Part shown: positions 1-64,000 of the stretch, piece by piece
Numbering within the stretch: the first letter of the stretch is position 1
Layout: each line of letters opens with the position of its first letter
Assembly (NCBI GenBank): GCA_964016885.1
Contig: OZ024740.1
Location: 47,182,001 to 47,246,000 of the forward strand
Direction: 5' to 3'
Length of the DNA stretch: 64,000 nt
DNA from: Eledone cirrhosa
Taxonomy: Eukaryota
Translations under genes and position numbers: made by a program
The notes under the pieces: generated by a model
Told to the model about the DNA's origin: nothing
The model's database searches: none
Seen by the model: only the letters and a program-made list of their open reading frames with translations

Positions 1-31
1 TACTGTGGTTGCCCCCAATTAAACCCGGGAT

Positions 32-63
<32 letters not shown>

Positions 64-112
64 GTATATATATAGAGATTACAATAATCAAAGTTCAGTT
101 TAAATCATTTAT

Positions 113-161
113 TTGCTTACAATTGTTTCTTCCAAACCGAGGTTTGGATTCTTCGGAGCAA
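113..161 (-). ncRNA. Minimal type-I hammerhead ribozyme motif with a core variant (CCGAAGA)
   Basis: Minus strand reads ttgct-CCGAAGA-a tccaaacc tc ggtttgga a-GAAA-caattg-TA-agcaa. Stem I ttgct/agcaa, 8-bp stem II, palindromic stem III ACAATTGT, GUA site. The U4->C change may inactivate it. Confidence 0.7.
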
Positions 162-292
162 CTATTTAGTGATCTATAACATACTTGACCTCCTTTTCAA
201 CACAAGAGACATATAAAAACATATGCATATATTGACCCACAGTAGGATGACATCCATCATAATGATATAGCATGGCAATTTACATATAAAGG

Positions 293-659
293 ATAAAAAT
301 AAAAATAAAAATAAAAATAAAAATGAAAATGAAAATGAAAATAAAAATAAAAATAAAAATAAAAATAAAAATAAAAATAAAAATAAAAATAAAAATAAAA
401 ATAAAAATAAAAATAAAAATAAAAATAAAAATAAAAATAAAAATAAAAATAAAAATAAAAATAAAAATAAAAATAAAAATAAAAATAAAAATAAAAATAA
501 AAATAAAAATAAAAATAAAAATAAAAATAAAAATAAAAATAAAAATAAAAATAAAAATAAAAATAAAAAATAAAAATAAAAATAAAAATAAAAATAAAAA
601 TAAAAATAAAAATAAAAATAAAAATAAAAATAAAAATAAAAATAAAAATAAAAATAAAA
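293..659. repeat. (AAAAAT)n hexanucleotide microsatellite
   Basis: About 60 near-perfect tandem units; source of the KIKI/FYFY pseudo-ORFs. Confidence 0.98.
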
Positions 660-889
660 CATTGGCAGTTTATGAAGATAAAGCAAGAGGAAAGTTTAGA
701 GAAGTCAGTGTATGAAACAATCTCACGCGTAGCATGCATGCGTGTCTTATTTATACAGGATTAGAGTGCGGCAGATTGTTACTTGTAGGATCAGGCAGTT
801 AAAGCAGGCAATCGATAGTATTATGCGGGCTGTCAAGTTTGCAATTTTCAACAGTTGAAAATTGCAAACATGACTGTCATCACTGAATG

Positions 890-928
890 TGAACCTGAAG
901 AATGCGAAAGCATGAAAGTACTTGTTCA
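890..928 (+). ncRNA. Minimal type-I hammerhead ribozyme motif
   Basis: tgaac-CTGAAGA-atgc GAAA gcat-GAAA-gtac-TT-gttca. Intact core, GAAA-tetraloop stem II, palindromic stem III AGTACT, stem I tgaac/gttca. Confidence 0.8.
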
Positions 929-1079
929 ATTAACACTTAACATTTAATATTCTATCATACTATTTCATTATAATATCATTATAATTTTAAAGGATTGTAA
1001 ATAAAACGAGTAAATGAGACAAAGTTGGAATTCCTTTTATTAATATAATCTTCTACATACAATCATACACACCCGTGTG

Positions 1080-1154
<75 letters not shown>

Positions 1155-1590
1155 GTTTTCCGTCGCAGAACGGAAAGAGATCAAAGTTAAATAATTGTTT
1201 CTACTTTAGGCACAAGGCCAGCAATTACCCAGTGCATTACTAATGCCTGCTGCTTATCTCAGGTCAACGCTTAGTAAGTAGACTTGATAACGAATTCATT
1301 CCAGCCATGACTATTCCATCGTATTTTCATTTAACAATCTCACGATTGCATAATCAAGTGCATCATTTTTTTAAGAAGATTTAAGGGAAATGTGGCCGCT
1401 ATTTTTAGTTGATCGAGTGGCCGCGTACTATGTCTCTTCAAACATATACGATAATATGTCACTTCAGACCAGACATCTAATTACCCCAATTGATGAAAGA
1501 TTACTGTTTTATCCTAATTATTTAGATAATTTTATCTACATGAGAAATCACATTGAGGATCCAGTTTTATTATTATTGCTGTGAGCATAC

Positions 1591-1643
<53 letters not shown>

Positions 1644-3190
1644 GAGGAGATCTTTCTTAATCACATACAACCATCTGGTGAAAGGGTCTTTGTAAGCGGC
1701 CACGTTTCTGTTCCATAGAGGAGAACGGAGAAGACCGACGCGTTGTAGATACGGAGCCTTCGTCTTCCGAGAGATAGAACAGTGGCGCCAAAGGGGCTTC
1801 CACAGGGAATGCATGACTACGGCAGCCAGACCACATCTACGGTTATTCTTGGGGATCAGGTCTCCATTGTCGAGCTCAGATAAATGAAGGAGCTTTGAAA
1901 CTCCATGACATCGGGGCCAATATGAAGCGGGGGGGGGGGGGATTTGGGCAATCACCAACATGCATTAACTTGGTCATCGACCAGCTCACCTGAAAGCCAA
2001 CCTTTGCTGACTCATCCTGGTATATGGTCAGTCTTTCCATGAGCTGATCGATCGAGTTGCGAGATAGGGTGATGTCATCCGCGTACTCTAGGCCGGTAAG
2101 GTGGTAGTTCCCGAAGGTAACGCCAGAAACTCGCTCACAGACCTCGATCCTTGGTCATCAGATTGTCGATGACACAGTTAAAGAGGTCGCGGGCAGCTAC
2201 ACCTCCCTGTCTGACTCCGCTGTTGATGGGGAATCAGTGGGTGTCCTTTCTGTTCACCTACACACAACTCTCAGCAGTGCTATAGAGCAACTGGAAGAGG
2301 GTGGTGATATTGGGAGGCGCGCCGATAAATTTAGAATTTTCCAGAGGGATTCATGGTCGACCGTGTCGAAAGCCGCATTAAGGTTGACGAAGGCGATGTA
2401 GAGGCAGCCATTACTGCATACTCCCGAGATCTTTCAATAATGAGACGGAGGGCAGAAATCGGAGGTAAATCGATTTGGCATGAATTCGGCTTGTTGTGAG
2501 TGGCGTCTGCTTCTAATGGCGGGAAGAGCACGTCTGAAAAAGATCTTGGTAAAGAGCTGGCTTGGGATTGAGAGGTGAGTAATACCCCTGCAATTGCTGC
2601 CGACGAATTTGTCGCCCTTCCGTTTCCAGAAAAGGAGGATGGTGCCCTGGGTCCAGTCATTTGTTAGCCTCTCTGTCACCCATACATGGTTGATGATGTG
2701 GGTGAGCCACTGGCTCATGTTTTCTCCGCCCGCCTTCAACATCTCCGCGGTGATAATAGCAGATTTCAGGGGTGTTGCAGATATTGAGTATATTCAGAGC
2801 GGCTCTGACTTCATCGGGTGTGACAAGATCGAGTCTGCAAGTATCGTTGGATGCAGCTGTGTCTGCGGTGATGGTAGGCAGGGATTGATTGGAACTGCTG
2901 GGTGATGTAGAAGAAGGCTGAAGTGTTCCTTCTAGCGTTTGAGGCAAGTGGTTTCTGTGGTGATGACGTTGACATTGGTATCCTTCACCAGGGCTGTATT
3001 GATCCGGGTACCGGCACGGGCACTGCAAAGTGTGTTGAACACCTGGTTGAGGTCGTTGTTCCTTGTCGCAGCCTCAAGGTGCTCGGCGTCCTCCACCCAA
3101 AACTTCTCCCGGTCATCCGTGATGGTCTTGTTGCGTATCCGGTTGAGCCGGCGGTATTCATGTGGCCGTGCAGGCGAGCCTTGTGGCGAT
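1591..3190 (-). mobile_element. Decayed 5'-truncated RTE-clade LINE (RT domain) with (AAC)n 3' tail
   Basis: Frameshifted minus-strand peptides WLTHIINHVW...NCRGITHLSIPS, GVRQGGVA (~2200) and GLEYADDI (~2080); (TTG)n at 1591-1643. Confidence 0.85.
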
Positions 3191-4002
3191 AGTTGATTAT
3201 CTCCAGTGTATGCAGTGAAATCCAGGCTGATTGACGCTTGATTTAAAAGAATAAATAGAGCATATCGGAAATATGTCAAATGACAATGATTAAACGAAAG
3301 AAAAGAAATTGTATTATCTAGAAAGATCAAAGGGCAATGGCGTAGCAAAGATTCTCAGCGCACGGGGGCAACTATATAAACTCCTTCTATAATTAAAGGT
3401 CAGAGACGATTTTGTGCTCTTTCACACCTGCGTTCAGAGCAATTGCTTCTCCCCATCGCCTCCACATTATTACGTTTCTGTTAAAGTGTATTTTAGTGTA
3501 AACCAGTTATCCGGCTCAGATTTGTTCAAAGATGTATTGCAAACAATCAAAAAGAATCTAATGCAACATAGTTTGATTTATACTAGTAAGTGATTAAATA
3601 CACAATGTTATCTCATAAAATGTGAAGCTATTGACCGAAATATTTTCTGTACATTGACACCCACGTAATGACTATTTAAAATAAACTGCAGACAAGGGAA
3701 ATAGTTATGTGGATAAGGAATGTGACATGTTTCCAGGAGTAACGGCATGAAATATACCTAGCTTCACCTCATACTAACCGGAACAAATATAATTTCATGT
3801 AAATAACAACTTAAAATGCAATTAGTGGTAATTTTGAGGCATAAAGAAAAGAAAAGCATTCTAAGAAATGCATTATATATTGGAGTATTTAAAAAAGCCC
3901 CACTTCATCTGTACACAACTAGTGAGTCCTTATCCTCTGATCTTTTCTTCTAACTGAGGAATAAAATATACACGGAAATGCACATGCACGTACACGCTAC
4001 CT

Positions 4003-5930
<1,928 letters not shown>

Positions 5931-5939
5931 GAAATAAAT

Positions 5940-7045
5940 AACTAAAAATAAAAAAGGTGGGTATGTGAAGGGTAAGGTAGAAAGTAGGGGGGAAAAATAA
6001 AAATAAATGACATAGGAAAAGGTTTAAATATAAGGGGAGATAAGGGAGAAAAAGAATATAAGAGTACAGAAAGTGAATTCAGAAGGTAAAAAAAATCGTA
6101 GTGGATGTAAAGCGTAGAGAGCAGAGAAGAAGTTCAAGGTGGTTGAGTTATCGTAGGAATGTCAATCCAGTTACAGATCAGATGTGATTTCAGGTGAGGA
6201 CAACATCTGAAGATCTTGGTCTTGGAGTTCAGGCAAGTTGAAATGGCTTTCAAGTTTTGTAAAATCCTAAATTTTTCAGTGGTACACATAGAACATTTCT
6301 TTGTGCCCCTTTGGTACTCCCTCGAATGGTCTAAAATAGATCAATCGATAGAGTACGGGGTGTTTTTATCCTTGAATTCCCACACCTTATTTGCGAGAGC
6401 CGTTGCTGTTCTTTTACCGGAGTGTTTAAAAGAAGCGACATGTGCATAAAACCTGGTTTTAAACCTGTCCTGGGTCATGCCAACATATCGTTCACTCCTG
6501 GCTGGCTGGTTGTTAATTAAAGGTGTCACTTTGGTCTCATATACAACGGATTTGGTGTTACATTTGCCCTGTAATGGGCATTCATCCAGCTTCCTGCAAC
6601 TGCATCCTGGATTTATTCTCGTACGATTGGAACTAGTGATTTTAGACTTCATTGATGGACAGCAAGAGTAACTGATTTTAACTACATTTCTATTAAATAT
6701 CTTATAATATCTATGATTAGGAGGAAAATGTTTATCTAAGAGGTCAAGGAATTTCCTTCCTACATTAGTTTTGACAGTTAGAGAGAAGTGGGTGTAAACC
6801 AAATAATTTTCCTTTTCCTATTATTGTGGTTAGTTTTAGGGGGGGGGGGGGTAGGTAAATAATTAATTTGTTCTGTAAATCCGCTGTTATTAGGGGTTTT
6901 ATTAAAAATGACTAGAGACGAAGATACGGCTAATGTTGGGAATAAGATTTTTAAAAACAATAGGGGGATAGCAAGACGCTTTGTGTATATATCTAAGATT
7001 TTCGTTAGGTTTATGATAAGGTTTAAAAGAGGCAGTAAGTAGATC
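5940..7045 (-). mobile_element. Penelope-like retroelement remnant (RT-EN linker plus GIY-YIG endonuclease), frameshifted
   Basis: ORFs 6778-7050 (RKRKIIWF) and 6341-6802 (FLDLLDKHFP...KIFNRNVVKISYSC, CSCRKLDECPLQGKC, VVYE...YVGMT...FKTRFYAH) match the Penelope Zn-knuckle plus GIY-YIG layout. The 5' side abuts the 41-bp array. Confidence 0.9.
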
Positions 7046-7049
7046 AAGA

Positions 7050-10000
7050 GCCTGACGTCATCACTCCTTCCTTTCTCAGTCATCTCTAGTGCCTGACGTC
7101 ATCACCTCTTCCTTTCTCAGTTATCTCTAGTGCCTGACATCATCACTCCTTCCTTTCCCTGTCATCTCTAGTGCCTGACGTCATCACCTGTTTCGTTCTC
7201 AGTCATCTCTAGTGCCTTACGTCATCGCTTCTTCCTTTCGCAGTCATCTCTAGTGCCTGACGTCATCACACCTTCCTTTCTCAGTCATCTCTAGTGCCTG
7301 ACGTAGTCACACCTTCTTTTCTCAGTCATCTCTAGTGCCTGACATCATCATTCCTTCCTTTCTCAGTCATCTCTAGTGCCTGTCGTCATCACCTCTTCCG
7401 TTCTCAGTCATCTCTAGTGCCCGACGTCATCACTCATTCCTTCCTCAATCATCTCTACTGCCTGACGTCATCACTCCTTCCTTTCTCAGTCATCTCTAGT
7501 GCCTGACGTCATCACTCCTTCCTTTCTCAGTCATCTCTACTGCCTGACGTCATCACTCCTTCCTTCCGCAATCATCTCTAGTGCCTGCCGTCATCACTCC
7601 TTCCTTTCTCAGTCATCTCTAGTGCCTGACATCATCACTCCTTCCTTTCTCAGTCATCTCTAGTGCCTGACGTCATCACCTCTTCCTTTCTCAGTCATCT
7701 CTAGTGTGTGACGTCATCACCCCTTCCTTTCTAAGTCATATCTAGTGCCTGACGTCATCACTCCTACCTTCCTCAATCATCTCTAATGCCTCACGTCATC
7801 ACTTCCTCATTCCTTAGTCATCTCTAGTGGCTGACGTCATCACCCCTTCCTTTCTCAGTCATCTCTAGTATGTGACGTCATCACCCCTTCCTTTCTCAGT
7901 CATCTCTAGTGCCTGACGTCATCACTCCTTTCTTCCTCAATCATCTCTAGTGGCTGACGTCATCACACCTTCCTTTCTCAGTAATCTCTAGTGCCTGACG
8001 TCATCACTCCTGCCTTCCTCAATCATCTCTAGTGCCTGACTTCATCACCTCTTCCTTTCTCAATTATCTCTAGTGCCTGACATCATCACTCCTTCCTTCC
8101 TCAATCATCTCTAGTGCCTGCCGTCATCACTCCTTCCTTTCTCAGTCATCTCTAGTGCCTGACATCATCACCTCTTCTTTTCTCAGTCATCTCTAGTGTG
8201 TGACGTCATCACCCCTTCCTTTCTCAGTCATCTCTAGTGCCTGACATCATCACTCCTTCCTTTCCCTGTCATCTCTAGTGCCTGACGTCATCACCTCTTC
8301 CGTTCTCAATCATCTCTAGCGCCTTACGTCATCGCTCCTTCCTTTCGCAGTCATCTCTAGTGCCTGACGTCATCACACCTTCCATTCTCAGTCATCTCTA
8401 GTGCCTGACGTCATCACACCTTCTTTTCTCAGTCATCTCTAGTGCCTGACATCATCATTCCTTCCTTTCTCAGTATTCTATAGTGCCTGCCGTCATCACA
8501 GCTTCCGTTCTCAGTCATCTCTAGTGCCTGACGTCATCACTCATTCCTTCCTCAATCATCTCTAGTGCCTGACGTAATCACTCCTTCCTTTCTCAGTCAT
8601 CTCTAGTGCCCGACGTCATTACACCTTCCTTCCTTAATCATCTCTAGTGCCTGGGGTCATCACTCCTTCCTTCCTCAATCATCTCTAGTGCCTGACGTCA
8701 TCACACCTTCCTTCCTCAATCATCTCCAGTGCATGACGTCATCACTCCTTCCTTTCTCAGTCATCTCTACTGCCTGACGTCATCACTCCTTCCTTTCTCA
8801 GTCATCTCTACTGCCTGACGTCATCACTCCTTCTTTTCTCAGTCATCTCTAATGCCTGACGTCATCATCCCTTCCTTCCTCAATCATCTCTAGTGCCTGA
8901 CGTCATCACCCCTTCCTTTCTAAGTCATCTCTAGTGCCTGACGCCATCACTCCTTCCTTCCTCAATCATCTCTAGTGCCTCACGTCATCACTTCCTCATT
9001 CCTTAGTCATCTCTAGTGGCTGACGTCATCACCCCTTCCTTTCTCACTCATCTCTAGTATGTGACGTCATCACCCCTTCCTTTCTCAGTCATCTCTAGTG
9101 CCTGACGTCATCACTCCTTTCTTCCTCAATCATCTCTAGTGCCTGACGTCATCACACCTTCGTTTCTCAGTAATCTCTAGTGCCTGACGTCATCACTCCT
9201 GCCTTCCTCAATCATCTCTAGTGCCTGACGTCATCACTCCTTCCTTCCTCAATCATCTCTAGTGCCTAACGTCATCACTCCTTCCTTTCTCAGTCATCTC
9301 TAGTGCCTGACGTCATCACTCTTTCCTTTCTCAGTCATCTCTAGTGCCTGACGTCATCACCCCTTCCTTCCTCAAGCATCTCTAGTGCCTGATGTCATCA
9401 CTCCTTCCTTTCTCAGTCATCTCTAGTACCTGACGTTATCACCCCTTCCTTGCTCAATCATCTCTAGTGCCTGACGTCATCACTCCTTCCTTTCTCAGTC
9501 ATCTCTAGTGCCTGACGTCATCACTTCTTCCTTCCTCAATCATCTCTAGTGCCTGACGTCATCACCCCTTCCTTTCTCAGTCATCGCTAGTGTGTGACGT
9601 CATCACCCCTTCCTTTCTCAGTCATCTCTAGTGCCTGACGTCATCACTCCTTCCTTCCTCAATCATCTCTAGTGCCTTACGTCATCACTTCTTCATTCCT
9701 TAGTCATCTCTAGTGGCTGATGTCATCAACCCTTCCTTCCTCAATCATCTCTAGTGCCTGACGTCATCACCTCTTCCTTCCTCAATCATCTCTAGTATCT
9801 GACGTCATCACTCCTTCCTTTCTCAGTCATCTCTAGTGCCTGACGTCATCATTCCTGCCTTTCTCAATCATCTCTAGTGCCTGCCGTCATCGCTCCTTCC
9901 TTCCTCAATCATCTCTAGTGCCTGAGGTCATCACTCCTTCCTTTCTCAGTAATCTCTAGTGCCTGACGTCATCACTCCTTTCTTTCTCAGTAATCTCTAG

Positions 10001-13000
10001 TGCCTGACGTCATCACTCCTGCCTTTCTCAGTCATCTCTAGTGCCTGACGTCATCGCTGCTTCCTTCCTCAATCATCTCTAGTGCCTGACCTCATCACCT
10101 CTTCCGTTCTCAGTCATCTCTAGTGCCTGACGTCATCACTCCTTCCTTTCTCAGTCATCTCTAGTGCCATACGTCATCACTTCTTCGTTTCTCAGTCATC
10201 TCTAGTGCCTGACGTCATCACTCCATCCTTCCTCAATCATCTCTAGTGCCTGACGTCATCACACCTTCTTTTCTCAGTTATCTCTAGTGCCTGACGTCAT
10301 CACACGTTCCTTTCTCAGTTATCTCTAGTGCCTGACGTCATCACACCTTCCTTTCTCAGTCATCTCTAGTGCCTGACGTCTTCACCCTTCCTTTCTCAGT
10401 CATCTCTAGTGCCAGACGTCATCACACCTTCCTTCCTCAATCATCTCTAGTGTACGACGTCATCACTCCTTCCTTTCTCAGTCATCTCTACTGCCTGACG
10501 TCATCACTCCTTCCTTCCCCAATCATCTCTAATGCCTGACGTCATCACTCCTTCCTTCCGCAATCATCTCTAGTGCATGACGTCATCACTCCTTCCTTAC
10601 TCAATCATCTCTAGTGCCTGACGTCATCACCTATTCCTTTTTCAGTTATCTCTAGTGCCTGACGTCATCACTCCTTCCTTTTTCAGTCATCTCTAATGCC
10701 TGACGTCATCATCCCTTCCTTCCTCACTCATCTCTAGTGCCTGACGTCATCACCCCTTCCTTTCTAAGTCATCTCTAGTATGTGACGTGATCACCCCTTC
10801 CTTTCTCAGTCATCTCTAGTGCCTGACGTCATCACTCCATCCTTCCTCAATCATCTCTAGTGCCTCACGTCATCACCCCTTCCTTACTCAGCCATCTCTA
10901 GTGCCTGAAGTCATCACTCCTTCCTTCCTCAGTCATCTCTAGTGTACGACGTCATCACTCCTTCCTTTCTGAGTCATCTCTAGTGCCTGACATCATCACT
11001 CCTTCCTTCCTCAATCATCTCTAATGCCTGACGTCATCACTCCTTCCTTCCGCAATCATCTCTAGTGCCTGACGTCATCACTCCTTCCATTCTCGGTCAT
11101 CTCTAGTGCCTGCGTCATCACTCCCTCCTTTCTCAGTCATCTCTAATGCCTGACGTCATCATCCCTTCCTTACTCAATCATCTCTATTGCCTGACGTCAT
11201 CACCCCTTCCTTTCTCAGTCATCTCTAGTATGTGACGTCATCACCCCTTCCTTTCTCAGTCATCTCTAGTGCCTGACGTCATCACTCCTTCCTTTCTCGG
11301 TCATCTCTAGTGCCTGACGTCATCACTCCTTCCTTCCTCAATCATCTCTAGTGCCTGACGTCATCACTCCTTCTTTTCTCAAGCATCTCTAGTGCCTGAC
11401 GTCATCACTCCTTCCTTCCGCAATCATCTCTAGTGCCTGGCGTCATGACTCCTTCCTTTCTCAGTCATCTCTAGTGCCTGACGTCATCACTCCTTCCTTT
11501 CTCAGTCATCTCTTGTGCCTGACGTCATCACTCCTTCCTTCCTCAATCCTCTCTAGTGCCTCACGTCATCACTTCCTCATTCCTTAGTCATCTCTAGTGG
11601 CTGACGTCATCACCCCTTCCTTTCTCAGTAATCTCTAGTGCCTGACGTCATCACTCCTTTCTTCCTCAATCATCTCTAGTGCCTGACGTCATTACACCTT
11701 CCTTTCTCAGTAATCTCTAGTGCCTGACGTCATCACTCCTGCCTTCCTCAATCATCCCTAGTGGCTGACGTCATCACTCCTTCCTTCCTCAATCATCTCT
11801 AGTGCCTAACGTCATCACTCCTTCCTTTCTCAGTCATCTCTAGTGCCTGACGTCATCACTCCTTCCTTTCTCAGTCATCTCTAGTGCCTGACGTCATCAC
11901 CCCTTCCTTCCTCAAGCATCTCTAGTGCCTGACGTCATCACCCCTTCCTTCCTCAATCATCTCTAGTGCCTGACGTCATCACTCCTTCCTTTCTCAGTCA
12001 TCTCTAGTGCCTGACGTCATCACCCCTTCCTTCCTCAAGCATCTCTAGTGCCTGATGTCATCACTCCTTCCTTTCTCAGTCATCTCTAGTACCTGACGTC
12101 ATCACCCCTTCCTTGCTCAATCATCTCTAGTGCCTGACGTCATCACTCCTTCCTTTCTCAGTCATCTCTAGTGCCTGACGTCATCACTTCTTCCTTGCTC
12201 AATCATCTCTAGTGCCTGACGTCATCACCCCTTCCTTTCTCAGTCATCGCTAGTGTGTGACGTCATCACCCCTTCCTTTCTCAGTCATATCTAGTGCCTG
12301 ACGTCATCACTCCTTCCTTCCTCAATCATCTCTAGTGCCTTACGTCATCACTTCTTCATTCCTTAGTCATCTCTAATGGCTGACGTCATCAACCCTTCCC
12401 TTTTCAATCATCTCTAGTGCCTGACGTCATCACCTCTTCCTTCCTCAGTCATCTCTAGTGTCTCACGTCATCACTCCTTCCTTTCTCAGTCATCTCTAGT
12501 GCCTGACGTCATCACTCCTGCCTTTCTCAATCATCTCTAGTGCCTGCCGTCATCGCTCCTTCCTTCCTCAATCATCTCTAGTGCCTGACGTCATCACTCC
12601 TTCCTTTCTCAGTAATCTCTAGTTTCCTGACGTCATCACTCCCTTCCTTTCTCAGTAATCTCTAGTGTCTGACGTCATCACTCCTGCCTTTCTCAGTCAT
12701 CTCTAGTGCCTGACGTCATCGCTGCTTCCTTCCTCAATCATCTCTAGTGCCTGACCTCATCACCTCTTCCGTTCTCAGTCATCTCTATTACCTGACGTCA
12801 TCACTCCTTCCTTTCTCAGTCATCTCTAGTGCCATACGTCATCACTTCTTCCTTTCTCAGTCATCTCTAGTGCCTGACGTCATCACACCTTCTTTTCTCA
12901 GTAATCTCTAGTGCCTGACGTCATCACTCCTGCCTTCCTCAATCATCCCTAGTGGCTGACGTCATCACTCCTTCCTTCCTCAATCATCTCTAGTGCCTAA

Positions 13001-15585
13001 CGTCATCACTCCTTCCTTTCTCAGTCATCTCTAGTGCCTGACGTCATCACTCCTTCCTTTCTCAGTCATCTCTAGTGCCTGACGTCATCACCCCTTCCTT
13101 CCTCAAGCATCTCTAGTGCCTGACGTCATCACCCCTTCCTTCCTCAATCATCTCTAGTGCCTGACGTCATCACTCCTTCCTTTCTCAGTCATCTCTAGTG
13201 ACTGACGTCATCACCCCTTCCTTCCTCAAGCATCTCTAGTGCCTGATGTCATCACTCCTTCCTTTCTCAGTCATCTCTAGTACCTGACGTCATCACCCCT
13301 TCCTTGCTCAATCATCTCTAGTGCCTGACGTCATCACTCCTTCCTTTCTCAGTCATCTCTAGTGCCTGACGTCATCACTTCTTCCTTCCTCAATCATCTC
13401 TAGTGCCTGACGTCATCACCCCTTCCTTTCTCAGTCATCGCTAGTGTGTGACGTCATCACCCCTTCCTTTCTCAGTCATCTCTAGTGCCTGACGTCATCA
13501 CTCCTTCCTTCCTCAATCATCTCTAGTGCCTTACGTCATCACTCCTTCATTCCTTAGTCATCTCTAATGGCTGACGTCATCAACCCTTCCCTTTTCAATC
13601 ATCTCTAGTGCCTGACGTCATCACCTCTTCCTTCCTCAGTCATCTCTAGTGTCTCACGTCATCACTCCTTCCTTTCTCAGTCATCTCTAGTGCCTGACGT
13701 CATCACTCCTGCCTTTCTCAATCATCTCTAGTGCCTGCCGTCATCGCTCCTTCCTTCCTCAATCATCTCTAGTGCCTGACGTCATCACTCCTTCCTTTCT
13801 CAGTAATCTCTAGTTTCCTGACGTCATCACTTCTTCCTTTCTCAGTCATCTCTAGTGCCTGACGTCATCACACCTTCTTTTCTCAGTTATCTCTAGTGCC
13901 TGACGTCATCACACCTTCCTTTTTCAGTCATCTCTAGTATGTGACGTCATCAGCCCTTCCTTTCTCAATCATCTCTAGTGCCTGACCTCATCACTCCTGC
14001 CTTCCTCAATCATCTCTAGTGCCTGACGTCATCACTCCTTCCTTTCTCAGTCATCTCTAGTATGTGACGTCATCAGCCCTTCCTTTCTCAATCATCTCTA
14101 GTGCCTGACGTCATCACTCCTGCCTTCCTCAATAATCTCTAGTGCCTGACGTCATCACTCCTTCCTTCCTCAATCATGTCTAGTGCCTGACGTCATCACT
14201 CCTTCCTTTCTCAGTCATCTTTAGTGCCTGACGTCATCACTCCTTCCTTTCTCAGTCATCTCTAGTGCCTGACGTCATCACCCCTTCCTTTCTCAGTCAT
14301 CTCTAGTGCCTGACGTCATCACCCCTTCCTTTCTCAGTCATCTCTAGTATGTGACGTCATCACCCCTTCCTTTCTCAGTCATCTCTAGTGCCTGACGTCA
14401 TCACTCCTTCCTTCCTCAATGATCTCTAGTGATTGACGTCCTCACCCCTTCCTTACTCAATCATCTCTAGTGTGTGACGTCATCACCCTTTCCTTTCTCA
14501 GTCATCTCTAGTGCCTGACGTCATCACTCCTTCCTTTCTCAGTCATCTCTAGTGCCTGACGTCATCACACCTTCCTTTCTCAGTCATCTCTAGTGCCTGA
14601 CGTCATCACACCCTCCTTTCTCAGTCATCTCTAGTGCCTGTCGTAATCACCCCTTCCTTTTTCAGTCATCTTTAGTGCCTGACGTCATCACCCCTTCCTT
14701 TTTCAGTCATCTCTAGTTCCTGACGTCATCACTCCTTCCTTCCTCAGTCATCTCTATTATGTTACGTCATCACCCCTTACTTTTTCAGTCATCTCTAGTG
14801 CCTGACGTCATCACTCCATCCTTCCTCAATCATCTCTAGTGCCTCACGTCATCAACCCTTCCTTACTCAGTCATCTCTAGTGCCTCACGTCATCAACCCT
14901 TCCTTCCTCTGTCATCTCTAGTGCCTCACGTCATCAACCCTTCCTTACTCAGTCATCTCTAGTGCCTCACGTCATCAACCCTGCCTTCCTCTGTCATCTC
15001 TAGTGCCTCACGTCATCAACCCTTCCTTTCTCAGTCATCTCTTGTGCCTCACGTCATCAACCCTTCCTTACTCAGTCATCTCTAGTGCCTCACGTCATCA
15101 ACCCTTCCTTCCTCTGTCATCTCTAGTGCCTCACGTCATCAACCCTTCCTTTCTCAGTCATCTCTAGTGCCTGACCTCATCACTCCTTCCTTTCTCGGTC
15201 ATCTCTAGTGCCTGACGTCATCACTCCTTCCTTTCTCAGTCATCTCTAATGCCTGACGTCATCATCCCTTCCTTTCTCAATCATCTCTAGTGCCTGACGT
15301 CATCACCCCTTCCTTTCTCAGTCATCTCTAGTATGTGACGTCATCACCCCTTCCTTTCTCAGTCATCACTAGTGCCTGACGTCATCACTCCTGCCTTCCT
15401 CAATCATCACTAGTGCCTGACGTCATCACTCCTTCCTTCCTCAATCATCTCTAGTGCCTGACGTCATCACTCCTTCCTTTCTCAGTCATCTCTAGTGCCT
15501 GATGTCATCACTCCTTCCTTTCTCAGTCATCTCTAGTGCCTGATGTCATCACCCTTCCTTCCTCAGTCATCTATAGTGTGTGACG
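7050..15585. repeat. Tandem satellite array, 41-bp unit, about 208 copies
   Basis: Consensus GCCTGACGTCATCACTCCTTCCTTTCTCAGTCATCTCTAGT, repeated contiguously with point variants and no unique spacers. Confidence 0.98.
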
Positions 15586-15622
15586 GGAGGACGGACGGCA
15601 GTCGCTCAAATTTATATACAGA
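15586..15622 (-). mobile_element. Helitron-type 5' terminus capping the satellite array
   Basis: Minus strand A|TCTGTATATAAATTTGAGCGACTG-CCGTCCGTCC runs directly into the array and resembles the Helitron 5' end at 34483 (A|TCTACTATATAAAT). No 3' CTAG end was found. Confidence 0.55.
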
Positions 15623-16677
15623 TTTATTTGATGTTGATTATTCATTCTGTTTCTACTCTCACTTTATCGATTTGGTGCGATCACCTGAAGAGCTGTTAAT
15701 TCTGACTAATATTATCTAAATACACAGGTATATCAGTGATCTCCGAACTGCTTGCATGAGAAATGAAGATTTCGTTTGGCACTAATGTAATATGATACCA
15801 ATGTAATGAAATATGGAATTTAATTTAAAATTGTCATAGTATGTCAATGATTTTGTTTCAACAAACAGCTGGTCCATTTTGTTGAACAAAGTTTATAGTC
15901 AATTGAATCTGTTTCACTATTACATTGGTGGTAAAGAGCTGAAGTAAATTTCTGGTGTGGTTTGAACTCAAGGTATTAGATACTGTAAAGAGTCAACAAC
16001 ATCTGTCTATCGTGAAATCAGCATCATTTTGATATTTAATTGATTTTGGTTGTACTTTACAAATCTTTGCAGATCTTTACAAATCACGGGTCTTGGTTTA
16101 CCTCTAATATTTTGTAAAGAAAATATGAGATAAATTGCAGTGTGCATTCTTTTTAGTAGGGCAATAAGAAAACTATTGTTATATTTTTCGTAAACTGGAT
16201 TGTATAAAACAAATCCTGGACAGAAATATTATCCTCGTCATTCAATGCTTAATATAATGTTTTCATATTTTCACGTGTTTTAACACAAAATTTACTTTTC
16301 TAACACATGTTTATTTTGATATATGTGTCATGACATTTGCGAAAGTGGATGTGGAAATGTAGATCTCACCACTAGGGATCCCGAGTCAATAAAGACAAAG
16401 TATCAATTTTAAATCTCAAGCCATCCCACTGATGATCCAATTGCTTTGTAGGTCAACTTCTTCTTATTTCTTCAGTTTACCAAGTCTAATGCCTGCGTCG
16501 TGTTTTGATATTAGCTATAGAATAAATACTACAATGTATATAAATATATATGAATTTATATATTTATACGCACATTCTCTTTCATTAACATTCTAAACAC
16601 ATACAAACACACTCATGTGCGCGCGCAGTATATATAAATATATCCTTATGTTTTACATTACATATTTAAATGGTTAA

Positions 16678-16898
16678 CGCTTTAGCATTTAAACCAGCCA
16701 TATCCGGCCAGAATTCTCTCATCTCGTTCTGTTCAAACCGGTAGGAACTGGCCACTCATACTGTTGTTAAGGTATTGTTCTCAAAATAAATAACATCAAA
16801 ATCTCATAGATTCGATAGTATGTGGGATAATTATGTAAGATAAAGCATTTACCACAAAAATGCAATAGTATATATAGAGTAATATGAATGCTGAAGGG
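16678..16898. mobile_element. piggyBac-like MITE
   Basis: TTAA on both sides; imperfect TIRs CGCTTTAGCATT / AATGCTGAAGGG. Confidence 0.7.
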
Positions 16899-17524
16899 TT
16901 AATTCTAATGTAATATGAATGAAACCGTTAATGGAATTATCTACAAGACATTCTAAAAAAATGTAATTTCTCTGTGCTGTCTTTTAAAAAATAGGGAAAT
17001 ATGTCACTGGGAATTCAGATTAAAGAAATGTAACAAAATCAGCAACGAATCATTGTTTGGCCTCTCTTGCGGTATAATATTGGCGCAGTGGCGGTAACTG
17101 CTTTGCCCTCAATTGATTGAAATGGAAAATGATATTTTCAGCTCACACCTAGTTCAGTGTAGCTAGTGTCCTATGAGGTTGTATGTCATGGGAGGTTTTA
17201 AAGTTAGGGGCTCCAGTCTTATAATGAAAAGTATAGTGAAATACAGCACCTTCCTCGAGAAACACAATGCGAGAATCGAATCCACGAACCACGAAACCAA
17301 CATGCTACCACCAGGCCGTGAAAATTCTACTGATTGTCGAATATCGTATCTGTTCCGCCAGATCTGCCATGATTAATCTCTTACACAACGATTCCTTCCA
17401 ATAACTCAGAGCCACATGTTTATATTAGAGGAATGAAATTAATTTTAATAGGTTCATCACACAGTTTATTAAACAGAGAAAGTAGACTTCTCGAAAACGA
17501 ACTATGGTTTGTGTTAATAATTAG

Positions 17525-17645
17525 TGAAGGCGCGAGGATTAGTGGTTAGAAAGTTGGATTCACAATCGTGAGGTTGTGAGTTCGATTGCCTGGCCAGGCG
17601 ATGCGTTGTGTTCTTGAACATGAAGCTTTATTTCACGCTGCTCCT
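17525..17645 (+). mobile_element. tRNA-derived SINE family B, 5' part
   Basis: A-box-like TAGTGGTTAG, B-box-like GAGTTCGATTGCC, then the TTCTTGA.CA...TTATTTCAC domain shared with copies near 37900, 39150 and 50190. Confidence 0.65.
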
Positions 17646-18209
17646 TTTGCCAGGAGTTGCGACCGGTAGATAGTACCATCAATTGGAAATAGAAATGGAA
17701 ATATTATTTCCTTGGTCCGATCTGACTAGTTCCAGCTCACTCGGTAAGCGAATGTAATTTGGGATCTTGTTGATTCGTTAAAATCAAAGGGGTGGATTAC
17801 AAAAGAGTACGCTAAATTAAATAAATTATTTTGGTGAGAGGAAAAGAATTTTAAAGTTTTTGGCAGACACTTTATAATACAGTAAATTGCATGTACTTAT
17901 TTTATTGATATGGAAAAATGAAATCGGCAGGATTTGAAATAAAAATATAAAAAAACGTAGTCGATACTGTTAGGTATTTCATACACCACTCTATTAGTTT
18001 TGTCAAACACGGCTCTATATATTTGAACGAATAAATAACATAAATAAACAAAAAAGGGGAGATAATTCTCAAAATGTCATTAGTAGTTTTAAAAATTGAT
18101 TTCGTTTATAGATATTGTTGGTATAAGAAGCATTGAAACGCTGAAGGATGATAAGAATTGAATTTTGCCCTTTCCTAACAGATTAGATTGTGTTCTTTGA
18201 CGAAATAAC

Positions 18210-18394
18210 TGTCTCTACTTTAGGCACAAGGCCAGCAATTACCCAGTGCATTACTGGTACTTTATTTTATCGACCCCGTAAGGATGAAAGGCAAAGTCAA
18301 CCTCGGCGGGATTTGAACTCAGATTGTAAAGGGACGTAACTATGCTGGAAAGCATGGCGTCCGACCCTCTACCGATAATGCCAATCCACCGCCC
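18210..18394 (-). mobile_element. tRNA-derived SINE family A (~190 bp), full length
   Basis: B box GAGTTCAAATCC; Nin/Deu-like domain GCCTTTCATCCTTACGGGGTCGATAAAATAAAGTACC; 15-bp TSD CTTTGACGAAATAAC. Confidence 0.9.
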
Positions 18395-20736
18395 TTTGAC
18401 GAAATAACACTGAGAAATGAGAATCACGCGCAAGAAAACATGTATATCAATCCCGTACGTCAATCCCGTTATTTTCCCTTTATCTTCGCTCTTTCTTTTC
18501 TTTTCCTTCTCTCTTTTCTTTCAGGAAATACAAACATTCCGAAACATACAATCATTTCTAGATTATTTCTTCATTCCAACATTTCACCAGTACTTTTAAA
18601 TCAGAATATATTTTGTGATTAGTATTCTATTTCCATTGGTTGAGTTTTTTTACATTTTTGCAGACACAATAAGGGAGGTGAAAATGGATGACTATTATGA
18701 AATAAAAAATGTTCATATGAAATGCATGTGTGAAAAACCTCTTAAAATTTAAAATAATCTTGAGATAAGATTGCACACTATAATACTTTTTTTATTTGCA
18801 TTTCACTACAGTTTTATCTCCGATATGATCTCCTCGAAATGAATCAAATACTTGCAATTTCATGAATTTTCTATTATGTTATTATAAACAAAGATTGTCG
18901 TTTTACGAGTTAACAATTTCAAGTACCATGTCAATATTTTTCATATATTTTCCACAGTTTTCTTGAATTATAACACGATTTTACTCTAAATATTTAATTT
19001 ATTACCTAACTATTATTTTCACCCATTCACAGACACACATACAAACAAGTACAAAAACAATATTTATATTTGTGAGTGCATGCACATACATATGCATAGA
19101 TACAATTATAAATCACTATAATGGTGTGAACGAGTTTCAAACTTTGCAAGGGTGCTCTATATAGGATGAAACTTCATTATCTTTCTATTCACTTTACTGA
19201 ATGCTATATTTGAGGACCGAACATATAAAGATAGTATAAGCTTTCTTTTATCACGCCAACACATTTCGAACGCAAGCCTGGCTGTGTAGTTAAAATGTTA
19301 ATTTTGTAGCCACTGTACATCACCTCGGTTCGATCAAATATCTTTTACTGAAATTTATAGCAGAAATTGTATAGATGCTTCTATCAGTCTAAAGCTGTCT
19401 TAGATGCTGACCTTCCACTTCTGACTAAGCGACAAAGATACATATATACAAACATACATAGACGTTTTTCCGTAAGAAGATGTATATTAGACTAAGCACA
19501 CAAATCTTGCTAGTAGAAGTAAGTATAGTCGACAAAATTGACTGCAGCATATAATAATTATTAACTTATTTTTATCTTGATATAAAGATTTGTAGTCAGT
19601 GCGGAGACGATTAATCTAAATACTATAAAACAATTAGGCCCTGCCTCTACCGTCTCCGACATTTAAAAAAAATCTAAATATTTAATTAGACACACATACA
19701 CACGCTTAGAGAGTTTGTTAATGTGCCTTTAGAGATAGTGGAAAACGTATAATAGATTTGTAAAACTTGCGTGTCTTGACTGATAATCAGTTCATAAATA
19801 AACTGCTTCCTTCCGGTTTTGAAATTATGTCTGCTCCTAACAAGCGAATTGCCATTCAAGAAATAAACAGTTTATGTTCATGATATATGCCTGCTGTGAA
19901 TCTAATCCATTTGAAAAAATCAAGAAGAATCAGTGAAGTACACATCCAACCGACTTTCATAACAAAGCCTCTTTCCAGATACAGGTCATCAAAGTGATTC
20001 TTAAGTGTTTCCCTAATGTTAGTCCCTTTTGTTCTATACATAGGAAAACGGGCTCCTATACCAAGTCTACATTTCTTTTTACCGCACACAGTTTTCAAAT
20101 ACTTACACCATTATGTCTCCAGTTTTAACATCAAAGAGTGTCATTTTGATTTTTTTTCATTGAATTTAAAATATTTCTAAGCATTATACCATTTGTCACG
20201 TTTCTCAGAAAACTTCAGTTCCATACAGCATTTCTCTTCGTCTTATTGAAATAAAGACATGACATAACACAAAGAAAAAATGCATCAGTGTGAAGATATT
20301 TTTGTGTCTGCGTGTGTGTGCCTAAGTATGTGTGCAGAATCTTTGTATATTTCTTTTCTAGTAAAAGGAGGACCACATTATAAAGACATTTAACTGAACA
20401 TGCCCTCAGACACATCAAGTGCGATAAAGTGTATGCTTGTAATGCCCTACCGTTATTGGTCTTTTGCTATTTAACTGTCCAGTACTATTCTGCACACGCA
20501 TACGTTTACACACACGCACACACGCTCGCATATACATGTAAATACTTATATATAAGCTATACTCTATGATTTTGTGTGAATGTGTATGAAATATGGTAGA
20601 GCAAGGGATGTCATATGATGTTTCAATCGCTTGTTGATAATGCATCTTGGACAAGTATGAAGGCTACACATTTTTAGAATCACCTTTAAAATATAAGGAT
20701 TTTTACATAGAGAAAATATCTATTGAACGTCTTAGA

Positions 20737-21004
20737 GGCCAGCAATTGTGTGTGTCTGGTACTTTGTTTTTATCGACCCCGTAAGGATGAAAGGGAAAGT
20801 TAACCTCGGCGGGATTTGAACTGAGAACGTAAAGAGCCGTCACTATACGCTGCAATGCACAGAAATCATAGAGACACATGTCTGGGCAAGGTTGTATGTG
20901 GAAGACGAGCAGTCGCCCATGCATACAGTCTCCTCTCTCCACAGCACTAATGTTTCCCAAGAGAAAGGCAATGGCCGATACAGCTGAGTAAACCGGAACA
21001 GCAT
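20737..21004 (-). mobile_element. Chimeric SINE: family A 3' half with a foreign ~145-bp head, copy 1
   Basis: SINE-A B box and 3' domain joined to a head that is nearly identical at 22540-22675. Confidence 0.7.
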
Positions 21005-21691
21005 AAAATAAAGATAATATAGGGTAAATAATGTATATATATATATATATATTAATGGATAAAGGTTCCTATGTATATGTGATCCTATTTTCCCTCGTGT
21101 TATTATACTGAGAAAACTCATACACCCGATTTTAATATAGTCACTCGTTTATGTTGTTTTCTTTAGAGATTTGGCTTTTCATTAAAACTATTTGAAAACA
21201 CTATCTATTTTAAGTATTTAATAAACCCTTATCCCCTAAAGGAAACTAGAAATGCAGCATTTAATTAAAATCAAATATAGTTCCCTATCTTTCATTTTCT
21301 CTTCTGACACCAAGAATTGTTTTCATAAGTTTGTTTCATATATGATTCATCTTACTTCTTATAATAAAGTTTACATCTTCTGGGACATATTATGCGCTCA
21401 AAATGTATAGAAAATGTGTGTTAATTTTCAAACTGCAGTTCCAAAGCTATTACTAATTATGTGTCTTAATAACCTTAGATATTGTTTTAATGCTTCAATA
21501 ATTCCACAGCTAAATGGTTCCAGATCTACACACAACTAGCATGACATTAAACAAATTTGACTGAGACGGAATAATGACACAGATAACATGCTACTCATGT
21601 CTGTCTCCGAAAATATATTATTTGCAAGGTTATTTTTACATTTTAGACAGTAGAATAATGACAATACCCTCAACGTTTACTACTCTCTGGG

Positions 21692-21804
21692 ATGGTGATG
21701 CTAATGTTATTGAAGTTCAGCTTGAATTTCTACAAGTTGATATTTGCAAATTCGCATAATTGCGAGCAGCGAGTGAACCTCAAGGGGTGCCGTCTGTTCC
21801 GAGG
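21692..21804 (+). CDS. Candidate first coding exon of an unidentified secreted or membrane protein
   Basis: Acceptor ttttacattttag at 21646; MVMLMLLKFSLNFYKLIFANSHNCEQRVNLKGCRLFR, then donor GG|gtaaat. No homology recognised. Confidence 0.25.
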
Positions 21805-22385
21805 GTAAATGATTGAAATAACTATTTAGTTAGGGGTGATACACCGTAGAGATAATGAGAAACATTTACAGTGGCGTGTTACACAGCCTGTTAAGTCAGA
21901 AGAGCAGAAAACGCTGTTATAAATGTTGAAGTAGCAGAGGGAGATACAGCGCGTATTGTATATTTATATTAAACTCATATTTGCAAATAGAGCATAATCA
22001 AAACACCACATGCATGGCTGTGTGCTTACGAGAGTCGCTTCGCCTCCACAATGGTTCTGGGTTCAATCTTAAAGCAGGATACTTTGGGAAAATCTCTTAT
22101 ACCATATTCTCGGAATCACTAATGCTTTTTTGGTGGATGACATGTGTCGATGTCCGTCACCTGTACCCTCCAATTTGTTATCTTTTATTATACATATGCA
22201 GCAAATTATTTTTCTATATGCAAAAATGTAATATTCTGACCTATAAGCAAACTATCGTTAGGTTTTTGTTTCCTGTCGTCTACTCGAAGGGATATTATAA
22301 TTTATTATGTACCGCATTCAGTACACTACATTGAACCCATTTATCTGAATGTTTAATTCACTCTTATATAAATGTATATATATAA

Positions 22386-22677
22386 TTGTTTCTACTTTTG
22401 ACACAAGGCCAGCAATTACCCAGTACATTACTGGTACTTTATTTTATCGACCCCGTAAGGATGAACGGCAAAGTTAACCTCGGCGGGATTTGAACTCAGA
22501 CCGTAAAAAGCCGTCACTATATGCTGCAATGCACAGAAATTATAGACACATGTTTGGGCAAGGTTGTATGTGGAAGACGAGCAGTCGCCCATGCATACAG
22601 TCTCCTCTCTCCACAGCACTAATGTTTCCCAAGAGAAAGGCAATGGCCGATACAGCTGAGTAAACCGGAACAACATA
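22386..22677 (-). mobile_element. Chimeric SINE, copy 2
   Basis: Same head and same junction as 20737-21004. Confidence 0.7.
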
Positions 22678-22724
22678 TGTATATATATGTATAACATTAT
22701 GTATAACATTATGTATATATATAA

Positions 22725-22907
22725 TTGTTTCTACTTTAGGCACAAGGCCAGCAATTACCCAGAGCATTACTGGTACTTTATTTTATCGACCCCGTAAGGA
22801 TGAAAGGCAAAGTCAACCTCGGCGGGATTTGAACTCAGATTGTAAAGGGACGTAACTATGCTGGAAAGCATGGCGTCCGAACCTCTACCGATACTGCCAA
22901 TCCACCG
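22725..22907 (-). mobile_element. SINE family A
   Basis: Near-identical to 18210-18394. Confidence 0.9.
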
Positions 22908-22929
22908 TTCATTATGTATATATATAATT

Positions 22930-23116
22930 GGGTGGTGGCTTGGCAGTATCGGTAGAGGGTCGGACGCCATGCTTTCCAGCATAGTTACGTCCCTTTGCGG
23001 TCTGATTTCAAATCCCACCGAGGTTAACTTTGCCTTTCATCCTTACGGGGTCGATAAAATAAAGTACCAGTAATGCACTGGGTAATTGATGGCCTTGTGC
23101 CAAAAGTAGAAACAAT
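22930..23116 (+). mobile_element. SINE family A, head-to-head with the previous copy
   Basis: GGGTGGTGGCTTGGCAGTATCGGTAG...GTAGAAAC; flanked by TATGTATATATATAATTG repeats. Confidence 0.9.
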
Positions 23117-23418
23117 TATGTATATATATAATTGTTATGTATATATATATATATAGTTGTTACTTATGTGTTTATTTGTGAGTGTTGCATTTGCAAGATC
23201 TCAATCAATAAGCTATAATGTAATGAGGATTAAGAAACTTCACGTCGGTAGTATCTATTCAACATTGATATGGGATCGTGTCTAACACGACAGAGTGTCG
23301 TTATACGAATAACGTTTAGACAAGTTTATGTAATTACATAATTATATTCATGATATATATATATATATTTATAAATTCAATTATGTAATCACACAAATCT
23401 GTCTTAATGTGTATTCGT

Positions 23419-23476
<58 letters not shown>

Positions 23477-23486
23477 ACACACACAC

Positions 23487-23518
<32 letters not shown>

Positions 23519-23738
23519 TGTGTGTGAGTATGTGTGTGTGTATGTGCCCGTGTGTGCATAAAACAATGGAGTTTACAAACAGCTCCTTTATAAATGCTTC
23601 TGTGTATAACATGTGTAACTGTAATTCCTTAGATTTTCTCAATTTGGAGATTTCCTTGAAAATTATCCCTTTCTTTTCACTTCCCTACACTGAATGAGTT
23701 TCTTACAAGTTCGTCAATTCATGGTGAAGACCTTTAGG

Positions 23739-23781
<43 letters not shown>

Positions 23782-23784
23782 AAC

Positions 23785-26700
23785 TGTCACTTCTTTACAG
23801 AAGAGGGCCATCTCTTCAACGTTGTGCTGAACGGGCATGAGCCCGCAAATGATTCCGCTAAATTGCCTCGCTCCTGCATACTGTTTTACAGATGTAACAC
23901 AAGTGAGGCTCTCAGGCAGTCCCTGAAGGTAACTTTCTCCTTATGCACTTTCATGTGCCGCTTGAGTCCAGCAGTAGACCTTCAGACTTTGTGTCACAGA
24001 TATCAAGCAAGCCTTTCAGGGAGAACACTAACATAATCGGCCGCAGACTGTTGATTGCTGTGAGCACTTAAATGACTAGCAAGCCCGTCACGAGAAAGAA
24101 CAACCTTTCCGCAGATGTTACAGACATGCTCCAACCGGATATGCTCTTTTAAACACAGAATGTTCTATACTTTTGACCCCAGACTTCTTCAACTAGATCT
24201 ACTCTCTGCCTCATCTTTCCAGTTCTCAACACTAATACCAAGTGTCTTCAGGTTGCCTTTGACAGCATCCTTGAAACATGTCTTGGGTTTGTGTCTGGGG
24301 CGTTTACCAAGAGTTAACTCTCCATACCAAATTCTCTTTGGCAGCCTCTCATCTCCCATCCGCCTTAAATGCCCCACCCAACGCAGTTAGTTTCGAATCA
24401 GTAGTTTTTCTAATCTGTATGTATTGGCGCGCTGCATAACAACGATGTCAGTTATAAATGACTGCCACTTAATGTTAAAAATACGCCTTAGGCATTTTTG
24501 GTGGAATCCTTTCAACCTCTTGACATGGTGTCGGTATGTGGTCCAAGTCTCACTAGAGTACAAGGGAGCAGTCAGGACACAGGATTGGTAGACACTTATC
24601 TTTGTGCCAAACGAGATGCTTCTGTCCGACCAGACTCGTCTATCCAACCTTCCTAATGCTTTATGGCTTTTTTATCCTTAGTTCAATTTCGGAGTTCAAT
24701 GAGCCATCTCTAGAGAGAGAATGCTACCAAGGTAGGCAAATGTAGCAACAACCTTCAACCTTTCACCCTTAACAAAGATGTTGGGCTCGGCGTAATCTTG
24801 CTCAGGAAATTGTGAGTAGATGACCTTGGCTTTTTCTGTGTTGATTGTAAGCCTGAAAGCATTGCATGACCCAGTAAACAGGTCCATAATTCCTGCATAT
24901 CTTTCTCAGTATGAGCAACAAGGTCTGCATCGTCAGCATAGAGCAACCGTCTGATGATAGATTGGAAAGTCTTTGATTTGGCCATAAAGCATGTCAAGTT
25001 AAAAACCTTACCCGTGGTCCTGAAACACAGATACATATTATCATCGCAATTCTGAAAGGCATACGTGAGAGTCACGGTAAATAAGATGAAGAACAGAGTT
25101 GGTGTCCCCTTGTTTAACCCCATTCCCGATGGATATGGTTTCAGACAGAGAACCATTGAAGTTAAGTCTCCCTTTCATATCTCGATATACCTGTTTGAAT
25201 AATGTCACAAACACCCGAGGGCATCACATCGTACCAAGAATCATCCAGAGGGAATCCTTATTCACGGAGTCAAAAGCTTTGGTGAGGTCAACCAAAACCC
25301 GATACATGTCAACCAAAACCTGATACATGTCAACAAAAACCTGATACAAAGCCATGTGATGTTCTAAACGTTTCTCCTGCAGCTGGCGAGCAAAGAAGAT
25401 GATGTCCACTGCGCCCCTGTTCGACCTAAATCCACATTGTGTCTCCGGAATCACTTGGTAAGCCTATTAAGAAGTTTTGCAAGAAGGGTTATTCCCAGAT
25501 AGTTGCCACACACCCACTTTGACTCCTTTCGCTTGAACAAGAAAACAAAGATCGCATCAGTCCAATCTTGAGAAACTGGAGTACTCGACCACATATCAGA
25601 AATCAAATGGTAAATCTCCACAGCAATTTTGTCACCTCCATGAAGCAAGACTACGACAGGAATACCATCAAGATCCGGTGCCTTCCCAGTGTTAATCTCC
25701 CTCAGTCTGTTGGACCTCTGGCAGAATAGGATCATCTGACATCTCATGAATTACATCCAATTGATGCAAGTTATTGATGATAAATACATTAAACTCCGTG
25801 GATTATAAAAGACATCAGTAAAATGCTCGCTCCAGCGTTCCATTATACTGTCCGAGTCTTTGAAAAGGACAGACTCGTACTTAGACCTGAGTGGTACCAA
25901 GGACACGGATTGAGGTCCAAAGGACTTATTGATTAGGTGGGTCAATGCCTTCAATAGCTGGTTTATCTGAGAATCATTTTCATCAAATCAGTCCCAATGT
26001 TTCTTTTTCCTGAGACCTAGGATTTCAATACTAGTGTTGTAGACCGCGGTCTTAAACCGACCTCATGTGCCGTCAAATTCAGTTTCTACAAAAGCCCTCC
26101 TCAGATCCTTACGAACCACCAGGTCCTGCAATCTCGACACATCTACGCGTCTAAGAAGCCTTGTTCCATTGATCATATTTTACGTTTGATGCGAAATTTC
26201 ATTTTGCTACGTATTAGAGCAAGATCTGTCCTACACTCAGCACCACGCATGGCCCAGACAATGCAGGCAACCTGAAGATATCGTTTAACATAAGCAAGAA
26301 TGTGTCCATGTTTGGATCTTGGGTGAATCCAAATAACTTTATGAGCGTCATTATGGTGGAAAAAGGAGTACATGGCCATTTCAAAATCAATGCTGAGCTG
26401 AAGAAGGTGCAGTCCATTACCATTCATGCTTCCAAGACCGGCATTAAAATCACCAAGGAGAAGAAGAATCTTGTCTGCATTTGGGAATTTCGCAATGGCA
26501 TATCGAAGATCTTGACAGAATGCCATTATGGATTCCTCTGATACTGGAGAGAGAGAAAGAGAGAGAGTCGGAGTATAAACAGAAAATATAGTCGAAGAAC
26601 GGTTGTGCGGTAAGGTAACTCTGAGGACGATGATTCTGTCACTAACACCATAGGGTTGCTCCAGATGGCTGATTATTTCAGTTTGAATGGCAAAGCCTAC

Positions 26701-27476
26701 ACTTCGCTCACGTTTTCCTTCCTCACGCTTACCCTCCAGAAATTGGTGTAACCCACTCTTGATTCTGCTAACTGATCCTCCCCATCCAGTCATGTATCAG
26801 AGAATGCAGCTATGTTAATACCACACTGAGCCAGTTCCTTTGCTATCAAACCAATTCGACGTTCGGGATTACCGGACATCCTGCTGTCAAAAAGTGTCCT
26901 TATGTTCCAAGTAACGACATTCATTGTGTACTTTTTGTTATAGTATCTCTTGGTTTTGCCCTGCTATTACGAACCACCACCAACCGAAGGCTGCTGGGTA
27001 GTTTGATGACTGTATAGGCTTTGTTTATGTCACCTTTTCTAGACCCAATTCATGTGGTATGAGTGTGTAGTGCATCCCTAGAAAGGGCTGCTCAGACGCT
27101 CAAGACTCCACCAAAGCATGTTGCTGTTCAGACTAAGTGCAGCGACGTTACGATAATACTAATGCCGCCCACATGCAGATTTGTGACTATGTGCTTTAAA
27201 CCGGTCGAATCTGCACACGTTGCCAATCCTCCATCACCGTCTGGCTTGTAAAGAAATATCTGCACATAAAGATGGCAATGCTACGTGCTTGTGTTACACA
27301 CGTATCACCCGTTCCATCCCCGCAGTTATGTATCCAGTGACAAGCCAAGACAAGATAACAGGACAGTTACATGTGTTTATTGTTTTGGAGTTTAACCTCT
27401 CCAGGGCGTATGGCCGTACTCACCAGGTCAATTGCAGGTTGATGAGGTTGACTCTATGGAGTTCACCCACCCTTTG
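23785..27476 (-). mobile_element. Near full-length decayed RTE (BovB-like) LINE with APE and RT domains
   Basis: MNVVTWNIRTL near 26924; APE motifs LLLGDFNA and WIHPRSKHGH; RT motifs PETQCGFRSNRG, VDLTKAFDSV and LLYADDA; GHLRRM...RLPKRIWYGEL. Many frameshifts. Confidence 0.92.
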
Positions 27477-28214
27477 ACACCTCTTGTTTTTTGTTATAAT
27501 CAGATAGTGATGTTTTACGTGGGATGTGTCATACTGTTTGATAAGAGTCAACTTAGTTGAAATTGCATCTAATTTGTCACCTTGTTTAGCAGTTTTCGTT
27601 CTGTATCTGATAGGCATGTGAATTACGCAGTCAAAGTTCATTGGAAGGAAGGCATTTTCCCATAAATATGTAACTTAAAGCTAAGTTTATTTTTTCAAAT
27701 TTTAGAACAATTTATTATTTTAAATTTTATTTGCAAGCACATAGTCTCTTATCTAAATTTAACCAAATATTTCTCATATACTTGGAATATAAAACCTTAC
27801 TAGACTTATAGTCAACACCCATAAGAAAATCCTATAGATAATACAAAGAGTTATGCCAATCGTCCGTACAAGCGAGTGAATTTAACACCCCCGGTCAAAG
27901 GTTGGTCATATCTACATTTACGGTTTAGATTATGCTTTATGGGTGAAATTTCTAAACATTGTACTCACAATAAGTTTTTTTCATGATTTACGATAAAAGA
28001 TTTAATAAATATGTTAATAATAATGGTAGGGTTTTTAATAATTATTATTTACTAATTACAACCATCAACTATCGTTACATTCGTAGTACCAGTAATTTTG
28101 GTTGTAGACTCCGTAACAGAAGTGTTGTAATAACAATCATATTGTTAGTAATCCCTTTCTTACCAGCAAATGATCTCAAAGATATTAGCAGTAATTCTAA
28201 AACGTTACTGAATA

Positions 28215-28420
28215 TGGAGGGATCTGTCAGTCGCCGTCTTCTCCCACGTAACCGTAATCAGACCATCCACTAGAATTGTCACTTGATGACAGCCTTATAA
28301 CGGAATTCTGGGCGTTCTCTTCGACAACTTCTACATCCTGGACTCAATCCTAGGCAGAACCTCCTGATTGGTAATGTAGTCTCACTAGGAAATATCCATG
28401 TTGGATCGTAGATGGCGCAA
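28215..28420 (-). mobile_element. Possible short LINE 3' fragment
   Basis: Minus strand DIS**DYITNQEVL resembles the RTE C-terminal W.D.ITNEEV motif. Confidence 0.35.
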
Positions 28421-28840
28421 CAGGTAGCTCTTAAGCTTTTTAATGTCAATTAAGCACTACTGTTCGATACACTTTGCATTTTGTTGACAATTTTATGCCA
28501 CGTTCTTACTATAGACAGTCGTTGAACTTTCCGAAAGCGGCTGCAGCAGCTTGGCAGATTGGCTGCAGCGTTCTACTTCCGTAATATACAATTGCTTTGA
28601 AAGTATAGTAAAGTGGTTTGAAGAAACCTTATTTTAATGCCGGCATATCGTTATCTAGGATTTAAAGAAATATTATTTCTAAGAGAGTGAAACCATGTAA
28701 AGAAATGTGTATATATGGTGATATGAAGAAACGATATTTCAATACTATCCCTTTCATTCTCTCTTTACATCTCACTCTTTTTCTCTCTTCCCCGTCTCTC
28801 GTTATATGCTATAAGTCTCTATCCCTTTAATTCGCTCTTT

Positions 28841-28843
<3 letters not shown>

Positions 28844-28931
<88 letters not shown>
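28844..28931. repeat. (CT)n microsatellite
   Basis: Direct inspection. Confidence 0.95.
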
Positions 28932-28934
<3 letters not shown>

Positions 28935-29103
28935 TGACATCACTCTCGCTTCTTCTCTGACTGCTCTTCCGTTCATACGGGGGTTGTTCACCGGATTCTT
29001 TATGCTATGATCATTAATACCAGCCGGCGGGTATTCGACCGCTATTTCTGTGTTTGAGTTCCTTACACCTTTATGATATATATATATTGAGAGAGAGAAT
29101 TAG

Positions 29104-29159
<56 letters not shown>

Positions 29160-29309
29160 TAAAGAAACCAATACACGTATCTGCAGTAAATGCCACGGAG
29201 TATGCTTTCCAAATATCCCAGTTAATTTTACTATACTCGATTAATTCCCCTCTTAAAATTATGATCATCATAATTTCTATTTACGTCATTATGTAGGTTC
29301 TTTGTATCA

Positions 29310-30489
29310 TTTAACACATATACAATCTCATGCAAACACATACACGCCCCCACGCACACGTACACACACACCCTCTTACACCACCAACTCTACACACCCT
29401 ACCATCACTAACCCCCACTCACACCCGCATTCAACCCTTTCTCCACCTCCCGTATACTAACACCCCCTTCATCAAGCTACACACACACCAGTATACCACA
29501 CTCCCTCCATCGACCCCCACACCCTTCTCTCCCCGCTCCACCCACACCCTTTCTCAAACACTCACTCATCCCACTAACACCTCTACTAATACACATACAC
29601 CCCCTTCTCACTCCAACTTTCACACCTACCCATCCTCGCCCCTTTACCATTCCACCCTACTCCTGCTATGCCCTCTGACCACCTCCCAGCACACACAGAC
29701 ACACAGCACTCCTACTGCCTTGACCACTTCCTGTTGCGCGCGCACCCCACATCTCCCCTCTTCCGACCATCTCTTCACGGATTACTCGTATGTGGACCTT
29801 GACCGTGGAATCAACTACCATCCTAGGATTTTACCAACCATTCCACAACATCTTCTCACGGAATCACCTTTTTTACTCACCCACACACACATCCCCAAAA
29901 CATTTTTTTCCCACACGCCACCTACACCCACAACACGCTTAAACCCCACACACACGTGCGTTCCACCACATATTTACACATTCAGCCTCCGGATTCCTCT
30001 CCCCCACCCCTCTATCCACACACGCACACACACTCCGACCTACACCCCACCCCACACACACCTCTTCCTGAACATGCAACCCCGTTCTTCCCCCAACCCT
30101 TGCTTTCATATACACACACACGTACACCTACACACACACACCACATTCAGCCCTCCCCACTCGGACACCCCGTCTCCCTCTCCCAACTCCACCCGCCACC
30201 ACTCCTACACGCCCCACACCCTTCCACCACCTGTTTTACCCCATTTTAATTTTATTTTGATCATGATTTTATTTTTAATTTCATTCGCACCGTTTCCTCC
30301 CACCCCTTTTCGCTATATGTCTCTCCACTACTCCCCTACACACCCTTTGAACTCTCTTCCCACACACTTTTCACCTGAAGAAGGGCTTATGCCGAAACGT
30401 CGTTCCCCACAACCACCCCACTCTCAAGAGCGTGAAATTAATAAACGTTCGTTGTACTGCCTCTCTGTTTTGTTCCTGTTCAAATTTTC

Positions 30490-30492
<3 letters not shown>
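29310..30492 (+). mobile_element. Probable Penelope-like 3' region: C/A-rich low-complexity tail ending in a hammerhead-like motif
   Basis: CTGAAGA-ag ggc ttat gcc-GAAA-cgtc at 30375-30401 with decayed stem I, followed by AATAAA near 30440 and an (AT)n tract. Confidence 0.55.
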
Positions 30493-30551
<59 letters not shown>

Positions 30552-30604
30552 TGTCTATCAATCTATTTATTTATCTGTCTGACTGATTATCCATCTCTCT
30601 CTCT

Positions 30605-30654
<50 letters not shown>

Positions 30655-30703
30655 GTAAATGAAAAGTATAGAAATTATTGTAGCAAGAAGCCAACAGTAT
30701 TCC

Positions 30704-30765
<62 letters not shown>

Positions 30766-30850
30766 AAGTTATATTTTAAAATTGTTGGGTTACAACTAGT
30801 AAATATTTATAACTGATATAAAAGCACTCGACAAATATTTGGAGTATATT

Positions 30851-31369
30851 TACAATATTAAATAAATGGAAAACTATATTTATAAAACCATATTTATTTC
30901 ATTATATATATTTCGGGGATATCATATTAACAATATGCTATGCCTTCATCAGACAAAATACAATATAAACAGTTTTATAGATAAATATATTCGACATACC
31001 GTAATAAACATCGACTTCATTTGAAGAGGTTTACGCTATTTTTCCATCTCTCTATTTTGTTCCATGCATTTCTGCATTTCTTCTTTTTCTTTTTCTTCTT
31101 TTTCTTCCTTTTCTTCGTTTTGTCTTTCTTTCTTTTTTCTCTCTTTTTTTTCTCTCTTTCTTTCTCTCTGTATAAAATTTTCACTGCTAGCGTAAACCTC
31201 TTCAAATGAAGTCGATGTTTATTACGGTATGTCGAATATATTTATCTATAAAACTGTTTATATTGTATTTTGTCTGATGAAGGCATAGCATATTGTTAAT
31301 ATGATATCCCCGAAATATATATAATGAAATAAATATGGTTTTATAAATATAGTTTTCCATTTATTTAAT

Positions 31370-31375
<6 letters not shown>
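30851..31375. repeat. 188-bp inverted repeat with ~150-bp spacer; each arm carries a hammerhead motif
   Basis: Arms 30851-31038 and 31188-31375. Motif tattttgt-CTGATGA-long stem II-GAAA-tatata-TA-atgaaata at 31266-31331 (+), mirrored at 30895-30960 (-). Confidence 0.85.
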
Positions 31376-31461
<86 letters not shown>

Positions 31462-32719
31462 CAAGTGCTTTTAATGTGTTAGTGAGTGAACATATTACAT
31501 AAAGTTGGGTGGCCCGTTTTTGGATGCAGTCCAGAGTGTTTGTATGTTCATCAGCTGTATCACATCAAACATGTGTGCAGTGAGTTAGTCGAGGCACACT
31601 TGTATCTTTAATAAGGTCAGCATTAGTTCAGAACTGATGTGTTTTCTGGCAGTGAGAAATCACCAGAGATAATGAAGCTAAGCCTTGAAAAATATTTTGT
31701 TTTTTCGTCAAAAGAAATGTAGTATTTTAAGAGCTATCCATTGATATTTCTAGTTACTGTATTTTTGTACTGTTGAAAGAGACTAGGTTAAGTTAAAAAC
31801 TATAACTGTTTCGGGCATGTTCTCCAGGGTCTAATACAAATATCGCTTCGTTCATATAAAAACAATATTCAACAAAATATGGCTGTATGCCAATCTGAAA
31901 AATCAATATTAAGCGAAACAAAATAAAGAGAAGAAAGAAAACGGAAAATTAATTTATACGAAATATAATCTAAAATAAGGTTCATTCGATTAATATATTT
32001 AAATATTACAAAACATTATTTTATATATAAAAGCTATACAATTTACAGAAATTTACATTCGAAATATATAAATACTATGAAATAACCAGTTTGATCATAC
32101 ATACAAGTTATGTATGTGAGGGTGTGAAAATATTTTAAAAGTAGATCTGAGATTTAAACAAGTAATATAAAAACCGGAATACATGAATAGGTGCTCATGC
32201 ATCAAACTATTCGTTTCATTAAATATAAGAACACTATACTAGTATGAGATTTAGCTCATTACTGAAACAAAATCTTTATCTATTATCAAAGCATTTTAGT
32301 TTCAATTATCAAAGAATGTCATAATTTTTCAATTCGTTCTCTCGTGTATGAATGAAAAATGTCTTTTAAAGAGTGACAACCGTGAAAATTTTTGAAAAGT
32401 GGAACTGAGAACTAGACATGTCATTAGATTGATATAATATATTTTGATAGACTAATACCCTTATATGTAGACGTCTACAGACTGGATTAGACAACTCTAC
32501 CAATTATAATATCTAACTTAAATACAGAACTATACTCGTTCAACAGGTCTGTCTACTGCCTGAAGTATCCTGTCGCTGTTCCTAGTATATATTGAATCAT
32601 ACACCTGTTTTTCTTTTAAATTGTCAATGTAGTTTTTGCAAATTCTCCATAAATATAGCTATTTAAAACACAGTTTCGCCGTTATATTTACTTATGCTTA
32701 TATTTTGCGTTATATAGTG

Positions 32720-32796
<77 letters not shown>

Positions 32797-32812
32797 TGTG
32801 TGTATATATATA

Positions 32813-32902
<90 letters not shown>

Positions 32903-32951
32903 AAGAGAGAGGTGGACACATAAATACACACACGCGCGCACACACACACGC

Positions 32952-33009
<58 letters not shown>

Positions 33010-33365
33010 GTACGGCACTATAACAAACGAAACAAAATCAAATGATAAATATAACACCATGTATATTTTAAATAGCTGTTACTCCCATAACATTCCTGTT
33101 GATTACAACAAGTCAATTCCCTTTCGGATAAAAATATAGGAATGCTGTCCTAAATCAAAAGATTTATATATTAGTCTAGATATGAGATCGTTTTATAAAG
33201 TCTTCTGTAATTATGCAGATAAATGGCTTTACAACTAAGTCATATGTTCTATTTATTTAAGCTTACATGCATTAACACAGTTAAACATTGCATATCTGAT
33301 ATAAAATACAGCAGAAGATTAATCATAGGGGAAATAAGAAACAAATAAATGTATTTATTAGTTTA

Positions 33366-34483
33366 CTAGCAGAGGTACCCGGCGTTGCTCGAGTATTAAA
33401 TAGCAGTCATGTATAATATTTATGTAAATACTTCAGTGCTGCTTCGAAAACTATACTTGTACAAAATCATCGGCTTTTTCCAAACGGAGCTTCCTGCCTC
33501 CAAGGTTCCCCTACTCAATATGTGCCAATTCTGAGTGTTAAAATTCATCTGTAGAACATACGTAGCTCATGTGTCAAGTTTGGTGAAAATCGGTTGCGAA
33601 CTCCAGAGATTATGACGTTTTGTTGCATTGCAATGCAGTGCTTCAGTCAACTCCAAAGAATCGGTTAAAGGTGGTTATCTCCCCCCCCCCGGGGGGGGGG
33701 GGGCTCTATAATCAATATCTGGAAAAATGAAAGTGTCCATGTCCCCGCGGAGTACATAAGTAACCTATGTCTTTAATACAACGCTGCTCGTAGTTTTTTA
33801 ACGCTCTTGCAGTAGCTTTACGTTCAGCATCTTGCGATTGTATAATTGCAGCCTCCATTGAGGATTCATTTGCTTTTCTTCTTTGCCCTCTCTCATTTTC
33901 CGCCGTTTTTCGGCCAATGGCGGATCTCTTCATTGGAAGCATTACCTAAGGAAAGAGGACGTAACACACTAAAATGAGTAAAATGTTAACCAACAATTAT
34001 TTAAGTTTCGCACATGTGACGTGATTGTCATGGTGGTCCACTTAAAACTTGAACATTTTATGAGTCTCTCTCTTTCTCTCTCATACCCCTCTCTCTCTTT
34101 CTCTATAGAATGGAGAACAATCAGGAACGCGCATTGTCGTCTCCTTTGATTGAAATTTCTTTATATATATTTCTAATAAGTTGTTGCCTCGTTTTGGAGG
34201 ACTGAGTTGTGGGAGGAGGAAGGGGAGTAGTGGGAGGGAGGGTTTAACATACAGTAGTATTTTCTCCCCTTCCCCCTCTCTCACTAACACGTCTTTTCTT
34301 TCCTCCTCTATTGTAAAGATGTCCCCAGGGGTTCCATTATTGATTTTTATTGAAATCCAATTAGTGAGTCCTGTTTCTGAATATTAGTTTAACATGTGTG
34401 TAAAGTTTCATCAGTATCGGATCACTGGTGTAGGCGCCAACTGGTTATACACAATACACAGGAATTGCCATTTATATAGTAGA
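33366..34483 (-). mobile_element. Non-autonomous Helitron
   Basis: 5' end A|TCTACTATATAAAT; 3' subterminal hairpin TACTCGAGCAACGCCGGGTA then CTAG|T; internal ORF 33712-33942 resembles a RepHel N-terminus. Confidence 0.8.
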
Positions 34484-35209
34484 TTAGTTTGGATAAATCA
34501 TGTTGCAATATGGTAGAGGAATGACAGCTCTTCGAACAAAATTTTCTAACCCTTTTGTTTCACTTCTCCTTAATAAGTTCAAATTTCAGTGTGTACTACT
34601 TTGATTTTTCTCTTTCCAGGAACAATATTTCAAGTACAACAGATGACATCTGGTATATTCAAACAGCACTGGCCTCCACAAAAAATGTGTGCCTTTCTAT
34701 TAATAGGATAAATTATTGTTAACTTCTGAATGTTATATATTGATGGCAAGCTGTCTGCGAGTTAGGGCTTCTGCACTGATTTGCTCTTTAGTGCTACCAT
34801 TTAAATTTACTTATTTTTCACCTTTGAAAGTTACCGAATATTGAGTGTTTTGAAGAATATGGAAATAAACTGATACTGCGCTGTATGATTTTTTCCGCAG
34901 CATTCATAAAAAAAGCAAAAATATTTGTTCGAAAGAAAATATTGTGAACTCCGCCATTTTATTCCAATTTATAGCTTGGGAATATGCTTTAGATGAAGAA
35001 CATTGAAGATTGAACATAATATATAAAATGTCATTTCTAAGAAATCATATCTCGCTAAAATAAAAACAATGCCCTATAGTTTCAATCTGCAGTGTAGAAG
35101 TGTATGTATATTAGTTACAATGCAGTAAGGTCGTCTGTGCTTTATATATGTCTATATAAGGAGTTGAGAATGTTTTGATTTTATAACGCTTAAATAATGC
35201 TTTACTGTG

Positions 35210-35210
<1 letters not shown>

Positions 35211-35240
<30 letters not shown>

Positions 35241-35785
35241 CTTCTTCTTCTTCTTCTTCTTCTTCTTCTTCTTCATGGGGGAAGACTCATCAAGCACGCG
35301 CCTTCCAGTAGGTCATGTTAGAAGTAACCAGCAGAGCTCATGGATGCTATCCAACCATCTTGCACGGGGTCTATCCCTAGGTATTCTGCCAGGTGGTTTT
35401 GTAAGTAAAGTCTGCCCAGAGAAATTCTAACTATATGGCCGTAGTATTGGAGCTCTGATTTCTGAGAAGTAGCGGCTCTACCTGAAACAACCTTCTAACC
35501 TATAAGCTACGCACTCTATCGAGTAACGTTACTCCAATTACCCTTCGGAGAAAGCCTATTTCGGCTGCTTGTATTCGGGATCTAATTTTTTCGGTCATTA
35601 CCCAAGATTCATGATCATAGGTAAGGGAAGGTGGTACGAATACCGAATTGAAGAAAATGAGTTTAGTTTTTACACCTACCTCCCTTCTTATGATTACCAA
35701 ACGCTGAAGCTGGTGCATTATTGCACCAGCCCTTGCAATATTGTACTTAATTCAGCCTCCTGCCTTCCATAAGTTGTGAACATGG
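35211..35785 (-). mobile_element. RTE LINE 3' fragment with (GAA)n tail
   Basis: KTKLIFFNSVFVP...YDHESWVMTEKIRSRIQAAEIGFLRRVIGVTLLDRVRS; (CTT)n at 35211-35274. Confidence 0.85.
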
Positions 35786-35849
<64 letters not shown>

Positions 35850-37044
35850 ACTAAAAGTGGCATGTTATGGCCATTATTTCCTCCAGTTTTACTTTATTGA
35901 TGGTAAACTTTGAGTAAATTGCACGTATATGTGGGGTGAAGGAAGGTCTGTTTCCTGCTGTAGGTGGGCAAGAGTGTTTAAACCATCATTGTAATTCAAT
36001 GAAAACACCAATTGTCCTCATAATTACAATATTCATCACAAATACCTATATATTTTATGGTAGGTATTTTGAACTAGTTAGAGTTATATGTTTTGAATGT
36101 CCACACACTGTATCGCTAATGACATTGAATTAAATTATAACTCTACTGGTTGCAGAATGATGCCATTTTGGTCCACTTTAATAGTTTGAGAGTTTCCACA
36201 AATTTCTTTTTATGAAAATCCTGTAGTTCAAGTAAGTACGGTGTATTTTACATCTGCATAGAAGTTAAGTTATGAAATCTTCTGTCCATGTAAAATCAAT
36301 TTTAAAAACAAACAAAAATTTGGATTTCTAAGAGAGTTGCTGTCGAGAAATGACGATGTCATTATATCACTAACTACGGATCAAAAAGTTTGCATCTTGT
36401 CTTTGCCCTTTCAAAAAGAAAAAAAAATAGTAATAATAATTGCAGAACATCATGGCATAAATAGACCCTACAAAGATATACGTTCTGTGTTTGGTTATGT
36501 AACTCCACATAAAAGAAGAAGGAAAAAGAGAATCGACATCAGTGTAGCTTTTGATGATATAGTCCTTTAAAACCCCTAAATCCCAAGAGCCCCGTATTAT
36601 GGGACAACACTATTTAACATGTGAATGAATTAACGAAATTTGTGTCCTATTTTCATCATATCTACTAGCGTTTCTAAAACAATATTTTTATTTCAGCTTT
36701 TCAATGGTGGTTTTTATATTCTTGTATTTTCTTTTAATTTAAGTCTCCTCCAACATACAGTTTGTTGGAAAAAATGCCCTCTTATCATGATCCTTCTATG
36801 GATGACATGGCAATACAAATATAATTAAATGTCGTTTTTGCAAGTTAGATGAGTCACAGTTTATCTCACTTTTCGTCTTCCTGTAGTTTATTCTGCTGCA
36901 AATTGTTGTAGTAGTGAATTAATTAAGATTTATCTTAGATATGGATTCTGGCTGTAAGGAACCACGTTGATGTTGGTGGTAGAAAACTACATTGACACGA
37001 ATAATAACAACAACAACAACAACAACAGTAAGAAAAAAAAATAA

Positions 37045-37100
<56 letters not shown>

Positions 37101-37139
37101 ATGATATCTATTAGCCACGACGGGCTCACATTAAGAAAA

Positions 37140-38630
37140 CATTAAGGACGACAGAGAACGACACAGGTTTTAACAAAAACAAGGAAAACTTAAAAATCAA
37201 ACAAGATACGTTCCCCAACAATGTGCGGGGGCGGGGGCGGGGGGGGGGGGGTCCGGGGGCCACACATGGAAAAAGCCAACAAAACACCACGATCAATCTG
37301 ACCACCTTCCAACAAATTACTTGGAAGGCAGCACTTTCCTCTAAACCTCAATTTTCCTCTTCAAATGAAACCGGAAAAAATTAATCAGGGCTTCAGCGAA
37401 GAGTAAGTGCTTGTCTTCAACCCTTTCAGAGGTGTCCACCACATGACCTCTTTCACCACAGCCACCAGGCAGATAAAAAATATCTGCCCTTCTCAGTTAA
37501 GAGAAGGACTAGCTCAAAGTCGGATCCGTCACTCACTTGACAACAGGTGTTCTACATAAACTTACAAGTCAGCATGCTCAGACACTTGATGAGTGCATAC
37601 AGAACGGTTTCAACGCCCTGCTTGCATCTCAGACAGACCCGGGTGACGGCACGTCCATGCCTGTAGAGTTTATTTCGAACTAACAATGCTCCCCGGTAGC
37701 AATGTCGAGCCAAGGATTTCTGGAAGTTATCCTTTGTGTGTGACAGCTCACACCTATGCAGGTTTAGCTGGCCTCCTCCAAGGTATATCTCGTTGGAGGT
37801 GTCTTGGGTAATTTAATGATAGGGACCCCTATTATCTCATTTCTGCAGCTGAGTAAACTGGAGCAACGTGAAATGAAGCATCTTGCTCAAGGAAACAACA
37901 CATCACCCGGTCCAAGAATTGAACTCATAACCTTTCGATTGTAAGCCCAATGCTGGACCGAAGGTTTTGTGAAAAAGATTGGCTACCTGATTATCGTTGC
38001 CCAGAGTCTCCCCTCCAAACTTCGCTTTTACCCAGGTCGTTACCTCGTCCCAATGTTTGTCCATCTGGAAGTCTAGACCAAACCAGCAATATAACCGGTC
38101 CATCTGACCAGCGCCCGACGGCGCTATTGGGTGGCATGAACTTACCTCTCCAGGTACCGAGCTGTATGCCCACCGACTTTTCCTGGTTAATTTTCGCTCC
38201 TGTTAACGCTTGGCACTCTCCCAGGGTGGTGTCGATCATCTCAATGTTTGGTGCTCGACACGGATCTTCCATATCTTAGTTTGCGCGGGATGCCCCTGAA
38301 TGTCTCCAATTTGTAAAGTAATTGTTCAAGAGTCAATACATACGAAAGAGACGCGAGAAACCTTGGCGGACCGACTGCATGAGGATGAACGGTTCTGAAA
38401 GTTAACCGTTCACTCTAACCACAGAGCAGATGTCGCTGTGTATTGCAGCGACCCAGCCCCTGAAAACGGGTCCGAAGCCGGCTGTCTTGCGGACTACCGC
38501 CAGTTAACGTTGGTCGACCTTTTAGAAAGCTTTCGATTGATCTAAGTTGATCAGGGACCCACTCGTGTCAGGTTCATTAGCCACCCTCTCTATGATGTAT
38601 CGCATGAGGTAGAGGTTGTCGTCGATGGAT
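37140..38630 (-). mobile_element. L1/Tx1-clade LINE RT fragment, interrupted by a SINE
   Basis: Minus-strand DDNLYLMRYIIER, LINLDQSKAF, GFGPVFRGW...VRVNG...SVRQG and GAKINQEKS. Confidence 0.8.
37760..37950 (-). mobile_element. SINE family B inserted in the Tx1-like fragment
   Basis: GAGTTCAATTC B box plus CCTTGAGCAAGATGCTTCATTTCACGTTGCTCCAG domain. Confidence 0.65.
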
Positions 38631-39029
38631 CGTCAAGTCAAAGCTATAAATAAAGCTAAAAGAATTAAGTCAACAGTAAATGTATACATTATACGGTGTA
38701 CAGTAAACAGCGAAAGTCGACAGCTACATGTGTTTCATGTCATACCAATACTGTTATTATCGTTACAATGTCTCCGCCTACTTCGTATTATCCCCCTCTG
38801 TCTCTTTTATTATTTTTAATCATTATTGGTTACGCTTATTTTATAATCTTTTTTTATGATAAAAATGCTAACTGTATGCCTATGCAGAATTTGATACTTG
38901 CTTAGACATACCCCAAATATCTTCAATGTGTGTAGCCGTTTAAATAACTATATTCTGATATCTGAAGTTTGTCTCAAGCACAGAGGCTCATTAAGTGGCT
39001 CATATCTTATTTTCCTTGGCGTTAAGCGA

Positions 39030-39212
39030 CTGAGAGTACAACATTTCCCACCTCCTGGACAGGACGCCATTCTATCGCATGCTTAAACTGGTATTCAGTT
39101 TCAGCTGAATATACTGGACCAATGTGAAATGAAGTGTTTTGCTCAAGAACACAACACACTACTCGATCCAGGAATCGAACCCACGACATTATGATCGAAA
39201 GTCCAACACACT
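39030..39212 (-). mobile_element. SINE family B
   Basis: GGTTCGATTCC B box plus TTCTTGAGCAAAAACACTTCATTTCAC domain. Confidence 0.65.
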
Positions 39213-39477
39213 AATGTGTGTGTGTGTTTGTGTATGTGTGTTTATGTGTGTGTGTGTATGTGGAAATCCCTTGACATACTCTGAGTCGTATTAATTGAAA
39301 GCTTTAAGGTTACAACCACGTTTAATAGTACATATGAGTCTGAGAGTATTGCCATTTCAACTTAGTTTATTCGTTTCTAATTAATATTCCTTATCATTCC
39401 TTATCGAATTTGGTCTTTCCATTTAATGTGAAATCTACAACACTAAATTGGTAATTTTGGAAATATATATATATATA

Positions 39478-39652
39478 ATTGTTTCTACGTTTGGCATAAG
39501 GCCAGCAATTACCCCGGTACATTACTGCTGCCTTATTTTATCGACCCCGTAAGGATGAACTCGGCGAGATTTGAACTCAGACCGTAAATGGCCGTAACTG
39601 TATGCTACAAAGCATGGCGTCCGACCTTCTATCGATACTGTCAATCCACTGC
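39478..39652 (-). mobile_element. SINE family A with an internal deletion
   Basis: Homology to the other family A copies. Confidence 0.85.
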
Positions 39653-39906
39653 CTATATATACACACACACACACACATATATATATATAAGTATGTATGT
39701 ATACGTACATACATATATGTATACAGACATACAGTAGTATGTATATATATACATACATGCACACATATATATATATGCACGTATCGGTTTACCGAACATT
39801 TATTATAATGCTCGGTTTGTTTGTTTGTAAACAAACAAACAGCCCGAATTACGCCGTACAGTGTTTAGGCAACCACGTCACCTTTTTGTTCAACACTGAC
39901 ACAGGA

Positions 39907-39949
39907 ACGATGTACTAGTTTCAAGCTTATTAGCTATCGTCAGCATCGT
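39907..39949 (-). ncRNA. Minimal type-I hammerhead ribozyme in a divergent retrozyme-like repeat (~39780-40115)
   Basis: acgatg-CTGACGA-t agct aata agct t-GAAA-ctag-TA-catcgt. Stem I extends via caggaa/ttcctg; octamer ATTTGCAT at 40024-40031. Confidence 0.85.
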
Positions 39950-40111
39950 ATACCTTCCTGCCAGATGGTTGAACGTCTGAAGGTATATACTTTCCTTATG
40001 TATATTAACGGCTGAGCAGCCTAATTTGCATATCGAGTGAGTTCAGTCGGTTGGGCGCACCGAAAACGATAAATGGAATAGAATGAAACGAAATTTCATT
40101 TCTCACTCTTA

Positions 40112-40148
<37 letters not shown>

Positions 40149-40172
40149 CAGTGGATATATATATATATATAC

Positions 40173-40522
40173 CAGTGGCGAAGGTTAACCTGGGAAGCAG
40201 GGCATGCAGTCCAATGGCCATGGAGGAAAGTGGGGCTGTGCAGTCTTCCCCCCCCCCATTCCCTCTAAATGACCCCCCCCCCCCCCGGTCAAAGTTGCAT
40301 GAATTGTTATCTAGTGTGTGTGTGTTATCTTTTTATGTGCCTACAATTTAGTAAGCAGTCAAAATTCTGGTTGCCCCAAAGTTGTCGCGTGTTTGTGTGT
40401 ATGTGTGTGTGTTATCTTTTTTTGTGTCTATACGTTTTAGTAAGCAGCTAAAATTCTGCTTGCTTCAACTGACGCAATTGATCAACTCAAGATTCTATAA
40501 CGCATGCACGGACCCTTCGCCC

Positions 40523-40525
<3 letters not shown>
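40173..40525. mobile_element. hAT-like MITE
   Basis: TIRs CAGTGGCGAAGG / CCTTCGCCCCTG; inserted in (AT)n; internal direct duplication of about 90 bp. Confidence 0.6.
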
Positions 40526-40593
<68 letters not shown>

Positions 40594-41986
40594 TGGGTGT
40601 ATATATATATGAAACAATATCAGTGTCTTCAGCCGCACAAACGCTAAATAAAACGTGGTGGTGTTTTTGTTACCACCGCTGTTGCTGTTTAGCTCCAGAT
40701 TGATCCCAGAACGAAGCTATGGTCAAAGGCATTCTATCCATGACCATTCCATCTTATTTTCAGTTATAATGCATCGAGGTTCACATTACTCATGTTATAG
40801 TAAGGTGCAGACTAGGCTGCTATATCTAGCAGATAGAGCGGTCACATTTGTGGCTCCTTTGTTAGCTTGTGAAACTCAGAGTTTCAACGTTGGTGGCTGT
40901 TATTTGACAAAAGCTTTGTTATTTTCAGTACTGGCAGAACAGCAAACACCAGAAGAATTCTTATTAATAGTAACATTGCATTTTGCAAAACATAAATAAT
41001 AGTAATATTACTAATTCTGATATATTTCAATATTCTTAGTGATATTTTTGCATTTTATGAATTCATATGTAAAATGAATTGCCTCTCAACCTCGAAAGTT
41101 GGCGGAAACTTGAGTAGTTGTTATTTTTAAAACAAATGTTACGTCAACATTCATATTACTCGATATTATATTGTACTCTATATAAACATAAACATATGTG
41201 TATATATGTGTGTCTGTGTGTGCTAAGTGTTGCAGTGGGGGAAATGATTTACCAGCCTTTCATTTGTGTGACTATGTCTACGTACAAAACAGCAGCTTAC
41301 CATGCTCCATTTCTAATAAATGAAAATTCCATGATGCTCGCTTTATTTCTCATTGCTGTTGCTAATAAAAGAATCACAAGAATGTCATTATCACTTAACA
41401 TCTGAGTAGTGCGGAAATTTCAGTTACTGTGAAGATAATACAGAGCACAAGAGTATTATAGCTAAAGCAGACGAGTCAATTAAAGTTGTAGGCTTATCAT
41501 CCATCTTCTCCGACATACTTTGTTTAGTCGATTCGTCTAACTAGTTCAGCACATAGTGTTAAGCTTTGATAGATATTATCATCAGAATTAATAAATATAT
41601 TTATGATTTTAATGGTCGATCAGTAAAGTAAATATTGCAGTTAAGCCTTTAAAATGCATCATATCAGTAGCAAGTAGTTTATGCTTATTTTCTGGCACTG
41701 ATGTTTTAAAGAAGTTGCATATTCTTTTTTTTTAATTTGATCTAATGGATTTTGTTTCGTGCTCAGGAAATATTAAAGAACGGTAAATATTTAAAGGTTG
41801 AATAAGAGACTTTACATCAAATAGGCTAAACTTTGATAGGATATTTGATAGTCTGATAGAATATTTGAATTCCTTAGCGTACATGAATCAAATTCTTCTT
41901 AAGAGAACAGAATTTTCAATCACTGTAAAACATTAGATGCGAGTTGCATGTGACGGCATAGCCACACATTTCTCCATATATATATG

Positions 41987-42020
<34 letters not shown>

Positions 42021-42165
42021 AGTATGTGTGTGTGTGTGTGTGTGAGTGTGTGTGAGTGTGTGTGTGTGTGTGAGAGAGTGTGTGTGTGTGTGTGTATCCC
42101 GGGTTCAATCGGGGGTAACAACGGTAAGAAAGGTACTCAATACAGAGCTGAGTATACATATCTGA

Positions 42166-42269
42166 TATAGAAATGGCTTCTAGAGGACTAGAACTGTTTT
42201 ATTCCAAGGGCTTTCCTGGGGATTTCCTTGGAATGAAACAGTTCTAGTCCTGTAGAAGCCATTTCTATA
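42166..42269. repeat. 44-bp-arm hairpin containing a decayed hammerhead (42209-42260, +)
   Basis: ggctttc-CTGGGGA-tttccttggaat-GAAA-cag ttctagtc ctg-TA-gaagcc; same family as 60777-60827. Confidence 0.75.
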
Positions 42270-42270
42270 A

Positions 42271-42330
<60 letters not shown>

Positions 42331-44555
42331 GAGAGTGAGAAAGAGATAGAAATGTATATGTGTGCATGTGAGCTATGTTTGTACGTATAAGTGTATGTTT
42401 ATATAACTACAAAAAACACCACGCAAAATGTCAAAATAACTGTAAGCGAAAATATATCTGGTTTTAAAACAAGTTGTTTTTTTTAAGGCGTTTACTTTCT
42501 TGTGCAACAGCAAACCCGTTTACTGAAGGCTCCATGTTAACAGCCTCGCATGCTTTAAGAACAATTTTATGGTATCTAACGTTAGATAATTGAAATTTCT
42601 TCGAATAATATTTTATCTGGCAAAGTGTTGAGTTGATAGCAAATGAATTGGTGATAAATTGAAAAGAAGCTACTCATTTAGTAGATTTGTCTGTGATAGC
42701 TGGAACGGCAGATAAAACGCGTGAACAGCCAGTCCATATAACGTATTTCTCTTGGCAAATGTCTTAATCTCTTTAATGAATACTGTTCTTTGACACTTCA
42801 ATACGAATGATAACAGTTTTCTGACATGAAAAAGGGAGAGGAGGTTAGTTTCGTTTTTGTCTCACAATATTTTAATTGTAAGGTTATGTTAAAGTAGTCG
42901 CCGATTACACATTGATTGTTAACTACGCCTAAAACCTCATGACCATTGAGTATGGTTGTGAGGTTGATTGGATCTACCAGTGACTTGCAATAGTAGATAT
43001 TGAAAATTCAAGTGAAATCTCGACCCAATGAGATTAAGGGACTTGTTCTAAATTCCAGTCGGATGGTATTGTAACAACATCTCCAGACACGGTTATAGCT
43101 GTTCTCGATGTCTCAAACAAAAATTTTTCCCAGAACTAGCACTGCTAGCTATCTTTACAATTACCAAATTTATCTTATGTGAGCTCTAACGTTTTCTGTT
43201 TGTCAGAGTCACAGAAAGGGAGCGAGAATAACCATTGGATAACCTATTATTGTAGTCATGATGCATGAAAAAGCAAACGGGCTGGAATGCTTTTTATGAT
43301 AGGTCTAACTAATCAAGCTACGGACCAGTCTCTTAATCTTATCTCTATTGCGTTCTTGCCAAAATCAGCCGTATCATTATTATCCATCCACCAGAGACAG
43401 CGAAAGCATGGCCATTTGCTCTTCTTTGTATAATTATTAAAACTGTAGGTGTACGTTACTCCAGCAGATTCTACACAAACACATAACTGAGCTATTTATA
43501 ACTCTCTCTATTACATCTATTGTGTTAATTCCTTTACTCTTCGGAATAATTAAATACAAAATATATATAATGTAGGTGTTTTTCAGAGCTATGTCAATCT
43601 GATTGAGCAAACCTATGATCAAAAGAGTTACCTTGTGACCATCCCATTTCATCAGATATAATCTACAACATTGTCCAGTGATTGCTTTTGGGGAAATTTT
43701 TATGTTGTTTCTAGCAATGGATCAACTCCATAAATAGTCCTTCGTTTAATGTAATTAGTTTTAGTTGTTTAGCTCCGTGTTAACTCTAATCGTACATACT
43801 TATAATCATAGATGATGCTTGCCTCCTCGGATTAGGGTTATGTAGGATTACATTAACTAATATGTCCTCTATTTTTAGTGCATGATTTTAGAGAGATTTG
43901 GCTGCTATTATGTTGAGCGACGAAGTGGATATTCTCTCGTTGACTCAGTTAATTTTATCATTATGTGATAATAAATAATCTTATTTTCAAAGTAGTTGTA
44001 TCTCCTTCCTTAGTTGCTTAATGGGTAGCTCTTACCGAACAGTACATATAATCGGCAAGTTCATATACGCATGGTTTTTTATTCATATTTTTCAAATCGA
44101 GAATCCTGTCCTTGAAATAAACCAAGTACAATTGTTCAATAACTTCAAATTTAACTAATTCAGATCTGAAAATAATTGAATGTGTCAATCGAAGACGAGT
44201 CCGAATACTCCAGAATTACATCCTAAAGTAGATGTAGTGTATATTTTCAGATGATCTAATTTTATCTTTTAAGTAGCTTTTACAACTTCCCAAATGTCTG
44301 GATAATGTGCATACTTTTAGGGTGTTTATCCTTTATGACATGTAAAAATCGCTAGAATTAATCTTCCGGAAAACCACTAATTATGCACATGCAGTCTTTG
44401 TATGATGTTATTTAATTAGACTTACGCATCTCTTCTAATGAAAGCAGAAACATCACAGATGTTTCTGCTTTCTAATATTATTAGGCTATTTTGTTCATTT
44501 AAGAAGAAAATATATATACTTAGCGGCGATGCAATATTTATTCGCAAATGAAACC

Positions 44556-44860
44556 CATCCCGCCGAGGTTAACTTTGCCTTTCATCCTTACGGGGTCGAT
44601 AAAATAAAGTACCAGTAATGTACTGGTTAATTGCTGGCCTTGTACCAAAAGTAGAAACAATTATGTTATTAAGGGTGGTGTATTGGCAGTATCGGTAGAG
44701 GGTCGGACGCTATGCTTTGACACATAGAGTTACGGCCTTTGCCATTCTGAGTTCAAATCCCGCCGAGGTTTACTTTGCCTTTCATCCTTACGGGGTCGAT
44801 AAAATAAAGTACCAGTAATACACTGGGTAATTGCTGGCCTTGTGCCTAATGTAGAAAGAA
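44556..44860 (+). mobile_element. Tandem SINE family A copies (one partial, one full)
   Basis: Two 3' domains, each followed by AATTATGTTATTAA. Confidence 0.85.
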
Positions 44861-45230
44861 TTATGTTATTAATGTCCTTTAGAAATGTACACACATTTCG
44901 ACATCTCATCAACCTTATCTATATTATAGGGTTTAGTCAAAATAAATCCACAATTATGGGATCTGTTATTTGATGAGTTCCATAGAGTAATAGTTAAGTA
45001 TTCAATGAATCATTTTTGTGAAACGATTTCATTTTATGCACGGTTAATGCACTTGTAAAATGCTGAGTCTCAATATTCCCAGATTTTCGAAATTACAAGA
45101 AATTTGAGTCTATTCATAAATAAATATTGCAGAAGTTCATCAACTGCTTAGTGAATTCTTAGATATATTTACATTTCAACATATATCTAACTAGATTAGC
45201 TAATTGTAGGGTGTATGGTATTTAAATAAT

Positions 45231-45415
45231 TGTTTCTACTTTAGGCACAAGGCCAGCAAATACCCAGTGTATTACTGGTACTTTATTTTATCGACCCCGT
45301 AAGGATGAAAGGCAAAGTCAACCTCGGCGGGATTTGAACTCAGATCGTAAAGGGACGTAACTATGCTGGAAAGCATGGCGTCCGACCCTCTACTGATACT
45401 GCCAATCCACCGCCC
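45231..45415 (-). mobile_element. SINE family A
   Basis: Full length; 17-bp TSD TATGGTATTTAAATAAT. Confidence 0.92.
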
Positions 45416-47431
45416 TATGGTATTTAAATAATGTTACTCGATAGTACTTATACAAAGTTTAGTATTTTGCACAACACAATTTCTATAGTTTTAGCACAAT
45501 ATTTTTTTTAGTTGTCATGCATACTAGTCGAGTTTTCTAACCAATTTATGTACGTTCTTATTCAACGTATATTCAGCAGTTATAGACGCATTGCGATTCT
45601 TATTCATATAGTGCTAGCGGTTATTAGTAGATATATCCTATTTTGGGAAACCATAGATGTCAGATTGTTATTGTCTGAGGTAATTTCTCGTATAGTGTAT
45701 AGACGAAGATGCGTGATGCTATGATGAGTTTGAAAAGTTGAATGATACACGTTTTCCTCTTTGCCATTGTTTGTTTAGTCTTTTGTAGTTTCTGCATATT
45801 GTGTTCTCTGTCGATATTTTGCATTTACTATTTCAGTTGATATGTTAATTAAGAAACAGTAGCGACACATCTTATTCTCTTGACCTTTGCAATGCTGCAA
45901 TTTTGTTAACTTGAGTTACTAATTAAATAGGTGTTATTCTTTATTGAACTATTTTGAAAACTTATAGTTAAAAAACTAATAAGTAATGTCTTGATAATTT
46001 ACTTTTACTAGCTCATTGGCATGATCCACAGTGTAGGAAGTAAGTTTCTAGCAAGCGGAGACGAGGAAGCATTTTCAAAGCTAAGATGAAGCTATGCCAC
46101 CAAACGTCCGCTAATAATGTCACTCTTATGCCATTAATTTTACAACTTCTTATTGTCACTTATAAGCGAACAATAACTTACTGGCCCACGTAGAAACGGT
46201 TTCTATTTATGAGATAAACTGTTTCCCAAACAAATGAACTGATTTACTTAGTAATATTTATTTCTTAGTCTTAGAACAACAACAAAAAAGCCTTTATTGT
46301 TGTGAAATGCTAATGTGAGGTCTTATGAATTAACTTAGCCAGCAAAAGCTAGGTTCTAACGATCGTTGGTGTAGTAATTCCAAAAAATGATTGAGTTTTC
46401 AGTGCAGAAGGATTGTTTTTTAATATTTTTCTTTCAGATTATTATCTTCCTTGTAAACTGTATAGAAACAGCTGCCTGAGAGTGTATTTATATTCTGTTT
46501 TATTGCTGTTACTTTTTTACATTTGAAAGGATCTTATATCTCCGCAGAAAAGTAATTTCGATATTCAACACCTTCACTATACAACTCTGTTGTAAATGAT
46601 GAGTCAAGGAAAATGGGTACACAGAAATTACTTTCTTTTGAATATTAACATTTCCAAGCAATGCAGTTTTATTTTATGGTTTTGCTTCTTAACTTTATTT
46701 GTAGTTTTCTTTTGTGGCACGATGGACATTTTCAGGTCTTGAAATGTCATGTAGTGTGTTTCAAATGTTGTAAACATTCAACTGGTTTTGTAGTCTATTT
46801 TTAATCTCATTATATCTTAATGGAGGGTATTGGCATTATATGTCATTACTAATGTATCTAAGGCATTGATTCAATTTTTCGTGTGTCTGTGTGGCCTTAT
46901 GCGCTCTCCTTCACACACCTTCAACAGAATAGATTCAAGCCCTTTTATTATTGATATTATCTGTTTTTTCTTCACCCATTTTTCAAATTATTATATCATT
47001 TTATTTTTTTATTTTGGTATTTAGTATTTTATATACTCGTATTATAATTCTGAACCCATTTAGATATCGCTGCTCATCATTTCTATCTTTTAGAATTTCA
47101 AGGAGGGGATTATATGTGGATTTGTTTTTACATTGCTTATATTTTTCACGTTATCCACATAGAGCAATTAGTTTATTTCTCTTCCATTAAACTGTACCTG
47201 CACATCTCTGCATTTGGGTGTTTCATTTTGTTTTTATTGGGGATACAATGCATTTTATACGTATAATGAATAATAATACTATTTTCTATATCTTATGTAT
47301 ATGAGGTTTTCGTTGTATATTTTTCTGCATTTCTTTTAATAATCCCCAAATTTTTAATTATTATGAATATTGTTTCTGTTTCCCCCCCAAATTCTGGCTA
47401 TCTCTATTTGCAGATATTATATTTGTATAGA

Positions 47432-48257
47432 AACAAATAACGAAACGAAATTAAATTTCGTTTCGCTTCTAACTCACTTTTGTATGACTGACGCTTAAAC
47501 AATTAAGTTAAAGTGTACATCTACATATGTATACGAAAGTATTAGTATGCATATAAATACACACATGTATACATATGTACATGTACTGAGTTTTTCACTA
47601 GACACTTTACAGTGAGTGTCAGCTAGTCTGTATGTAACCACACAGACGGACCGGGTTTTAGAGTCATACGAGTTTTCAAGGAAACACATTTCCTCTATTC
47701 TCCAGAGGGCCAGACAGGAATATTGGACTAGTTTCGATGTTATTACATCTCATCAGCAATATTTACCCATCTTCCGGCTTCTCTGGAGAATTGTAAAAGC
47801 ACATATCGTTGTATGCTTTTTCTATGAAAATTAGTAGTGGGTAGACTAATTTGCATAGAACGTGAGTCATTGTACGCACCGGTTCAGCGGAAACGATAAA
47901 AACAAATAACGAAACGAAATTAAATTTCGTTCATAGAAAAAGCATATAACGATATGTGCTTTTACAATTCTCCAGAGAAGCCGGAAGATGGGTAAATATT
48001 GCTGATGAGATGTAATAACATCGAAACTAGTCCAATATTCCTGTCTGGCCCTCTGGAGAATAGAGGAAATGTGTTTCCTTGAAAACTCGTATGACTCTAA
48101 AACCCGGTCCGTCTGTGTGGTTACATACAGACTAGCTGACACTCACTGTAAAGTGTCTAGTGAAAAACTCAGTACATGTACATATGTATACATGTGTGTA
48201 TTTATATGCATACTAATACTTTCGTATACATATGTAGATGTACACTTTAACTTAATT
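47432..48257. mobile_element. Retrozyme-like insertion: 469-bp non-coding unit with two hammerheads in inverted arrangement
   Basis: Segment 47432-47931 (more than one unit) plus inverted segment 47932-48257. Hammerheads at 47719-47763 (-) and 47995-48039 (+). TSD ATTATATTTGTATAGA at 47416-47431 and 48255-48270. Confidence 0.85.
47995..48039 (+). ncRNA. Type-I hammerhead ribozyme with canonical core and GUC site
   Basis: aatattg-CTGATGA-gatgt aata acatc-GAAA-ctag-TC-caatatt; stem I extends through TTCTCCAGAG..GCCGGA / TCTGGC..CTCTGGAGAA. Confidence 0.9.
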
Positions 48258-48659
48258 ATATTTGTATAGATTCTCCATTTATAGATGTATTGTAATTTTT
48301 GACAATAATGACATGTTCTAACGTATTGTACTTCGGCATCTGAGATATTTTCTGATTTATTTTTTCCGACCCAGTAAGGATGAAAGGCAGAGCTAACCTC
48401 GGAGGGATTTGAACTCAGAACATGCCACGAAGTATATTGTCCGATGCTCTACCGATACTGCCTGTTCTCTTTTGTTAAGTCTTGTCAGGTATAGGCCATC
48501 ATCTTAGAATAATATTCTGTAGTTTGTTCTTTCAACTTCTGTTTTATATTTTCTGACTTCCTTAAATAGAAAAACAAACTGTTTTGTTTTGTTCGTTTGT
48601 AACTATTTATATCAGTTTACCTTTAATCGTTACTTTTTTCACCTTACATAAATATATTG

Positions 48660-48855
48660 GTTTCTGATTTAGGCACGAGGCCAACAATTTTAGAGGCGGG
48701 GAAAGTCGACTAAATCGACACCAGTGCATTACTGGTACTTTATATTACCGACCCCGTAAGGATGAAAGCCAAAGTTAACTTCGGAAGGATTTGAACTCAG
48801 ATCGTAACTCTATGCTATAAAGCATGTTGTCCGACACTCCATCGATACTACCATT
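48660..48855 (-). mobile_element. SINE family A, longer-tailed older variant
   Basis: Family homology; TSD TTACATAAATATATTG. Another fragment lies at about 48366-48460. Confidence 0.8.
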
Positions 48856-49507
48856 CTTTACATAAATATATTGTAAACATTTTCTAGACATAAAATGCCC
48901 GAGCCTCCCTGTTAGATTTTTTATGGTGTATTCTAAATATTAATTTTCATTAGCTTTCTTGTTTTCCTTCTCTGCATATTTGTCATTTGTGTGTGTTATA
49001 CTATCTCTATTTCATTAATTCATAATTATTTCTAAGTTTATATTTCATCTAATTCTCTTCTTCTTGTTTCATTTTTCTATCATGATATTAGTGGGGTTTT
49101 TTAAAATCAATTTTCCACTATTCAAAGATGCCTCAGGAACATTTTATAACTGGCTTTAATATCGTGAATCCGTGTAAAGTTTGTAACAATGTTTCTAGCT
49201 GTTTATCAATTGCAATGCACGACTTAAATTCATTTGTATAAAAAAGATCGCTTATTTCCCTGTCCTAGATTTGTATCTGGGTCATGCCTGTTTTAGCGTG
49301 CCAAAAGGGAAAAATAATGGATAGAGGGAGTCCTCTTGAGACATTTTTTTTCAGTACACATGGATTAGTTTTATAATTCCCTTTTATTTATATATGCAGA
49401 ATTATTTAACATTTATACAAAACACGTTTGATGAACCTGCTTGACGTTGATGCTGTCTTATGGCTAATGTTTTTTCATTGTTAAATTTTTCCCATTACTT
49501 ACTTTCC

Positions 49508-49693
49508 CGGTGGATTGGCAGTATCGTAGAGGGTCGGACGCCATGATTTGCAGCATGGAGTTACGCTCCTTTACGGTCCGAGTTCAAATCCCGCCTAGGT
49601 TAACTTTGTCTTTCATCCTTACAGGGTCGATAAAATAAAGCAACAGTAATGCACTGGGTTAATTGCTGGCCTTGTGCCAAAAATAGAAACAAT
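49508..49693 (+). mobile_element. SINE family A
   Basis: Homology to the other family A copies. Confidence 0.88.
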
Positions 49694-50114
49694 TATTTAC
49701 TTTACCTTAAATTTATTGTTACATGTTCTCCTTTATTGATAGTTTTCTTTGGTATAGTATCGTTTTTTTGTCTATGTTTCTGGCAATGCAGTGTTTCACA
49801 GACTAAATTTTTGTTAGTTTTTTTTTACATCAAATTCAAAGTATGTTTGCCTTTTTAGCTGAGACTTGAACAATACGGTTTTATTTTTTTGTTAGTCATT
49901 TTCTATTGTGGAGGATTGAATCTCTCTAATAGTGATTAGACATGTTCTTTTATTGTCTTTACACGACCTGTTATCTAATCGGTGATTAGTGCGACCATTA
50001 GCAATATATAATATATATTAGGTAGAAATTAATAATATTTCATTAATACGTATCATTCTATATTTCCGTCATTTATTTGTCGTTGTTATTTTATAGATGT
50101 GATAAGAAATTTGT

Positions 50115-50390
50115 GAAGGCATGTAACCTAGAGGTAGGAGTGTTGGACTTACGATAATAATGTCGTCGGTTCGATTCCTGGGCTGGGTTGTTTTCTTGAG
50201 CAAAACACTTCATTTTACATTGCTCAGCTGAAAATGAATCCCAGCAATAGCTGGGGGTTTAACCCTGCGATGGACTGGCTTGCCTTTCCAGGTGTGTGTG
50301 TGTGTGGGGGGGGGGTCTTGTACTCTCATTCGCTCCACACCACGAAACCGAGATAAGCACCAGCTTAATGAGCCTCCTGGCTTGAGACAC
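50115..50390 (+). mobile_element. SINE family B, near full length
   Basis: GGTTCGATTCC B box; TTCTTGAGCAAAACACTT; CCCTGCGATGGACTGGC; CCACGAAACCG. Confidence 0.7.
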
Positions 50391-53067
50391 ACTTTTGGAT
50401 AAGAAATTTGGAGAAGTAAATTAGCGGTGTCTTTTTGTTATTGCGTTCATGTTATTACCTTAACTATTATTACAATATCTATTGGGAGTACAAACAATAG
50501 CAAACCAGATGAGATTAATGTTGTCGCACAATTTTGATTTTGGTTCACACTGAGACTGACTTTATCGTGCCAAGCTGGAAACGTGTAGCAGTAATGTACT
50601 GAAACTTATATAATTGACTGTAATTCCTTCTCTCATAAAACATTTAGCTAGAAGAACTAATTTTTATTTGCATGAACGACCCAGAATCGGGCTAACTGCT
50701 TCACTTTACCCGGTTTATTTACATTATAGATGTTAATGTATATTTGTCTTGCTTATAAAGCTGATAAAATATAGCATTAACTTTACTGACAATGTTCCAG
50801 TGATCTTTGACTCGTGATTTGCTTACTTTTATACTCCCGGGGAGACATATCTAGCTCTTTCATATAATTTTAGTTTCTTCAGTGTATATACATTAACAGA
50901 AGATTGAAAAATGCGTTAGTATTGCATCAAATTGTATGAAATTAGTTGTAACAAAAACTTACCGACTAGTGTATGTTACTCAGAAACTTGACAGCAGATG
51001 GCTTTTGATGGGAGTTGAATTCCTCAACCTGAGGCTGAATTCCAATGTTAGGTAGCAGGCGAGCTGTGTTTTAACTGATATTACTGCCATAACTTTACGT
51101 TTGCTTCTAAATATTTATACATATCCTTTCAAGTTTATTTGATTAATAAAGGCTCAAATTTCTACTTCGTTTAAACTAGGGTTAATTTATGGCTTCACTA
51201 AGTAACGTGCTTAAATGAAAATTAATGTATGTCTTAACCAAAATTTCGACATGTCGTTGGTGCTTGTCTCTGCAACTAAATCTTATGTAAATGTAGTAAA
51301 TATTTACCTAGATAGAAAGCCTTAGTGGAGCAAAATAGGATGGTGTGACATTCACACCTTTCTCAATGGCATATGTGAAGTTAATTGGATTAAATGATAA
51401 ATAGAAAACATGCGAATATCGACCGGCTCACCTAGTTTTTATTCACATGCCTATGTGTATTTTATATTCATTATCTTTATTGCGGTGAGTTTAGTAAATA
51501 TTTTAAAGTACTTAGTTGCTCTTCTTTATGTTTAAAAGTTAAATTCTACTGTGGTTAAATTAGTTTTCCATCCTTTCAATATTCATGAAATAGGTACCAA
51601 TAATATACTGATATGCATTGAATAGACTACATACCTTAACCCCAACATTTGGAGGCTTTATACCAAGATAAGTAATAACTATAATTTTGTTTATCAAGGA
51701 CAGTTGATGTCAGAGTTCTTAAATTGTCGTCCAAAATACCTTGTCGTAATTATGTCGCTTTAGGCTCAATGTTCAAATCTCTCGTGGTAGAAATCGTGTC
51801 GTAATTATGTCGTAATAATCTCTTGTGGTACAATATTGTTTTTCATATTTCCAGTGTCGTTGAAATAAGTACCTGTCCAACACTATGGTCGGTTAAAGTG
51901 ACTACCTCTCCCTTAAAATAAAGTTTGCGACGTAATATCCTTATCAAATTAATTTTTATATGTTATAATATGATGACATTGTAATGCCAGATTCTGACTG
52001 AATACCTCACGGTATTCTTTCCACTACAGTCCGACTTCAGATCCTGCTGGAGTGGACTTCCATTCCGATATAATCCTTCTCACAAATTATTGTTCCAGTA
52101 TACATTTTCCTTACAAATTTATGGTCTACCAATGTAAAAAAAAAAAATCATTATTATTCTTGATTGTTACATCGGCTCTTAAGCATTTATATTTTGCTTT
52201 AAGTCTTCTCGCACATTTTCCAAATTCGAAGTTTGCCTGTTGCACGAAAGCTTTTCATAATATGCCGTAAGAATAGTTTAAACTGAAGCTTACCGTATGT
52301 TGGCATATATACACCTCGAACATTTCAACAGAGAATGTTAGGAGAAAAACATTAACCAATCAGATACAACTTCGCATATAGTGCCCAGATGATATTTCTA
52401 AAATCATTTGGTTTGATATCTTAGGGGCCTTATGTGTTTTCCAAATGTTTATTGGATTATAGTTCTAAATATAATAGATTACATAACTTTAAAGACATAA
52501 CAAAATAAGAAAAGAGACTGAAAAATACTTAAATTAATCGGTGAGTATTTATTTTCAAATCGATTCTAAATTAATCTCTCAATTCTAGTGATTATCATTC
52601 ACAACATTTAGAGGGATACATTTTAGATGACAAATTCTGAATTTACACCTGAGTTCACGTATGGTATAAAAAACAGTTGAAATGTTGAATAAGAATTTTT
52701 TTCTTGTATGTTTTTGTATAATATCGTGACAATGATAGATGGGTAAAATGATATTTGACGTAACTAAGCAATGTTAGTATCTTTGTAAGATATATATCTG
52801 TCAAAACCCTTTGTTTCTATTGTTAAAACTTTCGTGAAATATTTTATCTCAGTAATTGTATTCTTTTTACTCAGCAGGAAACTAGAATTCATATAATGCA
52901 TTGATAGCAATAAATAAATTTGAGATACTGATTGACTCAATATACTAACCATAATGAAACGGTATAGAACGCCGCAGTGAATCCTCAATGCTGCACCTGA
53001 TGAACAAAATATTTTGCAGCATTTGTAAATAATCAAGAATCTTGCAAAGAAAATATAAAGATACGCA

Positions 53068-53129
<62 letters not shown>

Positions 53130-53178
53130 AAGATTGAAGAATAACATGGTCGGCTGTACAACAAGGGATTTTATTTCA

Positions 53179-53291
53179 AGTATTAACAATTGTTTCATTG
53201 ATCAGGTGAGTCTAAAGGCCGATAATCACTCGAAGTTGCGTCACTCGACATTAAATACAGTGTTTACCTCTGATCAAATCATCAGAATACT
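53179..53291 (-). ncRNA. Type-I hammerhead with a greatly extended stem II
   Basis: agtatt-CTGATGA-t ttgatcag [~64 nt] ctgatcaa t-GAAA-caattg-TT-aatact. Confidence 0.75.
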
Positions 53292-53898
53292 AGAGATTTC
53301 ACATATGGCAATGGTATATATAGATACAACGTAGGATCAAAACATAACATCAATCATAAAATATAATGATAAAGAGGTAAAGAAGTTACAGATGTAAAAA
53401 ATAAGTAAAAAAATAAGTAACAAAATATAAGTACAGAATACGATTGCTGATAATAGTGGTGTTAGTGAGTAAGTGTATGTATAAAGATGTGAGGATGGAG
53501 ATAATACTAACATGAAAAGCAACATTAGATACATACATACAGAGGGTTAGAAGTAGAGAATAAGAGGTAGTAACAAATGACAGATAAAAGATAAAAAATA
53601 ATAAATTAAAAATTAAGTGAGAGATACGAGGATGAGACATAAGGGGTAGAGCTAAGGACGAGGAAGGAGGATTTTGATATATGTATGTGTGTGTGGTAAA
53701 TGTTTAGCATGCTGATTGTCTTATCTTAATGGGGTTGATGTGTCTTTAGGGAGAGAGAGTGAAAGAAAGGTTAGGAGATTTATGATGTTGATCTAGTGAC
53801 CAGTCGGTCAGTTGACAGCTAATGACAGTGTGGTGGTATGTATTCAGTACATTAAAATCTTGGTGGTTCAGCTCGAATTTTGAGATTGCTGGGTCGAA

Positions 53899-54672
53899 TC
53901 ATGTTGGTTTGAAATTTGTGCAATTGGTAGCTGCTTTGTGCCTACAGAAAATTGATCGTTCTATTTTGCTGTTAAGCAGCATCTTATCATACTTTAAAAT
54001 ATGGAATAGCTCCATATTGCAAAGTCCGCAGTGGGACATTCCATTGCTGTAGGCCCTTTCTCCCGATAATTTCGACCAGCTAATCCTATATTCTTGGTTT
54101 GTGTCCTTAAGCTGCCAGATTTTATTGGCCAGCGTTGTTGTGTTCTCTAGTCTACGGTTCTTCATAGAGTGTCTGTGAACGTACCATCTTTTTTTTAATT
54201 CCCCAGCCGTGGAACCTATGTAGTGCCATGTTAAGTTGCCCAAATTTATAGTACACAGGTACACCATACTCGATTCCAGGCATCTATTTTGTAGTGGGCA
54301 CTTATCCGGCAGGTGGCAGTTACAGTTGGAGGCCTTCCTGTGTGCAGGTTCTCCGTTACGGTTTTGTATGTTGTTATGGATGGGCTGAGATTTAGGCTTA
54401 TTAATGTTTTGTTGTGATGCGCCCTGGTGTGTGTGTGATTGTGATGTTATTATGTGTTTGCGTTTTGTATTTGGTACTATGGTGTATGTTGGTAGGTTAT
54501 TTTCTTTAGAGATTATTTTGTAGTTGATTTTATGTATGTGTGATTCTATGTTGGCTGCAGTAGAGTAAGAGAGTTTGATAGTTTTTCTGTTAAAGATTCT
54601 ATGGTATTTGTGTAGTTTAGGGAAGTGTTTGTCAATTAGCTTAAAGGATGTAGAAGGTAGTTTGGTTTTCAT
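53899..54672 (-). pseudogene. Penelope GIY-YIG endonuclease ORF fragment
   Basis: LIDKHFP...IFNRKTIKLSYS, CNC...CPLQNRC, MVYLC...YIGST...KRWYVH, CGLCNMELFHI...LLN. Confidence 0.88.
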
Positions 54673-55338
54673 AGAGGAGTTGAATATTGGATTGAACCAT
54701 AAGTATTTCCTATCTCTGGATTTTCTATAGTTCCTAGGGGTCCCTATATTAGTATTCGGTTCAGTTATTTCTGGTGCTCGTTATCTATTTCTATGTTTAG
54801 TTCTATGTTTTTTATTTCTATAGGTGTGGGTAGTGTAGCTGTCGTTAGGTTTGTTATTGCTGTCTCTATCTGGCATGTATTTGAGCCCCTCCTTATGGCC
54901 TGTCTTATGTAAAGCTGTTTGCATGTTCGTTAAAAATCTCTAGGTTAGAAGATAGGCAGGATATTGTGAGGGATATACTATGCGCTATGGAGTTGATTAT
55001 GGATCGAGGGTGGTTGGAGTTATAACTAATGTAGGTTAGATTCTCGTTATTTTTATGGAAGGGGTCTATTAATCCTGTGTTTAGGTTGAGTGTTACATCT
55101 AAGAAGTTTGCTTTTTTAGAGTTAAGTTCGAAAGTGATACCTAGCCCTAATTTGTTAAAGAAGGCTGATGTTTTTCCGTAATTTTTCCATGTTTTGATTA
55201 TTTAAGTTCTTAGCTAAAAGGAGTGCGTCGTCTCTATAAATTCCTCCTTGAAGGTTATTAAATTCCTTATATAATTCATGTGCTATATATATTCCAGCTA
55301 TGTCTGTTACCTGTGCTGAGTCGCTAGATCCCATTGTG

Positions 55339-55387
<49 letters not shown>

Positions 55388-55402
55388 GCAACAGTGACAT
55401 AA

Positions 55403-55452
55403 ACAGGTACCTAAGTTTCGTTGAGTTCTAGACCCCAACTCATTCAGCCTGT
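55403..55452 (-). ncRNA. Hammerhead motif with a one-nt core insertion (CTGAATGA)
   Basis: acagg-CTGAATGA-gttggggtctagaactcaac-GAAA-cttagg-TA-cctgt; all three stems can form. Confidence 0.65.
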
Positions 55453-55508
55453 CATCAGAAAAATAAAAATAAAGATGGTCTTACCCTTGGATAATTCTAC
55501 CAAACTTT

Positions 55509-55548
<40 letters not shown>

Positions 55549-55568
55549 TATATGTATATATAATATAT

Positions 55569-55651
<83 letters not shown>

Positions 55652-55656
55652 TATAC

Positions 55657-55804
55657 TTATTAAAATAACAGATTAAAGTTTAAGCAAAGAATCGCTGCTT
55701 TCACCGTTAATGGGATCTGATCTTCTTCTGAAATGTTTCAGAAGATCCCGCTAAGGGTGAAAGCACCGATTCTTTGCTTAAAATTTAATCTGTTAATTTA
55801 ATAA
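55657..55804. repeat. Imperfect ~60-bp-arm fold-back
   Basis: TTATTAAAATAACAG...GGGATCT / AGATCCC...CTGTTAATTTAATAA; the right arm carries a hammerhead-like ccc-gctaa-ggg-t-GAAA remnant. Confidence 0.8.
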
Positions 55805-55908
55805 ATATTTGCTCTAGGGTTCTTATATATTTGATATATATTTATCCTTATCGAGCCCTATTTGGATTTTAGTCTTCACATTTATTATTATTACTATATA
55901 TATATACA

Positions 55909-55958
<50 letters not shown>

Positions 55959-56038
55959 CGAAGGAAGTGTGGTAAGGAACCAGATGGACCATAATGCACC
56001 AGAGTACTCAATACTTAGGGTAGTAGAGTGGGTAATAA

Positions 56039-56142
56039 GAAAATGTTTAACTCCGACGGGAGAGATCAAGCTGTTTCGACGGCTATTTCTGGGAATAACT
56101 GTCGAAACGGGTTGATCTCTGCTGTCGGGGTTAAACATTTTC
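56039..56142. repeat. Imperfect ~49-bp-arm hairpin
   Basis: GAAAATGTTTAACTCCGACGG...GCTATT / AATAAC...GGGGTTAAACATTTTC; one arm is homologous to 5483-5520. Confidence 0.8.
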
Positions 56143-56300
56143 CTATATATATATATATATATATTGGTAAACGGAATAGAAAATGCTGACAAATTGTTCA
56201 CAGTTGAAAAATGGTTTAATTAGGAATAAAAGAGTATTAGTGATTGTATGGGTTAGTATTCAGCTGTGGTTTTAAGTTTTTAAGTTTTTACCGGTTGCGC

Positions 56301-56400
56301 ATTTCTAAATGCTTTTCAAAAATAATTTTGAGATAGAGTGTCCGTGTTGTTTAACACGGACACTCTATCTCAAAATTATTTTTGAAAAGCATTTAGAAAT
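56301..56400. repeat. Perfect 48-bp-arm palindrome with a 4-nt loop
   Basis: 56301-56348 is the reverse complement of 56353-56400. Confidence 0.9.
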
Positions 56401-56420
56401 TTATTATTTTTAAACGTTGT

Positions 56421-56605
56421 GGGTGGTGGGTTGGCAGTATCGGTAGGGGGTCGGACGCCATGCTTTCCAGCATAGTTACGTCCCTTTACCATCTGAGTTC
56501 AAATCCCGCAGAGGTTGACTTTGCCTTTCATCCTTACGGGGTCGATAAAATAAAGTACCAGTAATGCACTGGGTAATTGCTGGCCTTGTGCCTAAAGTAG
56601 AAACA
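56421..56605 (+). mobile_element. SINE family A
   Basis: Full length; 18-bp TSD ATTATTTTTAAACGTTGT. Confidence 0.92.
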
Positions 56606-56839
56606 ATTATTTTTAAACGTTGTCTTAGTGCTACCATCAATTATATATATATATACAAGTCATAACTTTCCATCCTTCATATAAACTCAACCCGTGGTTA
56701 TTTGATAACCTAATATACCTTCACTTTGGTATATTTGATATCTTAAACGGATGTACGGCTTTGTCTGAATATATAAAGAAGGAGAAAAAAAGATTTAGAA
56801 AGCGGGACGGAGTTATGAATAGGAAAATAAATGGAAGAG

Positions 56840-56885
<46 letters not shown>

Positions 56886-57073
56886 AATGTGATTTGAGTT
56901 TTTCGAATATTAATAATAACATTCGATTTGTTTTCAATTATGCAAACAAGCCTCAATTTTATAGCCATGTCAGTAGATTGAACACTTCATTCTTGCTCTT
57001 GTGTTGGCATGCTTACATCTTGGATGCAGTCATGGTCGAATGTTTTGATTCACGAGACCATGTATCGATCCAA

Positions 57074-57532
<459 letters not shown>

Positions 57533-57574
57533 CGTGTGTGTGTATATATATATATTATAATTACACACACACAC

Positions 57575-57617
<43 letters not shown>

Positions 57618-57657
57618 TATAATATAGATATACACACACGCACACACATACACACAT

Positions 57658-57688
<31 letters not shown>

Positions 57689-58227
57689 TATATATATATA
57701 AAGAGAGAGAGAGAGAGCGAGAGAGAGAGAGGGTGAGGTAGATAGATAGATAAATAAATAACCTACAAGCTACATGTATGACAAATCCTCCATCGCTTTC
57801 AGCGGTGAGTATGTTCAACTGAACTACCAGCTCATTAAATTAACTTGTAAGTAGCTCTATACAGTTGTTTCGAAAATGTTAAAGTCAACCGGTTTGTTAA
57901 AGCTGATCACTTGAAATGCAGATACAATCGCTCCGATATACTTCTACACAGTTTCCAACTACTTTATTTCAGTCGCACGCTTTCGTTCGATTCTAAAATA
58001 TACTTTTCCTCAGTTGGATCGATACATGCTCTCGTGAATCAAAACATTCGACCATGACTGCATCCAAGATGTATACATAAGTAAGCATGCACATACCTAC
58101 AAAACACATACAGATACGTATATAGGTACCTGCATACATACGCACATGCACACATGAATGCATACATACATTCATACATACATATATTCATACATACATA
58201 CAGACAGACAAACAAACATACATACAT

Positions 58228-59035
58228 ACATATTTACATGATAACTGCAGCACAATTTCGAGTAATGCCATTGCTTGATACTTGCTTGACGTAGCTTTTT
58301 AGTCCTGCTAGAGACTTATACAAGAAATGTCACATATCAAGCGATGCCTATGCTTGACGCATTTTCAAGTGGGGAAAGGCTTTGTACGGGGCCAATCCCA
58401 CTCTCTGAATATCGAATGCATATGCCCCAAAAGAAGAACTGGTCTACATCATTGGATGCAATCAAAGTTGCAGGTTTTATATCAGAGTGACTTTCTCATA
58501 GAGAGATGTCTTAGTGAAGACTAGGAGTCTCTCGCTCCACAAAAAAACTTTATTGGATGGCCGTTGACTCTCCTGACATAACACATACATACATACATGG
58601 TGGCTGCAAACTCTGTTAAGAGTATTGCAATCGCTTGTCAGATTACAGAAAATGGTGCACTTTTAGGCTTCGGCCAGCCACACGAACCTGAACAAACAAT
58701 GCCTGTGCTTTTAAGATTTTTTTAAGTAGGGGAAGGCCTTGCACTCGACCAATTCCACTCTCTAAGCATCGAAAAGACTACCCGAAAAGGAGAACTGGTC
58801 AACATCATCGGATGCTTCCGAAGGCGCAGGTTTTTTTTCCAGAGTTTCCCTCTCTTAGAAAGGTGTTGTGACAACTGGGGACCTTTCACTCCCAGGTGAA
58901 AAAAAAGTACTATTTGGATGGCCGTTGACCCTGCTGAGTTCCTCCGCCCTTCGCCGGGTCTTTTATTTCATCCAGCAGGGTCTCCAAATATGAACCAAGC
59001 TTGGTGGGGTTGCCGGTTTATTCGCCAACGACATA
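58228..59035 (-). mobile_element. Non-coding dispersed-repeat remnant in two partial tandem copies
   Basis: 58350-58570 and 58720-58930 are diverged direct duplicates; GC-rich head with a GACCCTGCTG/CAGCAGGGTC stem. Possibly derived from an RTE UTR. Confidence 0.5.
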
Positions 59036-60151
59036 CAAATCTAGTACTTTGAAATCAAAAACATCTTTCAACTTTTCACCATTTCTTTTTAAACGACCTG
59101 AAGCTGTATTGTTCAAGTATTAATCACATGAAAAAGCAATTGGATATTCTTACTTGGTATTCAGCAGATATTGGAATATAATTTGATTAGTTCAAATGCA
59201 CATTTGCAGGTTGTTAAGCGAGAAAAACATGAGTTCCGCTTAAAACAAAATTACCGCCTCACCATTCTGAGAATAACACATATGAGAAAACCAGTTATGA
59301 TGAAGACGGCAAGAAATGACCACCCCAAAATATTAAAGAGAATATTGTCGTTTAAACTCTCAGCCTACATCAAAACATATTATTTACAACACATTTGCTG
59401 TGCCTATCATGACACCTTTGTTTAGCCTTCTGCATTGGCCACTAGAACTTACCGAGCTGGATACAAGAACTTGAAATGTCAATATTAATGGTGATGTAGA
59501 CATATTATATTCCCCAGACAAAGGGCGGCTGTTATCTTAAATCTGTGTTAACGACAGAGAAAAATCTCAACAATTATCTCACTCGAGTTTGGGAGCATGA
59601 AAATAAAAATACGATTAGGTAGCTAATGAACTTACAAAGAGGCATGAAATCTAAGCTGATGACTTTCTCTCCAAGTAATTGTGGCATATACTAGCACGAC
59701 AAACAAAATACTAGCTCAGGAGCGCACAAATAATACATCCAAAATACAATGTCAGCTTTGTAATATTATTCAAACAATTTTACATGAACTACTCAGACTG
59801 GAACAAAGTATGATTGAACGTTGATTCCAGAATATCGATGAGAATAAAAATCCAGCAGATCTTAAACGTTAATAGGTGAATGGTTGCGGAAACGATGACG
59901 AAGAGAACAATGCATACTTTCGTTTAAAAAGAAAAAAATACAACCTTGACTTCGAAGAAATTCTAAATCTCTAATAATGATAAAAAAAACGGACATGAAT
60001 ACATTGCTAACACAATTGCATGTTATAACATCAGTATTATAAATAAATACGCTAATGTGTTTAAAATTATTCACTTTGTTTCCAACTGAAAACCCACCGA
60101 ACATGCTGTACAATAGAACACTTACACTCTCACTCACACATACACACACAC

Positions 60152-60185
<34 letters not shown>

Positions 60186-60268
60186 ATGTACATATTTACG
60201 TAAGTATTTATGCATGTTTCTCTTGTGTGTGAGTACGTTCCTACGTATTTACATATATTAATACATTG

Positions 60269-60688
60269 CAGTGGATTGGCAGTATCGGTAGAGGGTTGGA
60301 CGCCATGCTTTACAGCACAGAGTCATGGCCCTCTACGGTCAGAGTTCAAATCCCCCCGAGATTAACTTTGCCTTTCATCTTTACGGGGTCGATAAAATAA
60401 AGTACCAGTAATGCACTGGGATAATTTGCTGGCCTTGTGCCAAAAGGAGAAACAAGTATATTACACATAGAAGCGGTTGATTGGCAGTATCAGTAGAGCG
60501 GCGCACAACATTCTTTGCGACATATCGTTTCCTCCCTTTACATTCTGAGTTCAAATCTCACCGAGGTTAGCTTCGCCTTTCATCCAGACAGGGTCGATGA
60601 AATAAAGTACCAGTAACGTACTGGGGTAGATTTAATCGACTTTCTCCTCCCTCCAAATTGTTCGCCTTGTGCCAATATCAGAAACCAA
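60269..60688 (+). mobile_element. Two tandem SINE family A copies (60269-60454 and 60473-60688)
   Basis: Family homology; ATATTACACATA repeated around the second copy. Confidence 0.85.
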
Positions 60689-60703
60689 TATATTACACAT
60701 AAC

Positions 60704-60761
<58 letters not shown>

Positions 60762-60776
60762 GTTTTAATATAGATG

Positions 60777-60827
60777 AGATTCTACAGGACTAGAACTGTT
60801 TCATTCTTTAGAAATCATCAGGAATCT
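60777..60827 (-). ncRNA. Type-I hammerhead motif
   Basis: agattc-CTGATGA-t ttc taaa gaa t-GAAA-cag ttctagtc ctg-TA-gaatct. Confidence 0.75.
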
Positions 60828-60965
60828 GGCTTTCCAAAAATAAATGTTGTGGTATTTATATCTTTTCAGTTGGTAGGAGAGGGTAGCGAGTGGGATGTGT
60901 AGAGGTCATTGGTTGAAAGAAAGGGGAAATCATTAAAGCTATAATTTATATTTAGAGTGACAAAG

Positions 60966-61037
60966 TATATATATATATGTGTGTATGTATGTGTGTGTGT
61001 ATGTATGTGTATGTGTATATATATGTGTGTATGTGTG

Positions 61038-61089
<52 letters not shown>

Positions 61090-61126
61090 ATGTATGTATA
61101 TGTATGTATATATATATATATATGAA

Positions 61127-61185
<59 letters not shown>

Positions 61186-61234
61186 ATATGTGTGTGTATA
61201 TGTATATATATATATGTATATGTGTGCGTATGTA

Positions 61235-61285
<51 letters not shown>

Positions 61286-61372
61286 ATGTATGTATATATG
61301 TATGTATGTGTATGTGTATATGTGTATATATATGTGTATATGTATGTGTGTCTACGTGTATCTCTTTCTCTC

Positions 61373-61417
<45 letters not shown>

Positions 61418-61514
61418 ATGTGTGTATATGTGTGTATATGTGTGTATGTATGTATATATGTGTATATATATATATATATGTGTGTGTATATATTTATATA
61501 TATATGTGTGTGTA

Positions 61515-61553
<39 letters not shown>

Positions 61554-61582
61554 GTATATGTATATGTATATATATATATGAA

Positions 61583-61673
<91 letters not shown>

Positions 61674-61814
61674 GTGTATATGTGTGTGTATATGTATATA
61701 TATATATATTAATTGGGAGAGGAAATAGTATATATTTTATCTTGTGATTCTATAGACATGTTTTATGATATATATATATATATATATATGTATATGTATA
61801 TGTGTGCGTATGTA

Positions 61815-61857
<43 letters not shown>

Positions 61858-62032
61858 ATGTAGGTATATATGTATGTGTATGTGTATATGTGTATATATA
61901 TGTGTATATGTGTATATATATGTGTATATGTATGTGTGTTTATGTGTATATATCTCTCTCTCAATATATATATATATGTGTATATATTTATATATATGTG
62001 TGTGTATGTGTGTGTGTATGTGTGTATGTATA

Positions 62033-62101
<69 letters not shown>

Positions 62102-62112
62102 ATGTGTATATA

Positions 62113-62174
<62 letters not shown>
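60966..62174. repeat. Compound (AT)n/(GT)n microsatellite field
   Basis: Direct inspection. Confidence 0.95.
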
Positions 62175-62177
<3 letters not shown>

Positions 62178-62222
62178 TTGCGAGGTTTTTGATATGAAAT
62201 CGTGTGTCGAAACAAATATTGT

Positions 62223-62718
62223 TATACTTGGGGAGGGTCATATTTGTGTAATATTGCCAGAATTAATAACAGAACACACTCACTGTTGGGTTAGTTTTCG
62301 CTTTTCGCTTCTGTGTCTTTTATATCGGTTAATTTAATTTATTCGGTCCTCAATGTTGCCATTGACTGACCAACGGTCAAAAATACAGATACAATATAAA
62401 CACAAACACATATATATAGTTTATCGAAGTTCTTTGATGGCGTAGAAAATACAATGCAACGGAAGGAAACAATAGCACCACTGACGATGTTGCAGATGTG
62501 CAACGAAAGAACTTTGATAAACTATATATATATGTTTGTGTCTATATTGTATCTGTATTTTTGACCGTTGGTCAGTCAATGGCAACATTGAGGACCGAAT
62601 AAATTAAATTAACCGATATAAAAGACACAGAAGCGAAAAGCGAAAACCAAGCAAACAGTGAGTGTGTTCTGTTATTAATTCTGGCAATATTACACAAATA
62701 TGACCCTCCCCAAGTATA
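62223..62718. repeat. ~205-bp inverted repeat with an 80-bp spacer ending in a hammerhead-like core
   Basis: Arms 62223-62425 and 62506-62718; CTGACGA-t gttgca gatg tgcaac-GAAA at 62481-62508. Confidence 0.85.
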
Positions 62719-62720
62719 TA

Positions 62721-62781
<61 letters not shown>

Positions 62782-62785
<4 letters not shown>

Positions 62786-64000
62786 AATTAAGTTAAAGAT
62801 GTACATCCATATATGTATACTGAATTACTAGTATGTATATGAATACACACACGTATACATATGTAGATGTACCAAGTTTTTTTCACTGGTCACTTTACTG
62901 TGAGTGGCCAGCTATTCTGTATGTAAACACACAGACAAACCGGTTTTTAGAGTCATACTGGTTTTTGAGGAAACACCTTTCCTCTATTCTCCAGAAAGCC
63001 AGACAAGGAATATTGAACTAGTTTCGTTGTTGTTATAACTCATCAGCAATATTTACCTATCTTCCGGCCTCTCTAGAGAATCGTAAAAGCACATATCGTT
63101 ATATGCTTTTTCTATGATAATTAGTAGTGGGCAGACTAATTTGCATAGAGTGTGAGTAAGTACCGGTTCAACGGAGACGATAAAAACAAATAACGAACCG
63201 AAATTAAATTTCGTTTCGTTTGTAACTCACTTTTGTATGACTGACGCTTAAACAATTAAGTTAAAGATGTACATCCATATATGTATACTGAAATACTAGT
63301 ATGTATATGAATACACACACGTATACATATGTAGATGTACCAAGTTACGATTCTCTAGAGAGGCCGGAAGATAGGTAAATATTGCTGATGAGTTGTAACA
63401 ACAACGAAACTAGTTCAATATTCCTTGTCTGGCTTTCTGGAGAATAGAGGAAAGGTGTTTCCTCAAAAACCAGTATAACTCTAAAAACCGGTTTGTCTGT
63501 GTGTTTACATACAGAATAGCTGGCCACTCACAGTAAAGTGACCAGTGAAAAAAACTTGGTACATCTACATATGTATACGTGTGTGTATTCATATACATAC
63601 TAGTATTTCAGTATACATATATGGATGTACATCTTTAACTTAATTGTTTAAGCGTCAGTCATACAAAAGTGAGTTACAAACGAAACGAAATTTAATTTCG
63701 GTTCGTTATTTGTTTTTATCGTCTCCGTTGAACCGGTACTTACTCACACTCTATGCAAATTAGTCTGCCCACTACTAATTATCATAGAAAAAGCATATAA
63801 CGATATGTGCTTTTACGATTCTCTAGAGAGGCCGGAAGATAGGTAAATATTGCTGATGAGTTGTAACAACAACGAAATTAGTTCAATATTCCTTGTCTGG
63901 CTTTCTGGAGAATAGAGGAAAGGTGTTTCCTCAAAAACCAGTATGACTCTAAAAACCGGTTTGTCTGTGTGTTTACATACAGAATAGCTGGCCACTCACA
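62782..64000. mobile_element. Retrozyme-like insertion: 468-bp unit, tandem plus inverted, three hammerheads; runs off the window
   Basis: About 1.2 units at 62782-63345, then more than 1.4 inverted units. Hammerheads at 63009-63053 (-), 63378-63422 (+) and 63846-63890 (+). Homologous to 47432-48257. Confidence 0.85.

Follow-up and report, generated by a model that had tools for sequence, protein, structure and literature searches.

The window (the whole stretch of DNA that was analysed, 64 kb from Eledone cirrhosa) contains copies of two families of hammerhead-bearing repeats: one copy of family B near 39.9 kb, and inverted pairs of family A copies near 47 and 63 kb (Table 1). Exact matches to the octamer ATTTGCAT were found at 40024, 47849 and 63139 and, inverted, at 63753, as the first-pass annotation had claimed. 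The octamer is part of a 12-mer: the window scan placed CTAATTTGCATA at 40021, 47846 and 63136 and its inverse at 63752, and at all four cited places the hammerhead is preceded by the 12-mer TATGCAAATTAG. The previously noted distances from the last octamer base to the hammerhead core on the ribozyme strand, 81 and 93 nt, were reproduced. Counted from the 12-mer start, the core follows after 89 nt in family B (39.9 kb) and after 101 nt in family A (47 and 63 kb).

Table 1. Repeat copies in the window and their parts; positions are those of the window
Feature	Position	Strand	Remarks
Family B copy, about one unit	39688..40114	-	96% to a tandem B monomer; starts with the previous unit's tail and stops at the short 3' end; flanked on either side by (TA)n
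Type I hammerhead, B	39908..39948	-	Stem I CGATG/CATCG, core CTGACGA..GAAA, helix III ACTAGT palindrome
TATATA	39984..39989	-	43 nt past the 12-mer start; host genes 47-49
U6-type proximal module	40013..40032	-	12-mer TATGCAAATTAG (40021-40032) plus 8 nt, 20.3 bits
TTTATCGTTTT block (AAACGATAAA in the first-pass annotation)	40063..40073	-	T4 run 34 nt before the 12-mer
Tail with GAAAT..ATTTC hairpin	40074..40114	-	Within the extension of about 56 nt by which the long 3' end exceeds the short one
Family A (A2) copy, long 3' end	47427..47931	-	98.6% to a tandem A2 monomer
Type I hammerhead, A2	47721..47761	-	Stem I TATTG/CAATA, helix III ACTAGT
U6-type proximal module, A2	47838..47857	-	22.7 bits; TATA-like box is CATACAAC
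Inverted adjoining A2 copy, 5'-truncated	47930..48238	+	Starts at unit +29, without 12-mer; short 3' end
Hammerhead of the inverted A2 copy	47997-48037	+	
Family A (A1) copy, 1.2 units	62781..63346	-	Short 3' end in (TA)n
Hammerhead of the A1 copy	63011-63051	-	
12-mer of the A1 copy	63136-63147	-	23.0 bits
Inverted adjoining A1 partial tandem	63345..64000	+	Continues beyond the window edge
Hammerhead of the inverted A1 copy	63380-63420	+	
12-mer of the inverted A1 copy	63752-63763	+	23.0 bits
Second hammerhead of the inverted A1 copy	63848-63888	+	

The A and B hammerheads are of type I. They have an intact core, a stem I of 5-7 bp, a palindromic two-pair helix III and predicted cleavage triplets GUC, GUU or GUA. 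The G10.1-C11.1 pair is kept in family A and absent in B and E. The B hammerhead of the window, predicted to be cut after 39913, is without this pair and falls below the Rfam gathering score; at that score Rfam gave no match in the window. Hammerheads with such a small helix III need a dimer to cut, according to PMC4209133. Further hammerhead-like cores occur in the window at 895(+), 30952(-), 31274(+), 60821(-) and 62481(+), those at 30952 and 31274 forming an inverted pair, and no 12-mer was scored near them in the window scan. Among the best 40 of 1101 candidates for genome relatives of the B copy, identity was 97-100%. The flanks of this copy (39645-39662 and 40140-40158) hold an inverted 16-bp repeat, ATCCACTGCCTATATA, in which the end of a SINE-like neighbour repeat seems to be mirrored across the insertion.

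By count alone the octamer is at chance level: the 64-kb window has six against 4.9 expected, 36 of 100 shuffles reach six, and two of the six (18794 and 50666) lie outside the repeat elements. The case therefore depends on the linkage between motif and hammerhead. When five A and B monomers were aligned, 135 of 354 columns were invariant and the 12-mer was the longest invariant run (12 columns; runner-up 7). The chance of a 12-column run somewhere in this alignment is about 0.011, assuming independence of columns. A five-monomer shuffle control (0/200) is too lenient, because shuffling also destroys the subfamily homology; the A1-B1 pair alone gave 8/200. The 39.9-kb element had been described as far more divergent than the others. 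Its stems I and II do differ from those of family A, but A and B are homologous along the whole unit.

Within family B, conservation was assessed in 65 copies selected without using the motif. The octamer was present in 52 of them and was the least variable block, with a minor-allele fraction of 0.025 (TATA region 0.033, flanks 0.053-0.158). The 12-mer is not strictly invariant in this family: it was exact in 29 of the 65 copies and replaced by TATGCAAATTGG in 22 and by TATGCATATTGG in seven. The test on the 12-mer (p=0.077, with copies that are non-independent and an 8-nt subfamily deletion that inflates one flank) is only suggestive of conservation. Among the variants listed in the sequencing runs X4-X6, most avoid the 12-mer, which is a weak test. 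The AP-1-like TGAGTCA pointed out in the 47-kb copy is present at 47863, but it occurs in only five of 31 A monomers, confined to one A subfamily, and in none of 33 other monomers, and was rejected as a feature of the family.

A search of the 3.0-Gb genome for the exact form '12-mer, 70-98 nt, CTGAYGA' found 26,975 units, 24,858 in the A/B form and 2,117 in others, with no match to the reversed-pattern control. The A/B hammerhead itself had 40,074 exact matches (control 0). Units with motif and hammerhead fall into about six families (A-F). The 2,117-unit set includes the abundant family E and the older C and D, and family F comes from two rows of the A/B-form search. Since C-F were found through the motif, the 12-mer is there by construction, and independent support in these families consists only of the TATA-like box and the hammerhead. 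Stems I and II differ among all six families; in E and C helix III is still a palindrome but spelled differently (ACTAGT, ATGCAT and ACAGCTGT across the families).

Searching from the hammerhead gave a second view of the linkage. In a sample of 30 A/B hammerheads, several of which share arrays, 23 had the 12-mer (0-2 mismatches) at the family spacing, one had it closer after an internal deletion, and six were truncated. For other hammerheads we used a pattern with a spacer of 16-19 nt (14 nt in the A/B families), which had 97 matches (control 1). Thirty of these were examined; six were A/B members. The other hammerheads are mostly without the 12-mer: 22 of the 24 sites had at least three mismatches to it and the remaining two had two. 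In a metagenome scan for the motif with a hammerhead start, 118 stretches were examined, 13 with a following GAAA and none with a stem II longer than 3 bp, and these matches were treated as chance.

The units are short, non-coding and tandem, with one hammerhead each. Thirty-one A monomers measured 466-469 bp, 32 B monomers mostly 424-511 bp and one E monomer 328 bp. Copies are partial tandems and arrays, one of about 30 units (G000:C1:5738327-5752334). Folding of the monomers, sense and antisense alike, was far stronger than that of shuffled sequence; as circles, A and B had z scores of -5.7 to -17.8 and E of -2.2, with only 15 shuffles each. Contigs from X4-X6 that close on themselves at unit length were rejected as evidence of circles, tandem DNA giving the identical shape.

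The octamer had been interpreted as the distal element (DSE) of snRNA promoters. The host's own genes do not bear this out. An exact octamer was found within 1.5 kb of none of 15 U2 loci, and in 14 U1 loci none was closer than -399 (nearest at -399 and -403), whereas in U6 it is proximal, at -76/-77. The comparison with U1, U2 and U6 proposed in the first-pass annotation instead showed that the 12-mer matches the proximal site of U6 and not that of U1 or U2, where the proximal pattern is AATTA near -88, ATCAGT near -57 and a TATA-like stretch at -30. The distal motif common to the three genes is TTACCTCCCTT, located at about -233 to -288 (near -260) and found in 6/6 U1, 3/4 U2 and 3/5 U6 loci tested; it may be ZNF143-like. 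It had no match at 0-1 mismatch in 64 repeat monomers.

The 12-mer (0-1 mismatch or a TGAG variant) was present at -77 to -80 in all seven promoter-bearing genes of the Pol III type-3 class (as defined in PMC3499247): three U6 types, the best of the U6atac matches, RNase MRP and two tRNA-Sec genes. Its position is -77 to -79, with TATAWA at -30, in U6, U6atac and RNase MRP, and -80, with TATA at -31, in the tRNA-Sec genes (Rfam 77.7 bits). A pattern built from U6 only had 36 matches genome-wide (control 0). By eye these included three U6 or U6-derived sites, two tRNA-Sec genes and 26 or 27 hammerhead-family copies; the detailed sorting, also by eye, was two U6, one truncated U6, two tRNA-Sec, ten A, four B, three C, eight D, one doubtful hammerhead copy, two octamer arrays and three unassigned. 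The blind recovery of the tRNA-Sec genes confirms that the 12-mer is the proximal module of the type-3 class. A matrix made from the seven host sites gave the four window element sites 20.3-23.0 bits and the next window site 10.6; leave-one-out scores of the seven host sites were 12.0-27.7 bits, and eight U1/U2 promoters scored at most 5.5 bits. Fourteen further U6 matches and five of six U6atac matches, in which there was no module at -78, were excluded from the matrix; they look like retrocopies or interrupted genes.

The proximal element of the repeats thus matches that of the host type-3 genes, and in families A, C and D the 8 nt after the 12-mer match as well. The 12-mer may be the octamer joined to the 5' edge of the PSE, and SNAPc, a POU factor or both may bind it. 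The earlier proposal that the repeats carry their own snRNA-type promoter stands as far as the motif matches a host small-RNA promoter and the mobile tandem unit that holds it has an intact type I hammerhead downstream of the motif; the assignment to the DSE does not stand. Since the 12-mer is proximal and, among the host genes examined, confined to the Pol III type-3 class, the appropriate analogy is U6 and not newt satellite 2, whose promoter is reported to be of the Pol II type.

The host survey yielded some further observations. Some copies in a U6 array (L096 and L119; C19:31.78-31.84 Mb) have about 190 bp of SINE-like sequence inserted between 12-mer and TATA box. The two tRNA-Sec genes (L428 and L429; C23:15.06 and 15.12 Mb) have identical mature sequences, lie in opposite orientation 58 kb apart and differ in their promoter spacers. 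About ten octamer-containing 12-mers with a period of about 21 bp occur at L430 (G000:C26:3141300-3142800) and at L132 (about 1500-1800), and at neither array was an RNA gene or a hammerhead found. The survey also defines the U6 promoter of this lineage, with an octamer-containing module at -78, TATA at -30 and a distal TTACCTCCCTT, which is useful for guide-RNA expression.

Downstream of the 12-mer the repeats follow the host layout less closely. The distance from 12-mer to TATA is 47-49 in 7/7 host type-3 genes; in the repeats it is +43 in B, +44 in E, +44 in A, where the box is weak (only CATATAAC), +41 to +48 in C and +48 in D (3 of 4 shown), so that A, B and E are 4-5 bp shorter than the host. 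Placing the start at TATA+30 gives a predicted start near 39959 for the B copy of the window. In A, B and E the next 12-mer is preceded, at 34-45 nt, by a T run, and the TTTATCGTTTT block is a candidate Pol III terminator. In B the long 3' ends of insertions lie within a few bases of the T run, 2-3 nt before the TTTATCGTTTT block, and loose contig ends agree for A. The first T4 is at +287 to +424, and the stretch free of T4 that follows the predicted start is no longer than chance (102-373 of 1000 shuffles). Each unit of the copied templates holds as many as four T4-T7 runs, all of them obstacles that Pol III would need to pass.

Insertion anatomy was surveyed in 70 B runs from 55 loci, anchored in the body and selected without the motif; 15 of 30 loci in one set were dropped as overlaps. 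The 3' ends were of two kinds, 32 long (35-41 nt before the next 12-mer) and 32 short (91-105 nt), with six others, and (TA)n followed 50 of the 70 runs. Of 13 inverted B pairs, two of which duplicate each other, ten combined one long with one short end, three had one irregular end and none had two alike; the 47-kb locus of the window is also an inverted pair with one long and one short end. The 5' ends of the 70 runs were scattered and did not clearly accumulate at either the predicted start or the predicted cut site: 13 fell at +63 to +98, but only seven within 12 nt of +75 (about four expected). As many as 44 of the 70 runs reach beyond a 12-mer position, and the copied RNA must therefore have exceeded the stretch from start to terminator, as would a multimer produced by read-through, or a circle derived from such a multimer. 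Insertions of Penelope-like elements (PLEs) are described as partial tandems with an adjoining inverted truncated copy, a one-sided tail and microsatellite targets (PMC8557442), and the repeats show this anatomy.

The window itself holds two related ORF fragments, 53899-54780 (-) and 6341-6817 (-), which are 28% identical (E 4e-22). Similar fragments are present in ten fetched loci. By motif the window fragments resemble Penelope GIY-YIG ends; Pfam gave no match for these ORFs. Their comparison with the fetched loci was at the protein level, and the survey yielded no autonomous partner sharing the tail. Upstream of the fragment at 53899-54780 there is a hammerhead-like core of another kind, at 55458 (-).

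The DNA thus displays a motif match, a TATA-like box behind the 12-mer, a hammerhead and a characteristic insertion anatomy. On this basis we consider it reasonably probable that these non-coding hammerhead tandem repeats spread as non-autonomous retroelements, transcribed by Pol III from a borrowed external U6-type promoter; the Penelope-type transposons are the likely agents that paste them back. The fuller reading, which we hold with slightly better than even confidence, is that at least six retrozyme-like families captured the host external U6-type Pol III promoter and keep it by rolling, more-than-unit copying through a Penelope partner; they would then be SINE-like retroposons with a type-3 promoter, in which the ribozyme carries the upstream promoter through the RNA cycle. 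Transcription, driven by the 12-mer module and TATA, would begin some 73-78 nt past the 12-mer, which is about 15-30 nt ahead of the hammerhead core. The T run that precedes the next 12-mer by 34-45 nt would end most transcripts, and some would read through tandem units. Acting as dimers, the hammerheads with their palindromic helix III would cleave these multimers into unit-length RNAs. Such RNAs would now include the promoter and may become circles. A reverse transcriptase/GIY-YIG endonuclease of the Penelope type would then likely start at a fixed 3' point and copy the multimer or circle into (TA)n. Copying would often exceed one unit and place the promoter upstream of the ribozyme again. 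More-than-unit copying would in this way allow an upstream promoter to be inherited and avoid the loss of an external promoter on retrotransposition.

The short TATA spacing of A, B and E and the T4-T7 runs to be crossed leave room for Pol II: the same module would be the promoter, the short spacing or the weak TATA would let SNAPc recruit Pol II, T runs would be ignored and multimers would come easily, in keeping with the multi-unit arrays. There are precedents in human RPPH1, a type-3 gene that carries both polymerases (PMC3499247), and in newt satellite 2, reported as transcribed by Pol II (PMC2220036, PMC6765202). The host's Pol II snRNA genes, however, are without the 12-mer and have the other proximal pattern, with ATCAGT near -57, while most repeat families retain a TATA-like box and family D has it at the host spacing. 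We regard relevant transcription by Pol II as unlikely, albeit worth serious consideration.

Two other explanations dispense with the promoter. The 12-mer contains a perfect octamer and is presumably an optimal POU site, so it might only boost expression as a POU/Oct site, without a core promoter, the RNA being read-through from host or PLE promoters. The 21-bp arrays of similar 12-mers at L132 and L430, which have neither gene nor ribozyme, and the lack of a visible start site among the 5' ends would fit such a role. The fixed orientation and the near-fixed distance to TATA-like box and hammerhead in all families would not, nor would the match of the following 8 nt to host type-3 promoters in A, C and D, and we find this explanation improbable. 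Just as improbable, in our judgement, is that the motif drives transcription no longer, being either a remnant from a common ancestor or a sequence preserved for the sake of RNA structure. That A and B are homologous throughout, that monomers of both strands fold so well, and that one B subfamily has switched to TATGCAAATTGG and one copy group has lost the octamer all speak for this explanation. Against it, the 12-mer is the longest invariant A/B block, exceeding the runs of the ribozyme core, and is retained in families whose remaining sequence barely aligns; young families at tens of thousands of copies imply, moreover, that master copies were transcribed recently.

Capture of a type-3 promoter would bear on a general constraint. 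Retrotransposition leaves an upstream promoter behind, which is why known SINEs depend on internal ones; if the preferred reading is true, hammerhead repeats are a way round this loss. The promoter of the Schistosoma Sm-alpha/Sj-alpha repeats is internal and tRNA-like, unlike the external, U6-type module found here. Those SINE-like repeats nevertheless share the order of Pol III promoter and then hammerhead, and they require tandem copies, since in a cleaved monomer the promoter has ended up at the 3' end (PMC6765202). Newt satellite 2 is similar, a tandem hammerhead repeat whose unit includes a promoter of the snRNA type (PMC2220036, PMC6765202); its reported promoter is of the Pol II type, whereas the present motif is specific to host Pol III type-3 genes and absent from U1/U2. 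With type-3 promoters (U6, U6atac, MRP) the repeats share a proximal element plus TATA (PMC3499247), but the octamer, which in human is part of the distal element, is here in the host's proximal module. Retroposons derived from snRNA genes exist as SINEU, with snRNA sequence and no recognisable promoter in the account of PMC4494074; the repeats described here are the reverse.

The closest relatives in kind are animal non-LTR retrozymes, with a type I hammerhead, short low-GC tandem repeats from dimers to long arrays, and a highly self-paired monomer as in retrozyme circles, for which PLEs were proposed as mobiliser (PMC7229834). By DNA-level tests the present repeats appear to work like a non-LTR retrozyme. 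They differ in unit length (328-511 bp against about 170-400 nt in that paper) and in that their DNA shows a promoter module of the host type-3 class and the insertion signature of PLEs. With PLEs and their pseudo-LTR hammerheads they have in common partial tandems, an adjoining inverted 5'-truncated copy, a tail at one end, microsatellite targets and a small palindromic helix III that needs a dimer; unlike PLEs they have no ORF, and the B tail is about 56 nt against 30-40 bp in the published elements (PMC4209133, PMC8557442).

The retrozyme paper leaves transcription and mobiliser open and names PLEs only as candidates, and its main text contains nothing on an own promoter, Pol III, octopus or cephalopods, although its supplement may list related sequences (PMC7229834). 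The accessible part of the squid genome paper offers only a count, 235 hammerheads (PMC6962438), and that of PMC11892584 nothing further on this lineage. In the open-access literature we came across no hammerhead repeats with a type-3 promoter and no mention of families A-F. A defined, mutable promoter and a clear PLE-type footprint make the transcription and mobilisation of hammerhead repeats directly testable. Present in about 27,000 exact copies, the module may also act on type-3 promoter factors across the genome, either competing for them or seeding them.

Some other features of the window were recorded. A minisatellite at 7050-15585 has a 41-bp period and about 208 copies, each with TGACGTCA, which we take to be a CRE-like palindrome. 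An ORF fragment at 26173-26796 (-) has a weak Exo_endo_phos match (E 0.02) and is likely a LINE endonuclease remnant. A 54-bp tandem repeat at 57074-57458 comprises seven copies with 99% matches, each closed by (GT)n.
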